IMG/VR virus record: IMGVR_UViG_3300008259_000014
Span: 1 to 64,000 of that record
Source: a virus
Strand: one strand, 5' to 3'
Length of the DNA: 64,000 bases
Under the pieces are notes generated by a model. The model worked only from the letters and a program-made list of their open reading frames with translations, searched no databases and was not told the origin of the DNA. Made by a program: the position numbers and the translations under genes. Of the stretch, positions 1-64,000 are shown piece after piece; position 1 is the stretch's first letter; each line of letters begins with the position of its first letter.

Positions 1-353
1 GATCTATATTCATCAGTTTGAACAACTGCATTGTGATTTTCTTTTTCCTTCTTTTTTATATTGGAAAAATAATTATTTATAATATCCATGTCACAATCTG
101 GAATCGAAAGATATTCTATAAAATTAGTTATGTTAAAAAATTTTTTTCTAAAACTAAATAAATCTTTTGCAAGGCTATCTTCAAAATAATAAGCAAAATA
201 TTCTATAGATGAAGATGAGATTGGCATCTCTTTTTTTCCAGAGACTTTCTTTTTTGGATAGCCTTTATTATTTGTAAATTCTTTTTTTAGCTTTATATTA
301 AAAACTGGAATATTATTTTTTATATTATAAGATATATCAAAGTATTCTATCAT
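1..353 (-). CDS. Partial ORF (>117 aa, runs off window), probable free-standing homing endonuclease inserted in the fractured recA
   Basis: Absent from the ORF track. Manual translation from ATG 353 (RBS GGTGG): MIEYFDISYNIKNNIPVF...NHNAVVQTDEYRS, open to base 1. The endonuclease call rests on its position after a split-intein fragment and on hairpin-occluded initiation; no catalytic domain lies in the window. Confidence 0.5.
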   Translation of the reverse strand, partial: MIEYFDISYNIKNNIPVFNIKLKKEFTNNKGYPKKKVSGKKEMPISSSSIEYFAYYFEDSLAKDLFSFRKKFFNITNFIEYLSIPDCDMDIINNYFSNIKKKEKENHNAVVQTDEYR

Positions 354-409
354 TTTCCACCTGGTGTATTCTAAATACAAATAATAATAGAATACACCAG
401 GTGGAAAAT
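352..409 (-). promoter_or_regulatory. 22-bp perfect inverted repeat (14-nt loop) sequestering the RBS and start codon of the downstream ORF
   Basis: ATTTTCCACCTGGTGTATTCTA (352-373) and TAGAATACACCAGGTGGAAAAT (388-409); the 3' arm on the minus-strand transcript contains GGTGG-AAA-AT(G). Confidence 0.85.
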
Positions 410-732
410 TAAACCTTATATCTTATTTTTACTTTTGTAGTAAAAGGATCAACGCATTCTGGATTTCCCCACATTTCACCTGGATTTACTCTTACTTGGT
501 TGATTGCAATCATAGCAACATTTGCGTCTGCAATTCCAGGCGTTAGCTTCTTTAACTCTACCGTTAGAAATCTTGCAACTGCTGCCATCAAAGCTTTTCC
601 AACTTCTGCCTCAACCTCCTGTGGTACCTGTAAGTTTGCAATCGAATCTAATACAATAACTCCCATCTTTCCACAGTTTAAGGAAACTTTCTTTTTTGTA
701 GAAGGGTTTACATATGATATAGTCTGGCCTCT
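409..732 (-). CDS. recA: RecA middle segment (Walker B to loop L2) fused to a 15-aa split-intein N-fragment
   Basis: VIVLDS (Walker B), AINQVR, MWGNPE, then CVDPFTTKVKIRYKV-stop. The frame is open from 732; the track ORF starts at ATG 666. Confidence 0.85.
   Translation of the reverse strand, partial: RGQTISYVNPSTKKKVSLNCGKMGVIVLDSIANLQVPQEVEAEVGKALMAAVARFLTVELKKLTPGIADANVAMIAINQVRVNPGEMWGNPECVDPFTTKVKIRYKV
412..456 (-). mobile_element. Split intein N-fragment (IntN, 15 aa)
   Basis: Cys1 plus block-A-like CVDPFTTKVKI replaces the expected (T/S)xxGG of RecA L2, then a stop codon. Confidence 0.75.
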
Positions 733-1073
733 CTATCATTATCTACTCCAAACTTTGCAGCCCATTCTGCAGAGTATGTATACTCTGCATCAATAAATGC
801 AACGCAATTTTCTGGATCTTGTGCCTGCCAATTTGCCATTGCAATTAATGCAAGCAATGTCTTTCCTGAGCTTGGGGCTCCCGCAAGTTGGATCAACCTT
901 CCTCTTGGCCATCCGCCTATTCCAATTGCCCTATCCAAAGAAGGCGTTCCAGTTGGTACAGTGTCTGTGTGTATTGTCTGATCTGGTCTTACAACTGATT
1001 CAGATCCAAATAAATCCTCTAAGCTTTTCCAAGCTTCTGAATCTGACAATAACTTCTCTTCGCCTTTAGCCAT
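708..1073 (-). CDS. recA: RecA N-terminal segment, out of frame with the next segment
   Basis: TGTPSLDRAIGIGGWPRGR, Walker A GAPSSGKT, FIDAE; homology is lost after GVDNDR. Confidence 0.9.
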   Translation of the reverse strand: MAKGEEKLLSDSEAWKSLEDLFGSESVVRPDQTIHTDTVPTGTPSLDRAIGIGGWPRGRLIQLAGAPSSGKTLLALIAMANWQAQDPENCVAFIDAEYTYSAEWAAKFGVDNDREARLYHM

Positions 1074-1082
1074 TATTTCTCC

Positions 1083-2747
1083 TTAGTATTTGTGGTTTAA
1101 GTTTGCGTTTTCTGGCGGCCTCCATCCTGCCGGCGCTTGCCAGTCAGATTTGTTAACCGGTGAATCAGAAACTATCGCTTCTGTATTTATAAGCAGCAAT
1201 GCTATGCTTGTCGAGTTTTCTAGAGCTGTTCGTGTAACTTTTTTTGGATCAATAACACCTGATTCAATCAGGTTTTCCCACTTCATGGTTGCGGCATTAA
1301 AACCAATTCGCCAGTCTTCAGTTTCGATGGTCTGCTTTAGTATTTGCTCAGCGTCTTGATGGGCGTTTAATGAGATTTGCATTAAAGGCTTTTTGCAAGA
1401 TTCCATCAATACCTCTGCAGCTTCCTTGAAATCTTCTGGAATTTTAGACTTATCTATCATCCTTACAGCTCTAACAAGAGCTGTTCCGCCACCGGGAACA
1501 AATCCCTCATCAATTGCTGCTTTTGCAGCAGATAAAGCGTCCTCTAGTCTATCTCCTTTTTCTCTTAACTCCAACTCAGTCAAATAGCCAACGCATATAA
1601 CTGCTGTTTTATTTTGAAGAAATTCAATCCTCTTTCTTAGATCTAACCTTTCTGTATCTCCAAGATTTTCTTTTATATCATGTGCATAAAATGCAAGTTT
1701 ATGCTCTAGTCTTTTTATATCTTTTTTTCCTTCAACAATATTTGTTACATATTTATTTACTGATATTCTTTTTGCATATCCAAGATCACTTAGTGATGCA
1801 GCTGATAATTCTATTCCGTTTGCAGATCCAAAAACTTTTGCTCCAGTAAGAATGGATAAATCATCTAGCCATTCATTTTGATGCTGACCGGCAAATGGTG
1901 GAATTTCCGTTGCTACACATTGCAGCCTACCAAGTTTATTATTAGCAACAAGTGTTGCCAAAGCCTCTTGCTTTAGAGCCTTGCATATAATTAACAATGG
2001 AGCTTGGCTGTTGCTCAGCTCATTTAATAACGGTAAAAATCCATTTAAAGATGCTATCTCTTGATTTGCAATCAATATTCTTGCATTTTCAAATACAACA
2101 TCTGACTTGCCATCTAGTAAAAAGTTTGATGTTATATAGCCTTTTTTATACTCAAGACCCTCTGTCACACGCACGTACGTGCGTGTACCTGCTGAGCCTT
2201 CTGCCAATACAGTTCCCTCTAGACCAACCTTCTCAAATGCTTCTGCAATTGCAGAGCCCATATCACTATCGTTATTTGCTGATATTGTAGCAATGTTTCT
2301 TAGCGAGTCAATATCTTCAATTTTTGTTGTTAATAAGTCTAAGTTTTTAACTATCTCGTCTCTTGCCCACTCAAGACCTCTCTTTAGCTTTAAAGGGCTA
2401 TAACCTGTTGATATAAGCGTGTCACCTCTTTCAAATATTTCTCTTGCAAGTACTGTTGCAGTAGTTGTTCCATCTCCCGCCATATCTGCTGTCCTTCCTG
2501 CTGCTTCTTTTACAAGCTGACAAGCCAAGTCTTCAACTGGATCTAGTAGAGTTATCTCTCTAGCAACTGAGACCCCGTCTTTTGTGATTACTGGCGCACC
2601 AACAAATTTTTTCAAAATTACATTCTTTCCCTGTGGACCCATAGTTACTGCCACCGTTTTTGCAAGCTTATCCAATCCACTCTTTAATCTCTGTCTTGCA
2701 TCATTTGCATAATATAAATCTTTTGACATATTAACCTCTCTTAACAA
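1083..2747 (-). CDS. groEL: Chaperonin GroEL, divergent copy 1 (likely start 2729, MSKDLYY)
   Basis: TMGPQG, ITKDGVSVA, AGDGTTTATVL, DRLEDA, PGGG, GVIDP..V. Confidence 0.95.
   Translation of the reverse strand: MLREVNMSKDLYYANDARQRLKSGLDKLAKTVAVTMGPQGKNVILKKFVGAPVITKDGVSVAREITLLDPVEDLACQLVKEAAGRTADMAGDGTTTATVLAREIFERGDTLISTGYSPLKLKRGLEWARDEIVKNLDLLTTKIEDIDSLRNIATISANNDSDMGSAIAEAFEKVGLEGTVLAEGSAGTRTYVRVTEGLEYKKGYITSNFLLDGKSDVVFENARILIANQEIASLNGFLPLLNELSNSQAPLLIICKALKQEALATLVANNKLGRLQCVATEIPPFAGQHQNEWLDDLSILTGAKVFGSANGIELSAASLSDLGYAKRISVNKYVTNIVEGKKDIKRLEHKLAFYAHDIKENLGDTERLDLRKRIEFLQNKTAVICVGYLTELELREKGDRLEDALSAAKAAIDEGFVPGGGTALVRAVRMIDKSKIPEDFKEAAEVLMESCKKPLMQISLNAHQDAEQILKQTIETEDWRIGFNAATMKWENLIESGVIDPKKVTRTALENSTSIALLLINTEAIVSDSPVNKSDWQAPAGWRPPENANLNHKY
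2167..2186. repeat. 20-bp perfect palindrome within groEL-1
   Basis: ACACGCACGT-ACGTGCGTGT, fully alternating purine/pyrimidine. Confidence 0.8.
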
Positions 2748-3304
2748 AGTGTATATTGATTTTTGCTATCAGTTTTGATTATTGTAGCGATCCCAACAGC
2801 AACTGCATCGGCTTCATCTTCAAGTTCTTTTTTAAAAGTACCCTTCTTGGTTGGAATGCGATTAAATCCTTTTAACGTTTTTACCCATTCATAAACTTCT
2901 TCCTTTGAAGAAATCTTTGTGCCAGAAAATTTTGATAAAACGCTTCTAAGCGATAAGACTCCAAGCTTTTCTGGTACTTGTTTTGTCTTAACTATGCAGG
3001 CCATTGTTATAGCTTCGTTAAATACGGATAATACTATTATTGTCTTAGCCGTTGATCTTCCTGCTGCAAATCTTGATACGTAATCTTCAATTATTATTCT
3101 ATCTGGCTTTTTCTGATCTATAAGATTTGATATAATTTCCTGACCCTTTAAGGCTCTCATTGCTAATGAAAGTGGATTAGCCTCAGTTCCTTTGGGCGGC
3201 TTAATGTGACCGTGAGACTCAATTTTTATTTGATAATTATCAATTGTCAAAAGTGACCAGCCTATTGTCGAAGACGACACATCAAGCGATAAAACTCTGT
3301 TCAT
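2741..3304 (-). CDS. RuvC-like Holliday junction resolvase
   Basis: VLSLDVSSSTIGW, IIIED, SKEEV, DEADAVAVG (RNase H-fold acidic residues). Confidence 0.85.
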   Translation of the reverse strand: MNRVLSLDVSSSTIGWSLLTIDNYQIKIESHGHIKPPKGTEANPLSLAMRALKGQEIISNLIDQKKPDRIIIEDYVSRFAAGRSTAKTIIVLSVFNEAITMACIVKTKQVPEKLGVLSLRSVLSKFSGTKISSKEEVYEWVKTLKGFNRIPTKKGTFKKELEDEADAVAVGIATIIKTDSKNQYTLC

Positions 3305-3318
3305 AACACTCCTAAAAA

Positions 3319-3358
3319 TAAAAAGGTTACATAGATTTTACTCTATGTAACCTTTTTA
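3319..3358 (-). terminator. Intrinsic terminator after the SSB gene
   Basis: TAAAAAGGTTACATAGA / TCTATGTAACCTTTTTA. Confidence 0.8.
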
Positions 3359-3369
3359 ATCACTTAGGA

Positions 3370-3981
3370 TTATGACTCAAAATCAAAGTCGTAATCGTCA
3401 CCCTTTTGAGCAGCCTTTTGAGCAGGAGCCTTGCCGCCCTTCTCTCCAGACCAACCCATAAACTCTAGAATATCTGCAACTGGTGAAGGAGAGATAAACT
3501 TGTCTACGTTGATTCTATCGTTGAATTCCTGATATCTGGTTTTAATCTCATCAGGAACTGCCTCTTGTGGATTTGGTGTAACGCTATATAGTGGCTGTGT
3601 GCCCTTTGGAGCTCTGGTGATTGTTAGGTCGTAGTTGGTAACCTTGCCCCAGCGCTTATTCTTGGTAAGCTGTGTGATAGAGTTTAGAACTTGAGGTCCA
3701 ATCTCTAGCAACTTATAGGACTCGGATTTACGATCTAGGACTTTAACAAACCAGCGAGCTTGCTTTTTGAAGCCGGAATCCTCTAGCCTACGAACTAGAC
3801 CGGGATTTGTAGTAGGACTATTGAATTTCTTCTTGGTCTTACCATTCTCTGCCCAGTGAATGTAGAACTGGATTGGATTACCCATGACTCTTACAGTGTT
3901 TTCGCCTTCCTCAAGCTTCATAAAATCTGATTTACCGCTTGAAACATCAGCATCATTCCAGTCAATTTCTCCTACCTGCAT
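3370..3981 (-). CDS. Single-stranded DNA-binding protein (gp32-like)
   Basis: FMKLEEGENTVRV, YIHW, YDLTITR...T.YSV.P, acidic C-terminal tail DDYDFDFES; replication context. Confidence 0.7.
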   Translation of the reverse strand: MQVGEIDWNDADVSSGKSDFMKLEEGENTVRVMGNPIQFYIHWAENGKTKKKFNSPTTNPGLVRRLEDSGFKKQARWFVKVLDRKSESYKLLEIGPQVLNSITQLTKNKRWGKVTNYDLTITRAPKGTQPLYSVTPNPQEAVPDEIKTRYQEFNDRINVDKFISPSPVADILEFMGWSGEKGGKAPAQKAAQKGDDYDFDFES

Positions 3982-4056
3982 GTTATATCTCCTTATTTTT
4001 GGCTTGTTTTGTTTTGTTTGCTATGCCGCACAATGCGGACTTATGTTCCACTTGTA

Positions 4057-4620
4057 CTATTCCCAGTTAATTTGACCATCTGTTTCATCAGAATCATCAG
4101 GAATTTCTATATTTCTATAATCATCCACTGCTCTTCCGAATGAAACATCGCTCGAACTCTCTATGGAGTAGTCTCTCTTTAGGAAAGTTTTAAATGCATA
4201 ATGCCATCCCGAAAAATAGCCTGCTTTATGTTCAAACCATTTCTTAGTAGCCTTAGCCATTGTCAACTTATTACAAACGGCAATATAATCATCATCAGCT
4301 TGTGCAAACCACTCTTTATCTTTTGATGTTTTATGTCCGTTATCTTTTGCTTTTGAAAGGGCCGCATTTGACCATGCTTTATTCCTCTCACTTTCTAGAA
4401 GTCCAATATATCTGTCTACAATAGAAATTTTATCTTGACAGAAATTTTGTCCTTCTAAGGTGTAAACCAAACCTCTTTCGGCTAGATTAAGGTCGATTAC
4501 ACCAGATGTTGGCATTTTTGCTGCCAACTTATCAATAAAGGATATGTCAATCTCCTCTATTGAAAAATTTTCCAAGCTTAGCGCGTCTTTAATTTTTCTT
4601 GTCATCGCGTCCTTCCTCAT
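4057..4620 (-). CDS. Helical protein, possibly a UvsY-like recombination mediator (likely start 4605)
   Basis: Coiled-coil with WFAQADDDY; adjacent to SSB; weak resemblance only. Confidence 0.35.
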   Translation of the reverse strand: MRKDAMTRKIKDALSLENFSIEEIDISFIDKLAAKMPTSGVIDLNLAERGLVYTLEGQNFCQDKISIVDRYIGLLESERNKAWSNAALSKAKDNGHKTSKDKEWFAQADDDYIAVCNKLTMAKATKKWFEHKAGYFSGWHYAFKTFLKRDYSIESSSDVSFGRAVDDYRNIEIPDDSDETDGQINWE

Positions 4621-4915
4621 TTATTATAATCGGCCCGGCGGCGGTGGCAACTTTTTTTTCAAAATTTTCAATCGCGGCAAGTTTCTCGTCGATAGTTCGC
4701 ATTCTTTGCGTGAACATAACATTCAGCATAAAGAATATTACTGCCATTGGAGTCGATCCATCTAGCGGGGGCTGAACGGATATTATATGACCATTGTGAT
4801 TTGTTTCAAACAAATCTTTAAAATGATCTTTGCCATATTTTTCAACTAGTGCCTGATAATATGAAAATTCACTAGTTGACAAATCGAGCCTTTTATTTGC
4901 AACAGCTTTTATCAA
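4589..4915 (-). CDS. Hypothetical protein
   Basis: Start/stop overlaps with neighbouring genes. Confidence 0.6.
   Translation of the reverse strand: MIKAVANKRLDLSTSEFSYYQALVEKYGKDHFKDLFETNHNGHIISVQPPLDGSTPMAVIFFMLNVMFTQRMRTIDEKLAAIENFEKKVATAAGPIIINEEGRDDKKN
4623..4650 (-). promoter_or_regulatory. Sigma70-like promoter TTGCCA-N16-TATAAT with upstream A-tract
   Basis: AAAAAAAAG TTGCCA ccgccgccgggccgat TATAAT, just upstream of RBS GAGGAAGGA. Confidence 0.75.
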
Positions 4916-5424
4916 CCAACTCTCCTTACCGAGAATCCAGGATTCTTAGTTAGAATTTTATTGTTTTTGTATGCATTTTTTAGCTTTTGAACTTTCAAAT
5001 CAACATCGGTAGGGAGATCCATGCTAGCACCATCCCACTCATCCTCATTAAAAGATGGATCATCCATCTCTCCCTCTGCTTGATTTACATCATCGTGCAT
5101 TCCTTCCAACTCTTTTACAACTTCATTCTCTACTTCTTCCCTTATTGCTTTTAAGTCATCTTCTTCGGTATTTTCTTTTATCTTAATTCTCTCTGGTTTG
5201 CTCTTAAAGAATTCAGAAAGAATAAATAATGATAAATCAAACAATACATCGTTATCAAGCTTTTGTCCAAAGTCCTGCTCTAGTATTTTTTGTTTTATAT
5301 TTTGCAATCTTCTAGTATGCAAATCTCCCATCAAAGGAGATCCACAAGATGGACACATATTCTTATTAAGTGCGTGCCTCATTTTTGATGAGACTTCAAA
5401 TTCACATATAGGACATTTTATCAT
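4912..5424 (-). CDS. Zn-ribbon protein with acidic C-terminal half
   Basis: CPIC-x16-CPSC. Confidence 0.65.
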   Translation of the reverse strand: MIKCPICEFEVSSKMRHALNKNMCPSCGSPLMGDLHTRRLQNIKQKILEQDFGQKLDNDVLFDLSLFILSEFFKSKPERIKIKENTEEDDLKAIREEVENEVVKELEGMHDDVNQAEGEMDDPSFNEDEWDGASMDLPTDVDLKVQKLKNAYKNNKILTKNPGFSVRRVG

Positions 5425-8400
5425 AATTGCCTCCCATAAACTCTCTCTAGAGTTGATAATACCAAATCCTTCTCTCCCATGTATTCACTTACTTTACAAA
5501 TTGCCTTAAAAGGGATTCCGTCAGTTAAGTGTGTCCTAAACTTTTCGTAATCTTCCGCCCATAAAGTTAATCCTGACGTATTTCCATAAGCATCTTCTAC
5601 TATATATTTGGCAAACTTCTTTCCAAGGTTCTTACCTTGTTTGATCTTAAATTCCTTCTTCATTGCCTTAATAATGGCCTCTATTCTTATTTTTGATCCA
5701 GCTTCTAAATTCTTTATATCGCTAAATTTTGTAATAGAATAGCCTCCAGTGAAGAAGCCCTTAAATGCCTCATGCAAACTTCCTGATATTGATCTCCCAA
5801 GAGCAATTCTTTCATTTATAAGAAGAGTTTTTCTATCCCACTCTTCTACTTCTTTGCTTATAACAACTTGAAGTGATAAGTCTTTAATTACAGCAGTCAT
5901 TTCATCATTAAAATATTTTTCAATATTACTACTCTTTACCGCAACCTCTTGAACCTCATCTGTTATCTCGTCATCAACAAACTTGATATCTTCTAACTCC
6001 TGATCCTCTGATTCGTCATCCTCTGGAATTGCTTTGGCAAGATGCTTCTTTATAAGATTATTAATCTTAACTCTGTAGTCTTGATAATTCTCATGGGCAT
6101 CTTTTCTTGTTATGCCAAGGGAATCAGTTGCTCCAGCTTTTGCAAGAGCCTGAATAACATTTTTTCTTAAGTGCTTTGAAGGATTTCTTGCTAAGAAATC
6201 AACAAAGTTTATGTAGGGTCTGTTTACAAGGATGTTATCGGCAGCCTTAGATCCAAGACCTTTTATTGATGACAAGCCAGATGTTATCTCCCTTTCTCCT
6301 GTAATTTTATTCAAGTTATCGCTTAAATTTAAGTCAGGTGGAAGAACTTTTATATCCATCTTTCTGCACTCATCAACGTATTCTTGCATTTTGTCGCTAT
6401 TTGGATCTTCTGAGTTTAAGAGAGCGCACATGAATTCAGTTGGATAATGATATCTTAGCCAAGCTGTATAATATGATATAAACGAATATGATACAGAATG
6501 GGACTTATTAAAACCATACGAACCAAACGGCTCTATCTCTTCTTTCCATATTTTTCTTGCCAACTCATATGACATCTTGGAATACTCCATACAGTCTTTT
6601 ATAAAGTTAGCTTCGGTCTTCAAAACTAGATCTTCATCCTTTCCCTTTAGCTTTGTAATCTTTCTTAAATTATCTGCTTGATTCAGATTCCATCCAGCGC
6701 AATCCTTGGCTATAACCATCATTTGCTCTTCATATAGAGTTATTCCATATGTTTTCCCTTGAGCCCTCTCTAATGATGGATGTTTATACTTTACTGGCTC
6801 TATGCCTAGCTTTCTATTTACATATGTAGCTCTTTGATCTGCTGGGCAAGAAGGCCTTCCCAAGGCGTTAATAGCTGAAATTTCTTCGATATTCTTTGGC
6901 TTAATCTTCATACAAAGAGGTGTTAGAGAAGATTCTAGCTGAAAAACTCCAGCGGTCTCGCCCCTTCCAATCATATTGTAGACCTCTACGTCATTAAAGT
7001 CAATATCCTTGGTTGATAGCTTTTTGCCAGTAGTTTCTTTTATAATTTTAAAAGCAGTGTCTATTACCGTCAATGTTTGAACACCAAGAATATCCATCTT
7101 GATAAGACCGTTATCCTCACATCTTGTCTTTTCCCACTGAGTAACAACCTTTCCTTCTTTTTCATCTACTCTGAGTGGTGCAACCTCATAAAGATCCTTG
7201 TCAGAGATTACAACGCCTGCTGCGTGCACTGACCAATTTCTAGTTAATGACTGTAGCTTTTTTGAGTACTCATATAGGTCTGGATACTTTGACATATACT
7301 TCTTTACTTCATCTGACATATCCATTGCATCATCAATTGAATCAGCATCTGGCATTGCAGCAGTTATATTATTTGCAATTGTAAATGCAGTTGATTTATC
7401 ACCACCAAGCTTTATACTTCTTGCAATATCCTTTACGACTACCTTTGGAGATAAGGTTGACCAGTTTGAAATAGAAGCTACTTTACTTTCTCCGTATTTA
7501 TTTTTAATATATTCTTTTACAGTTCCTGGGTCCGAAAAGTCAGAGTCAATATCAGGAAATGATTTCTTTTCTGCATTTTGAAATCTCTCAAAAAGAAGAT
7601 CATATTCTATTGGGTCAACATCAGATATTCCAGTTAGAAAGGCAACAAGTGAGCCTGCGCAACTTCCGCGGGCAGGCCCAACGGGCATTTTTTGCTTTGC
7701 CCAGTTGACATAGTCTGCAACAATAAGCATGTAAGATGAGAAGTTTTTATTTTCCAAAACTGATAACTCGGTCTTTACTCTTTCCCAATATTCATCTTTC
7801 TTTTCTTTATCAAAGCTAGCAAGCTTTTCTTTAAATCCTTGGATACACTTATATCTTAAGTAAGCTTTATCTTCAGCCAAATCTTTTGTAGACTTTTGCT
7901 TCCACTCTAGGAATTCTTTGTAGTCTAACTCATCCTTAACTGGATAGGCAGGAAGGATTGCTCCCCTTGGCTTTATATAAGAAGGCTCATCACAGGAGTT
8001 TAGAATGGATATTGTATTTTCCATACCTTTTTCTGCAACTTTTCTTCCAAAGAATCTTGTAATTTCCTCTGGTGATTTTAGATACATATCTTGTACGCCA
8101 TACCTGAATCTATCAGGATCATCTACTGGCTTTTTATCTTTAATTGCCAACATCAGATCGTGGTACTTTGCGTGATCCTTATCTCTATAGTGAGCATCAC
8201 ATGTAATTACATATGGTATACCATAATCATGTGAATACTTCAACATTGCTTCGTTTAGCTTTACTTGGTTAACTTCTTTTCCATCCTTTTGAGTGGCTAA
8301 AAGCTCATGAGGCTGAAGCTCCAAAAAGAACCTGTCTTTAAATATTCCATGGAATCTTTTTATATAAGATTCAGCAAGTGCAACGTCTTGATTTGTAATC

Positions 8401-8843
8401 AGTGTTTTTCCAACCAAACCATTTGAGCATGCTGTTAAGGCTATTACTCCTGAGTTAGCCTGCTCTATATGCCTCCAAGAAAGCCTTGGAGTTTTCTTTC
8501 CCATATAGCCAGAACTTGTTTGATTTTGATATGCCCAATAATTTAGCTTTAAAATATTTCTATAGCCTTCTTCATTCTTTGCTAATAAAACAAGATGATA
8601 AGATTTCCTATCAGTCTCGTCATCTGCAAAGTAAGCCTCCATGCCTGGAATTAGCTTAACTCCTGTTTCTTGACTTGCCTTATAAGCATCATATATCGCA
8701 GTCATTGTTCCGTGGTCAGTAACCGCAACACCTGGATGTCCAACTTCTTTTGCTCTTACAAATAGATCCTTTACATCATTCATACCGTCCAATGGCGAGC
8801 CAAGCTCAGTATGATTGTGCAATGATACAAACTTTCCAGACAT
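5421..8843 (-). CDS. dnaE: DNA polymerase III alpha subunit (family C)
   Basis: PHP HNH/TDHG/DAHY, RGSCAGSLV, PDIDSDF, HAAG, KMDILG, YGFNKSH, C-terminal OB fold; no intein. Confidence 0.97.
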   Translation of the reverse strand: MSGKFVSLHNHTELGSPLDGMNDVKDLFVRAKEVGHPGVAVTDHGTMTAIYDAYKASQETGVKLIPGMEAYFADDETDRKSYHLVLLAKNEEGYRNILKLNYWAYQNQTSSGYMGKKTPRLSWRHIEQANSGVIALTACSNGLVGKTLITNQDVALAESYIKRFHGIFKDRFFLELQPHELLATQKDGKEVNQVKLNEAMLKYSHDYGIPYVITCDAHYRDKDHAKYHDLMLAIKDKKPVDDPDRFRYGVQDMYLKSPEEITRFFGRKVAEKGMENTISILNSCDEPSYIKPRGAILPAYPVKDELDYKEFLEWKQKSTKDLAEDKAYLRYKCIQGFKEKLASFDKEKKDEYWERVKTELSVLENKNFSSYMLIVADYVNWAKQKMPVGPARGSCAGSLVAFLTGISDVDPIEYDLLFERFQNAEKKSFPDIDSDFSDPGTVKEYIKNKYGESKVASISNWSTLSPKVVVKDIARSIKLGGDKSTAFTIANNITAAMPDADSIDDAMDMSDEVKKYMSKYPDLYEYSKKLQSLTRNWSVHAAGVVISDKDLYEVAPLRVDEKEGKVVTQWEKTRCEDNGLIKMDILGVQTLTVIDTAFKIIKETTGKKLSTKDIDFNDVEVYNMIGRGETAGVFQLESSLTPLCMKIKPKNIEEISAINALGRPSCPADQRATYVNRKLGIEPVKYKHPSLERAQGKTYGITLYEEQMMVIAKDCAGWNLNQADNLRKITKLKGKDEDLVLKTEANFIKDCMEYSKMSYELARKIWKEEIEPFGSYGFNKSHSVSYSFISYYTAWLRYHYPTEFMCALLNSEDPNSDKMQEYVDECRKMDIKVLPPDLNLSDNLNKITGEREITSGLSSIKGLGSKAADNILVNRPYINFVDFLARNPSKHLRKNVIQALAKAGATDSLGITRKDAHENYQDYRVKINNLIKKHLAKAIPEDDESEDQELEDIKFVDDEITDEVQEVAVKSSNIEKYFNDEMTAVIKDLSLQVVISKEVEEWDRKTLLINERIALGRSISGSLHEAFKGFFTGGYSITKFSDIKNLEAGSKIRIEAIIKAMKKEFKIKQGKNLGKKFAKYIVEDAYGNTSGLTLWAEDYEKFRTHLTDGIPFKAICKVSEYMGEKDLVLSTLERVYGRQL

Positions 8844-8893
8844 ATTTTCCCCTTTTGCATAGATTTTAAAAAAACACTGTCTTTTGAAAAAGA

Positions 8894-8919
8894 AGAAGGC
8901 CGCAATATTGCGGCCTTCT
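8894..8919 (-). terminator. Intrinsic terminator
   Basis: Palindrome AGAAGGCCGCAATATTGCGGCCTTCT followed by a U-tract on the minus strand. Confidence 0.8.
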
Positions 8920-8929
8920 ATTTAATTAT

Positions 8930-9226
8930 TTACTCTCCAAACAATTCACTTATTGAATCGTGAATAGTATTAACATCATCTAAGTTAATTTTCTGTTTTA
9001 ATGCCTTAAGTGCATGACCCAGCTCCTTCTTTGGAATATTCTTAGACTCTATGAATCCATTGCTCCATTCTTTTCTGGCCTCTTGAATGTCTTTGATTTG
9101 TTGATCATATACAAGAAGTTGCTTGACATAATCTTTTACATCGTCTAGATTCCAAGTGGTCTCTGTTGAGTTTTCGTTCTGCTCGTCTGAATATACTTTT
9201 ACAACTTTTTCAAGCTTTACTGACAT
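8930..9226 (-). CDS. Small helical protein, GapR/DsbA-like DNA-binding candidate
   Basis: VKDYVKQLLVYDQQIKDIQEARKE..IPKKEL pattern; has its own promoter and terminator. Confidence 0.4.
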   Translation of the reverse strand: MSVKLEKVVKVYSDEQNENSTETTWNLDDVKDYVKQLLVYDQQIKDIQEARKEWSNGFIESKNIPKKELGHALKALKQKINLDDVNTIHDSISELFGE

Positions 9227-9296
9227 TAACTACTCCTTAGTTTTTTTATTTTGTTTTGAGATTTCTGAAACGAGGCCGCCTACGACGGCCAAGGAC

Positions 9297-9324
9297 ATAA
9301 TACGCAGCAGGCAGCCCTTGTCGA
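9297..9324 (-). promoter_or_regulatory. Promoter TCGACA-N16-TATTAT with +1 hairpin (9274-9290)
   Basis: Upstream A-tract; GGCCG..CGGCC stem at the predicted start site. Confidence 0.65.
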
Positions 9325-9331
9325 TATTTTT

Positions 9332-12300
9332 TTATCTTCCGATCTTATCTAGATTAGATGCCCGGAGTGATATGGCCTTCTTATTAGTATTGGCTGCTTC
9401 TTCCTTAGATGTGTGTAGTTTTAGCTTGTCTGACAATAATGTATCTACATACTTTAGTATGTATTCTTGTGAAGCATTTCCAATAGATATTGATAGATTT
9501 ACAGCACCAGTATGCTCAGCTCTATTTAAGATTTTCTTACGATTCAGCTCCTGCTTCTCATATTCTTCCTTTCTTAGAAAAAATTCTGCATTTAAAGGTC
9601 TTCCATGTAGGAAGCGAGCGCCATGAAGATTTGTTTGCTTAAGTATTTTCTGACCATCTGGATCTTGAATATCTTTAATTTCAGAAAGTCTTTTTGAATC
9701 TCCGGCATCAAAAGGAAATATATCTGATATCATATTTATTCTTGCAGAAGGCATTCCATCGGCTTGCTCTCTATCTGAGGCTATGCTAAAGTGCTTTCCA
9801 ATTATAGATGTCCATGATGGATATTTCTTAGAAATTTCTGTTGCCGAAGCAGATGCTTCCTGAGGTGAATTTTGATAAAATAATAAATTTTCATCTCTCA
9901 TCTTAGATCCAGTTATAAATTTGTACAGGTCTTTAATTACAACGTCTGCCAATTCATCAGAATTAAATTTATTGATAATTTTCTTAGCTATTAAGCTTTC
10001 AATAAGAGCTCTAACAGACTTTGAAATCTTTTTAACCAGTCCTACTTCATTATTCAGCGGATCAGAATAAGGAGATAATATGTCATAAGCATTTATATCC
10101 AAAGATATCATTCCATTTGAGATAATATTTTTGTATGAATATTTCTTGGCCATTTCATTCATTGATTTTGCAACAACCTCTAATCCATTCATTTCAATTA
10201 ACATATGTCTAAACGAGCTTATTACTTCATTTTTACCATCAATATCATCTGGATTCCAAAGCCTATGTCCACCAAATTCTGGAGAAAATGCATCCATTGA
10301 TATAAGCTTATTTATAGTTACATAGTCAAGAAGTGGAACATATCCTGATCTTCCTGGCTCTACGCCTCGAAATGGAAATTCATATCCTTCTGAAACATTA
10401 GATGATGAGCACTTTGTTGATACAACAAAAAGAGGAAGCTCTCTATATTTTGAGAATACACTCTCAATCATGATCTTGTATGTTGACTTTAACTCTGATG
10501 CTAGTTTCACAGACGCTTGACGTGCAGGCCTTCTCCTTGCAGGCTCAGATAAAGATGTATTGCTTAGCATAGTAGACAAGCCACTTCTTGCTGTAGATAG
10601 ATTTTCAAGTTTTTCAGTATATTCCTTGTATAGTGCAAATATCTTCTCAAGATATGCATTAGCAATATTGTATGGATCTCTAGCTAAAAAGTCACAAATA
10701 TCTAATGACAACATTTTTTCAGGATTGGAAACTGATGCAATTTCAACTGGTATTCTAGAATTAAAAATTGGATAAAAGGCCTGATGATCTTGTCTAGGAT
10801 CATCATCTATTGAGCCCTTGAAATCTGAGTATTCTATTGGAATAATGAATCCAGGCCTATAATATGATGTTTCATAATTATTAACAGGAGGGTATACCCT
10901 ACTTAAAGGAGTCTGCTGTGTAAACTGACCAATCGAGAATCCACTAGATGTTGCCAGACCTATATAGTCATTTACAAATTCTGTCGTAGCCTCATTTGGC
11001 GGAGAGCGAATTCCATCCTCATCAATGCCAAAAGTGTAAGGATGATAGAATGAGCTTACAGATACATCTTCTAGACGTCTAGACTCCTTTATTTTAAAAA
11101 GATTCCAATCTCCATATACATGGATGTCCATTCCAATTATAAGACTTGATATATTCTCTGCATTTGGAATTTTAGCTCTAGATAAAACAATAGCATAGCC
11201 TTCTGGAGGTACTATGTTTATTCCAAAATCACAATAAGTATGCTTAGAGTCGGCAACATAATAAGCTATATTATCCCAATCTTTAATGTCTGATCTTTTT
11301 AATATTTTTGCATTAAAAGCTGGAAGTTTTCTGAATCTATCTTTTTTGTTATAGAAATTGTCATACTTACCCTCTCTGCTTAAATCAATGGTAGTTATTG
11401 GTGGAGCAACCATACAATTTTCTATCAACTTGGATGTAATTCTTTTTTCATTATCTGTAATAGTTGCTGATTGCTCTATCTTCTTAAGAAGAGAATTAGA
11501 TATCATATCTAATGATTTATTTAGATAATTCTGATTTGCTACTGTTGTTTTTAACCCAGATAACATTAACTTATAGTCTTCAACCATAAGCTTTAAAGAA
11601 TTCTTTAGCTTATCAACAAACTCTTTTTTATCATCAAATTTTGATGCTATAGAAGTAGCTTCTCTTTCTGTTATTGCCATTCTAATAGAGGCTAGAGCGT
11701 CATCAGCTATAAATAATTTTCCGTCTGGAGCATCCTTTGACAAGATATTATCTAATGATAATAGACTTGATTGAGAAAAGTTATACCCTATGTAATTTGC
11801 AGACCTGTCGTCAAAGAATTTTCTCCAAAGATCATTTATAGATTCTGCGACGTAAATTGCAGAGCACATAGACAAGACTCTTGCTAAATATTCTGATGCT
11901 CTCATATTTGAGATACTAAGCTGTTCAACAGGGTTGGTAACAACATCTTCAATTTTAGAAGGTATTATAACAAGATCTTCAGCCTTAGTAGGCGCAGTTT
12001 TTCTGGGCTTCTTTTTTGGATCTTTGATTCTCAATGTTTTTACAGCAGAAAGTATTGCATTCTGCGCCTTTGATATATCCTCTTCGGATTCAGACTTTGC
12101 AATAACTGCGTTTATATTTGAATGCATTGCATCATCAAATATCTTATATGCAAAGTATCCCAACCTCTTATTCTTAAAGTCTAATGATTTTTCAACTCCC
12201 AATATTTTTTCAATGGAAAAAGAAAGTGATTCGATTATGCCAATAATAAGATTTTTTCTAGAAAAGATTGATATTGATTCTCCAAGAATATCATACAGTC

Positions 12301-15300
12301 TTAAATCCTGAAGAGACATATATTTATAATATTCATTGTAAAATGATATCTTAAATTCATCAATAATTTTATTGAAATCAGGAAATTCTTCTAGAGAATT
12401 GCTATCTTGCGAGCTACTGACGTAGTATGCTAATATTTTTCTTGCGGCAGAGTGAGCGATAAGGGAGAAATCTCTTATCATGCTTAGTCCTCCAGATACC
12501 AATACAGAAATCGAAGTGTGAGCCTTCATTATATCTGCTTTCATAGTTGGAGTTAATTCATCTGGATCTTCGCTACTATCAACTTCATAGCTTGTCATTG
12601 ATTCAATCTTATCAAGAACTGATGATATCTTTCCATCTTTTACGGAATCTTTTTCATGAGTAGTTCTCATTTCCAATATTTTCATTGTAGACTGGTCTAT
12701 CTTCTTATCAAAATCAGCAGAGTAAAACATATCTCCTCTAAGCTTATCTGCCGTTGGCGTTCCCCAGGCCAGGCTATTCTTAGATTGGTTTATATCATTA
12801 AATATATAATATTTTCCATTATTTTCAAAGTAATAATTTGAAAAATTAGAATAGTCACCATTCCAATTTTCTATTTTAATTCTTCCATATAATTGACTCT
12901 TTGGGACTTCCATAATAAATGGAGATATTTGATATGGAAGTCTTAAGTTCATTGTTGCATTGAAATTTTCAACTCCAGAGCTTGAAAGTACTCCTGATGC
13001 ACCTAGTTTTGCTGGAATGCCAGATGAATATGTTATATCATAAGCGTGATGAGACTTTCCAAAGTTTACAGAGTCGCCTATTGAGAATTTATGTCCACTG
13101 GAACATACAAGCTTTAAATCTTTTAGTATATCAAATGATTTAAGATTGGTAATTGAACCTGGTGATTTTCTTCCAAGATTCAAAACTGCCATCTTTTTAA
13201 GCTCTCTTAGTGTAGCGTTATCTGAGCTGGATAGCTTCTTTGTAGAAGCTTCTGCCGCATACTCTACAACTTGCTGCAAATAAGGCTGAACGTCATAAAA
13301 GTCAACACCATTACTTATAAGTATATTTACAAGATCAAATATTTTTTTATCTTTATTGCCAAAACTAGCTTTTAGTAAAGATTGCAAAGATCCATTGTCA
13401 TATGAATCTCTAACGAATGCTGACAATGATGTCACGTTACCACATACAATATATGATGCTGTCCCATCTTCTACTGGAGACTGGTCTCCAGCTTCAGATG
13501 TAGGATATGAGTATCCAAATAAGTCTTTTGATAATTGTCCAACAATACCAGTTGTTGGGAATGCTAAATACTTATACTTTGATACATCGTTTACCTTGTT
13601 TTCACTAGAAAACTTGCATGGACAAACAAATACCGTGCTAGAGTTTTTCCATCCACCAGACATTCTTTTTTCTAGCTCTTTTGTGAATGCAGCCCTATCT
13701 TCCTCCATTAGTATGCCCTTTTGAATTAGTTCATCCAAAGAATTCTTAAGAGAATTATTCTGATTTAGAGAAGTTGATGGGGCTATATTTACATCTAATG
13801 GGCTAAATCGCGTTGTCATTTTTGACATTTGATCAAAGTCAATAGACATTCCACATTTAAAATCAGTAATGGATAGGCTCTTTCCAGATATTGGTTTTGG
13901 CTTTTCCATATCTGTAAATGGACATTTAGTCTTGATAGCCTTCACTGGAGAAGATCTTACGCCAGCCTCTTTTGCTCCAAGGGTCATGAGAGCGAAAGAT
14001 CTCATTCTTAAGCCTAAATTGTGATTATCATCATTTGATGATGATATAAGTTTTTCTATTTCGGACCATGAATATGATTTTTTATTATTTAACTCGTCAA
14101 CATACCTTTTTTCAAGACCATCGGTGTCAAAGTTTAAATCATCATCAGTGATAATCGAATTATCACTGCGTCTTATTGGAAGATATAGTACTTCCTCAAA
14201 CCCCTTATCTATTGTGCCATACTTACTCTTTGCATCTTCATCCATTTTTCCTGTTCCTGCGAAAAACTCTGAATGATATATGGATTTTGTACAAGTTGGA
14301 CACTTTATATACTTCCAGCCTTTTCTTATAGAAGCTTTTGCTGCAGAGGCCGCATAGTTTATTAAGTCATTTAAATTTATTGATCTAGATATATATAATG
14401 AATAATCTTTTTGATTGTTTTTTACATCAAAAAACAATATTGTCTTCTGTCTTGAATACTCACTAAGCGAATCCATAACTTTTGTTATTGCTTCTTCAAA
14501 GCTAGCATCATCGCCACTCTTTGGTGATAGTGCTCCAAAGGCCTTCTTCATGTCTGGCTCCAACAAGTTACTTGCTGAAGACCTTGGAAAGCATATAATT
14601 GATGCAAGATAAGAAATACCTCTTGCAAGCTCGCTATCAGTTCTGCTTAATATTGTTGAGAAAAGAACTTGGCTAACATTAGGAAAGACATTTGATGAGT
14701 TCATTCCAAACTGATTAAATTGTTTTACGATATCATCAACTTTTGATAGAATAGTTCTATCTCTTTCTTTCATTGCTAGAGCTAGATCATCCAAATGCAT
14801 TGCGCAATTATATCTTTCTTTTTCAATAGATGCCCAATCATTGCTCTTTGAGTTTAATACCCTATCAGTATACATTTGTTTTATGTGCAAAATAGTTGCT
14901 TGAGCTTTTGCAATAAGTAGTGAAAAAGGCTCATTATTGACATATATCTCTATAGAGTCATTATTATTTTCTACTGATATTGTACTATTTTGATTTGGAA
15001 CAGATGCAAATGGTGGATAATAAGATGTTATATCTATTTTATTTCCATCACTTATTAATTTATTTTTAATTTCAATTTGTTCAGATAGATTTTTATCTAG
15101 TCTTCCAAAGAAAGAGCTTGAGGTATTTGCATTTTGAATAAAGTTATAAGATGGATTGGCTTCTGATATATTTTTTATAAATGCAGATGGAGCTCCTGGT
15201 GCAGACTTTCTGCCCCCTGTAGAGTCTATCTCTTCTTTTACAAAATCTCCATAATTAACATCCAAAATTTTTACAGATTTCCCAAATCTCTGATCTATCT

Positions 15301-15895
15301 GTCCAACAAGAGTTTGTGCTATCTCCTCGGGAGTTCTGGCAACTCCCGTATTAGGGTCGTTGGGGTCTAAGCCATAGAAATCTTCGTATTCAGGCTCATC
15401 ACCTGAAAGAAATAGCGCTTCAAGCTCCTCCTTCCAGAGGCCCTTTTTTTGCAGGAAATCACTAATTCCAATATCAGATATTACACTTTTTATATATACT
15501 TCTGAATTATTATTTAATAATGTTATAATAGGAGACTGCGGATTTAACTCAAAAATTAAATTAATTTCCTTTATTTTATCCTTTAAATTATATTCTGGTT
15601 GATCAACATCATCAAAAAAATATTCTATAAAATCATCTCTTGTTGCCATTTGTTTTTTAAAAGTATCTAGCAATTTTTTCATTGCAAGAAACTCTGGCGA
15701 TTGCAAACCCTTCTCTTTGGTTAAAGCTGTCAGTTTTAAATTAAATGCCTTAATTGTTGATGTTATTACTGACGAATATAAGTCTTGCAAACCTGTATTT
15801 AGTTTTGAGTGGAAATCTTCTATATCACGCAAAACATCTGGACCTGGCTTGATTGCTGATAAAAGCTTCTCTGTATTTTCAAAATTAAAACTCAT
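9332..15895 (-). CDS. 2187-aa protein of unknown function with dispersed Cys/His knuckles
   Basis: Uninterrupted ORF; CPTC, CPF, CGM, CPC, CGN, CSSGH. Confidence 0.8.
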   Translation of the reverse strand: MSFNFENTEKLLSAIKPGPDVLRDIEDFHSKLNTGLQDLYSSVITSTIKAFNLKLTALTKEKGLQSPEFLAMKKLLDTFKKQMATRDDFIEYFFDDVDQPEYNLKDKIKEINLIFELNPQSPIITLLNNNSEVYIKSVISDIGISDFLQKKGLWKEELEALFLSGDEPEYEDFYGLDPNDPNTGVARTPEEIAQTLVGQIDQRFGKSVKILDVNYGDFVKEEIDSTGGRKSAPGAPSAFIKNISEANPSYNFIQNANTSSSFFGRLDKNLSEQIEIKNKLISDGNKIDITSYYPPFASVPNQNSTISVENNNDSIEIYVNNEPFSLLIAKAQATILHIKQMYTDRVLNSKSNDWASIEKERYNCAMHLDDLALAMKERDRTILSKVDDIVKQFNQFGMNSSNVFPNVSQVLFSTILSRTDSELARGISYLASIICFPRSSASNLLEPDMKKAFGALSPKSGDDASFEEAITKVMDSLSEYSRQKTILFFDVKNNQKDYSLYISRSINLNDLINYAASAAKASIRKGWKYIKCPTCTKSIYHSEFFAGTGKMDEDAKSKYGTIDKGFEEVLYLPIRRSDNSIITDDDLNFDTDGLEKRYVDELNNKKSYSWSEIEKLISSSNDDNHNLGLRMRSFALMTLGAKEAGVRSSPVKAIKTKCPFTDMEKPKPISGKSLSITDFKCGMSIDFDQMSKMTTRFSPLDVNIAPSTSLNQNNSLKNSLDELIQKGILMEEDRAAFTKELEKRMSGGWKNSSTVFVCPCKFSSENKVNDVSKYKYLAFPTTGIVGQLSKDLFGYSYPTSEAGDQSPVEDGTASYIVCGNVTSLSAFVRDSYDNGSLQSLLKASFGNKDKKIFDLVNILISNGVDFYDVQPYLQQVVEYAAEASTKKLSSSDNATLRELKKMAVLNLGRKSPGSITNLKSFDILKDLKLVCSSGHKFSIGDSVNFGKSHHAYDITYSSGIPAKLGASGVLSSSGVENFNATMNLRLPYQISPFIMEVPKSQLYGRIKIENWNGDYSNFSNYYFENNGKYYIFNDINQSKNSLAWGTPTADKLRGDMFYSADFDKKIDQSTMKILEMRTTHEKDSVKDGKISSVLDKIESMTSYEVDSSEDPDELTPTMKADIMKAHTSISVLVSGGLSMIRDFSLIAHSAARKILAYYVSSSQDSNSLEEFPDFNKIIDEFKISFYNEYYKYMSLQDLRLYDILGESISIFSRKNLIIGIIESLSFSIEKILGVEKSLDFKNKRLGYFAYKIFDDAMHSNINAVIAKSESEEDISKAQNAILSAVKTLRIKDPKKKPRKTAPTKAEDLVIIPSKIEDVVTNPVEQLSISNMRASEYLARVLSMCSAIYVAESINDLWRKFFDDRSANYIGYNFSQSSLLSLDNILSKDAPDGKLFIADDALASIRMAITEREATSIASKFDDKKEFVDKLKNSLKLMVEDYKLMLSGLKTTVANQNYLNKSLDMISNSLLKKIEQSATITDNEKRITSKLIENCMVAPPITTIDLSREGKYDNFYNKKDRFRKLPAFNAKILKRSDIKDWDNIAYYVADSKHTYCDFGINIVPPEGYAIVLSRAKIPNAENISSLIIGMDIHVYGDWNLFKIKESRRLEDVSVSSFYHPYTFGIDEDGIRSPPNEATTEFVNDYIGLATSSGFSIGQFTQQTPLSRVYPPVNNYETSYYRPGFIIPIEYSDFKGSIDDDPRQDHQAFYPIFNSRIPVEIASVSNPEKMLSLDICDFLARDPYNIANAYLEKIFALYKEYTEKLENLSTARSGLSTMLSNTSLSEPARRRPARQASVKLASELKSTYKIMIESVFSKYRELPLFVVSTKCSSSNVSEGYEFPFRGVEPGRSGYVPLLDYVTINKLISMDAFSPEFGGHRLWNPDDIDGKNEVISSFRHMLIEMNGLEVVAKSMNEMAKKYSYKNIISNGMISLDINAYDILSPYSDPLNNEVGLVKKISKSVRALIESLIAKKIINKFNSDELADVVIKDLYKFITGSKMRDENLLFYQNSPQEASASATEISKKYPSWTSIIGKHFSIASDREQADGMPSARINMISDIFPFDAGDSKRLSEIKDIQDPDGQKILKQTNLHGARFLHGRPLNAEFFLRKEEYEKQELNRKKILNRAEHTGAVNLSISIGNASQEYILKYVDTLLSDKLKLHTSKEEAANTNKKAISLRASNLDKIGR

Positions 15896-17217
15896 TTATT
15901 TGGCTCCAAAAATTTTCTTAAATCTCTTTCTCTTCTGTCTGAGAAAACATCATCTTCTTGATAAAGATATATGTTAAATTTTTCTTTGTAATCATTTTTA
16001 ATTGTATTTATTAGTAAATCAATTATTTTTCCTGAATCATCTAAGTGTTCAGAATCTGATCTAGTATTTGCAACTAATATTATACTATTTTCTTTACTTA
16101 AAGTTATATTGTTTACAGATCCGTAGTTTAAAGCATTATAATTGTAATCATCTTGATTCATATATGAATTAAACTCAGAAATATCTTTTATAATTATTTT
16201 TAAACTTTGAAGAGGCTGAATTGACAAAGCTTTAAAATACTCACCATTTAAATAATTATTGAAAAAATTTTTTTCAAATATATTAGTCATATCCGTGCCA
16301 TTTGTTGAAAATATCTCTATATAATATGGATTTATAGTTTCATTTCCAACTCTTTTTATATTAGTATTGAATCCATACGATCTATCTGATGATTTTTTTG
16401 GAATTACCCTTCCAAGCTCATCAAATATCAAGTTATTATCCTGAGATATTTTTGATATTTCAAATTTTTCTATATCGTCAACTATATTTGAAAGTGGATG
16501 TATTAATTTTATATAATCGTTTTCTCCCATAGTTCCGGATAATAAAAATGGCAATTCAGATATTGCATTATTAAAATATTGATAATATTTATATTTATAT
16601 TCAGAAAAAATATTAATTATGCTATCATTTATTTTTTTTAACTCACCATAAGTTATTTTTTCATGTATAATTTTTGAGGATATATTTTTTAAAGAAATAT
16701 ACATATATTTTGCAAAGCAAAACAAAAGTAATTGTATTCTAGCTCTCTTTTTTCCAATCAAAGATCCTTCTATTTTTTTTATCTTGCTTATGTCTAATTT
16801 ATCTATATCCTTTGGTATATCCTTCAATAAGGATTGCAAAGTTTTATTTTGAACTATATTTATTTCTTTTATTTTTACATCTAAAATCCATCTGCACTTT
16901 TCTTCCAAGAAGAGTATCTTTTCTTTTACTTTTGAATAATCAGTATCAGATATTATTTCTAAACTTATTTTTTTTGAATCACCGTATTTCATATCAAAGC
17001 TTTCTCTAGAAGCTTTAAAAAGTAATAGAGCAGATCTTAGCTCTTCCAATGAAGAGAAGCTGATTTTATCAAAATCATAATTGATAAAATCTTCTTCCTT
17101 CATTATAAGTCTTTTCTTATAGCCTTTTTGATCACCACTTTTTAGTATGGCTATTTTATAGGCTGCAAGCTGTTTCTCATCTTGAATATGTCTTTTGATC
17201 TTCTCTATTATTGACAT
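15892..17217 (-). CDS. Hypothetical protein (441 aa)
   Basis: Long ORF overlapping both the sigma gene and the 2187-aa gene. Confidence 0.7.
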   Translation of the reverse strand: MSIIEKIKRHIQDEKQLAAYKIAILKSGDQKGYKKRLIMKEEDFINYDFDKISFSSLEELRSALLLFKASRESFDMKYGDSKKISLEIISDTDYSKVKEKILFLEEKCRWILDVKIKEINIVQNKTLQSLLKDIPKDIDKLDISKIKKIEGSLIGKKRARIQLLLFCFAKYMYISLKNISSKIIHEKITYGELKKINDSIINIFSEYKYKYYQYFNNAISELPFLLSGTMGENDYIKLIHPLSNIVDDIEKFEISKISQDNNLIFDELGRVIPKKSSDRSYGFNTNIKRVGNETINPYYIEIFSTNGTDMTNIFEKNFFNNYLNGEYFKALSIQPLQSLKIIIKDISEFNSYMNQDDYNYNALNYGSVNNITLSKENSIILVANTRSDSEHLDDSGKIIDLLINTIKNDYKEKFNIYLYQEDDVFSDRRERDLRKFLEPNK

Positions 17218-18005
17218 TAATATAGCTCTTTTAAAAGTTCTCTTATTTTCTCATTTTCAGATAGTCTTTTCACTCTAACGCTTGCTGCCCAGCCAGTCAA
17301 TCCAATTTCCGCAGCAGCATCTTTTATTGATATTCCATCAACGCACGTTCTTCTTAAGATGTGGGCAGTCTTACTATCTGACTCCTTTTCTATTAGATAA
17401 ATAATAGTATTAATATCAACTTCTTTTTGAGAATAGCCATCTTTTTGAAAGATTCCATCTTCATTTGCAACAACTGACTCAAAATCCGTCTGTTCCTCTG
17501 CTTCATCAGATTTCATCATAATTGAACTAAAAACTATCTCTTCTCTTGACCTTCTATAGGAATTTTGATTTTCTTTTCCACAATCAGAGCATTTTGATAC
17601 ATCAGAGGAATTCTGATTTTTAAAAATCAGAATCATTTGTCCGCCACATTCACATTTTCCATAGTCAGGCTGATCAAAGGATGTTGCATCATTTGCAATC
17701 TTATGATGATGCTTTATTAATGATATAAATTTATTTCTTATATGAGTATGCAAGAAAGTGCTAAGCTTTACGCTTTTATCATGATCGTAAGAATCAATTC
17801 CCTCTACGGCAATTCTTAATAGTTCCTGTTTTATATCATCAAAATTATAACCAGGAATATAAGCGCTTGACGCCATGCTTCTCATCAGGGGGTCTATTTT
17901 CAACAGAACCTTATCATATCCTTCTCTTTTTTCTTTTGAAATAAAGATATCCTCTTCATACATTTGAACTACGCCTTCAAAATTTTTCATCAGTCCTCCA
18001 ACCAA
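17217..18005 (-). CDS. Sigma-70 family RNA polymerase sigma factor with Zn-ribbon insertion
   Basis: Region 2 FDDIKQE..AVEGIDSYD..KLSTF..IRN; region 4 HTH GISIKDAAAEIGLT; CEC..CSDC insert. Confidence 0.85.
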   Translation of the reverse strand: MVGGLMKNFEGVVQMYEEDIFISKEKREGYDKVLLKIDPLMRSMASSAYIPGYNFDDIKQELLRIAVEGIDSYDHDKSVKLSTFLHTHIRNKFISLIKHHHKIANDATSFDQPDYGKCECGGQMILIFKNQNSSDVSKCSDCGKENQNSYRRSREEIVFSSIMMKSDEAEEQTDFESVVANEDGIFQKDGYSQKEVDINTIIYLIEKESDSKTAHILRRTCVDGISIKDAAAEIGLTGWAASVRVKRLSENEKIRELLKELY

Positions 18006-18811
18006 GTTACATTTTCTACTGACTTTTCAGTTGCTGCTTCATCACCATCTTCAATCCAAACCTCTTGACAAATACTTTTAAAGTCACAAAATGAACAAAG
18101 AGCTGATGGCTTTTTTATCCATTTATCTTCATTTGTAATTAGATTTGCAGTGTTTTCGATATCCTTAACAAGATCTCTTAATTCTTCTTTAGAAAAATTC
18201 CAAGATATTTTCTTGCAATCGAGCTTTAACATTATATACTCACCTGATAGCGTTTTAGCATCTGGATACATTCTTGTTATTGCTTCTGCATAAACTTTTA
18301 GCTGCTTACTTGTCATATAAGACGCACTTTTAGATGTCTTATAGTCTACGACATTGTAGTGTCCTGGCGCAACCAAATCAATTCTATCTATAAAGCCCCT
18401 AACTTCAGTTCCTCCTATAAAAAAAGAATAAGGAACCTCTACACCAATTACATTTGGAAATCCATTAGCCTTTATATTATTTAAATAATTTTGCATTATT
18501 TTTCTTAAAAAAGGAATGCCTGGAACATCTCCCTCTGGAGACCAAGTATACCCCTCCAAGATATCTAGATCGAACTCTTTTAAACCTTCCTTGTAACACT
18601 CTTTCATTATCGAAGCAGACTCTGCCATAGTAAATGGCGAGTCGATATACTTCTTATGAAATAGCTCTAGAATTCTGTGTCCACAGGATCCAAACTCTGT
18701 ATGAATCCATTTCTTTTTGTCTATTTTTGGTTTTACAATATATGTATAATGATATTTTTTTGGACACTTTTTATAAGTATCCATAGATGATACAGATAGT
18801 TTCAATGACAT
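17990..18811 (-). CDS. PD-(D/E)XK nuclease, RecB/Cas4/AddB-like
   Basis: SVSSMDTYKKCP, G..GH..LE, RGFIDRID, VDYKT, QLKVY, C-terminal CSFCDFKSIC. Confidence 0.9.
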   Translation of the reverse strand: MSLKLSVSSMDTYKKCPKKYHYTYIVKPKIDKKKWIHTEFGSCGHRILELFHKKYIDSPFTMAESASIMKECYKEGLKEFDLDILEGYTWSPEGDVPGIPFLRKIMQNYLNNIKANGFPNVIGVEVPYSFFIGGTEVRGFIDRIDLVAPGHYNVVDYKTSKSASYMTSKQLKVYAEAITRMYPDAKTLSGEYIMLKLDCKKISWNFSKEELRDLVKDIENTANLITNEDKWIKKPSALCSFCDFKSICQEVWIEDGDEAATEKSVENVTWLED

Positions 18812-18819
18812 TTTTTTCC

Positions 18820-19713
18820 TTAGTATATCTTTGACATATGCCTATCTTCAACCCATCTAAAAACAAATCTATTTTTATCCTGATTAAAGTTTATTATTAA
18901 TTGTTTCTTGTCAACTTTTTGCTTTGATATAATCCATCTTGAATCTTTTGATTCATAATAATAAGATATATAATATCCAGTGCTTGGATCATATATTGCC
19001 CTAACTAAATTACCAGTAATTACAGCTTCAGAGCTTTTTCTGCCTTCTGCATAACCCCTGGAGGTTGGGTCAAAAGTATTCATTGGTCTATTTATAATCT
19101 TAACTATTTGATTGTCAAACTTTTCTTGAGTTGTTCCATCTATTTCTATAAATTTAGCCTTTGGATCAAAAAAAACATTTTGATCATTTGGAGAAGAAGA
19201 ATTCATTGCACTTGTATTGGCACCTCTTAAAGCAAAGTTGACAAAATCTCTAGATGTCTTTCCGTCTAAATAAGAGTCGGTTGCTATTCCTAGGTAATTC
19301 TGCCTAGATGCCATAACATCTAGCTCCTCCAATACTATTGCAGACCCCTGTGTTGCATCGCCATTCTCGTCAAATCCAAGAGTAAATACTGGATCTACTC
19401 CTGGTGGAAGAATCTTTATACCTTCACTTCCAACTAGGTATGGGCCATTTATATTCTTAAACCCAGAAGACTTAAATTCCTCTACATAAACATCAGAATA
19501 TAATGTTTCTGAGATTGCTTTTATTGAAATCTTAAATGTTGTAAGATTGTTTGGAAGATAAATCTTTGACCCTGCCAATAAAGAGTTTTCATCTGGAGTT
19601 GTACCATCTAGTGTATAGTAAACACTAGATGGTACATCTGTTGATATTGACAAATACTCTGGAATACCAAGGACTAATTCTATTGAGCTTTTTTCTATTG
19701 TTAATGTAATCAT
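18820..19713 (-). CDS. Protein with an N-terminal chitobiase/FN3-associated Ig-like domain
   Basis: VYYTLDGTTP..S motif. Confidence 0.6.
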   Translation of the reverse strand: MITLTIEKSSIELVLGIPEYLSISTDVPSSVYYTLDGTTPDENSLLAGSKIYLPNNLTTFKISIKAISETLYSDVYVEEFKSSGFKNINGPYLVGSEGIKILPPGVDPVFTLGFDENGDATQGSAIVLEELDVMASRQNYLGIATDSYLDGKTSRDFVNFALRGANTSAMNSSSPNDQNVFFDPKAKFIEIDGTTQEKFDNQIVKIINRPMNTFDPTSRGYAEGRKSSEAVITGNLVRAIYDPSTGYYISYYYESKDSRWIISKQKVDKKQLIINFNQDKNRFVFRWVEDRHMSKIY

Positions 19714-19735
19714 AAAATATATTTAAATATTAGCA

Positions 19736-21844
19736 TTATCTTGCCACAAAGGTAACCTCGCTTTCTCCATTTATTTTAGTTACATTTATAATATTATCAA
19801 ATTTTTCTTTTAAGCTTTCATCGTGTGTAATAATTAATATCTTGTATCTATCTTCTAGTGACTTTATAACATTTAAGAAAAGAGTTTCAACACCGTATCT
19901 GTCAAGAGGAGAGTTAACCTCGTCTAGCAGTAGGAACTCAAGTGAAGATCCTCCGTATTTTGATGACATTTCACTCATTGCAATTCTTAGTGAAAGAGAT
20001 ATTCTAAATTGCTCTCCACCACTTAATGACTTAAAATTGCATATTCCGCCATCCTTTCTTACTTTTAGATCAAGAGTCTCTACAACTGACACGCCATCAG
20101 ATCCTGCCCTTTGAGTCTCAAGGACTATTGCTGCTGGCTCATTGCAAATATGGTTCAATATGTTATTTGAAGTTTTTTCTAAATCTTGGATTACACTTTC
20201 CAATAGCAATGTTTGAATACCAGTCTTGCTAAGTAATTTTGTTAGCTTTTCAAATACTGATATTTTTTGCAACTTTTGATCAAGCTTTTCTTTATTTTCC
20301 TTTAATGATATCATTTTTGCATCCAAGACAGATTCTCTTTCTTGCAACCTTCCTGCTAGCTTGTCTTTTTCTGATATTTTTTGATTTATATTTTTCAAAT
20401 CATTTTCCAGGTCAACAATCTTTTTTCTTAAGCTTTGAAAATCATCATTCTTTATAGAGTCTAAAAGCTTCGTCTTTTCCTCAATCTTTTCCTTTATTTT
20501 TAAAATATCGCCAGTTAGATTATCTACCTCTGCCAGATCAGAATTATATTTACCTTCTGCAACCTCAAGCTTATACTGTGCCATCTCTTTGGAATGTAAT
20601 AGCTTTTCCTGTAATCTATTCTTTTCTATCTTTTTATTTAGAGAATCAATCTGTGAATTTAAGGAATCTGCCTCTATTTTTTCATCTTGCAACTCCTTCT
20701 TTAATTTTTCAAGCTCTTCATCGCTCGACCCAACCAAATGTTTGTGCGCATCACCCGCTATATCCTGATGGCATGTTGGGCATATCCCAAGTTTAAATTT
20801 ATCTTTTTGTTCGGTTATTTTCTCTATATCTTTCTTAAGAGAAATAAATTTTGATTTATGATAAGTTAACCTTGCATTAAGCTCTGGAAGACTATTACTA
20901 TCAACAACTTCTAAATCTCCAGTTATCTTTTCTGCTATTTTTGTCAACTGCGACCTAGCCTCTTCCAAGTCTGCGGTTGACAACTTTTTACTTTCTGTCT
21001 TGGACTTTAACTTTGCTGTATTAGATTTTCCAAGCTCTTTTAAAGAAGATATTTCTGCAGTTAATCTATCATAAGCGGCAGTATCAAGCGATTGCTTTAT
21101 TGAATCATAAGTTGATCTAGAGGTTGACAATGACTCATCTAGAGATATCTTTTTTGCTTCAAGAATTTCAAGCTCTTTGGCGGTAGACTCAGAATCTGCT
21201 TTTACCTGAGCAATAGACTGAGAAACTGAATCATACTCCTGCATCAAAGCTTGCAGTATCTTTACTTCACTTGCTAACTCTTTTGCCTTTGCTTTTGAAG
21301 CCTTCTCATATCCGTCCCATCTCGATAGATCTATTATTGACTTTAATATCTCTTTCTTCTTTGAAGCTTCTGATTCTGCAAATTCTGAAATATCATTTTG
21401 TCTGAAATAGGTTGAATTTATAAAAGTTCTATAATCTAACTTGATTATATCCTCTATTCTTTGATTTGTCTCTCCTGATGTAGATCCGGATATATCTTTC
21501 CAGTCGCCAAAAGAATCTATTGTTTTTAGCTCAATTGTAGTAGTGCTGTTTGCGGCAAATCTTGTTCTTGTTACTTTATATGTCTTTCCATCATGAAGGA
21601 ATTCCAAAGCAACCTTGCATGATAGCTCTCCCCACTTAATTACATCATCCATCATAGCCACTCTGGACTTGTTAAATAAAGCCCAAACTATTGCTTCAAA
21701 TATTGCACTTTTTCCTGCGCCATTTGACTTTCTATAGTCACCTTCTGAATTTCCAATTAATAATGCAGAGTTGAAATCCGTAAAATCAACTTCTGTGTTT
21801 TTATGTGAGAAAAAATTCTCCATCACCAATCTTGCTGGAAGCAT
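19736..21844 (-). CDS. sbcC: SbcC/Rad50 SMC-family ATPase
   Basis: SNGAGKS, Q-loop RQND, Zn hook CPTC, LSGGE, LLDE, ITH. Confidence 0.95.
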   Translation of the reverse strand: MLPARLVMENFFSHKNTEVDFTDFNSALLIGNSEGDYRKSNGAGKSAIFEAIVWALFNKSRVAMMDDVIKWGELSCKVALEFLHDGKTYKVTRTRFAANSTTTIELKTIDSFGDWKDISGSTSGETNQRIEDIIKLDYRTFINSTYFRQNDISEFAESEASKKKEILKSIIDLSRWDGYEKASKAKAKELASEVKILQALMQEYDSVSQSIAQVKADSESTAKELEILEAKKISLDESLSTSRSTYDSIKQSLDTAAYDRLTAEISSLKELGKSNTAKLKSKTESKKLSTADLEEARSQLTKIAEKITGDLEVVDSNSLPELNARLTYHKSKFISLKKDIEKITEQKDKFKLGICPTCHQDIAGDAHKHLVGSSDEELEKLKKELQDEKIEADSLNSQIDSLNKKIEKNRLQEKLLHSKEMAQYKLEVAEGKYNSDLAEVDNLTGDILKIKEKIEEKTKLLDSIKNDDFQSLRKKIVDLENDLKNINQKISEKDKLAGRLQERESVLDAKMISLKENKEKLDQKLQKISVFEKLTKLLSKTGIQTLLLESVIQDLEKTSNNILNHICNEPAAIVLETQRAGSDGVSVVETLDLKVRKDGGICNFKSLSGGEQFRISLSLRIAMSEMSSKYGGSSLEFLLLDEVNSPLDRYGVETLFLNVIKSLEDRYKILIITHDESLKEKFDNIINVTKINGESEVTFVAR

Positions 21845-21854
21845 GTATTCTCCT

Positions 21855-23018
21855 TTAGCTAATTATATCTTTTGCTTCTTTTAGAATTTCTTCTTTAAAG
21901 ACTTTGTCCAACTCTTGCGATTCTAAGAATGCTTTGAATATAGAAATGTCATCAGAGTGATTTAAAACACTTTCATTTTTAACTACTCTTTTAATTATTG
22001 GCTCTATAATAATCTTTGATACATAAAAAGATCCAAGCTCGTAAAGTTTAGATTGAATGACATTTCTTTCAATAGCTGGTACAAACTTCTCTTCTACAAG
22101 AATTTTTAACCTAACCACTTTATTATTTAAATCAAATGATTCAATCTCTGAGTTTAAGGCGGAAACTATATTGCTAAAGTCAAAGCCAGATAAATCAACC
22201 ACTTTGTCAGCAAGATCTCTTATAGGAAGCTTTATTGTTTTCAGGTCTTTGTTTTTAAAGTTGTAATCAAACAAAAACTTATCTATATTCATATCTCCAA
22301 AATTTGTTCTCTCCATAGAGCCTGTATATATTGCAGTTACAGATTCATTTTTTAGCTTTCTAGAGTTATGAAGATGTCCCATCATTGCAATATCGCATCC
22401 CTCAAATGATGCAGGATCTATCATAACCTCTGATCCACCATAGTCCTGATATGAACCTTCGTAAAAGAAGTTATGACCAACTGCAATGATCGGATCTTTA
22501 TTTTGCAAATATTTTATGTTTGCTTTTATCTGATTATCTAATGCAATTGATTGCTCTTTATTATTCTTTCCTGCAAACATCCTTCTATCTCTATATGGAA
22601 TTAGAAACAGGTTTGCTGATTCGCCTGATGATGCCGTAAAATGTATCATCTTTGGATCAATAAGAACTTTTACGTTTGCAAGCTCTGCGCAAGAAAGGGA
22701 TAGTATAGAGCTTGTATAGCCGTTGCTTGTCTTTTTATAGTCATGGTTACCCATGATGATAAAGGAGGCTACGTTTGCATTTGAGAGCCTTTTAAAAGCC
22801 GCATCTGCTATAGCCATATGCTCAAGCGTTGGATTTCTAACCTCGAACAAATCTCCTGTCTGGATAAATAAATCTGCCCTTGTATCAATTGCATAATCTA
22901 CAATCCAATTTAGAGTTTTGGCATAATCATCAACCCTTGTGTTTCCACCGTTTTTATTTGGGCCTCCCAAACCAAACACAGCTCCAATGTGTACATCTCC
23001 GCAAATAACGGCCCTCAT
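21855..23018 (-). CDS. sbcD: SbcD/Mre11 nuclease
   Basis: GDVHIG, GDLF, GNHD, GHLH, YTGS. Confidence 0.95.
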   Translation of the reverse strand: MRAVICGDVHIGAVFGLGGPNKNGGNTRVDDYAKTLNWIVDYAIDTRADLFIQTGDLFEVRNPTLEHMAIADAAFKRLSNANVASFIIMGNHDYKKTSNGYTSSILSLSCAELANVKVLIDPKMIHFTASSGESANLFLIPYRDRRMFAGKNNKEQSIALDNQIKANIKYLQNKDPIIAVGHNFFYEGSYQDYGGSEVMIDPASFEGCDIAMMGHLHNSRKLKNESVTAIYTGSMERTNFGDMNIDKFLFDYNFKNKDLKTIKLPIRDLADKVVDLSGFDFSNIVSALNSEIESFDLNNKVVRLKILVEEKFVPAIERNVIQSKLYELGSFYVSKIIIEPIIKRVVKNESVLNHSDDISIFKAFLESQELDKVFKEEILKEAKDIIS

Positions 23019-23563
23019 AGATCAACTCCTTTTAGCATAGCATATTCTCTTATTTTATCTAGAATCTTTAAAGCACCACTAACATCATATTGATCTAGTG
23101 AGTCTATTTTCTGATCAACGGCCTTTGAAAGATTATCTATCCACTCTTCTTCATCTTTTAAGTTATTATACAGATATCTGAAAGCTTGAGATATTTCCAT
23201 TAATATGGAAAAGTTACTTGTCTTTATATCAAACTCTTGAGTATCTGGCTTTATAGCCGGATCAATCATATTAGATAGATCAATCATCGCCTTTGAAAAA
23301 TCTACTGAATTTATAAGCATATAAAAATCAATAGGATTATTGCTGGCGCCACAACCAAAGCAGTAAAAATTATTATTTACAGAATCTATAAATAAAGATT
23401 TTGTTCTTTCCTTTCCTCCGTTATGAGTGGAGAACGGGCATTTGCACCTGTGTGTGAAATTTCCAGAAAGCGACTGCTCTACTGATATTGAATAAGATTC
23501 GCAAAGATCAAGTATTCTCACTAGTTTTAAAATTTGATTTTTAGAATACCTTCTTTTTTCCAT
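23015..23563 (-). CDS. Stand-alone CHC2 primase-type zinc-finger protein
   Basis: CPF..H...ERT.S......FYCFGCG....IDF; no TOPRIM domain. Confidence 0.8.
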   Translation of the reverse strand: MEKRRYSKNQILKLVRILDLCESYSISVEQSLSGNFTHRCKCPFSTHNGGKERTKSLFIDSVNNNFYCFGCGASNNPIDFYMLINSVDFSKAMIDLSNMIDPAIKPDTQEFDIKTSNFSILMEISQAFRYLYNNLKDEEEWIDNLSKAVDQKIDSLDQYDVSGALKILDKIREYAMLKGVDL

Positions 23564-23652
23564 TGGACTCCCTTTATATTACAATCTGAACAATTTATTA
23601 GGGAAGTTGCTTTTATTAAGAATATTGGCGCAAAACCTTGCCGCCCAATAGC

Positions 23653-23680
23653 AAAATAGCCACCTGGTTTTGGGTGGCAA
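23653..23680 (-). promoter_or_regulatory. Promoter TTGCCA-N16-TATTTT
   Basis: Upstream A-tract, GCCACC/GGTGGC dyad across the spacer, imperfect +1 hairpin at 23624-23649. Confidence 0.6.
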
Positions 23681-23703
23681 CATTTTTTTTAGTAATTAGA
23701 ATA

Positions 23704-24060
23704 TTATGTTTTTTGCTTCTTAAGCCTTTCTATTTCTCTTTTCAAGTTTAAAATATCAACTTCAAGCTTTACATTATCATCCTTTACTTTCAATATAGAT
23801 CTCAGGCAAAGAACTATAAGGCCAAATATTCCCTCGCCTGGATTGTTTGTATCCAGCTCGTCAGCAGCAACTAAAAGTCTATTTAGTGTAGATACAACAT
23901 TATTTTGATAAGAGGTTGTTTGATTATCAGGATGCGTCTTGTCAACCAATAAAGTTTTAAAATCATTTATTGCAGACTCTGCTTTCTTTTTTATTGCTCC
24001 CTTTTTCATATCAAGATAATTAGATCCTGGATTTCTTATTTCTTCCGACACTTTCAACAT
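23704..24060 (-). CDS. Hypothetical coiled-coil protein
   Basis: ORF with RBS AGGAGG. Confidence 0.6.
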   Translation of the reverse strand: MLKVSEEIRNPGSNYLDMKKGAIKKKAESAINDFKTLLVDKTHPDNQTTSYQNNVVSTLNRLLVAADELDTNNPGEGIFGLIVLCLRSILKVKDDNVKLEVDILNLKREIERLKKQKT

Positions 24061-24370
24061 CCTCCTTTAATACCATCATTAGATAAACTCCACAGTTTTT
24101 ATGCATCTTTAAAAAAGATTGTATACCTGGAAGCTTATTATCATCTAAAACTTTAAAATTTTTAAACAAAAGATTTATTATATTTCCAACTACTTGTGTT
24201 TCAGTGCAAGGGCCGTCTATTAGCTTTGCAGTATTTTCTATAAAGTTTATAGCTTTTTTATTATCATAAATTTTCTCTATATCAATTATTGGGTTTGCTA
24301 CAGAATTACACTGAATCATATCGCATTCATCATAATAGCCATTGCATCCTAATATTAAATAAGCCTTCAT
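24020..24370 (-). CDS. Hypothetical protein
   Basis: ORF with RBS GGAG. Confidence 0.55.
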   Translation of the reverse strand: MKAYLILGCNGYYDECDMIQCNSVANPIIDIEKIYDNKKAINFIENTAKLIDGPCTETQVVGNIINLLFKNFKVLDDNKLPGIQSFLKMHKNCGVYLMMVLKEDVESVGRNKKSRI

Positions 24371-24384
24371 TGAAGCTCCAAATA

Positions 24385-25821
24385 TTAATTAGCAAAGTTT
24401 GGAAGAGACCCGCCCATTAAAACTGACCATATTATAACGTTTGATTCATTATACATTGATATAATTTCAGCCCATTCACCAGCCTCTATATGTAGAGTTG
24501 TACTTGAAAGCAATCCATTTGCATGAGTTTCTATTCCTCCGGCCCAATGTATATCTAAGTGTCCAATACCATGATTTGCTACAGATATAACTCTTCCAAG
24601 CTCTAGAGCTGGGTTTTCCAGCTCAAAGGTAAATCTAGTTCCCTGATCTAACGGAGAGTATCTGTAATATCTATAATTTAATGATGCATCATTTACAGTC
24701 TGAGTTACTGTAGAAGCCATTGTTCTAACTCCTCCACAAAATAACTTTGATTCATATCTTGTATATGATCTTAGATTTATAATGCTAGAGTCAGATTGTG
24801 ATCCTATATTTATAGTTGACTTAGCTAGGCCAGCTTTGTTAGAAGTTGCAATATTTACAACTTGTTCAGCAGTATTAGAGTTTCCTATATTTATATTTGA
24901 ATTTTGATTAAAAATATTTGCAGCAATATCTGTTAACGACCTTATATCACCAATGTCTATCCTTAGATATCCAATAGTTACCATAACGTTTCCACTGTCA
25001 TCTATTGTTACAGAAGAGTCCTTTATAATCTTTCCTGTATCACCACTGTATCTTGCTATTGCATTTGGGGTGGCAGATGCTGGACCAACAACATCTCCTA
25101 AGTTCTGAGTTATAGTAACCCACTCTAATCCAGAACCACTAATATTATTTGCTTTTAAAAACTTTCCATTTGCTCCAGCAGGAAGAACAGCGAAATCTGT
25201 TCCGTCAAAAGTCAGCAAGTCGCCCTTTGTAGTAAATGGCACTAAGTCATCCAAGGTTGGCATGGCAGGAATTGTTACATCTAATCTTATCTCGTCATCA
25301 ACTACAGAGACACCTATATCATTTAGTCCAATGATTTTTACTATTTGATTTTCTAATGATAAATCATTTTGAAGCGTAAGCTCTGCTATACCGGGATCTC
25401 CTTGTATAGCTGAAAGTGTGTACTCTGTATCTCTTGATGTTATCCTAACTGAGTTATCAATAACACTTCCAAGAAATGAAATATTATCTCCAGCAACAAG
25501 ATTTATTATGCTTGATGCATTATCTGCATTTATTGTTAAATCTCCATCCGCAGCGCCCGTTCCATACTCTGAAAGCTCGATACTTGAATATATGCCGCCA
25601 TCTATATTTGTTATAGCCAACATCCCTTCAACATCTGTTGATAGATCTATCTTTTGCGCATGTCCGTCCAATCTTTGCCCGTCATGCTTATGACCATAGG
25701 CTGGATTTCCAAGTACTGTTAATCCATTTTGTGCATAGTAAAATGTATTCATAAAACTGCCTGTTAAGACAGTCCCATTGTCTGTAAAGTAAGTTAGCTT
25801 ATTGCTATTATTAGAGGCCAC
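24385..25821 (-). CDS. Virion fibre/decoration-type protein
   Basis: G/S/T/N-rich; GHKHDG, TTKGDLLTFDG..LPAGANG.FL, GDVVGPASATPNAIARY modules typical of phage fibre proteins. Confidence 0.65.
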   Translation of the reverse strand: MASNNSNKLTYFTDNGTVLTGSFMNTFYYAQNGLTVLGNPAYGHKHDGQRLDGHAQKIDLSTDVEGMLAITNIDGGIYSSIELSEYGTGAADGDLTINADNASSIINLVAGDNISFLGSVIDNSVRITSRDTEYTLSAIQGDPGIAELTLQNDLSLENQIVKIIGLNDIGVSVVDDEIRLDVTIPAMPTLDDLVPFTTKGDLLTFDGTDFAVLPAGANGKFLKANNISGSGLEWVTITQNLGDVVGPASATPNAIARYSGDTGKIIKDSSVTIDDSGNVMVTIGYLRIDIGDIRSLTDIAANIFNQNSNINIGNSNTAEQVVNIATSNKAGLAKSTINIGSQSDSSIINLRSYTRYESKLFCGGVRTMASTVTQTVNDASLNYRYYRYSPLDQGTRFTFELENPALELGRVISVANHGIGHLDIHWAGGIETHANGLLSSTTLHIEAGEWAEIISMYNESNVIIWSVLMGGSLPNFAN

Positions 25822-25830
25822 AAGAAACTC

Positions 25831-26109
25831 CTATTTTTTTAACTTATTTTTTATCTTATCACTTGGCTTGAATTTAAGTGATTTGTATGGCACCAATAGC
25901 ATTGGCTCTGATGTTTTTGGATTTCTAACTGGCCTTTCCTTGTGGTCATAGAGAAAAAATTTTCCAAAACCAACTATAGAAACTTCTTCATCGTTTAACA
26001 GAGACTCTTCAATATATTCAAAGATCTCTTCAACAATTTTGATACTTTCTTTTGCTGTAACAAGATTTTTCTCAGAAATTTTTCTTGCTATATCTTTTTT
26101 ATTGATCAT
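25831..26109 (-). CDS. HU/IHF-family DNA-binding protein
   Basis: MINKKDIA..., VSIVGFGKF, RNPKT, LKFKPS. Confidence 0.92.
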   Translation of the reverse strand: MINKKDIARKISEKNLVTAKESIKIVEEIFEYIEESLLNDEEVSIVGFGKFFLYDHKERPVRNPKTSEPMLLVPYKSLKFKPSDKIKNKLKK

Positions 26110-26119
26110 ATGCAAATCC

Positions 26120-26154
26120 TGTGCGCACACGCGCGCGTGCGTGCGCGTGTGTAT
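26120..26154. repeat. 35-bp perfectly alternating purine-pyrimidine tract (Z-DNA/hairpin prone)
   Basis: TGTGCGCACACGCGCGCGTGCGTGCGCGTGTGTAT. Confidence 0.85.
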
Positions 26155-26169
26155 TTTTTATATACATGA

Positions 26170-26385
26170 CTAAGAAGAAGCAGATGCTTTTTTCTTTTTC
26201 ATATCTTTGATAGCATCATCTAATTGCTTTGGATTAGAGATAAAGCTATCAACAAGGTTGTCTACCTCATCAGTATCCATATCTTGTAGGCTAGAATCGC
26301 ATATTTCATAAAGTTCTTCTAACTTTAACTTTATATTATTTCTAAGATTTTCTTGCGACTTATTAGTTGGTTTGTAGTCAGACAT
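26170..26385 (-). CDS. Hypothetical protein
   Basis: ORF overlapping the upstream gene. Confidence 0.5.
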   Translation of the reverse strand: MSDYKPTNKSQENLRNNIKLKLEELYEICDSSLQDMDTDEVDNLVDSFISNPKQLDDAIKDMKKKKASASS

Positions 26386-26773
26386 TAAAATTCTCTTCTT
26401 TATCTCTAGATTTATTAACTATACTCTTGCATATATCTATCATATTTGATTTTGACATATCCAATTTAAAGCTATTTATGCAATAAGCACACCATACTAC
26501 ATTCCCCTTAATATATCCTAGCTCTGAGTCCAGCCTATCCAAAGTCATTTTAAAATTATCGTGAAGATTTTTTTCAGATTTCTTGACGATATTAATGGGA
26601 AGTCCTGAGTAATAACATTTGCCAGATTGCTCTTTATACAGCTTTTTAATATAATCTAAATCAATTTCAAATTTCAAACCTTTTTTGGTTGATCTTTTTT
26701 TTGCATTGTTTAATGCTTTATTAAACATTAGATTTGGATTATCATTACACCTTGCATTCCAGCTTTTACTCAT
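26378..26773 (-). CDS. His-Me finger (HNH-like) endonuclease
   Basis: Q.GKCYYSG, LDRLDS..GY..GNVVWC...N. Confidence 0.75.
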   Translation of the reverse strand: MSKSWNARCNDNPNLMFNKALNNAKKRSTKKGLKFEIDLDYIKKLYKEQSGKCYYSGLPINIVKKSEKNLHDNFKMTLDRLDSELGYIKGNVVWCAYCINSFKLDMSKSNMIDICKSIVNKSRDKEENFNV

Positions 26774-26776
26774 TGC

Positions 26777-27028
26777 TTACTCTGCTGGCTTATTAAAAAC
26801 ATTAACCATTACCTTGGTTCCCATTTTTGCCCCTGCAGCTTTAGCAACAGTTCTTAGTGCTGATGCAATTCTTCCGTCCTTTCCTATAACTTTTCCTACA
26901 TCACCTTTTGAAACCTTAATCTGAAACAACTTGCCTTCACTAGTAGAAGGCAGTTCCTCTACAATAATTGCGCTTTGATCATCTACTATGGCTGCGGTCA
27001 TACATCTTAATAATTCAGGTATATTCAT
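26777..27028 (-). CDS. khpA: KH-domain RNA-binding protein (KhpA/YlqC family)
   Basis: IVDD....V, DVGKVIGKDGRIASALRTV (GxxG loop). Confidence 0.88.
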   Translation of the reverse strand: MNIPELLRCMTAAIVDDQSAIIVEELPSTSEGKLFQIKVSKGDVGKVIGKDGRIASALRTVAKAAGAKMGTKVMVNVFNKPAE

Positions 27029-27029
27029 C

Positions 27030-27545
27030 TTAACTCTCCATTACATTGATTGAAACTTGTTTTAAACTTTTCTTTGGGATTGATACTTCTAACAACCCAT
27101 TCTTCATTGTTGCCTTTGTCTCTAATGGGTTGAAAAGACTATGAAGAGTAAATCTTACTTTAAAGTTTCTTCTTGCTATACCTCTTATTATAGATCCTAC
27201 TTGTAGTGCAGGCTTTGGATGTGAACTCTGCGCTACTTCCGCTTCACTTCTAGATTTATCTACATCATCTTCTTTTTGAAGAGAAGATTGTATCACGATA
27301 TCAGTATCGGTTGCAGATACTGATATATCTTCTGGTGAATAACCTGCAAGCGCAAATGCCATCTTTAACATATCTTCTTCCATATACTGATCGTATCTTG
27401 GAAATTTTACGTCTGCGGACTGATATTTTTTATTTAAGGTTATCTCTCTAAAAAACTCCTCATCATTCCATATAAGATCATTAACTCTTCCTGGTATTGA
27501 AGCTCTAACTATATTTTCAGTTTTACTCATCTTTTTCAACTCCAT
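27030..27545 (-). CDS. Small heat-shock protein (IbpA-like)
   Basis: FPRYD, ALAGYS.EDI, RGIARRNF...F, A.MKNGLL.V.IP. Confidence 0.9.
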   Translation of the reverse strand: MELKKMSKTENIVRASIPGRVNDLIWNDEEFFREITLNKKYQSADVKFPRYDQYMEEDMLKMAFALAGYSPEDISVSATDTDIVIQSSLQKEDDVDKSRSEAEVAQSSHPKPALQVGSIIRGIARRNFKVRFTLHSLFNPLETKATMKNGLLEVSIPKKSLKQVSINVMES

Positions 27546-27825
27546 CAGTAGTCATTACTGTAAAATAATTTCCTATTGCATCAAATGCTGTAACTACATT
27601 GTATATAGTCCAGCTAAATAAACTGGTAAGAAGTGCCAGTCCAATATAATTGGATCCTATTATTATAGATCCAATTAATCCAACCCAAAAGCCAAAGCAC
27701 ATTGGGCATGATATCCAATATCCTAGTGTATCACTCTTTCTCTTTGCAAATTCCCTTACTGGTAGGAAGATTTCGCTATGAACTATTATTAAAGTAACTG
27801 ATACAAGACAAAGCAGTGTGTACAT
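27523..27825 (-). CDS. Small membrane protein (DUF1360-like)
   Basis: Hydrophobic helices and CPMCFGFW. Confidence 0.6.
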   Translation of the reverse strand: MYTLLCLVSVTLIIVHSEIFLPVREFAKRKSDTLGYWISCPMCFGFWVGLIGSIIIGSNYIGLALLTSLFSWTIYNVVTAFDAIGNYFTVMTTDGVEKDE

Positions 27826-27915
27826 TTTTCATTCCTTTTATACTATTGAATAACTAGTATATTTATACTTTATATGCAGTTGATAATCAAACGGTTTTAA
27901 GACAGCTCATTATCA

Positions 27916-28028
27916 ATTTCGTATGTTTTTGCATGGCAGGGGGGGGGCTGTCTGCCTTTTGCAGATTTCGAATGTTTTTGCACGGCGGGGGAGGGGCAGC
28001 CCGGTTATCAATTATAATAACCGGGCTG
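27916..28028. repeat. Two 33-bp imperfect direct repeats with G-tracts plus an adjacent 12-bp inverted repeat
   Basis: 27916-27948 vs 27965-27997 (29/33 identical); CAGCCCGGTTAT / ATAACCGGGCTG at 27997-28028. Confidence 0.85.
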
Positions 28029-28092
28029 GTTACCGCCATCTACAGATTTTTTTGTTTCAATAGTCATCTGTCCCTTACCCTTATCTATTTTG

Positions 28093-28971
28093 TCAGATAT
28101 TGTGGTTATACTTTACCTTACCACCAAGCATGTATTCTTTGTTTTTTGATAGTTTTGAGTAAAACAACTCTGGATCTATGCCGCATAAGCCGGACATTTG
28201 TCCGTCATTAATATCTGTTACAATCCATCTGTTGGAGTTTTTGACCTGAGCAACATCTATTGAATAGAAGCTTGCCCAGTTACACTCAGATATTTTTCCA
28301 GCTATATAATTAACACAGTCTTCTGCATCAGAAGTAAATGTTGCTTTACCTGAAAACTCTGGATAACTATTTGCAAAATAGTAATTTTTAGCTATAAATC
28401 TTGGCTTAAGATTGTTTTGATTGCCAATCCAAAAAGTCCTCCATTCATTTACAATTGGAAGTCCTCCAATTGATATGCCAAATGTTTCCAGCTCTATAAA
28501 TTCTTTTGCTATTATACCCTGACTTGATAGAAGGCTATCCTCTTGAAGCCTTTGAGCTACAAGTATAGCATCCTTCTTGTTCTTAGCAAACATATGTGTG
28601 TTCCACATTTGCTTTCTGCTATTTACTCTTCCTTTTAAAAGGAAAGACTTTCCCTCTGGAAGATAGCTCATATTGTTATATACTTTTGGAATATAAGAAT
28701 TTGATTCTGATAGGTTTTCAGACCAGGTTTCACAATCTTCTATCCAATCATGTTGCTTCCTTGAGTTTATAAGTTTAGAGTCTATAATTTCAAGATCTCT
28801 GCAAAGTTCATTATAATAAGGTAATACTGAGTACCTACCTATTACAATGGAATTTTTATCCAAAGACATTCTTGATGTCTTTACTGTAAAATACTTCTTT
28901 GCAGCCTCAATTTCATTTTTCTCTCCAAGACCTTCTCTAAATAGTATTTCAATCCCCATTTTCAGCTCCAT
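28093..28971 (-). CDS. ATP-grasp protein (R2K/DUF4343-like)
   Basis: EWRTFW, FYSIDVA, WIVTDINDGQMSG. Confidence 0.7.
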   Translation of the reverse strand: MELKMGIEILFREGLGEKNEIEAAKKYFTVKTSRMSLDKNSIVIGRYSVLPYYNELCRDLEIIDSKLINSRKQHDWIEDCETWSENLSESNSYIPKVYNNMSYLPEGKSFLLKGRVNSRKQMWNTHMFAKNKKDAILVAQRLQEDSLLSSQGIIAKEFIELETFGISIGGLPIVNEWRTFWIGNQNNLKPRFIAKNYYFANSYPEFSGKATFTSDAEDCVNYIAGKISECNWASFYSIDVAQVKNSNRWIVTDINDGQMSGLCGIDPELFYSKLSKNKEYMLGGKVKYNHNI

Positions 28972-29167
28972 TCTTGCAAATATTACAAGTTACTTCTTCA
29001 TGGTAAAATGATACCCTTAGATTATCGCCACTTTCTTGTTTTAAGGTTATTATTTTTTTATACACTTGAGCTGCATATAAATAGTTCCACTCTTTGGTAC
29101 ATTTTATTTGTATATCACCTTGCGCAGCCCATGATATAGCATGCACATCTATATTATTACATTCCAT
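28949..29167 (-). CDS. Small Cys-containing protein
   Basis: H..C..VTCNIC. Confidence 0.5.
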   Translation of the reverse strand: MECNNIDVHAISWAAQGDIQIKCTKEWNYLYAAQVYKKIITLKQESGDNLRVSFYHEEVTCNICKNGAENGD

Positions 29168-29492
29168 CTAGTAGCCTATCTAGCCAAGAATCCTGGTCAT
29201 CATGCATCACATTATCTGGCCAATCTTGATTTTTATGGATCTCCAAGCAATCTAATTGATTAGGTTCTTCTATTGGCAATGATGAAGTAATTGAGCTAAG
29301 CCTTCTATCTATGCGCTCAAGGTCCACCACTAAAGATCCTAAAACTCTATAACTCATACTCTCTTCGTCAAGAGATTCTAATCTTTCTTCCGCCATAAGC
29401 ATTGAAGTGGCGCCCTCAAGACTCTTTAGGGTCTCTTTTTTAAGCTCAAGTAGTACAGCTAATTTTCCAATTTTTTCATAAATATTTTCCAT
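29157..29492 (-). CDS. Hypothetical protein
   Basis: ORF within operon. Confidence 0.55.
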   Translation of the reverse strand: MENIYEKIGKLAVLLELKKETLKSLEGATSMLMAEERLESLDEESMSYRVLGSLVVDLERIDRRLSSITSSLPIEEPNQLDCLEIHKNQDWPDNVMHDDQDSWLDRLLDGM

Positions 29493-29495
29493 AGC

Positions 29496-30134
29496 TTAGT
29501 ATCCAAATGCAATTAAAGTTTCTTTAAAAGGATTTTCATCAATATTTTTTACTAGACTCAACATTTCTGATGCAAGCTCTCTTACTTCCAACTGTGCTTC
29601 TGGCTTCATTCTAAGGCCTAGGAAGTGATTAAATGACCTAAAGTTAAACATTATATCCATTGTAATCTGATTGCCATATGGAAGATAAAACCTTGCAGAC
29701 TCTTTTGCCCTCTTTCTATCAACTCCTGATTTAATTAACCTATCTAAACATTCATGGTACTGCTTCAAGGCCATTTCCATAAAATGGACATAACTATTAA
29801 TCTCAGACTCTGGCCAGTCAGATGGAACTAAATACTTGTCTTCTTTTAGTTCCTTATATCTTGCTGACTCTCCATTTATAGATACCCCAATTCTATGCTT
29901 AAGAAGATGAATATGAGTTGCTGTATCTACAGTTACTAAGAAGTGTAGTGAGCTTTTCTCAAACGGAGTTTCATGTCCATTCTCTGCTAGCATTTTTAGA
30001 AGATTTGGTATTCTTTTGATTTTATCTTCTGTTAAGTTTCTACTTGTTGATGTCCAAGCAGACAAAGCGTGCTCTAAATCTCCGCCATACCAGCCCATCA
30101 ACTCAACTTTATTTACTTTATCATCTAAGTTCAT
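29496..30134 (-). CDS. thyX: Flavin-dependent thymidylate synthase (likely start MNLDDK)
   Basis: GHETPFE, KHRIGVSINGESARY, ESARFYLP, NFRS..HF..LR...AQ.E. Confidence 0.93.
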   Translation of the reverse strand: MNLDDKVNKVELMGWYGGDLEHALSAWTSTSRNLTEDKIKRIPNLLKMLAENGHETPFEKSSLHFLVTVDTATHIHLLKHRIGVSINGESARYKELKEDKYLVPSDWPESEINSYVHFMEMALKQYHECLDRLIKSGVDRKRAKESARFYLPYGNQITMDIMFNFRSFNHFLGLRMKPEAQLEVRELASEMLSLVKNIDENPFKETLIAFGY

Positions 30135-30204
30135 TTTGTCTCCATAAAATTTAACAACGACAAAAAGAGCAATGAGTAACCCCATTGCCCTCACTATGCT
30201 TTCA

Positions 30205-30684
30205 TCAACTGAGGTTGCTGCTTTTAGCTATAGGAAGTCCTGAGTTGATTAGATCAATTCTATACTTTTCAGCCTCAGCCTCATGCTCCATAAGTGAAGC
30301 TAAATACTCGCTCTCTTCTATAGTGCCTTCCATATAGTCTAGAAATAAAAATCCTGATTTTACAGCCAAAAGGTTGCACCTTTCCTTTTCTTGTGAATCA
30401 TAATAAGCAAAAGGTGATATAAGATCAATAATGCATTCACCATCTATTGTATATTCTGTGCGGGGCCATGAAACATTCACATTATTTATTTTGGTTCTTA
30501 CCAATATCCGTGTAGAATCAAACTCTAATTCATAAGATGTATGATCTCCCGATTTAATCTCAAGTGATAAGCTTTCCGTTATTTTAACACCATAATTATT
30601 TAAATCTGATAAAACACTTTTAACTCTAGCCCTATGACCTTGGCCTACATATATAGATAAAAACTCTTTAACTTCAGAAAACAT
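30205..30684 (-). CDS. Hypothetical protein
   Basis: ORF with RBS. Confidence 0.55.
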   Translation of the reverse strand: MFSEVKEFLSIYVGQGHRARVKSVLSDLNNYGVKITESLSLEIKSGDHTSYELEFDSTRILVRTKINNVNVSWPRTEYTIDGECIIDLISPFAYYDSQEKERCNLLAVKSGFLFLDYMEGTIEESEYLASLMEHEAEAEKYRIDLINSGLPIAKSSNLS

Positions 30685-30687
30685 CTA

Positions 30688-31887
30688 TCATCCTTTTTTG
30701 CAAATAATCTTTAGCACCTTATCTTCGCTAAAGAGTTTTGCAGCCTCTTCAATAATACTTTCTTTTGTCATACTATTTATAGACTCGATAACCTTCTCTG
30801 TAGGGACATCATCAAACAATGTTCTTAGTGCGGTAGAAGAGGCTATTGATAGGGAAGATTCCATCATAGAATAGTATGATGCTCTATACTTATTCTTAGC
30901 TCTCTGCAACTCCTCATCAGAGACATACTCTGTTGAAATTTTCTTCAATTCAGAAGAGATTGCATCAATAGCCTCTTCTACATTCTTATCTCTTGTGGAG
31001 AAGTCGATCAGATAGCATCCACCGCCCTGGTAATTAAGACTAGATGATGAGATTCCATAAACCAAACCTCTATTTTCCCTAACCTCTTCAAACAATCTTG
31101 AATCCATACCGCCAGATAGAATTGTCTTTAACACAGACTGTGTTGGATTTGACTTTCCATTTGCAGATTCATTTGGATATGCTATCCAAACATATGAGTG
31201 CTCAATTCCTTCTTTCTGAGTATTTACAAGCCTTGCTTCTTTGTAAGTTGTATTTTTCCAAGAATTACTTCTGCTTATTTTGCCATTTTGCTTTCCAAAA
31301 TGGCGAGCTAACATTTCCGCTGCTTCCTTCTTAGTCTGACTGGATGCAAGGGAGACTACAGCATTTTCTCTTTTTACCTTGCTATTGTAAAATTTGGCAA
31401 CCTCATCTCTAGTGAAATTTGAAATACTCTCTTGAGTTCCAATTATTGGATTGGCCAAATAGTTTGAGTAAAAGTTCTCTGAAAAGGTGCGATATATATG
31501 GGAGTCTACACCATCATTTGTTGAAATCTCTTCTTCTTTTACAACCTCTCTTTCCCTTTGAAATTCATCCTCTGGAAAGGTTGAGTTAAAAATAATATCA
31601 GACATAATCTCTGTAACCTTCTCAATATTATCTACTGGAACAGTTACAAAGTAAGAAACTTCCTCGTAGGCGGTGTGGGCGTTTACTGATCCGCCAAGAC
31701 TAGCTATCTCTCTATTGATTTCTTTTGCTGTTCGCTTAGCTGTGCCCTTAAAGATCGAGTGCTCAAGCATGTGAGCGATTCCTGGGTTGAAAGTTTCACC
31801 ATCAGAACTCTCTGATCTAGCTCCCGCATCAAATGCAACCCACAAAGAAGCTAGTCTGCTTGGAAGTTTTGTAATCCTGTGTATCAT
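30688..31887 (-). CDS. M16 family zinc peptidase
   Basis: GIAHMLEHSIFKG (HxxEH), NAHT, EREVVKEE, SRLFEEVRE..GLVY. Confidence 0.95.
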   Translation of the reverse strand: MIHRITKLPSRLASLWVAFDAGARSESSDGETFNPGIAHMLEHSIFKGTAKRTAKEINREIASLGGSVNAHTAYEEVSYFVTVPVDNIEKVTEIMSDIIFNSTFPEDEFQREREVVKEEEISTNDGVDSHIYRTFSENFYSNYLANPIIGTQESISNFTRDEVAKFYNSKVKRENAVVSLASSQTKKEAAEMLARHFGKQNGKISRSNSWKNTTYKEARLVNTQKEGIEHSYVWIAYPNESANGKSNPTQSVLKTILSGGMDSRLFEEVRENRGLVYGISSSSLNYQGGGCYLIDFSTRDKNVEEAIDAISSELKKISTEYVSDEELQRAKNKYRASYYSMMESSLSIASSTALRTLFDDVPTEKVIESINSMTKESIIEEAAKLFSEDKVLKIICKKG

Positions 31888-31933
31888 TTTTTCCTTTAAA
31901 TTATATATTGATTAAAATGCAGCATAATGCAAA

Positions 31934-31957
31934 AATAGGGGCCACGTGGCCCCTATT
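31934..31957 (-). terminator. Intrinsic terminator
   Basis: AATAGGGGCCACGTGGCCCCTATT palindrome with U-tract. Confidence 0.8.
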
Positions 31958-31959
31958 AC

Positions 31960-33102
31960 TTATCTAGATTTCTCTTCAATCACAACCTTTTTACCGTAGG
32001 GGAAGTTTACGGACTCATTTCTCTTGCAGAGTGCCCACAACATTCTAACCTTTGGCTTAGGAGGAAATGGTGCATAACCGTCAGTGAAGATTACAAGGCC
32101 GTCGTAATTTCTCTCATCTGCCATGGTAATTACTGGAGCAAAGTCTGTACCACCGCGACCCTTTATATTAATCTTGGCAGCCTTCTTGGAGAATGGCTCT
32201 GGCTCTCCTTGAATCTGGCAGTCAAACTGAATAAAGTCACATTTTACATGGTCAATCATTCCGTTCAACTCATTTGTAAAATACTCAAGCTCCTCACTAC
32301 TAACCGAACCAGATGTGTCAAAGGCAACAAGAAGTTGGCTTGTATAGTTTCGTTTAGTGCCTGGTGACTTAAAGCCGTATCTACGATTTGGCCTCATTCT
32401 TGTATTCTTTCGTCCAAGCTCAATTAGCTTATTGATGAACCAGCGAACCTCCTTTTTCCAGTTTACTGATGCCTTGTTTGCGGCAATGATTTGCTCAACA
32501 AGCTTGCCGGGAGTATCGCCCCAGCCTTTCTTTTCCTGAGCCTTAATTGCGCTCTCTGCAATATTCTTAATCTTCTCGGAAACAATCTCCTCATCAAACT
32601 CGTCCCACATTCCGTGGTCATCTACAGTATCCACTCCCGCATCAGCCATCATCTGCTCTATAGATTTCTTTTGCTTCTCGGCCTCGTCCTTTAACTGTTT
32701 GTAGTACCAATCTGCAGACTGATTCTCTTCAAGCTTAAAGGTCTTTGGATATACAGCGCCCTCTGGAAGCTCTGAGATATGGCAGTTGATTGCCATGTCT
32801 GCTGCGATATTGAAGCCCTTTGGGTTATAACCAGAGTGTCTAACTCGCACAAGATGGTGTAGAAGAATATGTAGCGCCTCGTGCTTAAGTACAGCTCTCA
32901 ACTGCTCTTTTGTAAGTTTTTTTACGAACTCTACGTTGTAGTAGAGTGCCAAGTCAACCTGCCTGATAACTCCTACAGCCATTGTAGGAATTGTTGTGCT
33001 TTCCATTTTATTTAGGAAGAGGAATACCTCTCCATATAGAGGCTGGAAGAGCATTAGCTGACTGATGGCTGTCTCAATTCTATCTCTGATATAACGATCC
33101 AT
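31960..33102 (-). CDS. DUF2201-type HExxH metallopeptidase-vWA protein
   Basis: KHEALH, NIAADMAIN, DTSGS MIDAS, GRGGTDF, FTDG. Confidence 0.9.
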   Translation of the reverse strand: MDRYIRDRIETAISQLMLFQPLYGEVFLFLNKMESTTIPTMAVGVIRQVDLALYYNVEFVKKLTKEQLRAVLKHEALHILLHHLVRVRHSGYNPKGFNIAADMAINCHISELPEGAVYPKTFKLEENQSADWYYKQLKDEAEKQKKSIEQMMADAGVDTVDDHGMWDEFDEEIVSEKIKNIAESAIKAQEKKGWGDTPGKLVEQIIAANKASVNWKKEVRWFINKLIELGRKNTRMRPNRRYGFKSPGTKRNYTSQLLVAFDTSGSVSSEELEYFTNELNGMIDHVKCDFIQFDCQIQGEPEPFSKKAAKINIKGRGGTDFAPVITMADERNYDGLVIFTDGYAPFPPKPKVRMLWALCKRNESVNFPYGKKVVIEEKSR

Positions 33103-33143
33103 TAATTCTCCGTATTACTAAAAAAAATCAGATAAATAAAAAA

Positions 33144-33167
33144 GAGGCACCTGATTCCCTGTGCCTC
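33144..33167 (-). terminator. Intrinsic terminator between the ATPase and vWA genes
   Basis: GAGGCAC / GTGCCTC stem with U-tract. Confidence 0.65.
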
Positions 33168-33182
33168 CCCGTGGGTTAGTAA

Positions 33183-34283
33183 CTACTTAGTTAGGTAGAC
33201 TCGCTTGATGAACTCTCGGAACTCAGGGATATCAGACCAGCTCTGAGCAATCTTCTTGGTCTTATCACCGGCAAGGCATAGAGTCCAAGTCTGAGCAACA
33301 ACATCGTTAGGGAGCATCATGATGAAGTTACGTAGGTTATCTTTCTGCTTGTCCTTGAGCTTGGCTGCGTTACGAGCGTTAGCCTCAGCGATAACTGCAC
33401 GAGATAGCTGTGCTACAACCTCGATATCGTTACAAGCGGCTTCGACCTTGCCCTTACACTCTTCGAGGTTATCAAGAACATCGCCAGGGCGAAGCTGTGA
33501 GAACTCGTTGGTTACGAACTTCTGGAACATAATTGCAATCTCTCGACCAACCCAGCCCTTTGCAACCTGGGCAAGCATACCCTGGTCATTTTCAAGGCCC
33601 ATTCCAATTACGCTATCAGATAGCGACTGCCAGCTACGGCGAGAAGGATAGGTTGAGCCAGCCTGTAGATTGCCAACAGGAGGATCTAGAAGATTGTGGT
33701 TGCGGTCGATAAACTCAACAACAGCAGGGTGAATCTTATTCTTGCGAGCCCAATCAATCCACTCTGCGGCAGTTGGATCAAAGTCGATGTGGAACCAGCG
33801 GTCATGTAGAGCAGGGTCTAGCTCAACAACGTCATAGTCAGAATCGCTGTTTACGGCTGCTACAACTCGCCATCCGTCAGGTAGCTTCTCACCGTCTAGT
33901 CGTCGGTCTAGACAGATCTCGAATACGGCCTGTAGTACATCCTTACTTGCGCGGTTAAGCTCGTCGAAGAATAGAATACCCTTACTATCAGGGTCGCGAG
34001 GCCACCACTCTTGCTTTAGGAAGCGGGTAACTCCGCGCTCTACATCGACGAAAGGCATACCCTTGATATCACCTACCTCACACTGAGAGAGTCGAACGTC
34101 CCAGAAGCCGTACTTATGACCAGTGCTCTGCTCAAGTTCAGTGGCTACCTGCTTAACTACGCTTGATTTACCAACACCGTGCTTTGCATGAAGCATGATG
34201 GACTTGGTTGAAGGCATATTCATTAGTACGTGCTTAGTTTGAACGATATTCATTTGTTTACAGTAACTCCGTTCTTGTATCAA
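33183..34283 (-). CDS. MoxR-like AAA+ ATPase
   Basis: HGVGKS, FFDELNRA, VAAVN, LDPALHDRW, PSRRSW. Confidence 0.9.
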   Translation of the reverse strand: MIQERSYCKQMNIVQTKHVLMNMPSTKSIMLHAKHGVGKSSVVKQVATELEQSTGHKYGFWDVRLSQCEVGDIKGMPFVDVERGVTRFLKQEWWPRDPDSKGILFFDELNRASKDVLQAVFEICLDRRLDGEKLPDGWRVVAAVNSDSDYDVVELDPALHDRWFHIDFDPTAAEWIDWARKNKIHPAVVEFIDRNHNLLDPPVGNLQAGSTYPSRRSWQSLSDSVIGMGLENDQGMLAQVAKGWVGREIAIMFQKFVTNEFSQLRPGDVLDNLEECKGKVEAACNDIEVVAQLSRAVIAEANARNAAKLKDKQKDNLRNFIMMLPNDVVAQTWTLCLAGDKTKKIAQSWSDIPEFREFIKRVYLTK

Positions 34284-34321
34284 TCAGGGCAACAAACTAT
34301 TAAGTTGCCCCGCATTTCGTC

Positions 34322-34376
34322 TCGGTGCGACCACCGCACCGACACATCTATATATCCAGCATTTTTCCTGGATCAG
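34322..34376 (-). promoter_or_regulatory. Weaker promoter candidate CTGATC-N16-TATATA with +1 hairpin (34322-34342)
   Basis: A-tract; ATCCAG/CTGGAT dyad; TCGGTGCG/CGCACCGA stem. Confidence 0.45.
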
Positions 34377-34382
34377 CTTTTT

Positions 34383-34718
34383 TCATAGGTGGCTTTTAGG
34401 CCCGATTCTGGAATTTATTTGGCCCATCTTATCGGTCAAATCTTTCATAAGATCGGCCATATTTCTGCCGCCAGTTTGCTGCATCATCTCTGGAACTCTA
34501 GAAAGCAGAGATGAAATACCTCCATTTTCCTCAGATAATTCTCCAAAAAGATCTCCAAACTGGGCTGTAGAGCCCTCTAGTGATTCAAGTTTATCTAAAG
34601 CCAGTCTTGTCTGACCCTCAACAGTCTTAAGACTGGCTTCTATATTTGAGATTTTTTTATCCATTTTAATTAAATTTTCAGTTATTTGAACTAGTAATTG
34701 CTCTACAATATTTTCCAT
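34383..34718 (-). CDS. Hypothetical coiled-coil protein
   Basis: ORF within operon. Confidence 0.55.
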   Translation of the reverse strand: MENIVEQLLVQITENLIKMDKKISNIEASLKTVEGQTRLALDKLESLEGSTAQFGDLFGELSEENGGISSLLSRVPEMMQQTGGRNMADLMKDLTDKMGQINSRIGPKSHL

Positions 34719-34719
34719 A

Positions 34720-35817
34720 TTATTTCCTTGTTCCGAATGCGTGTGATTCCTCTAATCCAGATTGGGTTATCCTGATAAATTCTGCCTCTCTAAGAGAGAG
34801 TATAGACATTGAATTTAAATATGTCATTGCAGATCTTAATCCGCCTATATATTCGTCTATTATTGGCTCTACTGGCCCTGCATATCTTAGCCTTGTTGAT
34901 ACTCCCTCTGCACATGTTCCCTTTTTTAGACCGCCCATTTTCTCTACTTGTATATCACTTGATGCCATACCGCGATATACTTTCCACATATCTCCATCAA
35001 CATCCAGCAGCTCCCCTGGTGTTTCTGCGGTTGCTGCAATAGCTCTACCTAATATAACTCCAGATGCTCCAGCTGCGAGTGCTTTTACCATATCACCTGG
35101 ATATCTAATACCGCCATCAGCTATAATGGTTCCAATTGGAAATCTGCTATCATCATCTAGATAGCAGCTCATAACAGATGTTAAGGTAGGGACTCCGCAA
35201 CCGGTTTGTATTCTCGTTTTACAGATGGATCCTCCTCCTATTCCGACCCTTACAGCGTTTGCCCCTTCATTCATTAGAAATTCATAGCCTTCACTTGTTG
35301 CAACATTTCCAGCAATTATATTAAATTCATCTTTATTACCAGCAATATTTCTTGCTTGCTTCATCATTTCTAATACATAATCTGTGTGCCCATTTGCAAC
35401 ATCAATAACTATTGTTTTTATATTTAATTCTTTTTTCAATCTTTTCAGTCTATCAACCTCTGCATCGCCTATACCTATAGCTACTGCTAGAGCATCTCTT
35501 TTGTTTTTGTTAATTTCAGAGAAGATTTTTTTCACTTCATCAATCTGCCTCTCAACAGGCATAAACCTATGAAGCATGGCCATGCCTCCAAGTCTTATAA
35601 TTTCTATTGCCATTTTATGCTCTGTTATTGTATCCATAGGGCTAGATATAATTGGGATGTCCAACTCTACATTGCCAATAAGCGTATGAGTCTTTGGATC
35701 TTTTCTGGATCTAATTGATGAATACTTGGGTATTAACATTACATCATCATATGATAATGCATTCATCATATTGTTTATTTCTTTTTTCACCATACTCATA
35801 ATGTCTCCTTTATTCAT
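34720..35817 (-). CDS. IMP dehydrogenase/GMP reductase family enzyme lacking CBS domains
   Basis: SSPMDT, IDVANGH, GIGGGSICKTR (catalytic Cys), ADGGI, YRGMAS, AEGV. Confidence 0.9.
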   Translation of the reverse strand: MNKGDIMSMVKKEINNMMNALSYDDVMLIPKYSSIRSRKDPKTHTLIGNVELDIPIISSPMDTITEHKMAIEIIRLGGMAMLHRFMPVERQIDEVKKIFSEINKNKRDALAVAIGIGDAEVDRLKRLKKELNIKTIVIDVANGHTDYVLEMMKQARNIAGNKDEFNIIAGNVATSEGYEFLMNEGANAVRVGIGGGSICKTRIQTGCGVPTLTSVMSCYLDDDSRFPIGTIIADGGIRYPGDMVKALAAGASGVILGRAIAATAETPGELLDVDGDMWKVYRGMASSDIQVEKMGGLKKGTCAEGVSTRLRYAGPVEPIIDEYIGGLRSAMTYLNSMSILSLREAEFIRITQSGLEESHAFGTRK

Positions 35818-36367
35818 TTACATATATATATTCAGCTTTGTACGCAAAAGACTCTGTGTCCATGCTTATATTCCCAAGCAAGCACCACCTATCATACCAA
35901 TAATGAGAAAATTCATGAATAAGGGTTCCCATTGGTATTGGAGCATTGTCACCAACCAGCAAACATGAATCTCCTTTAACCCAAATTGTCGGGTCATAAA
36001 GTCCGAAAATTTCTTTACCTCCAACTCCAATCTCCTCCTTCCAGTATGCTATATCATTTCTATTTAGTGAAGATCTTGTTATCTCATAAATATGAAGATT
36101 CATATAAGATCTGCAATCACTTGGTTTTCTACCCATTTCTCTTAAAATCTTTTCAGAAATCAGATAACTTTTTTTTGCTGCAAAATCTATTTGCTCCCTT
36201 GTAAATTTCTTTTTTGAATAATTTTGCTCTTTGTAAACATTATATTTAATATATGATTCATTTACCAAGACACTTGATGAAAATTCTAGGTCAAAAAAAA
36301 GCCCCGACAAATATCGGGGCTCGCTTGCGCTAGACACCCAAAGGAGACTAGCCAGCAGGTAATTCAT
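35810..36367 (-). CDS. HExxH protein with signal-peptide-like N-terminus (likely start MNYLL)
   Basis: LIHEFSH ... TESFA. Confidence 0.55.
   Translation of the reverse strand: MNYLLASLLWVSSASEPRYLSGLFFDLEFSSSVLVNESYIKYNVYKEQNYSKKKFTREQIDFAAKKSYLISEKILREMGRKPSDCRSYMNLHIYEITRSSLNRNDIAYWKEEIGVGGKEIFGLYDPTIWVKGDSCLLVGDNAPIPMGTLIHEFSHYWYDRWCLLGNISMDTESFAYKAEYIYVNE
36300..36321 (-). terminator. Terminator-like hairpin
   Basis: AGCCCCGA / TCGGGGCT followed by a U-run; lies after ORF 36348-36521. Confidence 0.65.
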
Positions 36368-36521
36368 CTTTTGGAACCCTATATGTTGATATAATCTCAA
36401 CAGATAGATTTGGACTTGCTGATAGCAATTTTACATGATCCATTGGAACCTTCTTGTGATCGAAGACTGCTTTTGTATCTTTATTTACAACTCTGATATT
36501 ACAAACTTCTACATATTCCAT
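36348..36521 (-). CDS. 57-aa ORF absent from the track
   Basis: AAGGAG RBS, MEYVEVCNIRVVNK...DELPAG-TAG; fills the intergenic gap. Confidence 0.65.
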   Translation of the reverse strand: MEYVEVCNIRVVNKDTKAVFDHKKVPMDHVKLLSASPNLSVEIISTYRVPKDELPAG

Positions 36522-36533
36522 TTTACACTCCTT

Positions 36534-37583
36534 TTATCTTCTTCTTAATAAGTCCATATTTCTTGGTGAAAGGTTTCCGTCAAGTCTTGCTTGAACAAAG
36601 CTAACTAGTTGCTCATGCTTTGCAAGATTTGGAAGAAGCCAAGCTAAATTATCCATTGATGAATGCTGACTAATGAGTCTTAAACAATGGTAATCCTCTA
36701 CGTTTGCAAACTTCATCAATATTCTTTCAAGCTTTTCCTGTTCTAGCAGAGCGATTTTCAATTGCTCATCTGTTACATATTCTCTATCTCTATAAACATA
36801 GTAACTAGTACTATATTCTGGAAAAGGCAAAGAATCCCTTGCCATATAAGGCTCTTTCTTTGGCTTAAGCTTATGTGAAGCTATAGTATTTTGCGCTAAG
36901 CCTAGCTTCTTAGAAAGTGCCTCTATGCATGTTCTTTTGATTGAGACTGGTGAAGACTGAGAAACTTTATCCAAAATACTTTCTACAAATATATCATTCA
37001 TCATAGCATGAGATAAGACTTCATTTTTTACATCTGTATAATGAGGTGCTTTTGCAATCATATTGTATGTAGATTCAACATCCTCCTCTGTTTTTAACAA
37101 CTTTATTGACATTTGAATCCATGTATTAATCCCCTCTGGCTCTGCTCCAAGCTCTTTTAGTCTAAAAGCCTCATCTTTTGGATTTAAGTAAAAGGGATTT
37201 TTATCACGCTCAGCCATACAAGTTGAAATTCTCGCCCTAGACGATATATCCAAAGATATTTTACTATTCTCAAGATCTTTAAATAATACTTCTAAAACCT
37301 CTAGACCTTCCTCTTTGGTAAGGTAGTACTTATGATAATTTCTTGTTGCTGCAGAGATTGGAACAGAAACTAAATAGTTTCTTTTTTCTGGAATAGCTTT
37401 CCACAATTTCATAAAATTGTCCTTTGTAATAAGCCACCCATACTTCTCGCGATAGTATGTTAGCTCTGTATTTACAAGTTCAAGTATAAAGTTTGAAAGA
37501 ATGCCATCTAGTATTTCTTCTGGAAATACAATTTCTTTACTTACTTTGCTGTAAAGACTATCTTTATGTTCATTATAATCCAT
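36534..37583 (-). CDS. Hypothetical alpha-helical protein
   Basis: Long ORF. Confidence 0.65.
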   Translation of the reverse strand: MDYNEHKDSLYSKVSKEIVFPEEILDGILSNFILELVNTELTYYREKYGWLITKDNFMKLWKAIPEKRNYLVSVPISAATRNYHKYYLTKEEGLEVLEVLFKDLENSKISLDISSRARISTCMAERDKNPFYLNPKDEAFRLKELGAEPEGINTWIQMSIKLLKTEEDVESTYNMIAKAPHYTDVKNEVLSHAMMNDIFVESILDKVSQSSPVSIKRTCIEALSKKLGLAQNTIASHKLKPKKEPYMARDSLPFPEYSTSYYVYRDREYVTDEQLKIALLEQEKLERILMKFANVEDYHCLRLISQHSSMDNLAWLLPNLAKHEQLVSFVQARLDGNLSPRNMDLLRRR

Positions 37584-37594
37584 AGTTACCTATT

Positions 37595-38428
37595 TTATTT
37601 TTTTAGTTTTTCTAAACTAGACACAGAAAAGCCTGAAGCTCTTTTGTGTCCACCACCACCATACATTTCAGCTATCTTTGTAACATCCATTCCGTTCTCA
37701 TCAGATCTTAAGGAGAAATTATATCTATCTATATTCCAATGATAAACAGCGGCAAATGGCTTGTCAACATTAATTTTATTACAAAGTTCAGCATAGCACC
37801 AGGAGCTATTCAAAGCGGGAACTTCAAAGCCTCCTATAACAAGCGTATGCTTCTTTTCTAGCAACTTATTTAGCTGCATATCTTTAAAACGCTCTATTGC
37901 AGCACCCTGCAACAGGACATCCTTATATTTTTCACTTTCTGGATTTATCTCCAAAGCTAAATCTTTCCAAATCTCTTCTGAGTATTCAAAAGAGTCGATA
38001 TAAAGAAGTACTTTTCCAGAATCTTTTATGGAATGTCTCCATAAATCAAAATCTTCTATACAGTGAATCATATGTGGAATATTGCTATCACCAAATAAAT
38101 ACTTCCAGCTTAAATAAGCTCCAGAGTGATTTACATCATAAATAAATTCATCATAGGCCGCTCCTTTGAGATTTGCAAGCTTTCTCTCTGCCGAAACATG
38201 ATGATCTATTATTGTTAGAGAATTTGCTTTATTTTTTATTTCTATCATTTTATTTGGATCAAAAGAAAAATCAGCAAAAAATACATCTCTTCCAGAGAGA
38301 TCTATATTAAATTCTCTCTGATAATAGGCTGGAATATATTCCATACTATCGCCATACTTCATCCAAAAGGCAAACCTTGAACCAAATCCATCTCTACAAT
38401 CTGCATGATATATTAAAACTGGTTTCAT
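37595..38428 (-). CDS. DHH/DHHA1 phosphoesterase (NrnB-like nanoRNase)
   Basis: YHADCRDG, ADF, IDHH, SGA, D.DLW, SLRS, GGGGH..ASG. Confidence 0.92.
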   Translation of the reverse strand: MKPVLIYHADCRDGFGSRFAFWMKYGDSMEYIPAYYQREFNIDLSGRDVFFADFSFDPNKMIEIKNKANSLTIIDHHVSAERKLANLKGAAYDEFIYDVNHSGAYLSWKYLFGDSNIPHMIHCIEDFDLWRHSIKDSGKVLLYIDSFEYSEEIWKDLALEINPESEKYKDVLLQGAAIERFKDMQLNKLLEKKHTLVIGGFEVPALNSSWCYAELCNKINVDKPFAAVYHWNIDRYNFSLRSDENGMDVTKIAEMYGGGGHKRASGFSVSSLEKLKK

Positions 38429-38772
38429 GATATTGACTCTGGTGAGTGAGCAAAGTAAATATCCTCTACTAAATCACAATCATTTCTAATTATTAGTGTG
38501 ATTGCTTTTTTCATTTCTTCGATGGAGTCTGCCTGCATTAAAACTCCATTATATGTCATTTTTAGAAGATTTAAGCTTTCTAGAACGTCACACTTTGCTA
38601 CTGCCAAATGTGTTACCCCAGATTTATTTACAGCCTCGACAAGCTTATTCATATTCAGCCAATTAACTTTCCTTGCAATTCCGCTGGTTGCTTCACATAT
38701 TTTACCTAAAAAAAATCCATCCGGGCAGCCGGTATCAAAACTAATATCTAGCCTCATAAAAACACTCTCCAT
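38425..38772 (-). CDS. Stand-alone paralogue of the PurA C-terminal domain
   Basis: RKVNWLN..L / AKCDVLE / DS...MK..I / C..VED align colinearly with the neighbouring PurA C-terminus. Confidence 0.8.
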   Translation of the reverse strand: MESVFMRLDISFDTGCPDGFFLGKICEATSGIARKVNWLNMNKLVEAVNKSGVTHLAVAKCDVLESLNLLKMTYNGVLMQADSIEEMKKAITLIIRNDCDLVEDIYFAHSPESIS

Positions 38773-38806
38773 TAAGTAATGGCAAATTATCTATATAAAA
38801 ATTGAT

Positions 38807-39913
38807 TTAAAGACTCAACCCCTCTACTACCTCTTTTGAGGAAGAATAATAGAAATCCTCAACATCAGGACACTCTATTGTGAGAATGTCGGAAATACAA
38901 TCTTTCATCATTTTTAACGAATCAAATGATATTAAATTATTTTTATAATACATTTTATATATCTTTACTTCTTCCAAAACATCACACTTCGATATTATCA
39001 ATTTATTTCCGCCACCAGTTTTTAATGCAAAGATAAGACGATCTAGGTTAAGATAGTTTACCTTGCGGCGGCGACCAGTGGTAACACCATATTCTTGTCC
39101 AACTTCTCCAATCTTTTCCAAATCTGGATTATCAAAAAGTGTTTCTGGAAAATCAGGATCTTCACCAGAACGTGTCTCATAAATTTTAGCTACTGCATAA
39201 ATGTTTTTTATTTTCTTTGGAGGAAAGCCAATAGAGCAAGCCGCATATGGAAGTGTCTCACTGGACGTGACATATGGATAATTTCCATAGTTTATATCAA
39301 GATAAAAACCCTGAGCACCCTCGCAAAGTATATTTCCATACAAATTTCCATCAAACAAGAAATCTCTCCAGGCCCTCTTTTTATCTCCAATCTTAAATGT
39401 CCGTTTATTGTCTATCCCGGCTATAGACTCAAATCTTACACCTGTTCTAGAATACTTTTCGCCGTAGGCTGGCGCAATGCCTCTTGAAGTTGTTCCTAGT
39501 TTCTTAGAAAGATTAGACTTATCAAAATCTATATGATTTTCAGACACAATGTGTGCCATTGGCGAAATTTTAACTAAGTCAATATTAAAACCGTTACTAT
39601 CTAGATAGATCAACTCACCCATTAGGGAGTCAAGATTAACAACGCATCCAGGTCCAATAAGAGACTTTATTCCATGAAAGACACCGGATGGAATCAAATG
39701 TGTCTTATATTTTTCACCATTTACATAGACTGTGTGGCCAGCATTTGCCCCTCCACCCCATCTAGCTACAAAATCATAATACTTATTGCCAGATCCATCT
39801 TGTGATGCTTGAGGGTCTAATTGCGATGAAAGATAAGATGAAACCTTGCCTTTACTTTCATCTCCGTAGCTAGCACCATATACAATATCAACAGATACAA
39901 CTTTGCCACTCAT
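38807..39913 (-). CDS. purA: Adenylosuccinate synthetase (short form)
   Basis: GDESKGK, GGANAGHT, GTTSRGI.PAY, EGAQG..LD..YG.YPYVTSS, EYGVTTGRRR, SKCD. Confidence 0.93.
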   Translation of the reverse strand: MSGKVVSVDIVYGASYGDESKGKVSSYLSSQLDPQASQDGSGNKYYDFVARWGGGANAGHTVYVNGEKYKTHLIPSGVFHGIKSLIGPGCVVNLDSLMGELIYLDSNGFNIDLVKISPMAHIVSENHIDFDKSNLSKKLGTTSRGIAPAYGEKYSRTGVRFESIAGIDNKRTFKIGDKKRAWRDFLFDGNLYGNILCEGAQGFYLDINYGNYPYVTSSETLPYAACSIGFPPKKIKNIYAVAKIYETRSGEDPDFPETLFDNPDLEKIGEVGQEYGVTTGRRRKVNYLNLDRLIFALKTGGGNKLIISKCDVLEEVKIYKMYYKNNLISFDSLKMMKDCISDILTIECPDVEDFYYSSSKEVVEGLSL

Positions 39914-40815
39914 TAATCCTCCAGAATTATTTTAAAACTTTCAATATTTATTTGCTTCTTTTTGTTATCATTAATTATAAAATGATATTTATATCCCTTT
40001 TCCTCACAGTATTTTGTTGCCGAGGCAATTTTTGCCTCATTCTTTTCTTTATATTGTTCGTACCAATATGTACTTTTAATTTCAATTAATTTTATTTTAC
40101 CATTAACATTAATTTTAAAGTCTATAAAATATCTGTGTGAATTCCCATTAAATTTATAATATAAAAAAGGACCATCTTCAATTTTTATATTGCTTTCTTC
40201 ACAAAAAGAAACAAAAAGCTTTTCGTAAGACCCTTGAACAAGTATCTTGTCGCCAAACTTTGTTTGGTAATATTCAGCCTTAGCCCTTCCGCCGCCATTT
40301 ATTGCAGCGCGCTGAGCAATCTCCGGTTTAAACATTGGGTTTTCTACCCCATATTTTTCGATGTATGTCTTTCTTGCCTTGGATAAAGTTTCTTTCGACT
40401 GGCCTGGATGCTCAACGCCATGATTTTTTAGACATGTTTTTATCTTCTTATCTTTAGTCTCTTTTAGCTGCGAAGTATTCTCCACCCCATATTTTTCGAG
40501 CATTGTTTTTTTTGATTTTTGCTTTATATGATCAAGTTGAAAATTATTTGTTACACCATATTTTTTAAATAATTCATCATTCTTCATTTTGTTGGCACAC
40601 TTTTTTGAACAAGTCTTTGTGTAGCCAGAATCTAATTCTCTAAATCCTTTGAAGTTTGTTTCAGCTCCGCATATAATACACAGCCCATCTAATTCTTTTT
40701 TTAAATGTTCATCATAATATTGTTTTAAGTTTTTATTATGTTTTAATTTTGTATGTGTTCCAAGATAATTCAACCTACAGCTAAAGCCACATTCAATGCA
40801 TTCTATATTTCTCAT
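39913..40815 (-). CDS. Free-standing PD-(D/E)XK endonuclease with Zn fingers and KYGV repeats (homing-endonuclease-like)
   Basis: CIEC..H..H, CIICG..CSKKC, four K(Y/H)GV-type repeats, QGSYE, YFIDF, IEIKS. Confidence 0.8.
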   Translation of the reverse strand: MRNIECIECGFSCRLNYLGTHTKLKHNKNLKQYYDEHLKKELDGLCIICGAETNFKGFRELDSGYTKTCSKKCANKMKNDELFKKYGVTNNFQLDHIKQKSKKTMLEKYGVENTSQLKETKDKKIKTCLKNHGVEHPGQSKETLSKARKTYIEKYGVENPMFKPEIAQRAAINGGGRAKAEYYQTKFGDKILVQGSYEKLFVSFCEESNIKIEDGPFLYYKFNGNSHRYFIDFKINVNGKIKLIEIKSTYWYEQYKEKNEAKIASATKYCEEKGYKYHFIINDNKKKQINIESFKIILED

Positions 40816-40868
40816 TATTACCTCAGTATAATTATACCAAGGTAGCGACAGTCATATAATCTCCAAAA

Positions 40869-40899
40869 ATTAAAGGCCACCGCGATGGTGGCCTTTAAT
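40869..40899 (-). terminator. Intrinsic terminator with a competing upstream stem
   Basis: ATTAAAGGCCACC / GGTGGCCTTTAAT plus U-tract. Confidence 0.8.
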
Positions 40900-40914
40900 C
40901 CGGCCACCTCTGCT

Positions 40915-40942
40915 ATGGTAACCAGGGATTAGACTGCTGCAA
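40915..40942 (-). promoter_or_regulatory. Promoter TTGCAG-N16-TACCAT
   Basis: Same 16-bp architecture as other sites; TGG before the -10 box. Confidence 0.6.
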
Positions 40943-40947
40943 CAAAA

Positions 40948-42405
40948 TTAAATAACGCCCTTCTTTTCGAGCTTATCTAGGCGGTTTTGCCTTGCAGAAG
41001 TTTTTCCCATATTTTTACTGGCCTGATCAATCTCCCCTCCCCTAGATTCTCTTCTGAATGGAAGTCTTTTTTGCCTTCTACTTTTATTCATAAATGTTTT
41101 AAAAGCCTCTGCTCTTGCTGAAGATACTCCAGCTCCAACAAGTCTATCTGCTAATCTGGCCACCTCTAGAGGTCCCAATGCAGCTCTAACTCTTCCGTCT
41201 CCTCTTCCTATAGGTGCTACATTTTCACTTGCTCCGTCTTTTATGTAAAACTGTGGATTTCCTGAGTTTACAGAATCTATAGTTAAGAATATCTGATCTT
41301 TTCCAAATGTTCCTATTGATACTGCTGGCCTTCCGTTTACAGTTTCAGATACTAAGCCTCCAGTTGATGCTGGTGCTGGTGTTACTGGCGCTGCTGCTGG
41401 CGTTGGTGTTACTGCGGCTGGTGCTACTGGAGTGTTTACTGCTGGAGTTGCTTCTTTAATTTCTTCAACTTCTCCATTGCTAATTTGATTATTTAGAATT
41501 CTTGCAAAATTGTTCCAATTTCTGTAATTGCCTGGGGTTAACTTCTTTTCTATTTCATTATCTTTGCTTACAAAAACCTCATTATTGCTAATAATTCTAT
41601 ATTGGTATCCATTTCTTTGATCTTTGTAAGTTTTACCAATATATCCTGCTACTATTAGAGTTGTGGCAGGTCTTACAACCGGACTTGTTTGTGCGGCGCG
41701 ACTTGAGGTCATTCTTTCTGCTAACTGATAACCATCATCTCCAGGATGTGCAATACTTTTAGGAACTCCGTCTATAGTTTCAGGAACCCTCATTGCATTC
41801 TGTTTCTCAATATATCTTTCTTGCAATATACTTATATATTTTAAGTTTTCAATTATCTTATCAACGTTTCTGTATAAACCGTATATACCTTTATTGTCTG
41901 CTTCATTAATAATTTTTATTGCAAAATTTTCAGCATTAAATGGTTTTTTTAAAAGTTCTTCAGTAGCAGTATTAACAAGATATTCTACAGATTTAGAAGG
42001 TAGACCACTAAGATCTCCTCCAGGGCCTGTTACATAATCCTCATTTAAGATTGTTCTTATATGAATTCCCACCTGTCTTTTGAGATCTTCATAGTCAGAT
42101 ATTTTCTCATCTTCTTGCGCAACTTTTATCAAATTCTTATAACCAATTCCGCTCAATGCATGATTTAACTTAATTAATTCTTTTTTCATTTCATATCCTA
42201 TCTTATAATTAAAAAATTTATTTGAAGCCAAAACAGCCTCGCCGGAATGGTCCAAATTTTCAAAACCATCCACTTCCATTGTATTAAATCCAGATTTATT
42301 AGCAGATTCAGCGTCTTCTTCTTTGAATTCACTAACTTCTACATTTTCAGAACCAGGCACATTTTGTGCTGGCATTGATAAAAGACCTGTTGCCAACTTT
42401 CTCAT
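40948..42405 (-). CDS. Multi-domain protein with P/A/T-rich linker and K-x-A motifs (putative virion-internal protein)
   Basis: MRKLA, NLIKVAQ, PAVNTPVAPAAVTPTPAAAPVTPAPA. Confidence 0.6.
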   Translation of the reverse strand: MRKLATGLLSMPAQNVPGSENVEVSEFKEEDAESANKSGFNTMEVDGFENLDHSGEAVLASNKFFNYKIGYEMKKELIKLNHALSGIGYKNLIKVAQEDEKISDYEDLKRQVGIHIRTILNEDYVTGPGGDLSGLPSKSVEYLVNTATEELLKKPFNAENFAIKIINEADNKGIYGLYRNVDKIIENLKYISILQERYIEKQNAMRVPETIDGVPKSIAHPGDDGYQLAERMTSSRAAQTSPVVRPATTLIVAGYIGKTYKDQRNGYQYRIISNNEVFVSKDNEIEKKLTPGNYRNWNNFARILNNQISNGEVEEIKEATPAVNTPVAPAAVTPTPAAAPVTPAPASTGGLVSETVNGRPAVSIGTFGKDQIFLTIDSVNSGNPQFYIKDGASENVAPIGRGDGRVRAALGPLEVARLADRLVGAGVSSARAEAFKTFMNKSRRQKRLPFRRESRGGEIDQASKNMGKTSARQNRLDKLEKKGVI

Positions 42406-42932
42406 CTTTTTACTTTTCCATTTTTTTCATTAGAGAACTCGTTAGCCATTTTTCCCAATAAGCCTCTATAGTAAGCTAGCTTTACATCCTGTGGAAGCTG
42501 CGGAATAAAAGCCTTTTCTGCTGATTCTGCTCTGCCTTCTCCACCTGGAAAATCACCAGTAGATGGATTGAAGTCTTCAATGTGAGCATGCTCATGCATT
42601 AAAACTTGAGCAATTTGACCTAGCACTTGTGCAAATTGATCTTCTGATATATTCTGCGGCATATTTGGCAATACAAAATGAATCTTGTCAATTTTTCCGT
42701 TATCATTCTTATCTGCACTTGAAACATAAGCTATTGATTCTGGCTTGTCAGATGGCTTTTGAGCATCAAAAACTATTTTATCAGCACTATTTAGAATAGT
42801 TTTTATTTCTGGCTTTAAATTCGTAATCTTTAAAAGCTCTCCCTTCATCTTCATCCAATAACTAGGAGGAGAACCCTTTGGAGGCTCATTTTGAAGCTGG
42901 GCAGTTTTATGAATCTTAAAATTATATGACAT
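42402..42932 (-). CDS. HExxH metallopeptidase-like protein
   Basis: VLMHEHAH...GEGRAE; N-terminal KTAQ. Confidence 0.6.
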   Translation of the reverse strand: MSYNFKIHKTAQLQNEPPKGSPPSYWMKMKGELLKITNLKPEIKTILNSADKIVFDAQKPSDKPESIAYVSSADKNDNGKIDKIHFVLPNMPQNISEDQFAQVLGQIAQVLMHEHAHIEDFNPSTGDFPGGEGRAESAEKAFIPQLPQDVKLAYYRGLLGKMANEFSNEKNGKVKR

Positions 42933-42970
42933 ATTTTTTGACCTACAAAATAGATTATTTAATTAATAGA

Positions 42971-43321
42971 TCAATCTGTTTGTCTTGCAATCTTTAATAA
43001 TTCTGCCAAAATCTCTAGTCTTGACTTCTTTATTGTTGGAGCTCTTTTTGGCTTTCTTGCTCCACCGCCTGCTGACTGACTAGGCTTTGTTTTTTCTGCT
43101 TTTCTTTTCTTTCTTATTGAAGATTCTTCTTCCTTGCTAGAAAGCTCTCTTGTTGTAACTGGAGTTTCCTTAGTTACTCTCTTTGAAGGTCTGCATTTTG
43201 GATATGCGCCAGAATCAGCATCTGGTCTTCCGCACTCTTTATATTTTCCAGATTTATCCTTCTTAGATATATCAACCCACTTTTCAGAAAACCATCTGTC
43301 CAATTCTGCTTCTTTTATCAT
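42971..43321 (-). CDS. Basic virus-associated protein (DUF5872-like)
   Basis: RWFSEKWVD...CGR...YPKCRPSKRV..TP.T. Confidence 0.6.
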   Translation of the reverse strand: MIKEAELDRWFSEKWVDISKKDKSGKYKECGRPDADSGAYPKCRPSKRVTKETPVTTRELSSKEEESSIRKKRKAEKTKPSQSAGGGARKPKRAPTIKKSRLEILAELLKIARQTD

Positions 43322-44514
43322 ATTTTTTTCTTACCTCTCCATCCACCACCATGCTCTTTATACCACTTTAGAGCATATCCATTGGCATAAGCACTAGGAT
43401 AAACGTCGTACTTCCTCTTAGCCTCTGCTATAGCCCTTGACCACAAAGGTTTGTTTGTTGGAGTTCTTTTCTTTTTTTTAGCTGCAACTTTATTTAAGTC
43501 TTTTAGAGCTTTTCCTAATTTCTTTAATAACGTATTTAGCCTTTCATCAGAGTACTTTATATTTTTATCATTATCTAATTCTATTTTTCCAGAATTTACA
43601 AGATACTTGACTGTGGCATCTATATTTTCTTTTATTTTTTCATTTAACTCTTTGACGCCAAGAATATCACATATGTCTTTATATGCAGACTCTGAAGAAT
43701 ATTTTAATGAATAATCAGTCATTGGCAAGATAACAATAAATTGATTTACATTGTCTAAACTTAAAATAGAATAATCAAATCCTCTTTCTAATCTTTTCTG
43801 CATAAACAATACAACATCTTCTGCTGTCTTGAAATTTTTGTCACCTAATACTATATTCGTAAGGTTTTGAGATGTTTTTTCAAAATTACTTTTTATTGTT
43901 TCAAAGCTTTTAGTCAAGCTATCAACCTTTGCTTCATTAAGCCTTGTTGAATAACCTTTGATTCTTGCCTTTTCCAAATCTTGTTTAGCTTTGTCTAGAG
44001 CATCTTGTGCAGAAATAAACTCAGGCTTTAGCTTTAAAAACTCTTCAAAATATGGCTTTGCATTTGTACACCAAACAGGCAAAACTCTATATTCATTATC
44101 TAGTATAGTAGGAATTTTTTCTTGTACAGGCCTTGATTCAACTTCTGCTTTTTCCTGTTTCTTTTTGGGAGTTCCATCCCATTCATTAAATATTTCACTT
44201 GGAAGGCTGCCTCCAAAAATATCTCTCATGTAGGGGTAATAATCTAGAGCTTTAAAGGCTCTTTTCCATGACTGAACTTCATTTCTATTCTCTCCCTCCA
44301 TAGAGGCGGAAAGAGTTATGAATATTGGCTTTCCTATAGTTTCAGGATCGGCACCCTTTACATTTAAATAAACTGGAGATCTTTTTTCGCCATACTCATT
44401 AATATATTTTGGAGGATGATATTTATAATGCTTCCCTCCATATACCTCTTCAAATCCGGCTCTAAGCATTAAGCGTACAAAATCTGAAGAGTCTCCAGCT
44501 AATTTATCGAACAT
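43318..44514 (-). CDS. Protein with HicA-like N-terminus and basic C-terminal virus-associated domain
   Basis: LRAGFEEVYGGKHYKYHP; PTNKPLW..A..EAK.KY.VYPSAYA...WYK..GGGW. Confidence 0.55.
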   Translation of the reverse strand: MFDKLAGDSSDFVRLMLRAGFEEVYGGKHYKYHPPKYINEYGEKRSPVYLNVKGADPETIGKPIFITLSASMEGENRNEVQSWKRAFKALDYYPYMRDIFGGSLPSEIFNEWDGTPKKKQEKAEVESRPVQEKIPTILDNEYRVLPVWCTNAKPYFEEFLKLKPEFISAQDALDKAKQDLEKARIKGYSTRLNEAKVDSLTKSFETIKSNFEKTSQNLTNIVLGDKNFKTAEDVVLFMQKRLERGFDYSILSLDNVNQFIVILPMTDYSLKYSSESAYKDICDILGVKELNEKIKENIDATVKYLVNSGKIELDNDKNIKYSDERLNTLLKKLGKALKDLNKVAAKKKKRTPTNKPLWSRAIAEAKRKYDVYPSAYANGYALKWYKEHGGGWRGKKKI

Positions 44515-44555
44515 TTAATCTCCTAAACTAAAACATAATTTTTAATTAATAGAGA

Positions 44556-44936
44556 CTATATAATAACTTTTGTACAACGAATTTTTCTCTTTTCCGCTTC
44601 TTTTATTTCCAAATCATTATCATCATAATGATGATCTATTTTCAACTCTAGAAGCTTTGAATATTTCAAACCTCCTGTAAAGTGAAAATCATAAAAATAA
44701 TTGAGCAACCCAGACTGACTTAAGAAAGATAATACAAAATTTCTATTTTCAGTAGTGTCTGGTCTTGCAGTAACTAAATAAACTTTGCCGTTAGCATAAG
44801 CAGACATAATCTCCTCAACTATTTTTTTATTTAGTTTTCCAGTCATTGAAGATCTAATTGTATCATCAAAATCAAAAGATGTATTTAGTGATGAGGCAAT
44901 TTTAAAAAGATTATTTATTTTAATCGCTCTATTCAA
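44556..44936 (-). CDS. HAD-family phosphatase (likely TTG start 44936)
   Basis: FDFDDT, LVTAR, K, HYDD. Confidence 0.85.
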   Translation of the reverse strand: MNRAIKINNLFKIASSLNTSFDFDDTIRSSMTGKLNKKIVEEIMSAYANGKVYLVTARPDTTENRNFVLSFLSQSGLLNYFYDFHFTGGLKYSKLLELKIDHHYDDNDLEIKEAEKRKIRCTKVII

Positions 44937-44937
44937 T

Positions 44938-45672
44938 TTAACTCCAGTTTGAAAATTTCTTAGATAATCTTTGAATTTCTTCATTTGAAAGATTTGGAAT
45001 CTTATCATAAGAATTATAATAATAGTGAAAATTTTCCTTAAAGAAATTTTTAAATATTTGTTTGTTTTGAGAAACCTGTTGATATTTATTTATCAATCCT
45101 TTGTCCCCCTCGACGGGGATTGATCTGTCTCTTTTCATATTTCCTTCTAGTGCCATATCCAGACTACCATCTACATATAGCATCTTTACAGAATAACCTC
45201 TTTCCATAAAAAGGTTGGCAAGCTCAATTGTCTTTGCGGAATCAGACCCAGTTATATTTATTATCAAACCCTGCCCCTTTTCGGCAGTATTTTGGTGAGC
45301 CTTGTCAATTACCCTAAAGACGTCTTCTCTAATTCTATACATTTTCTCTAATTGCTCTTCTGAGTACTCGTTCATTTTTAATGGCATTTTTTCTTTTCTT
45401 AAGAGATTCTGAAGAAAGAAATCAGAGTCATAACTTTTAAAACCAAGACCTCCCAGCACTAAGCTAGATATGGTGGACTTACCTATACCTGGAGGGCCAG
45501 CAGTTATTACAAGCTTTTTTGCGGCATTAAAATTATAGCTTGCATTTTTATAGATAATATTATCTATAATTTTTGACTCACTAAAATGACTCATTGCTTT
45601 TAATAATGAGGAAAGCTGAGTTAAATAACTCAAATAACCGTTATTTACAATTGCCTCATCTAACTCTACCAT
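44938..45672 (-). CDS. P-loop kinase, zeta-toxin/Pnk-like (likely start 45672)
   Basis: AGPPGIGKST, DSD, lid N..RDRS. Confidence 0.8.
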   Translation of the reverse strand: MVELDEAIVNNGYLSYLTQLSSLLKAMSHFSESKIIDNIIYKNASYNFNAAKKLVITAGPPGIGKSTISSLVLGGLGFKSYDSDFFLQNLLRKEKMPLKMNEYSEEQLEKMYRIREDVFRVIDKAHQNTAEKGQGLIINITGSDSAKTIELANLFMERGYSVKMLYVDGSLDMALEGNMKRDRSIPVEGDKGLINKYQQVSQNKQIFKNFFKENFHYYYNSYDKIPNLSNEEIQRLSKKFSNWS

Positions 45673-45708
45673 TGGTCCTCTCCAGAAATGTGCATCACCA
45701 CGCTTCAA

Positions 45709-45778
45709 TATTTAGCCAGGAAAATTTTCTTGGCAATTTTTTATTTTTGTTGACAAGGTTGCCAAATACGCTTAGTAT
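45709..45778. promoter_or_regulatory. Back-to-back promoter candidates: minus TTGCCA-N16-TAAATA (45709-45736) and plus TTGACA-N17-TAGTAT (45750-45778)
   Basis: Shared A/T tract between the two -35 boxes. Confidence 0.55.
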
Positions 45779-45819
45779 ATATTTAAGCAGCCTAGGTTTG
45801 TAAAATTCCACCAAACGCA

Positions 45820-46014
45820 TCACCTTCTCTTGATGGAATTTACCCACTCCGGTAGCCTAAGTATTATCCTGCTTTCTAGCAGCCTTAGATTTCCGCCCTT
45901 CTTCCTGCCCTCGTTTAGTAGAGCTATGGCAAACGCTATAGTCCTGTTTAGTTCTTTTTTTGGTATTTTGTTTGCCTTTGCATTCAAGTGTATTAAACTT
46001 ATTATATCTATCAT
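45820..46014 (-). CDS. Small basic hypothetical protein
   Basis: ATGA overlap with the upstream gene. Confidence 0.45.
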   Translation of the reverse strand: MIDIISLIHLNAKANKIPKKELNRTIAFAIALLNEGRKKGGNLRLLESRIILRLPEWVNSIKRR

Positions 46015-46421
46015 GTATAAACAACCTTTCTAGGTCCTTTTTCAGGCTTTATCCAGTTTTTAGATATGGTAATTATATCTATTGTATTCTGCCTTATTAC
46101 TGAGAAAAACATATTAAATGCTACAGCTCTTTTTCCGCGGCTTATTGTTCTTATTTCTATAAATTCTTTTTTAGAAGGGTCTTGCTTTGAAACAAACATA
46201 TGCTTTACATTTGCTGAAGAAGCTGCAAAGTCATTTGCAATGATATCGTTTAGTTCAAAATTTCTAGTGCGACTAAAATCATCTCGGCCATTTTGGCCTG
46301 CAAAATATTCTCTGTATTTCTTTCTAACAGTTGTAGAGATCCTTATTTGTTTTCCAGAAGCACCATCTATAATGGTAGAATCTTCAATTAGTGCTGTTTT
46401 TGTAATATAATCATTGTTCAT
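46011..46421 (-). CDS. Hypothetical protein with N-terminal KTA motif (likely start MNNDY)
   Basis: Start follows a terminator and CTAATATT. Confidence 0.55.
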   Translation of the reverse strand: MNNDYITKTALIEDSTIIDGASGKQIRISTTVRKKYREYFAGQNGRDDFSRTRNFELNDIIANDFAASSANVKHMFVSKQDPSKKEFIEIRTISRGKRAVAFNMFFSVIRQNTIDIITISKNWIKPEKGPRKVVYT

Positions 46422-46450
46422 AAAGACTTGAGAAAATATTAGTAAAAAAA

Positions 46451-46470
46451 AAGGAGCCATATGGCTCCTT
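46451..46470. terminator. Intrinsic terminator, possibly bidirectional
   Basis: AAGGAGCCATATGGCTCCTT flanked by A and T tracts. Confidence 0.8.
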
Positions 46471-46475
46471 TAATT

Positions 46476-46808
46476 TTATCCCTCTTCTTCCTCTTCCTCT
46501 TCGTTCATACCATCCTCATAGTCAACATTGAGGGCAAGAAACTTGTAAAAGGATTCATTATCTTTTATAAAGAGATCTTTTTTATCTTTGGATAGCTTCT
46601 CGTATCCAAGAGATAGGTTTACAACCTTTTTATGATCAAGATAGCTTGAAATGGCGCTTGTTTTTACACCAATGATTGTATCATCTGGCATGATAATCAG
46701 GCTTTCTACAACCGACTGATCTGCCTCCCAGTCATAGGCAGAATCCTTTAGAAATCTGCGAATATAATTCTTATGAATAGGTGATGTTAGCCATTTTACA
46801 TTACTCAT
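46476..46808 (-). CDS. Hypothetical protein with acidic tail
   Basis: ORF within operon. Confidence 0.55.
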   Translation of the reverse strand: MSNVKWLTSPIHKNYIRRFLKDSAYDWEADQSVVESLIIMPDDTIIGVKTSAISSYLDHKKVVNLSLGYEKLSKDKKDLFIKDNESFYKFLALNVDYEDGMNEEEEEEEG

Positions 46809-47805
46809 TGTACATTCTCCGCTTTAGTGTTTCTTTAGCTCTGTAAGATGAGAAGCTGACAAATCTCCAAATTGAGTCATCTGGAGCAAGCCTTGCTATT
46901 ACATCTTGTACATTCTCATGTCGTACATCCTGAAAGGTACTAAGTATTTCTTCTGTATTTTTATACAGAGAATAAATCTCAGGTGTGAAAAAAGTCTCAA
47001 CTGCAATCATGCAAGCTTGTGAGCTTTGCTCTGATCTAATCTTTCTAGCAGTCTTTTTATTCAAAAGTCCATGCTTAATAAAAACCGAGTATGCCTGACC
47101 GCGAGCAAATGGAGTCTTATGCTTAAATTCATCAAAGCAAATCTTTTTCATTGCAAAAGCAACATAATCTTTTGGAAGCAATTTTATTATTCTTTCAATA
47201 TTTGAAAAGTTAATAGGTGCAAACCTTTCGCTTGAAATACGAATTATATAAGTCCATATAGATATTGATAAAATCCTTTTTAAATCAAAAGATTCAGGAT
47301 TATTTTCTATTGATTTTAGTAGCAAGTTATTTTCATTGCTAATAAAATCAAGTGCAGTGTCACGATCTCCTGCTAGAAGATTGTTTAGATCAGCCTCTAC
47401 AATACTCTTTAGAGAAGGTAAATTATCTACATTAATTTTATACACATTAATAATATTATTAAACCATTCTCTTTGTATGCAAAAAATATCTTTATATTTA
47501 TTAAATAATTTTTCGTCACTTACAATGGCATTAATATCGCTTTTTATATTTTTGTCGTTTAAATAGCCCCAGCTAAAAGATTTTATTAGGCCAACTTTTG
47601 CAATATATTCAAACATGTCATTTGTGCTCTCAAGAATCTCATAATATGTTTTGCAACCAAAAATATGCTTTACTTCTCTAGAGCTGTCATACAGCGGCTT
47701 TGGATAAGAGTCTTCAAAAGATACTACTTCACCATCATCTTCATCTTCATCAGATGAGTCATTGCTTACTGAAACCTTTGCTGCCATGGTTAAATTTTTA
47801 ATCAT
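46801..47805 (-). CDS. Hypothetical alpha-helical protein
   Basis: Long ORF; C-terminus weakly resembles 36534..37583. Confidence 0.6.
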   Translation of the reverse strand: MIKNLTMAAKVSVSNDSSDEDEDDGEVVSFEDSYPKPLYDSSREVKHIFGCKTYYEILESTNDMFEYIAKVGLIKSFSWGYLNDKNIKSDINAIVSDEKLFNKYKDIFCIQREWFNNIINVYKINVDNLPSLKSIVEADLNNLLAGDRDTALDFISNENNLLLKSIENNPESFDLKRILSISIWTYIIRISSERFAPINFSNIERIIKLLPKDYVAFAMKKICFDEFKHKTPFARGQAYSVFIKHGLLNKKTARKIRSEQSSQACMIAVETFFTPEIYSLYKNTEEILSTFQDVRHENVQDVIARLAPDDSIWRFVSFSSYRAKETLKRRMYNE

Positions 47806-48058
47806 TAAAAGTACCCTTATTTTTCTTTAGTTCTGCTAATTCATAAATTAAAGAAAGATTATTATCAATAATTGTAATTTTTGTGGTAGGGTCAAGCTCA
47901 GACCAATATATTATAATGTCTTCTACAGGAAGACTACAGAATTCTTTGTGAATCCTTTTTTCTTTTTCACTGTAAGATACTGAAAGGTTTCTTACTCCAG
48001 CTCCTACTATATATTTAAGACAATTTTCTTTTACTGAATCTTCCATGTTTATCTCCAA
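47798..48058 (-). CDS. Hypothetical protein
   Basis: ORF with RBS GGAG. Confidence 0.5.
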   Translation of the reverse strand: MEINMEDSVKENCLKYIVGAGVRNLSVSYSEKEKRIHKEFCSLPVEDIIIYWSELDPTTKITIIDNNLSLIYELAELKKNKGTFND

Positions 48059-48064
48059 AAAAAA

Positions 48065-48091
48065 ATGGACGGCGAAATATCAACCGTCCAT
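48065..48091 (-). terminator. Terminator after groEL-2
   Basis: ATGGACGG / CCGTCCAT plus U-tract. Confidence 0.75.
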
Positions 48092-48121
48092 AAATTCCCA
48101 CAGCCCTCGATCAGGTTTTTT

Positions 48122-49729
48122 TTAATCCTTGGTTTGTTCCTTTTCAAAAATTGTAACTTCCGTTGTCAACAGCGTTCCGCAGGCGGAAGCAGCGTTTTGC
48201 AACGCAGATCTTACAACCTTTAATGGATCAATTACCCCAAGAGATACCATATCATCTGAAAATACATTGTTTAATGCATCATAGCCGCAATGAACATTTC
48301 CACTTTCAATTATCTTTTCCATGACTAAAAATGGATTCTCAACACCTGCATTTTTCATTATCTGCAAGAATGGAGCCTTGATTGCCTTCTCCATTATATC
48401 AAAACCGACAGCCTCTTCGGGAGATAGCTTAGAAGCCATTTTAACCTCTTTTAGGCGCTGTACGCAGTGAAGCAGGGCAGATCCACCACCAGATACGATT
48501 CCCTCGTCTATTGCCGCCCTGACGGCATTAATAGCGTCTTCTACTCTATCCTTTCGCTCCTTCATTTCAGCTTCGGAAACTCCACCAACCTTGACGACTG
48601 CTATTGCGCCAGTTAATGCTGATAGCCTCATCCTTAAGCTTGCTAGCTGAAAGTCAATCATAGATGGGTCTTGTAATTGGCTTTTCAAGGCATCAACTCT
48701 TTGAGCTACTGACTCTGCTGAGCCACCACCGTCTATAATTGTTGTATTATTCTTTGTAACAATAACTTTTCTTGCCGTTCCAAGTGCAGACTTATCTGCA
48801 TCTCTTAATAGATCAACCTCCTCTTGGGTAAAGAATGTTGCTCCGCAAAGAACTGCTATATCAGATAGCATGTCCCTTCTTATATCTCCAAATCCAGGTG
48901 CTTTTATAGCACAACAATGCAAAGAACCTTTGGCCCTATTGACAACTAGGGTTTGAAATGCCTCACCATCTACGTCTTTAGCAATAATTAAAATTTGCTT
49001 TCCAGACTCAGAGACTGATTGCAGTATTTTTAAAATATCTTTTGAGCTTGAAATTTTTCCATCATATACCAGAATATATGGTTTATCAAACTCTACAGTC
49101 ATTTTTTCAAAATTATTTATAAAGTTTGGAGTTAGATACCCTCTATCAATATCTACGCCATCTGAGTATACAATTCTTGTCTCAGATCCAGTTGCATCTT
49201 CTACTGTTATAGTTCCATTGTTTCCAACTGTTGAGACTACCTCTCCAACAAGAGAGCCTAAGTCTACATCGTTATTTGCAGATATGATCGCAACATTTTT
49301 AATCTCATCGTCATTAGAAACCTTACTTCTAATTGAGGAAAGCTTTTCTACTACTGCGGCAGTAGCCTTATCTATTCCTCTTTTGATTAAAACTGGATTG
49401 TGACCTGCCGCAACAAGCTTAGCTCCCTCGTTGTATATTGCTTGGGCCAAAACAGTTGCAGTGGTAGTTCCATCTCCAGCGGTTGCATTTGTAGCAGATG
49501 CTACAGCCTTAATTAGCTGGGCTCCCATATTTTTTACCTTGTCATCTAAATCTATAGCTCTTGCAACTGTTACACCATCTTTTGTAATTAAAGGTGGTCC
49601 GTATTTTCTCTCTATTGCGGCGTGTCTACCCTTTGGTCCAAGAGTTGCTTTGACTGCATTTGCTAGTATATCAAGACCCTCTTGCAGTCCGTTTCTTGCC
49701 TCTGCGGCAAACTTTACATCTTTACTCAT
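48122..49729 (-). CDS. groEL: Chaperonin GroEL, copy 2 (more canonical)
   Basis: TLGPKGR, TKDGVTVA, AGDGTTTATVLAQA, KAPGFGD, KDRVEDA, GVIDP.KV. Confidence 0.97.
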   Translation of the reverse strand: MSKDVKFAAEARNGLQEGLDILANAVKATLGPKGRHAAIERKYGPPLITKDGVTVARAIDLDDKVKNMGAQLIKAVASATNATAGDGTTTATVLAQAIYNEGAKLVAAGHNPVLIKRGIDKATAAVVEKLSSIRSKVSNDDEIKNVAIISANNDVDLGSLVGEVVSTVGNNGTITVEDATGSETRIVYSDGVDIDRGYLTPNFINNFEKMTVEFDKPYILVYDGKISSSKDILKILQSVSESGKQILIIAKDVDGEAFQTLVVNRAKGSLHCCAIKAPGFGDIRRDMLSDIAVLCGATFFTQEEVDLLRDADKSALGTARKVIVTKNNTTIIDGGGSAESVAQRVDALKSQLQDPSMIDFQLASLRMRLSALTGAIAVVKVGGVSEAEMKERKDRVEDAINAVRAAIDEGIVSGGGSALLHCVQRLKEVKMASKLSPEEAVGFDIMEKAIKAPFLQIMKNAGVENPFLVMEKIIESGNVHCGYDALNNVFSDDMVSLGVIDPLKVVRSALQNAASACGTLLTTEVTIFEKEQTKD

Positions 49730-49748
49730 AAATTCTCCTTTATATATT

Positions 49749-49982
49749 TTATAAACAAACTTCTGATGTATCTAGATTTGTTCCATCATCTATGCAAATT
49801 CCAGTATCCAATGGTGGATTATAGCAACATGATTCTGATGTATTTATCTCACTATTACCACCAAAATTACAAGTGCTAAAAATTGAAAGTATTAACAATA
49901 CTATCATAACATCTCTTATAAATTTTGATACAAACTCATCCATAATAACTCCTTTTTCTAGACAATTATACCATATAGCCAA
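49749..49982 (-). CDS. Small membrane-anchored Cys-containing protein
   Basis: Single hydrophobic helix. Confidence 0.45.
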   Translation of the reverse strand: MAIWYNCLEKGVIMDEFVSKFIRDVMIVLLILSIFSTCNFGGNSEINTSESCCYNPPLDTGICIDDGTNLDTSEVCL

Positions 49983-49989
49983 AACTAAA

Positions 49990-50015
49990 AAAGGAGGGAT
50001 TTAGATCCCTCCTTT
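49990..50015 (-). terminator. Intrinsic terminator
   Basis: AAAGGAGGGAT / ATCCCTCCTTT. Confidence 0.75.
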
Positions 50016-50046
50016 GAATAATTCTATATTTTACTTAGCATCAGAA

Positions 50047-50373
50047 TCATTCTGATTCGCTCAACTCTAGCTTATCTTTCTCTTCCTTTTCCTTCTTTAG
50101 ATCTTCTGCTCTTTGCATTCTTTTTAGCCTACCATTTGCTCTCTCAGCAGCAAAAACAATTTCATCTTCCGACAGAGGAAGAGCTAGAAAATAAAACAAA
50201 GACCTTGCGCCGTCATACATATTACCCTCCAGCGCCTGAATCTCCTTCTTAAGTCTATTTATGGTAAGTAAATCATTAAGTACGCCCACTGCGGCCTCAA
50301 TCATTTCCTTGTCAACACACTCATCGACTGTATCTCTAAACTTGTTTAGCTCTATTGCGCTCTTGATTTCCAT
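50047..50373 (-). CDS. Hypothetical protein
   Basis: ORF. Confidence 0.55.
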   Translation of the reverse strand: MEIKSAIELNKFRDTVDECVDKEMIEAAVGVLNDLLTINRLKKEIQALEGNMYDGARSLFYFLALPLSEDEIVFAAERANGRLKRMQRAEDLKKEKEEKDKLELSESE

Positions 50374-50406
50374 CTTGTACTCTCTTGATTTGTGGTTAAT
50401 GAAAAA

Positions 50407-51522
50407 TTATTTTTTTATTTTAAATCTTTTAAATGGTAGACTTTCAAATGTCTCTTCCACTAGAGAACTGGAAAAGTTTAAGGGTTTTTTATCTATAAAG
50501 CAATTAACATTTTTTCTATCTAAGAAAAGTTGTAAAACGTTTTTGTAATTATCATTATTTAAAAGAAACAATATAAATGATTTATCAATATTTTCAAGAT
50601 CTAAAAGTTTTAAAACCCTATCATGTGCTGTAAAGCTTCTTACAAATGCATTTAGATTTCTCTTATCAAGATAGTGCGTATCAGTTGTTGGTTCTGCAGT
50701 CCCAAATTTAATAGTCGCAGGGGTTAGTGCTGTTAAATTTGTTATTGATGGCACTAGTATAGATAGTGGTTCATCTATAGTCTTGGAAACCTCTAGGTGA
50801 TCTATACATTTCGTTAATGAACCCACCATATAATCGCACACAGCCTTTGTAGGCTCAAGATTGTATCTTGATTGATATTTTAAGTATCTAATGCAATTGT
50901 ATGCAAGGCTGCCGGGATGTCCATCTAATCTTGAATTGAAATTTTCGGAGAAAGATAATTTTAAGTTGCTAAAATCATCTACAGCAGACTGGTGAACATA
51001 TAATATGTTATTATTCCAGGCAACTTTGCAAATATTCAAATCAAATTCATTAATAAGATTTTCTACAGATGTAACCTTATTTCTCATAACCTGAATGGTT
51101 TCCTTTTCGGATTCTGAGGCTACAAGGAAGGTTGTTGCAAACTTACTCTTCTTTATGCAAGAAATAAGCATTTCTCTAGTATCTTGAGTGGTTGTTATAT
51201 CAATAATATCATCTTTATTAGATAACCTCATTACATCAAGTAATGCATATCTAGTTGTAGATTTTGCACCATCAACTAACCATACATCAATATCTCCGTA
51301 TTTTATTCTTTTATTCTTGCCAAGACTTTTAAGTAGCATATTAAGATGCAAGTCATAGTTTGCATCTTTAATCATAAAGTATTCTACAAATACAGAAAGA
51401 GGAAATCCACCGGCTACTACAATCCCCGGATCTATTAATTCTTTAGGGAGAAGATGTGTAATAAGTTTATTTACAAAATCATTTTCAATTTTTAGGACCT
51501 GACTCATGAGAACTAACTCCAA
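50407..51522 (-). CDS. Nucleotidyltransferase with CCA/poly(A)-polymerase-like head domain
   Basis: VVAGGF, GDIDVW, IQV, INEFDLNICK, R..KY..R. Confidence 0.65.
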   Translation of the reverse strand: MELVLMSQVLKIENDFVNKLITHLLPKELIDPGIVVAGGFPLSVFVEYFMIKDANYDLHLNMLLKSLGKNKRIKYGDIDVWLVDGAKSTTRYALLDVMRLSNKDDIIDITTTQDTREMLISCIKKSKFATTFLVASESEKETIQVMRNKVTSVENLINEFDLNICKVAWNNNILYVHQSAVDDFSNLKLSFSENFNSRLDGHPGSLAYNCIRYLKYQSRYNLEPTKAVCDYMVGSLTKCIDHLEVSKTIDEPLSILVPSITNLTALTPATIKFGTAEPTTDTHYLDKRNLNAFVRSFTAHDRVLKLLDLENIDKSFILFLLNNDNYKNVLQLFLDRKNVNCFIDKKPLNFSSSLVEETFESLPFKRFKIKK

Positions 51523-52513
51523 GCATTATTTGTCGAGAAAAAATGCAATAGCCTATATTGCATCCTCCAGTGGTATTATAATCAGGAGGGCCAACGTCGG
51601 CAACACATTAACTGATGGGGAAAAGAAAAAATGGCAGAGCCTGTTAGAGGCCTGCGATAAGCCCGCTTATAGCGTTGTGCCTTTGGACAAACTTGGAGAA
51701 GAGATAAATAATAGTATTGCAAGCGGAATCAAAAAAATCTATAACTCTCTTAAAGAGATTACAGGCTCTATAATAGATCCAGAAAACTCTTACCAAGCAA
51801 GAACTGCAAAAGTAAATAAAATAAAGGCATTCTACAATATATCAAAATATAGTGGCAGAAAAGAAGATCTGCAAAAGGAAGCTATATCATTTGGAGATAT
51901 ATTTGGCAAAGGTATGATGGGAATAGGTATTATTACAGATTTAATACTATTTGGTAAAAATCTTTACGAGACATATGAAAATGGAAAAAAATTATTATAC
52001 TCATTACCATTGCAAAAATGGGGAATAGATAATGCTGCAATCCCACTTCCAAATTTTGTAAAGGAAAATGGAAAAAAATTAGAAACACTTATAAATCAAA
52101 ACAAAGAATCACCAGAAGCATTGTCAGAGCTTTTAGAAATCTCAAAAACCTTGAAGGCATATAGTAGTGATTTTATAGGAATGCTTGCAAATACTATTTA
52201 CTTATTTCTAGATGTTGTAGACCTGGCAGTTGCAGCAGGATCTGCAATGGTTTTAAAGCCATTGACAGGCTGGGTAAATTTGCTATTAGCACTACCTATA
52301 ATAGGGTATGAGATAGCAAATGAAACTATCGTAGAGGAAAGTTTTGGCAGCCCAATTGATCTTATCAAAGATATATGCGGCAATCATTTATATCAAGAGA
52401 GCAAATCTGAGGAATATTCAGAAACACAAACCAATAAATCAGAACGCTATATAACCATAGAAGATATTGAAAGACTGAGAGCAGATAGGGCGCTTAAGAC
52501 AATGGTAAACTAA
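51506..52513 (+). CDS. Only plus-strand gene; helical protein with hydrophobic hairpin segments
   Basis: 335-aa ORF ending at a convergent terminator; apolar stretches GMMGIGIITDLILFG and LAVAAGSAMVLKPLTGWVNLLLALPIIG. Confidence 0.75.
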   Translation: MRTNSKHYLSRKNAIAYIASSSGIIIRRANVGNTLTDGEKKKWQSLLEACDKPAYSVVPLDKLGEEINNSIASGIKKIYNSLKEITGSIIDPENSYQARTAKVNKIKAFYNISKYSGRKEDLQKEAISFGDIFGKGMMGIGIITDLILFGKNLYETYENGKKLLYSLPLQKWGIDNAAIPLPNFVKENGKKLETLINQNKESPEALSELLEISKTLKAYSSDFIGMLANTIYLFLDVVDLAVAAGSAMVLKPLTGWVNLLLALPIIGYEIANETIVEESFGSPIDLIKDICGNHLYQESKSEEYSETQTNKSERYITIEDIERLRADRALKTMVN

Positions 52514-52540
52514 AAAAGGCGGGTATATACCCGCCTTTTT
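52513..52540. terminator. Bidirectional terminator between convergent genes
   Basis: AAAAAGGCGGGTATATACCCGCCTTTTT. Confidence 0.9.
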
Positions 52541-52541
52541 A

Positions 52542-52955
52542 TTATGAAACTTTTATAGAGACTTTTGCAGATTTTTCGGCCTTGACTTTTCTTGGAATTT
52601 TAACAGAGAGAAGTCCATCCTCTACTGAGGCAGTTGCTGATGCAAGGTCCAGCAAAGATTCAGTAAGTAGCAATCTAGAGGCAACAGGCTTTGCATCCAC
52701 TCCCTTGTGTGGGCTAGCCTTTACGACTAAATAACTATTTTGAAATGAAACATCTACATTGTTTTTGTTACAGCCTGGAACATCAAGTGATGCAATAAAG
52801 ATTCCATCAACCTCTTTATATCTAAAGAGATTGGTTGAAAAAGAATCAACCAAATCTTTAAATGCTTTATCATTTTCAAGGGATTTCGAGACACCTTCAA
52901 GAATATCTTGAAAATTTCCTTGGTATGTATAGAATTTATCAAAATGTTTGTACAT
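52542..52955 (-). CDS. Small heat-shock protein (Hsp20)
   Basis: DVPG..K.NVDV, A.ASVEDGLLSVKIPR, I.V tail. Confidence 0.88.
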   Translation of the reverse strand: MYKHFDKFYTYQGNFQDILEGVSKSLENDKAFKDLVDSFSTNLFRYKEVDGIFIASLDVPGCNKNNVDVSFQNSYLVVKASPHKGVDAKPVASRLLLTESLLDLASATASVEDGLLSVKIPRKVKAEKSAKVSIKVS

Positions 52956-53016
52956 TACTACTCCTTTTTGTTTTATATTTAGACACTAATTAATCACATA
53001 AATAAAAATTAAGCAT

Positions 53017-53769
53017 CTATTTGCTATTAGCTTCTAGATACAAACTAATTATATTATGGAAAAAGTTATGAACTTTTGAGATTTCAACTATCTGCTTGTT
53101 AACTAAAACTGCCGGACAATCTATTGTGTTTATAACGCGCTTTGTACTAAATGGCGAAAAGTCTAATTCTAGTAGCGGAAGCTTGTCATGAGAAAGTACT
53201 GCCCCAATGTATATAGGGTTACTATATATTCCCTTCATTATCTCCATAAGACCTATTACATTGTCAAATGTATTTATATGCGTTTGCGATAATACACAGA
53301 TTTCTGCTGCTAGCACAACTTCATCTGGATGACTGGAAACTTTTTCCAACTTAAAACTATGTATATCTATACAAGATTCGACTGCAAAATTTATCATATC
53401 ATGAAATTCCTGTTCATAATTAAATAAACTGTCAATATCATAATTGATACGTAATGTTAATTGCGCCCCAATTGAAAGACTTCCTAGAGCATTTGAATTA
53501 TCAGCAATAAGCTTTTTTAAGTCACTTCTAGCGGATAAGACTCCATCTGACTCAACTACTGACAGTGCAATAAAGTTATTAGCATTAGAGCCAGATTTTT
53601 TTATAACACTAAAAGGAATCAAGATTTTTTGATTATTAAATGTACCAAAAAATACACTCTTAAGCTTATTATAAACTTGTTTTGTAGTTAGATCAGTACC
53701 TCGCAATACAACGCCTACTTTGGATCTGTCATCTATTGATAGATACTCAACAATTCTATAATCACTCAT
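53017..53769 (-). CDS. Hypothetical protein
   Basis: ORF overlapping the exonuclease gene. Confidence 0.6.
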   Translation of the reverse strand: MSDYRIVEYLSIDDRSKVGVVLRGTDLTTKQVYNKLKSVFFGTFNNQKILIPFSVIKKSGSNANNFIALSVVESDGVLSARSDLKKLIADNSNALGSLSIGAQLTLRINYDIDSLFNYEQEFHDMINFAVESCIDIHSFKLEKVSSHPDEVVLAAEICVLSQTHINTFDNVIGLMEIMKGIYSNPIYIGAVLSHDKLPLLELDFSPFSTKRVINTIDCPAVLVNKQIVEISKVHNFFHNIISLYLEANSK

Positions 53770-54595
53770 CTTTTATATTTTCCAAGGTGTTTATAAATGA
53801 ATTAAAGTATTTTTCATTTATCATTGATTTTAAATTTAATGATTCAAATAGATTGAAAATTTTATCGGAATCAAGAATACCATTGTAAAATAATATAGTA
53901 TCTTTCTCTTCTTTTAAATCTGCAAACTTTACAAGATTATATGAATGATCGTACTCCTGCTTAAATACTGGATTTTTAAGCTTTGCATTCAAAATTGACT
54001 TGTCTTTAAGCATTTTTACAGCTCCAACTTTTCCAACTCCCTTTACACCAGGTATATTATCTGTCTTGTCACCAACAAGAGCCTTATAGCTAGTATAGTC
54101 AACATCCATTCTTTGCCTATAAGCTTTCTCTATTGGATTCCAAAGAGAGACCTTATCGGATAAATCAAGAGTTTGAATAAAGTCAGTATCCGAAGAAATA
54201 ATGACTTTTTCTCCGTAAAGAGTTGTTGCCAGGTAATTAAGTATGTCGTCACACTCATGATCTGGGTGATATACAGTAATAAATGGAAAGAATTCTTTTA
54301 CTGAATCAATTATTATTCTTTTTTGTTTGTGAAAGCTTTGCCAATATTCTAATTCTTCTTTAGTTGGATCTACAAGCTTTCTATTACCCTTATACTCAGA
54401 GTCCATCTCAAGCCTTTTCTTTGGCTTTCCGTCAAGAATAAAGTAAACTCTTTCTGGGGAAAAGGTATCTAGTATTGGCTTTAAAGATTTAAAAAAGTTA
54501 TATACAATCTGATTTTCGCCATCTGCTAGGCCGCCGCCCCAATTAAATCTGGAGCGATGAATTAAATTATAGCTATCTACTAGTATTTTTGTCAT
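53762..54595 (-). CDS. 5'-3' exonuclease / flap endonuclease (T4 RNase H, T5 D15 family)
   Basis: VDSYN, LDG, YKGNR, ECDD, SSDTDF.Q, GDKTDNIPGV.GVG. Confidence 0.95.
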   Translation of the reverse strand: MTKILVDSYNLIHRSRFNWGGGLADGENQIVYNFFKSLKPILDTFSPERVYFILDGKPKKRLEMDSEYKGNRKLVDPTKEELEYWQSFHKQKRIIIDSVKEFFPFITVYHPDHECDDILNYLATTLYGEKVIISSDTDFIQTLDLSDKVSLWNPIEKAYRQRMDVDYTSYKALVGDKTDNIPGVKGVGKVGAVKMLKDKSILNAKLKNPVFKQEYDHSYNLVKFADLKEEKDTILFYNGILDSDKIFNLFESLNLKSMINEKYFNSFINTLENIKDE

Positions 54596-55257
54596 TTAAA
54601 ATAAAGAACCTTATTTTTTGAGCCATTAATTGTCGATGCATTTCCATGGACTTTAAACATTACTACTATATCTTTTGTTTTAGAATCAACCCTGCATAAG
54701 GTACAGTCATTACATGATATATCCTTCTTGCCTGGAACACCATGTCTAGCTGGGCATATAACTGCTTTTTTACCAGCCAGCATTGTTGATTTTGGAACAT
54801 TGCCATCTGCAATAATTGTAGCGGCCCAACCCATATTTGAAGCCTCTTTTAAGTCATCTATATCATTACATGATGCTCTAAAATAATTTTTTAGAGGCTG
54901 GGAGCTTTTCTCCCTCCAGGTATGAGTATACCCAACATTTATAAGTCCGGCATTTTTAACTTCTTCACATTCTTTTATCGTCATATCAACATCGTCAACA
55001 ACATCTCCGGCAACCCTATGCCTTGCAATCTTTGCAGTCTTAGCCCTAGATGTTAAAGCCTGCTTTAAAGACTTTGGCTGCAAGACTCCATTGGATATCT
55101 TTCTGCCTAAATTTCTAAGGTAGAATAAGCCCCACGCATAACAGCCTCCAGTTTTCAACTGACATGAATCTGGACATGATTCCAATGGAGAGTAGCTTGC
55201 TAAAACTTCACCTATTTTCTTATCACTTGACTTTGATACCCAATGTACTTTTCTCAT
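54592..55257 (-). CDS. Cys-rich phage protein, possibly Fe-S/radical-SAM-like fold
   Basis: CPDSC-x6-CYA, RHRVAGD, GYTH, CPA, C..C.LC, F..HG. Confidence 0.55.
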   Translation of the reverse strand: MRKVHWVSKSSDKKIGEVLASYSPLESCPDSCQLKTGGCYAWGLFYLRNLGRKISNGVLQPKSLKQALTSRAKTAKIARHRVAGDVVDDVDMTIKECEEVKNAGLINVGYTHTWREKSSQPLKNYFRASCNDIDDLKEASNMGWAATIIADGNVPKSTMLAGKKAVICPARHGVPGKKDISCNDCTLCRVDSKTKDIVVMFKVHGNASTINGSKNKVLYFK

Positions 55258-55269
55258 TAAACCTCCATT

Positions 55270-55313
55270 AATATTAAGGCAGGCGTAGTTTTTTCTACGC
55301 CTGCCTTAATATT
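55270..55313. terminator. 19-bp perfect inverted repeat, terminator or processing stem
   Basis: AATATTAAGGCAGGCGTAG / CTACGCCTGCCTTAATATT. Confidence 0.75.
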
Positions 55314-55324
55314 GTTTGTGTTTT

Positions 55325-55573
55325 TTACTCTGCTGAATCTACATCTTCGCTCAAAGCCTCATTTAGGAAGGCTCTCAAAGCTCTGGCTTCGCGGATGTTC
55401 ATTCTTACGGTTGGATCAACAATTCTCCAGTCTTCAGACTTCATAGTGATAGTGAGGTTGTTGCTACCAGCAGCCTTTGCAGGATTGCCGTTAACAATAG
55501 AGAATTGAGCGCCCTTGGTTGACTTGGTCTTAGAAACAATTTTTGCTTGAGTGGTTTGTACAGTGTTTGACAT
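55325..55573 (-). CDS. Small hypothetical protein
   Basis: Strong RBS AAGGAGA. Confidence 0.6.
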   Translation of the reverse strand: MSNTVQTTQAKIVSKTKSTKGAQFSIVNGNPAKAAGSNNLTITMKSEDWRIVDPTVRMNIREARALRAFLNEALSEDVDSAE

Positions 55574-55583
55574 TTTTATCTCC

Positions 55584-55925
55584 TTAGTGGTTGTTTTTTA
55601 GCAATTCGGGATCTAGTCCCCAGTGATCTTTAATAACGCCTAGCCGCTTTAGGCTTCTGAAGTTAATTTTTGCGGCAGTACCCTCTTCCTTGTCTTCAAT
55701 CTTCTTAGTAGTATCCTCTCTTGAACCTAATAGACCTGGAACTGTTGCAAGTATTTCTGCAACCTTAATTCCATGCTCTGCACTTATTACGGCTAAGTGA
55801 CCTAGCAGCATTATTGCTAGCACATCTGTTTTTTGCATACCATTTAAATTTGCATCTTTGAGAACTTTAGACAATGATTCTATTAGCTCAATATATTCCT
55901 TCTCAGAAAGGATATTTTTTGACAT
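55584..55925 (-). CDS. Hypothetical protein
   Basis: Coupled ORF. Confidence 0.55.
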   Translation of the reverse strand: MSKNILSEKEYIELIESLSKVLKDANLNGMQKTDVLAIMLLGHLAVISAEHGIKVAEILATVPGLLGSREDTTKKIEDKEEGTAAKINFRSLKRLGVIKDHWGLDPELLKNNH

Positions 55926-56170
55926 TACCAGTCCAAATATACAATACTGTTTATTCCGACTGTTTTTCTTGCACCAGAGTCAGCTCGATAAGTTACTGTA
56001 AGGTAATTTTGGTCTGAAGAAACTACATTACCCCACTCTCTTTTACCATAGACTTGCGCAGCCATTCTTGAGCCTGGTGTAAAGTCTACGATATTAAAGC
56101 AGAAGTGCTCATCCCAACCGTTTGGTAGTTCATCTTCCCATCTATCTTGTGAATCCATTTTAATCACCAA
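55925..56170 (-). CDS. Small beta-rich (SH3-like) hypothetical protein
   Basis: First gene after the promoter at 56213-56240. Confidence 0.5.
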   Translation of the reverse strand: MVIKMDSQDRWEDELPNGWDEHFCFNIVDFTPGSRMAAQVYGKREWGNVVSSDQNYLTVTYRADSGARKTVGINSIVYLDW

Positions 56171-56212
56171 TTTTTATTTGTTAATTCGCTCGTGGACCCC
56201 GTCCACGACTAT

Positions 56213-56240
56213 AGTATAGTCGGGCATTTCTAGGCGGCAA
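56213..56240 (-). promoter_or_regulatory. Promoter TTGCCG-N16-TATACT with +1 hairpin (56190-56208); -35 box lies in an arm of the 56230-56260 inverted repeat
   Basis: Read directly from sequence. Confidence 0.7.
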
Positions 56241-56256
56241 TATTTTTTTTTGCCGC

Positions 56257-57201
56257 CTAGAAAGATTCCATTCTTGCGGGCAAAATTAGCTTTGTGTAGT
56301 TGATCAAAGCTAGCTCTTTTTCTTTTGCTTCGATCATACAGTCGAATTCATAATCATAGGTATTAATTAGACCTGTGATATAATCAGAATGAGCTTGTGG
56401 TTTTGATCCATCATTATAATGATCACATCTGGATTCACTATAATGAGTGGCAGGGGTTATAGATCCCCATGTACTAAGAGATAGCTCTAAAGCATCTTTT
56501 TCGCTTAGACCTCCGCTGCAAAATTTATGATGATGGTAATCAAATACAATTGGAATTCCAGATCTTGAATATATATCTTTATATAGCTCTATAGCAGAAT
56601 AAAGACCTTCTTTATCATCATTTTCCACTGTTAATCTTTTTTTAACACTATCTGATAATCTATCAAAATTTGTTAAAAACGTATTTAACGCTACAGCTTT
56701 GTCATCATAAGCTGCGCCAACATGTATATTAATTTTATTATAAGGAGTCTGTGATAGACCAATTAAATCAAAGATCTTTCCATGATTTTCAAGATCCTTA
56801 ATAGTGTTTAATACTACACTTTCAGATGGAGACGATAGCTTATTAAATGGACCAGGATGTGATGTAAGCCTTTGTCCATATGAATTAGCTAAATTTCCGG
56901 CCAACTTTAGATTAGCAGAGATTTCCTCTATATCTGGCATATCATCTATCTCATAGTGTGAAGCCCATGGAAATATGTCAGAGCTTAATCTGTAAAATTT
57001 AATATTATTAATTTGATTCCATTTTATAATTTTAACCAAGTCTTCACAATTTTGCAAAGCTAACTTGGAGGCATATTTAATACCCTTCTCATCGAAGGTC
57101 TTTTTTATCATAGTCCTATTTGTAGTAACTTTGTTTTTGGCCGGAACATTATTAGACAGGGTCATATTTATACAGGCATATCCATATCTATTTTTTTGCA
57201 T
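56257..57201 (-). CDS. uvsE: UV damage endonuclease
   Basis: GYACIN, YRLSSDIFP, HPGPF..LSS, INIHVG, RLTVENDD, FDYHHH, HYSES, QAHSD, IEAKEKE. Confidence 0.95.
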   Translation of the reverse strand: MQKNRYGYACINMTLSNNVPAKNKVTTNRTMIKKTFDEKGIKYASKLALQNCEDLVKIIKWNQINNIKFYRLSSDIFPWASHYEIDDMPDIEEISANLKLAGNLANSYGQRLTSHPGPFNKLSSPSESVVLNTIKDLENHGKIFDLIGLSQTPYNKINIHVGAAYDDKAVALNTFLTNFDRLSDSVKKRLTVENDDKEGLYSAIELYKDIYSRSGIPIVFDYHHHKFCSGGLSEKDALELSLSTWGSITPATHYSESRCDHYNDGSKPQAHSDYITGLINTYDYEFDCMIEAKEKELALINYTKLILPARMESF

Positions 57202-57615
57202 TTATTCCTCTAATTTTATTTTTTCAACTTCAATATTGGACAATTCCAATATATTCAATCCTTCCTCTGAATATAATTCATTATAAATAACTTTATTTAT
57301 ATTTGCATTAATAATTGCTTTGGCACACATTTCGCATGGCGAATGTGTGACATACATTATTTTTTTATGATTTGATCCATAATCTAGCTTTATTAGAGCA
57401 TTAACTTCCGCATGAATAAATCCTGATTCACCAGGATACATAGATGCTCTTTTATTTTTACCGCCTTTTTCATCGCCATTATATCCAAGAGCCAAAACTC
57501 TTGTATTATCCTCTGAAACTATTATGCATCCAACTTTTGTTTTTTCATCAGAAGATCTTAATGAAACAAGATTTGCCATATTTATCCATAATGTATTCCA
57601 AGATATTCTATTCAC
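57202..57615 (-). CDS. dCMP deaminase
   Basis: KVGC.IV, GYNG, HAEVNA, SPCEMCAK. Confidence 0.92.
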   Translation of the reverse strand: MNRISWNTLWINMANLVSLRSSDEKTKVGCIIVSEDNTRVLALGYNGDEKGGKNKRASMYPGESGFIHAEVNALIKLDYGSNHKKIMYVTHSPCEMCAKAIINANINKVIYNELYSEEGLNILELSNIEVEKIKLEE

Positions 57616-58688
57616 TTTAAGAAACCATTTCTATATACTTTTATATATTTTTCATTTGAAATTTTTTCATTTCCAGAAAAGGCGTCACTAAGCATCCATC
57701 TTAAATCTGGATTATCAATAGCAACTTCTTTTCTACTCTTTCCTGTTTTAACTATAGATAATAAAAAGTTATAAGAGTTATCCCATTTTGATGCTTGTTT
57801 GTTAAATTCAAATGAGATATCTGTTATCTTTTGAATAACTTCTGGGTAAAACTCATCAGGAATAAAAAACTTTTTAAAATCAATTAAACCAGATATTTCG
57901 TAATCTTGCCAAATATCATGTATGTAATGATCAGAGTTTAAACTAGATATTGCTTTTGAAAGCTCAAAATACTTTAATGATTTTATTTTTAATTTAAATC
58001 CATCATCTAAGGTTACAACTATTCCTTCAAAATTGGGGTCATTATTTGCTTTTATAATTGCATAGATATCTTTTGGAGTTTTTACCAAGTATGTATTTGG
58101 CCTCTTGCATCCGAGCAAATCTGCTAGTAGATCAGATCCTGATTGGCTTAGTTCTAAGCCAGACCCTATATTTATAGATGATAAAAGTATAAGATTGTCT
58201 TCTTTATGCCTTCTACATACTATTCGATTTGAAGGTCCCACTAGCTCAAATAGCATTGTATTGTTTTTTACAAAATTCTTGTCAGCAAAAAGATCATGCC
58301 TATCGTTCCATATTTCTTTTGCCATCTTTGCCTGGCTAGATTCAAAAGATCCTCTTGTTGAAAAATGAACATCTCCATCTATAACAAATGAAATTATTAA
58401 TGATCCATCTTCTTTTTCCTGAGCAAAGGATACCTTTCTTTCCATAAAAGAAGAGTCAACTTCTTCAATATTAAAAAACTTTGTAAAAGGAATTGCTATA
58501 CACTTTTTGTTGTGAAAGACAATGCCTCTTGCCCATATATTTACATTATTCCATTTTTTATCATAAGTAACAGAATCTAAGTAATTAAACCCAACCAAAT
58601 TAGGTATGGTTGGGTGAGAAAACATAACAATATTCTTCCTTTCGACTTCTATCAAGAAGTCTTCATAAGAGGGTATTTTATTTGACAT
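57612..58688 (-). CDS. RNA ligase, T4 Rnl1-like
   Basis: ARG, KFFN, KEDGSL (motif I), TRGSF, FE, EGIVV, KIK. Confidence 0.88.
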   Translation of the reverse strand: MSNKIPSYEDFLIEVERKNIVMFSHPTIPNLVGFNYLDSVTYDKKWNNVNIWARGIVFHNKKCIAIPFTKFFNIEEVDSSFMERKVSFAQEKEDGSLIISFVIDGDVHFSTRGSFESSQAKMAKEIWNDRHDLFADKNFVKNNTMLFELVGPSNRIVCRRHKEDNLILLSSINIGSGLELSQSGSDLLADLLGCKRPNTYLVKTPKDIYAIIKANNDPNFEGIVVTLDDGFKLKIKSLKYFELSKAISSLNSDHYIHDIWQDYEISGLIDFKKFFIPDEFYPEVIQKITDISFEFNKQASKWDNSYNFLLSIVKTGKSRKEVAIDNPDLRWMLSDAFSGNEKISNEKYIKVYRNGFLK

Positions 58689-58689
58689 T

Positions 58690-59982
58690 TTATTCCTTTG
58701 AGTTATACTTATTTATAAGATATCTCATATATTTTTCTCTATAATATCCGCCATATCCCATTAAGTGCATTGTCATATCTCTTTCCTTCCAGTTTACAGG
58801 ATGGGAATTAAATACTGACTCAGGCAGTCTTAGGTAATCTCTATTCTCAGTTCCAAACTCTTTGCATCTATTTATTAGCATTGTTTGATCGCCTCCAAAG
58901 GCGTATACTGAGCTTTTATCTCCGGCAATTATTATATCAGAACACACTTGATTTAAGAGCTTCTTTGAAAAATCTGATTTTTTAAATATCATAAAGCCTG
59001 AATTAAAAAAATGCTCTAATGATGGATCTTTACATACAATAAAGCTATGATCAAAATTTTTTGCTATATTTACTATAGATTTTTCTGGGTTTGTAAAGAC
59101 AATATCAGAATCAACCCATATAACAGTTTCATATTTTTTAAGTACTTCGTTTATTGCAAAAGTCTTTGACCAGTTCCCAGGCTGATTACTTAGTATTGCA
59201 AAGTTGTAAATTTTATAAGATATTTTATGATGATCACAATAAAATTTTATTGACTCTGCAGAAAGCCTTCCTTGTGTTTTTATATTTTCTGTATACAGAG
59301 AAACAATACACGTATCAGATCCGTAGTCTTTTTCTAGTTCAATATCCTTTGTATCAATAGATACAGGAACTTCCATATTTACATATCTAGACTCATGACT
59401 AAGATCATCGTCTCCATATGAAGCTAAAAAGAACTCTTTCATTGGAGCTATAGAACTATTAAAATAAAATAAATCACGAATAGTAAAAATTGAATATTTT
59501 ATTTTTGTTGCATTTAATAGGTTTATAACGCCTTGAGAATAAGCCTGCATATCTCTTGAATTTTTCGCAGCGCATAACTCAAATGTTGTTATGGAGTTAT
59601 CTATGCTTAAAATTTTTCTTAGCAGTACTTTATTTTGATCATTGTTTCTTATTGCAAGAAAATGAAGATTTAATATTTTTGAATCTTTACTTGGAGCGGA
59701 TAGCACTATATCACTTCCGCAATATGTAATATTACTAATATCGTAATCAAGGTTATTTATAGCTGTATATGGTCCGCATACAATTACCCATTCAGCTTTT
59801 GAACTGAATAAAGTAGAATATAGTGTTCCAAGCATTATTGGAATATAATCAGAATTGGAAGCTGGATAGTCAAGCTCCTGCTGAATCAATGATATATTAT
59901 TTTTCTTGCAGTAGACTTTGTAAGTCTCCAGGCTTCTTTTGAAATCTTTATGATAAATGGTTATTAATTCTATATTTTGCAT
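58690..59982 (-). CDS. Glycosyltransferase with tandem GT-A (GT34-like) domains; the N-terminal copy is degenerate
   Basis: WSK, WVDSD (DxD), FNSGFM, GDQ, FN, H..G in the C-terminal domain. Confidence 0.8.
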   Translation of the reverse strand: MQNIELITIYHKDFKRSLETYKVYCKKNNISLIQQELDYPASNSDYIPIMLGTLYSTLFSSKAEWVIVCGPYTAINNLDYDISNITYCGSDIVLSAPSKDSKILNLHFLAIRNNDQNKVLLRKILSIDNSITTFELCAAKNSRDMQAYSQGVINLLNATKIKYSIFTIRDLFYFNSSIAPMKEFFLASYGDDDLSHESRYVNMEVPVSIDTKDIELEKDYGSDTCIVSLYTENIKTQGRLSAESIKFYCDHHKISYKIYNFAILSNQPGNWSKTFAINEVLKKYETVIWVDSDIVFTNPEKSIVNIAKNFDHSFIVCKDPSLEHFFNSGFMIFKKSDFSKKLLNQVCSDIIIAGDKSSVYAFGGDQTMLINRCKEFGTENRDYLRLPESVFNSHPVNWKERDMTMHLMGYGGYYREKYMRYLINKYNSKE

Positions 59983-59995
59983 AACATATAAAATA

Positions 59996-60907
59996 TTAAT
60001 TAATAGACGCTAAATCATCTTCTGTATATAAGAATCCTGACGTGTAATCTCCCCTAGTATGTAAGAATAATTTAATATCTTCATGCTTAAACAAGCCAAA
60101 AAAAGCTTTGTTTATATGTTTTTCCATATAAATAAATGGAATTATTACTGAGAAGAATTCAACCTCTTTGAGTGCATCATAGAATTCTCTCATAGCTTTG
60201 GAAAACTCATAACACTCCTTATGTTTTTTTACATTTCCTACTTTTATATCTTCCTGCACAAATTTGTATCCATCAATCGCATAACACTCAGAGTTTCTTG
60301 AGTGCCATGGCTCATATACATCCTTTATATCAATACCAGTAGCAACAACCCAATATTCTGGATTTTCACGATCTGGAATCTCTCTTGGTGATTGTATATC
60401 ATATTCAAAATAATAATTTTCCACACCTATAGTATATTTTTCAAATTTTAATGTTTTACCATCTTTATTTAAGATATTAATAATATCGCCTTTTTTGCCC
60501 TCTCTCTTCATCAGATCTTTAACATTTTTGTTTTTTTCTGAAAAATTTGCTTTAGATTTTTTAAAATTGGCAAGAGCATCTAAGGCAGCCTTAAAAATTA
60601 CACCTTTTTCAGTAAAAAGATTTTCTGTTTTATTGTCTTTTACTGCAAGTAATATTTCTTCATGATTTTTTGCCATATCATATATATCTTTATATTTAGA
60701 GTATTTTATAAAAAAGTTTTTATATTTTCCCAAAATATATGTATAAGACCTAAGCTTAATTTTTATATTAACCTTTAGTAATTTATTTTTTAAATCTACA
60801 TCTTCAAGTTCCCAAATATAAGAATCAAAGATTTCTGGTGCTAGAGTTTTTTCACCTGAAAAATCATCATCAATAACGTATGAGATTGCTTTGCTATCTG
60901 TCATCAT
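59996..60907 (-). CDS. Hypothetical protein, paralogue of 61260..62174
   Basis: Shared EC.EF....REF......EFFS...F.LFKH.D.K...H.......G..YTED. Confidence 0.75.
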   Translation of the reverse strand: MMTDSKAISYVIDDDFSGEKTLAPEIFDSYIWELEDVDLKNKLLKVNIKIKLRSYTYILGKYKNFFIKYSKYKDIYDMAKNHEEILLAVKDNKTENLFTEKGVIFKAALDALANFKKSKANFSEKNKNVKDLMKREGKKGDIINILNKDGKTLKFEKYTIGVENYYFEYDIQSPREIPDRENPEYWVVATGIDIKDVYEPWHSRNSECYAIDGYKFVQEDIKVGNVKKHKECYEFSKAMREFYDALKEVEFFSVIIPFIYMEKHINKAFFGLFKHEDIKLFLHTRGDYTSGFLYTEDDLASIN

Positions 60908-61266
60908 AGCCCCTTTTTATCAAGGTAGGTATTTTCCCATTTTTTGCACAGCTTTTCTTTTTCCGTGCTTGCAACATATTCCCTCTCCCAATCAGAATCT
61001 TCCAGATTAAGAAGAATATCGTACTCTACCTCTTTGAGGTAGTTCTCGACAGAATCTACGTATTTTACAGCTTGAACTGTTAGACATTTTTGACATCTAG
61101 CTAATAATAACTTTTGCAAAGGCTCAACTACAGCTCCATCCTCGTCAACTTTTACAAAAACCCTGCAGTTAGTTCGGCAAATTGAAACAGAAGATGGATG
61201 CAGTAACCTTGTACATTTACTGCATTTATATGTATCATTGTATGCTATACTATTTTTCACTAACAT
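60904..61266 (-). CDS. Zn-ribbon protein, paralogue of 62176..62526
   Basis: NDT..C..C...HP...CxxC..YL...W..EY.AS..KEK. Confidence 0.75.
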   Translation of the reverse strand: MLVKNSIAYNDTYKCSKCTRLLHPSSVSICRTNCRVFVKVDEDGAVVEPLQKLLLARCQKCLTVQAVKYVDSVENYLKEVEYDILLNLEDSDWEREYVASTEKEKLCKKWENTYLDKKGL

Positions 61267-62174
61267 GAAGAAATTTCATCCTCGGTGTAAATTGATCCCC
61301 ATCCACCCTTCGTAGACATATGAACGTAAAATTTATAATCTTTATGCTTAAATAGTGCAAAATAATTATTTTTTGGAACCATTCTTGAATAAATAATTAT
61401 AAGAAAACGAGAGAAAAACTCTAAATCACTTGTTAAATCATTAAATTCTCTAGAAATTTTGATGAACTCATCACACTCTTCATAGAAGTCTATTCTATTA
61501 GAATCAAATGAAACTTCACCGTAACCCATAACAGAGTAATTTTTATTCTTAATAAAGAATGAACTATTTACAGATTCTATGTTTGAGGATACTCTATATT
61601 TTGATGAATTATCTACTTTTGAATTTGGAATAATTGCTCTTCCAAATTCATTTTCTGATATCCACAATGTATCAAAACATATAAGAGCATTTTTAATAAT
61701 ATCCCCATTATAGTGTTTATATTCTGGAGCAAAATGAATTAGCTTTTGCCTAGAGGATTGTGCAATAAGTTTTTTAACTTTTTCTTCTGATTTTTTAAAA
61801 ATCTCATATTCAATATTTCTTTTCTCAATCTTTTTATTGATCAAATCAAATATTGCATCTTTTCCACCAAAAACTGTGTCTAATTCATTAGACACCATCT
61901 TTTCCATAAAAGAATCAAAATTTTCGATTAGATCATGAAAACTTTTATATTTGCAAAGTTCAAAAAAAGTATCCGGTGATGTATTTACTATATCAATCAT
62001 AGCTTTAGAAACATCAAATATATCTATATTTAGAGTTTCAAAATGCGAAAGAAGATCAGATCTGTATTTATAAAAATAGGCATTAATAAATTCTGATTTT
62101 ATCTTTAATTGTTTTTTACCATATCGACTATTTTCTATAAATAGATTTGGATCAATATTTTGAGAATTTTTCAT
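61260..62174 (-). CDS. Hypothetical protein, paralogue of 59996..60907
   Basis: Shared C-terminal motif with 59996..60907. Confidence 0.75.
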   Translation of the reverse strand: MKNSQNIDPNLFIENSRYGKKQLKIKSEFINAYFYKYRSDLLSHFETLNIDIFDVSKAMIDIVNTSPDTFFELCKYKSFHDLIENFDSFMEKMVSNELDTVFGGKDAIFDLINKKIEKRNIEYEIFKKSEEKVKKLIAQSSRQKLIHFAPEYKHYNGDIIKNALICFDTLWISENEFGRAIIPNSKVDNSSKYRVSSNIESVNSSFFIKNKNYSVMGYGEVSFDSNRIDFYEECDEFIKISREFNDLTSDLEFFSRFLIIIYSRMVPKNNYFALFKHKDYKFYVHMSTKGGWGSIYTEDEISSC

Positions 62175-62175
62175 T

Positions 62176-62526
62176 TTATTTCTGGTCTATTATTGTTTTG
62201 ATAAATTTTTCCTTATCTACTGATGCAAGGTATTCTTTATGCCATCCATCAATATCTAAATAAAAAGTAATTATACTTTCTGCTTTCTCAAGATATTCTT
62301 GAATTGAGGAATAGTATTCTACTACTTGAGCTTGTCCGCAAGACAAACAGGCTATAGCGAGCTTCTTTTCTATTGGAAATGAGACATGCCCTTGCTCTGT
62401 GCTCTTTAGCAAAATCCTCCTATCCCTATTGCTAGGAGAGAATACGGCTGGATGAATAACTACATCGCAGAATTTGTTAATACATCGTATTGTGTCGTTC
62501 AGCGGAGCTTGCTCTATTTTGCTCAT
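62176..62526 (-). CDS. Zn-ribbon protein, paralogue of 60904..61266
   Basis: Shared Cys pattern and EY.AS..KEK motif with 60904..61266. Confidence 0.75.
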   Translation of the reverse strand: MSKIEQAPLNDTIRCINKFCDVVIHPAVFSPSNRDRRILLKSTEQGHVSFPIEKKLAIACLSCGQAQVVEYYSSIQEYLEKAESIITFYLDIDGWHKEYLASVDKEKFIKTIIDQK

Positions 62527-62558
62527 TTCCTATGTTCGCCCTTTATTGGTTCGCGGTC

Positions 62559-62586
62559 ATTTTAACCAGGTGATTACTGGTGTCAA
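62559..62586 (-). promoter_or_regulatory. Promoter TTGACA-N16-TAAAAT
   Basis: ACCAG/CTGGT dyad in the spacer; follows terminator 62597-62623. Confidence 0.75.
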
Positions 62587-62596
62587 TAAAATAAAA

Positions 62597-62623
62597 CAGC
62601 CAGTAGTAAAAAACTACTGGCTG
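62597..62623 (-). terminator. Intrinsic terminator
   Basis: CAGCCAGTAGT / ACTACTGGCTG plus U-tract. Confidence 0.8.
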
Positions 62624-62646
62624 GATAAATAGCGCAAATATAGCCG

Positions 62647-63927
62647 CTAGTAATAGCCGACACCTGCTTTGTTTGCCTTTACCTGCTTTCCAAGATTTGA
62701 CAACATTTCATTTGCAGATTCCATTATATCATCATCTCTAATTAAAGAGATATCTTCTGCATAATTTGATTTTGAAAATGCTTTGTTTGCTGCATTTAAA
62801 AAGATACCTTTCACAAAGGCCATAGAGTGGCCTATTACCATTTTTGCAACCTTTTTTGTGCAATCTTCAGTAACAGAATCATTGTTGCAGAGCTTGATTA
62901 AATACTCAGAAATTGTATCTTCAGTTGGACAATCAAATGGTATTCTCATATCAAATCTTCCAGGCCTTAGTAAGACTTCTGGATCTAATTTTTTCGGATC
63001 ATTTGCTGTTGCAATTAATATAGAATTTGTTCTTTGTGTTACGCCGTCAAGACAGTTTAATATTGCAGACAGAGAAACTTGTGTTTTAAAACTCTCTTCC
63101 TTTGAAAAGTATCTGTCAATATCTTCTAGCAATAGAATTCTTATATTTTTTGCTGTCGTGATATTTTTATCAATCCTTGGTGGAGCACTTTCTTCAAAAG
63201 AAATTGGAATTTCTGGAACAGCATATGAGTATGGAGGCTTTCTTGTCTCCAAATCTCCTAGCATCCATCTAGAAAATTCATTATCTGGATCTTCATATTT
63301 TCCAGAAAATGAAAATGATTCTACAGGTCTATTGTAGTACTTTGATATAGCTCTAATTACAGAAGTCTTTCCATTTCCTGGTGGACCATAAAGTAAATAT
63401 GATCTAGCATAGGGAAGATCTCTAAGTGTGAACCAGTTTTTTGACCTTGAAAAAAACAACACATCTTTCCTCATGGATTCTGTTTTTTCATTCCAAATAA
63501 CAGAATTCAGGTTGCTCTCATCAAGAATTGGTTTTTCTTTTATTTTAATAGCATTGATAAAGTTATCAAATAAAGAAATATTATTCTTGTCTATAACAAA
63601 ACCATAGTATGCAGAGTATACAATGCAATTAGTTTTTGGAATTTTGTAAGTATTATTACATTTTCTTTTTACAAAACTGCCGTCCTTAGAGATAGAAATA
63701 ACATTGTCAGGAAGATACTCTTCCATATTTGAAACAATTTCTGATCTTAAATTAAATGAATAATCATAGATATCTTTTATAATTTCAATAATAACTAAAT
63801 CATCAAAGTTAGAATTAGAGAATATTTTTTCTACATAAGATCTATCCTGCCTTAGCTGATCTACGGCATTTGCATCCATTATATTACTAACTATTGAATA
63901 GTTATATTTTGTAGCAATATTTAGCAT
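62647..63927 (-). CDS. AAA+ ATPase, BCS1-like
   Basis: RSYLLYGPPGNGKTS, LLEDID, LS.ILN.LDG, TAN....LDP..LRPGRFD. Confidence 0.9.
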   Translation of the reverse strand: MLNIATKYNYSIVSNIMDANAVDQLRQDRSYVEKIFSNSNFDDLVIIEIIKDIYDYSFNLRSEIVSNMEEYLPDNVISISKDGSFVKRKCNNTYKIPKTNCIVYSAYYGFVIDKNNISLFDNFINAIKIKEKPILDESNLNSVIWNEKTESMRKDVLFFSRSKNWFTLRDLPYARSYLLYGPPGNGKTSVIRAISKYYNRPVESFSFSGKYEDPDNEFSRWMLGDLETRKPPYSYAVPEIPISFEESAPPRIDKNITTAKNIRILLLEDIDRYFSKEESFKTQVSLSAILNCLDGVTQRTNSILIATANDPKKLDPEVLLRPGRFDMRIPFDCPTEDTISEYLIKLCNNDSVTEDCTKKVAKMVIGHSMAFVKGIFLNAANKAFSKSNYAEDISLIRDDDIMESANEMLSNLGKQVKANKAGVGYY

Positions 63928-64000
63928 CTCATGACTCCTTTAATATACCAAGCGCTTTTGTTTGAGCTGAAAATTTATAGTCACAATATTTATTATTACA

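Follow-up and report, generated by a model that had tools for sequence, protein, structure and literature searches.

A fractured recA gene of an uncultured large phage with a predicted loop-L2 mini-intein split by a Vsr-like endonuclease gene

Background

Fractured genes with split inteins were described by Dassa, London, Stoddard, Schueler-Furman and Pietrokovski (Dassa 2009, NAR 37:2560; PMC2677866). In these loci, which come from a phage and metagenomic context, an N-extein with its N-terminal intein fragment (IntN), a hairpin-bearing spacer of 27-51 nt, a gene for a Vsr-like or GIY-YIG endonuclease and a C-terminal intein fragment (IntC) with its C-extein follow one another on one strand, and the IntC-C-extein gene overlaps the 3' end of the endonuclease gene. 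Hairpins stand upstream of 15 of the 16 fracturing endonuclease genes and often contain TATAAATA, and alleles in which the endonuclease has decayed or been lost were also described (PMC2677866). The genes concerned belong to eight enzyme types, recA not being among them, and all but one of the inteins are split canonically, with an IntN of 88-105 aa; the IntC of the terminase intein has 122 aa. The same study includes an SbcD-like gene that is fractured by an endonuclease without an intein.

Split inteins with a far shorter N-terminal fragment include VidaL (16-aa IntN; PDB 6vgv) and PolB16 OarG (15-aa IntN, termed the 'shortest characterised'; PMC10189870), which are divided directly after beta-strand 2, carry blocks B, F and G on IntC and have an IntN of a length accessible to peptide synthesis. 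GOS-TerL and AceL-TerL, of phage metagenome origin, likewise combine a short IntN with a long IntC; they are hosted by the large terminase and split after the first helix (S2; IntN of 25-37 aa). Such inteins are wanted for semisynthetic protein labelling, and few natural ones (VidaL, PolB16 and the TerL types) have been characterised. Neugebauer 2017 and Burton 2020 reportedly include inteins designated 'VidaL UvsX'.

Inteins are also found in the RecA proteins of mycobacteria, where they are contiguous and lie on bacterial chromosomes, that of M. tuberculosis (RecA-a) having a LAGLIDADG domain. We take the M. leprae RecA-b intein to be inserted in loop L2, at MFG/SPE (here and below, the slash marks the insertion site). 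Finally, mobile nucleases of the Vsr fold, the Vsr-like (EDxHD) homing endonucleases, have been found in association with recA, I-Bth0305I being housed in a group I intron (PMC3239194; Dassa 2009).

In this paper, we report a computational analysis of a phage recA gene that is very probably fractured within loop L2, where a Vsr-like endonuclease gene splits a mini-intein whose fragments would rejoin the two halves of RecA by protein trans-splicing.

Sequence data

The window, i.e. the whole stretch of 64,000 nt that was analysed, comprises bases 1-64000 of the IMG/VR record IMGVR_UViG_3300008259_000014, a linear contig of 102,310 bp from an uncultured large phage, for which CheckV estimates a completeness of 31%. 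Base 1 of the window is the true end of this contig, so that nothing more lies to the left of it on the same molecule. All genes near this end are carried by the minus strand, where recA comes after a GroEL-like gene (1083-2747). The features of the locus are listed in Table 1; related loci and proteins carry L and P numbers, respectively. Among the cultured phages of INPHARED, no record contains the DNA of the window and none has the intein part of the RecA C-terminal half.

Table 1. Features of the fractured recA locus (positions in the window)
Feature	Position	Strand	Description
recA N-extein, first part	732..1073	-	114 aa, MAKGEEK...GVDNDR, Walker A GAPSSGKT; PF00154 76.6 bits
Deletion junction	730..731	-	121 nt absent relative to L003, L004 and L005 (DNA alignment)
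recA N-extein, second part	457..729	-	91 aa, GQTISYVNP...Walker B VIVLDS...INQVRVNPGEMWGNPE; PF00154 48.4 bits
IntN	412..456	-	15 aa, CVDPFTTKVKIRYKV; stop codon TAA 409-411
RNA hairpin	352..409	-	Perfect 22-bp stem between the IntN stop and the endonuclease ATG
Predicted endonuclease gene, 5' part	3..353	-	ATG 353-351; 117 codons; runs off the contig at base 1

Results

The break in loop L2

Matches to the RecA family PF00154 were found at 735-1037 and 454-681, and no further match to this model occurs in the whole 102-kb record. The frame 409-729 starts with GQTISYVNP, reaches INQVRVNPGEMWGNPE within loop L2 and then passes into CVDPFTTKVKIRYKV and the stop codon, as had been read in the preliminary description; at the same point the intein-less relative L003 goes on with TTPGGKALK. 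In an alignment with E. coli RecA the break falls at MFGNPE/TTTGG, which we take to be between the equivalents of Glu207 and Thr208. The site, GNPE/TTPGG, presumably lies three residues beyond that of the M. leprae RecA-b intein, as was stated earlier.

The same description had named a simple frameshift and a group I intron as other ways in which RecA might resume here. Both were rejected. A tblastn search of the 102-kb record with intact RecA proteins was empty beyond GNPE and IntN, revealing neither the C-terminal part of RecA (RecA-C) nor an IntC in the remainder of the contig, and positions 1-411 hold no frameshifted RecA-C. Rfam (E <= 1) returned only sub-threshold matches of generic hairpin (miRNA) families, at 331-422.

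The first residue of IntN is a Cys (454-456) placed right behind GNPE, and it is kept in L004, L015, L022 and at least 10 more loci. Residues 1-12 match a contiguous intein, that of L004, while the YKV tail is foreign to the contiguous form. This tail is kept between the window and L015 via synonymous codon changes, and the same split with an ...IRYKV-stop tail was found on single contigs of diverged lineages (L015, L022, L027-L043). The suggestion that this IntN would be among the shortest natural ones holds with respect to its 15 aa, a length at which it ties with PolB16 OarG (15 aa, PMC10189870) and does not beat it.

The second half on another contig

A gene for IntC and RecA-C had been expected to the left of base 1. 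It exists, on a different contig: in a scan of IMG/VR, the 117-aa ORF at the window's edge matched a sole contig end, that of L011 (IMGVR_UViG_3300008259_005567, 24.9 kb), which overlaps window positions 1-114 with 114 of 114 nt identical and the reading frame continuous. L011:780-1601 is a gene whose 273-aa product begins with a 124-aa IntC (MSAYVYEEITVSDLF...KATGGH...NYFANGHLNHN), followed directly by TTPGGKALKHACS and the remaining RecA. The junction, NGHLNHN/TTPGG, provides the C-terminal His-Asn pair and a Thr at +1, and T75-G-G-H78 corresponds to the T-x-x-H of block B. With an overlap of 20 nt at the endonuclease stop, this gene is equipped with a separate ATG and a separate AAGGGG Shine-Dalgarno sequence; Zn-ribbon and primase-like genes come after it, as they do downstream of recA in relatives. 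The locus is thus laid out in the manner of Dassa 2009, with an IntN ORF that ends in a stop codon, an IntC-C-extein in a separate ORF on the same strand, here past the end of the window's contig, and between them a free-standing homing endonuclease gene with a hairpin ahead of it.

The endonuclease gene is cut by the ends of both contigs, which share just 114 nt. Were the join false, because the contigs stem from different strains or form a chimera, the window phage would have no IntC-RecA-C gene at all, which would agree with the absence of RecA-C and IntC elsewhere in the 102-kb contig of this partial record. Set against this, the overlap has no mismatch and keeps the frame, and full-length endonuclease homologues (341-354 aa) run collinearly over the window part and the L011 part, which supports the join independently. 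Moreover, the same gene order is found on the single contig L015, and P0021, a second variant of IntC-RecA-C, pairs an L003-type C-extein with what is an L003-like N-extein in the window. We consider a false join highly improbable, and the two molecules probably belong together, a link based on the identical overlap of the contig ends and on the synteny with L015.

Alleles with and without the cassette

Alternative states of the locus were observed directly among relatives. In L003 and L005-L008, recA reads GNPE/TTPGG or GNPE/DTPGG uninterrupted; removal of the insert therefore restores an uninterrupted host protein, as expected of an intein. In L004, a contiguous mini-intein of 136 aa occupies the identical site, in frame within an ORF of 519 aa. 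The IntC of L011 matches this intein from about residue 19 on, and the alignment of IntN and IntC with it shows that the cassette exchanges the turn KDGNLD for YKV and a stop, the hairpin, the endonuclease gene and MSAYVY.

The split state is seen on one molecule in L015 (22.6 kb), in the order GroEL, recA-N, cassette, recA-C, Zn-ribbon, primase. Here an intact RecA-N of 261 aa ends in CVDPFSTVVKIRYKV-stop, and a spacer of 395 nt, which keeps just the first codons and the last approximately 70 codons of a decayed endonuclease, leads to IntC-RecA-C. The layout recurs in L022, where the recombinase is UvsX-like and much more diverged (FGDPW/CVDPFTTKIKIRYEV-stop; RLNHN/TTSGG). An alignment profile was needed to reach the family, since scans with single proteins (IntC, C-terminal part of the endonuclease) gave L011 alone. 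The profile scan of IMG/VR yielded 23 matches, which reduce to about 19 distinct loci; the intein is split at about 15 (IntN of 15-30 aa), contiguous at four and partial at one. Among these alleles, L024, which is split and has the endonuclease, and the contiguous L004 are 98.7% identical over 2,859 nt starting just past the break, and the gain or loss of the cassette must accordingly be very recent.

Conservation of the intein residues

Five lineages share H78, H123, N124 and T125 (T+1) of IntC without exception, and the block-B Thr gives way to Ser in L022 alone. Cys1 is likewise invariant, although the IntC sequences of these lineages are merely 32-70% identical. With a dN/dS of 0.07-0.36 at saturated dS, IntC is under purifying selection.

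Since splicing is something that we infer for this locus, one might suppose that the halves of RecA form a non-covalent protein of two pieces, or that one half is used, the intein fragments being relics that no longer splice; the SbcD-like gene of Dassa 2009 is a precedent for fracture by an endonuclease in which no intein takes part. Relics would hardly be expected to keep Cys1, His78, His123, Asn124 and Thr+1 invariant and a Thr or Ser in block B at such low overall identity, or to remain under purifying selection. In L015 and L033 the split has outlived the decay of the endonuclease with both halves intact, and a nick in the DNA-binding loop L2 that leaves 15 and 124 extra residues in place is unlikely to be tolerated. 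A two-piece RecA is in our view very unlikely, and we continue with a splicing intein as the preferred reading.

Predicted fold and association of the fragments

The AF2 model of the contiguous L004 intein (pLDDT 69.8) has a HINT fold at moderate confidence. When it was compared with the PDB by Foldseek, every one of the top approximately 40 matches was an intein or a HINT domain (best E 2e-4, probability 1.00, TM up to 0.55), VidaL and PolB16 (6vgv, 8cpn) being among them at 11-15% identity. In this model the break falls in the turn between the strands at residues 8-13 and 16-22. The split is of the S1 type, in which the intein is divided after beta-strand 2, IntN has about 11-16 aa and IntC holds blocks B, F and G; here the fragments are 15 and 124 aa long.

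A model of the complex of IntN with IntC scored an ipSAE of 0.86 against 0.00 for the best control, passing a mark that 58 of 80 solved complexes attain, as do 2 of 110 mismatched pairs. Agreement between the runs covers at least 82% of contacts, partner pLDDT does not fall below 58, and IntN is placed against IntC residues 2-12, 71-79 (block B) and 122-125 (HN/T). Split-intein complexes have already been solved, so that this result may reflect likeness to those.

The preliminary description had looked to intein HMMs for recognition of the joined fragments; Pfam Intein_splicing gave E 0.67-0.85, at about 10 bits versus a cut-off of 35.8, which is not significant. A profile search of the PDB sequences ranked inteins at the top, yet only at E 0.12-1.1, and 6vgv and 8cpn were absent from its results. 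As the curated models stay below significance, the intein family must be regarded as divergent.

The hairpin and the endonuclease gene

The hairpin between the IntN stop and the next ATG folds with -36.3 kcal/mol (z = -7.3; 0 of 200 shuffled sequences were as stable). The AUG at 353 contributes its A to the 3' arm, which also contains a GGUGGA Shine-Dalgarno-like sequence. The 19-nt arm has no second copy in the genome or in IMG/VR, and the possibility that the hairpin is a repeated element was rejected on these grounds. The T4-type late promoter TATAAATA was not seen in the hairpin when it was read by eye.

An ORF of more than 117 aa starting at 353 had been noted before and is indeed present; continued on L011 it totals 345 aa. 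It is predicted to encode a free-standing Vsr/DUF559-like homing endonuclease, in line with the earlier expectation of such a gene between the halves. The C-terminal domain matches Pfam DUF559 (Vsr-like) at 22.4 bits (cut-off 20.6), and the motifs PD...IECYGTYWHADP...WEED fit the Vsr-like family pattern of PD...E-x6-H with (F/Y)WH and a later W-E-x-D. All of 8 homologues (296-354 aa) share P180, D181, E191, G194, W197, H198, W241 and E242, and JGI names two of them 'very short patch repair'. To judge from these motifs, the Asp of PD, the Glu seven residues before the His of (F/Y)WH and a late acidic residue would form a catalytic core of the Vsr type. Likeness to Vsr structures is weak (E 0.16), and a direct sequence comparison with the I-Bth0305I structure gave no significant match. 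In the homologue P0003, identity reaches 68% for the window part of the protein and 79% for the L011 part. For the N-terminal part, close relatives were limited to L011 in the IMG/VR scan and none appeared in the JGI metagenome scan. The contig has no second copy of the endonuclease that could have caused the assembly to break.

A 121-nt deletion in the N-extein

The window's copy of recA lacks 121 nt, a loss that removes 41 codons (VYLVKTNEAAKAF...FDMIKS), including the helix aligned with the catalytic-Glu segment of E. coli RecA. The deletion shifts the frame, so that the first N-extein frame (732-1073) runs into a stop at 708-710; consequently the N-extein lies in two frames, and the one that bears IntN has its only possible start at Met 666. 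The RecA domain, with Walker A, Walker B and loop L2, is therefore not contained in one open frame here. It is so contained in the intact allele P0013, a protein of 261 aa that equals the 114 aa of the window, 41 aa and 106 aa of the window, exactly, and that is on record from two other contigs (NCBI, JGI). The earlier account of the split intein had left this frameshifting deletion unconnected.

Outside the deletion no decay is seen. Relative to L003, the first part of the N-extein is 99% identical at the aa level and 90% at the nt level, with a dN/dS of 0.013; in the second part dN/dS is 0.020, dS being 0.6-0.7, and there is no other stop or indel. The proteins of the deleted form, P0010 and P0015, are recorded only from this contig, and no other IMG/VR contig has the deletion junction. 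As P0013 agrees with the window at the protein level save for 41 residues, the deletion is either a rare variant or an artefact, and we regard a very recent defective variant and an assembly fault as about equally probable.

Should the deletion be real, recA of this genome would be a recently inactivated pseudogene in which the cassette is present, a reading that is compatible with the fractured architecture. Its products would be a fragment of 121 aa and at best an IntN-bearing fragment of 85 aa, and a spliced RecA would be without Walker A or the catalytic-Glu helix. The deposited sequence does contain the deletion and the changed frame, no repeat flanks the junction that would readily account for collapse by the assembler, and the contig is a single assembly from which alone P0010 and P0015 are recorded. 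On the other side stand the intact remainder of the gene with its low dN/dS and the occurrence of P0013 on two other contigs. Furthermore, the locus is less than 1 kb from the contig end and a sister assembly has a chimeric patch (P0002), which leaves an artefact or a minority variant just as possible. Inactivation of recA in this phage thus has, in our judgement, a probability somewhat short of even. If the deletion is real, an active RecA would be beyond the reach of this genome, even after splicing.

Discussion

The arrangement itself is already known from fractured genes and from S1-type split inteins with a short IntN, and the recA copy is a further case. We consider it very probable that a phage recA has been fractured by a Vsr-like endonuclease gene within a mini-intein of loop L2. 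The proposal that this RecA is assembled by protein trans-splicing, already made in the preliminary description, gains support from the IntC-RecA-C gene, the allele states, the conservation read directly from the sequences and the complex model, from which we infer splicing.

In such a scheme, a free-standing gene for a Vsr-like homing endonuclease would have invaded the mini-intein in the turn past the second beta-strand (S1). The resulting order would be RecA-N with a 15-aa IntN, a stop, a hairpin that sequesters the ribosome-binding site, the 345-aa endonuclease, and the 124-aa IntC with RecA-C. The hairpin may hold translation of the endonuclease low. IntN would dock onto IntC and supply the strands that its HINT fold lacks, Cys1 would form a thioester that is attacked by Thr+1, and Asn124 would cyclise, aided by His123 and the T-x-x-H block. 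Splicing would then restore ...GNPE-TTPGG... and with it a recombinase of about 395 aa. The presumed targets of the endonuclease are alleles without the cassette, into which it would spread the cassette.

In comparison with the loci of Dassa 2009, the gene order on one strand, the hairpin spacer, the overlap of IntC-C-extein with the endonuclease 3' end and the existence of alleles with a decayed endonuclease are the same. The differences concern the host gene, the position of the split, which comes here after 12-15 residues, the spacer, which is slightly longer at 55 nt, and the hairpin, which is without TATAAATA. VidaL and PolB16 share with the recA intein the point of division, the peptide-sized IntN and the blocks on IntC, and VidaL in addition the predicted dependence on Cys1; in contrast to this likeness, there is no detectable sequence relationship, the matches being structural only, the host gene and insertion site are others, and the +1 residue is Thr. 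The TerL inteins are similar in their short IntN and long IntC, and differ in host and in the later split. The mycobacterial inteins share the host protein and are contiguous, whereas the one described here is split. Finally, the endonuclease resembles the Vsr-like homing endonucleases as a mobile, recA-associated nuclease that is free-standing, unlike I-Bth0305I in being associated with an intein instead of a group I intron.

Conclusions

In the annotation of this genome, recA should be described as a fractured gene whose N-terminal half is frameshifted besides. For protein labelling, the recA intein family adds a 15-aa, presumably Cys-dependent candidate, CVDPFTTKVKIRYKV, which is unrelated in sequence to VidaL, PolB16 and the TerL types, and offers many natural variants (IntN of 15-30 aa) together with a contiguous counterpart as a control. 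The alleles form a full series for the gene-fracturing model of 2009, from intein-less through contiguous to split, the endonuclease being intact in some split alleles and decayed in others; one pair of the series is nearly identical outside the cassette.

Beyond this single locus, the chances seem to us evenly balanced that these loci represent a widespread and so far uncharacterised family of natural split inteins of the Cys1/Thr+1 kind, placed at a loop-L2 site new for RecA/UvsX, with a 15-aa IntN that is fully active in trans, and that L004 and L024 capture the fracture of an intein by a homing endonuclease. If this is true, the family would provide a new ligation tag of peptide size that is orthogonal to both VidaL and PolB16, and the L004/L024 pair would be directly usable to reconstruct the change from a cis-intein to a trans-intein.

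Variation among split and contiguous alleles

Paired intein junctions were observed in a UvsX-like gene at two further IMG/VR loci of the same intein family, where the end of a second, related intein lies just upstream of the intein at the L2 site. The two junctions are separated by seven extein residues (TSFGDPY, between ...(I/V)SHN and CVDPY...), and the L2-site intein is contiguous in L036 and split in L035. Locus L022 carries a second Vsr-like endonuclease gene directly 3' of the fractured recombinase gene. In the split allele L033 (1642-2513) the endonuclease is nearly all deleted, leaving a relic of ~40 aa, and the IntN ORF is lengthened to 30 aa (CVDPLTTKIKIRYKVDLKLKYDTKLIKL). In a further split allele, L040 (518-1369), the N-extein ORF opens with additional sequence (…VKVKSLNGEYVPITNYINKG…NTIKVSAAHK…), which resembles part of another intein.

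Features of the related loci, the database proteins and the window's record
Feature	Location or source	Strand	Length	Remarks
Double intein junction	L035:~1300-1410			UvsX-like gene
Double intein junction	L036:~2400-2520			UvsX-like gene
Second Vsr-like endonuclease gene	L022:2027-2965		312 aa	...IIEYNGTYWHYD...
P0002	JGI, 7-kb contig		276 aa	IntC-RecA-C variant
P0021	Logan, 1-kb contig		273 aa	IntC-RecA-C
GroEL-like chaperonin	window 1083-2747		554 aa	Phage-encoded
RuvC-like ORF	window 2741-3304
Truncated tRNA-like sequence	G000:C1:~102,255-102,310	minus		Outside window; …GGTGCCCAAGGAGAGACTCGAACTCTC…

IntC-RecA-C variants

The database protein P0002, which was compared against L011:780-1598 and L011:1939-2736, is the same as the L011 product P0001 throughout, save for one 19-aa patch (PKYKNSSFKKANFLFGLNF) that replaces intein block F and is a copy of a stretch in a primase-like gene ~1.3 kb downstream. 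The patch reflects either ectopic gene conversion or chimeric assembly. A second protein, P0021, is a mosaic in which a C-extein of the type found in the intein-less relative L003 is joined to an IntC nearly identical to that of L011, a pattern consistent with co-conversion during homing. The window's L003-like N-extein may have its true partner in P0021.

Contig ends and genomic setting

Three independent contigs terminate within the endonuclease gene, in its N-terminal third (window base 1 and the first ~35 nt of L011 and of the split relative L024), which suggests that presence/absence polymorphism of the cassette in the population breaks assemblies at this gene. The far end of the window's record looks, by sequence, like a truncated tRNA gene. 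Directly upstream of recA in the window are the chaperonin gene and the RuvC-like ORF. Contigs that carry relatives of the RecA N-half reach 324,661 bp, and therefore the window's virus is probably a jumbo phage.
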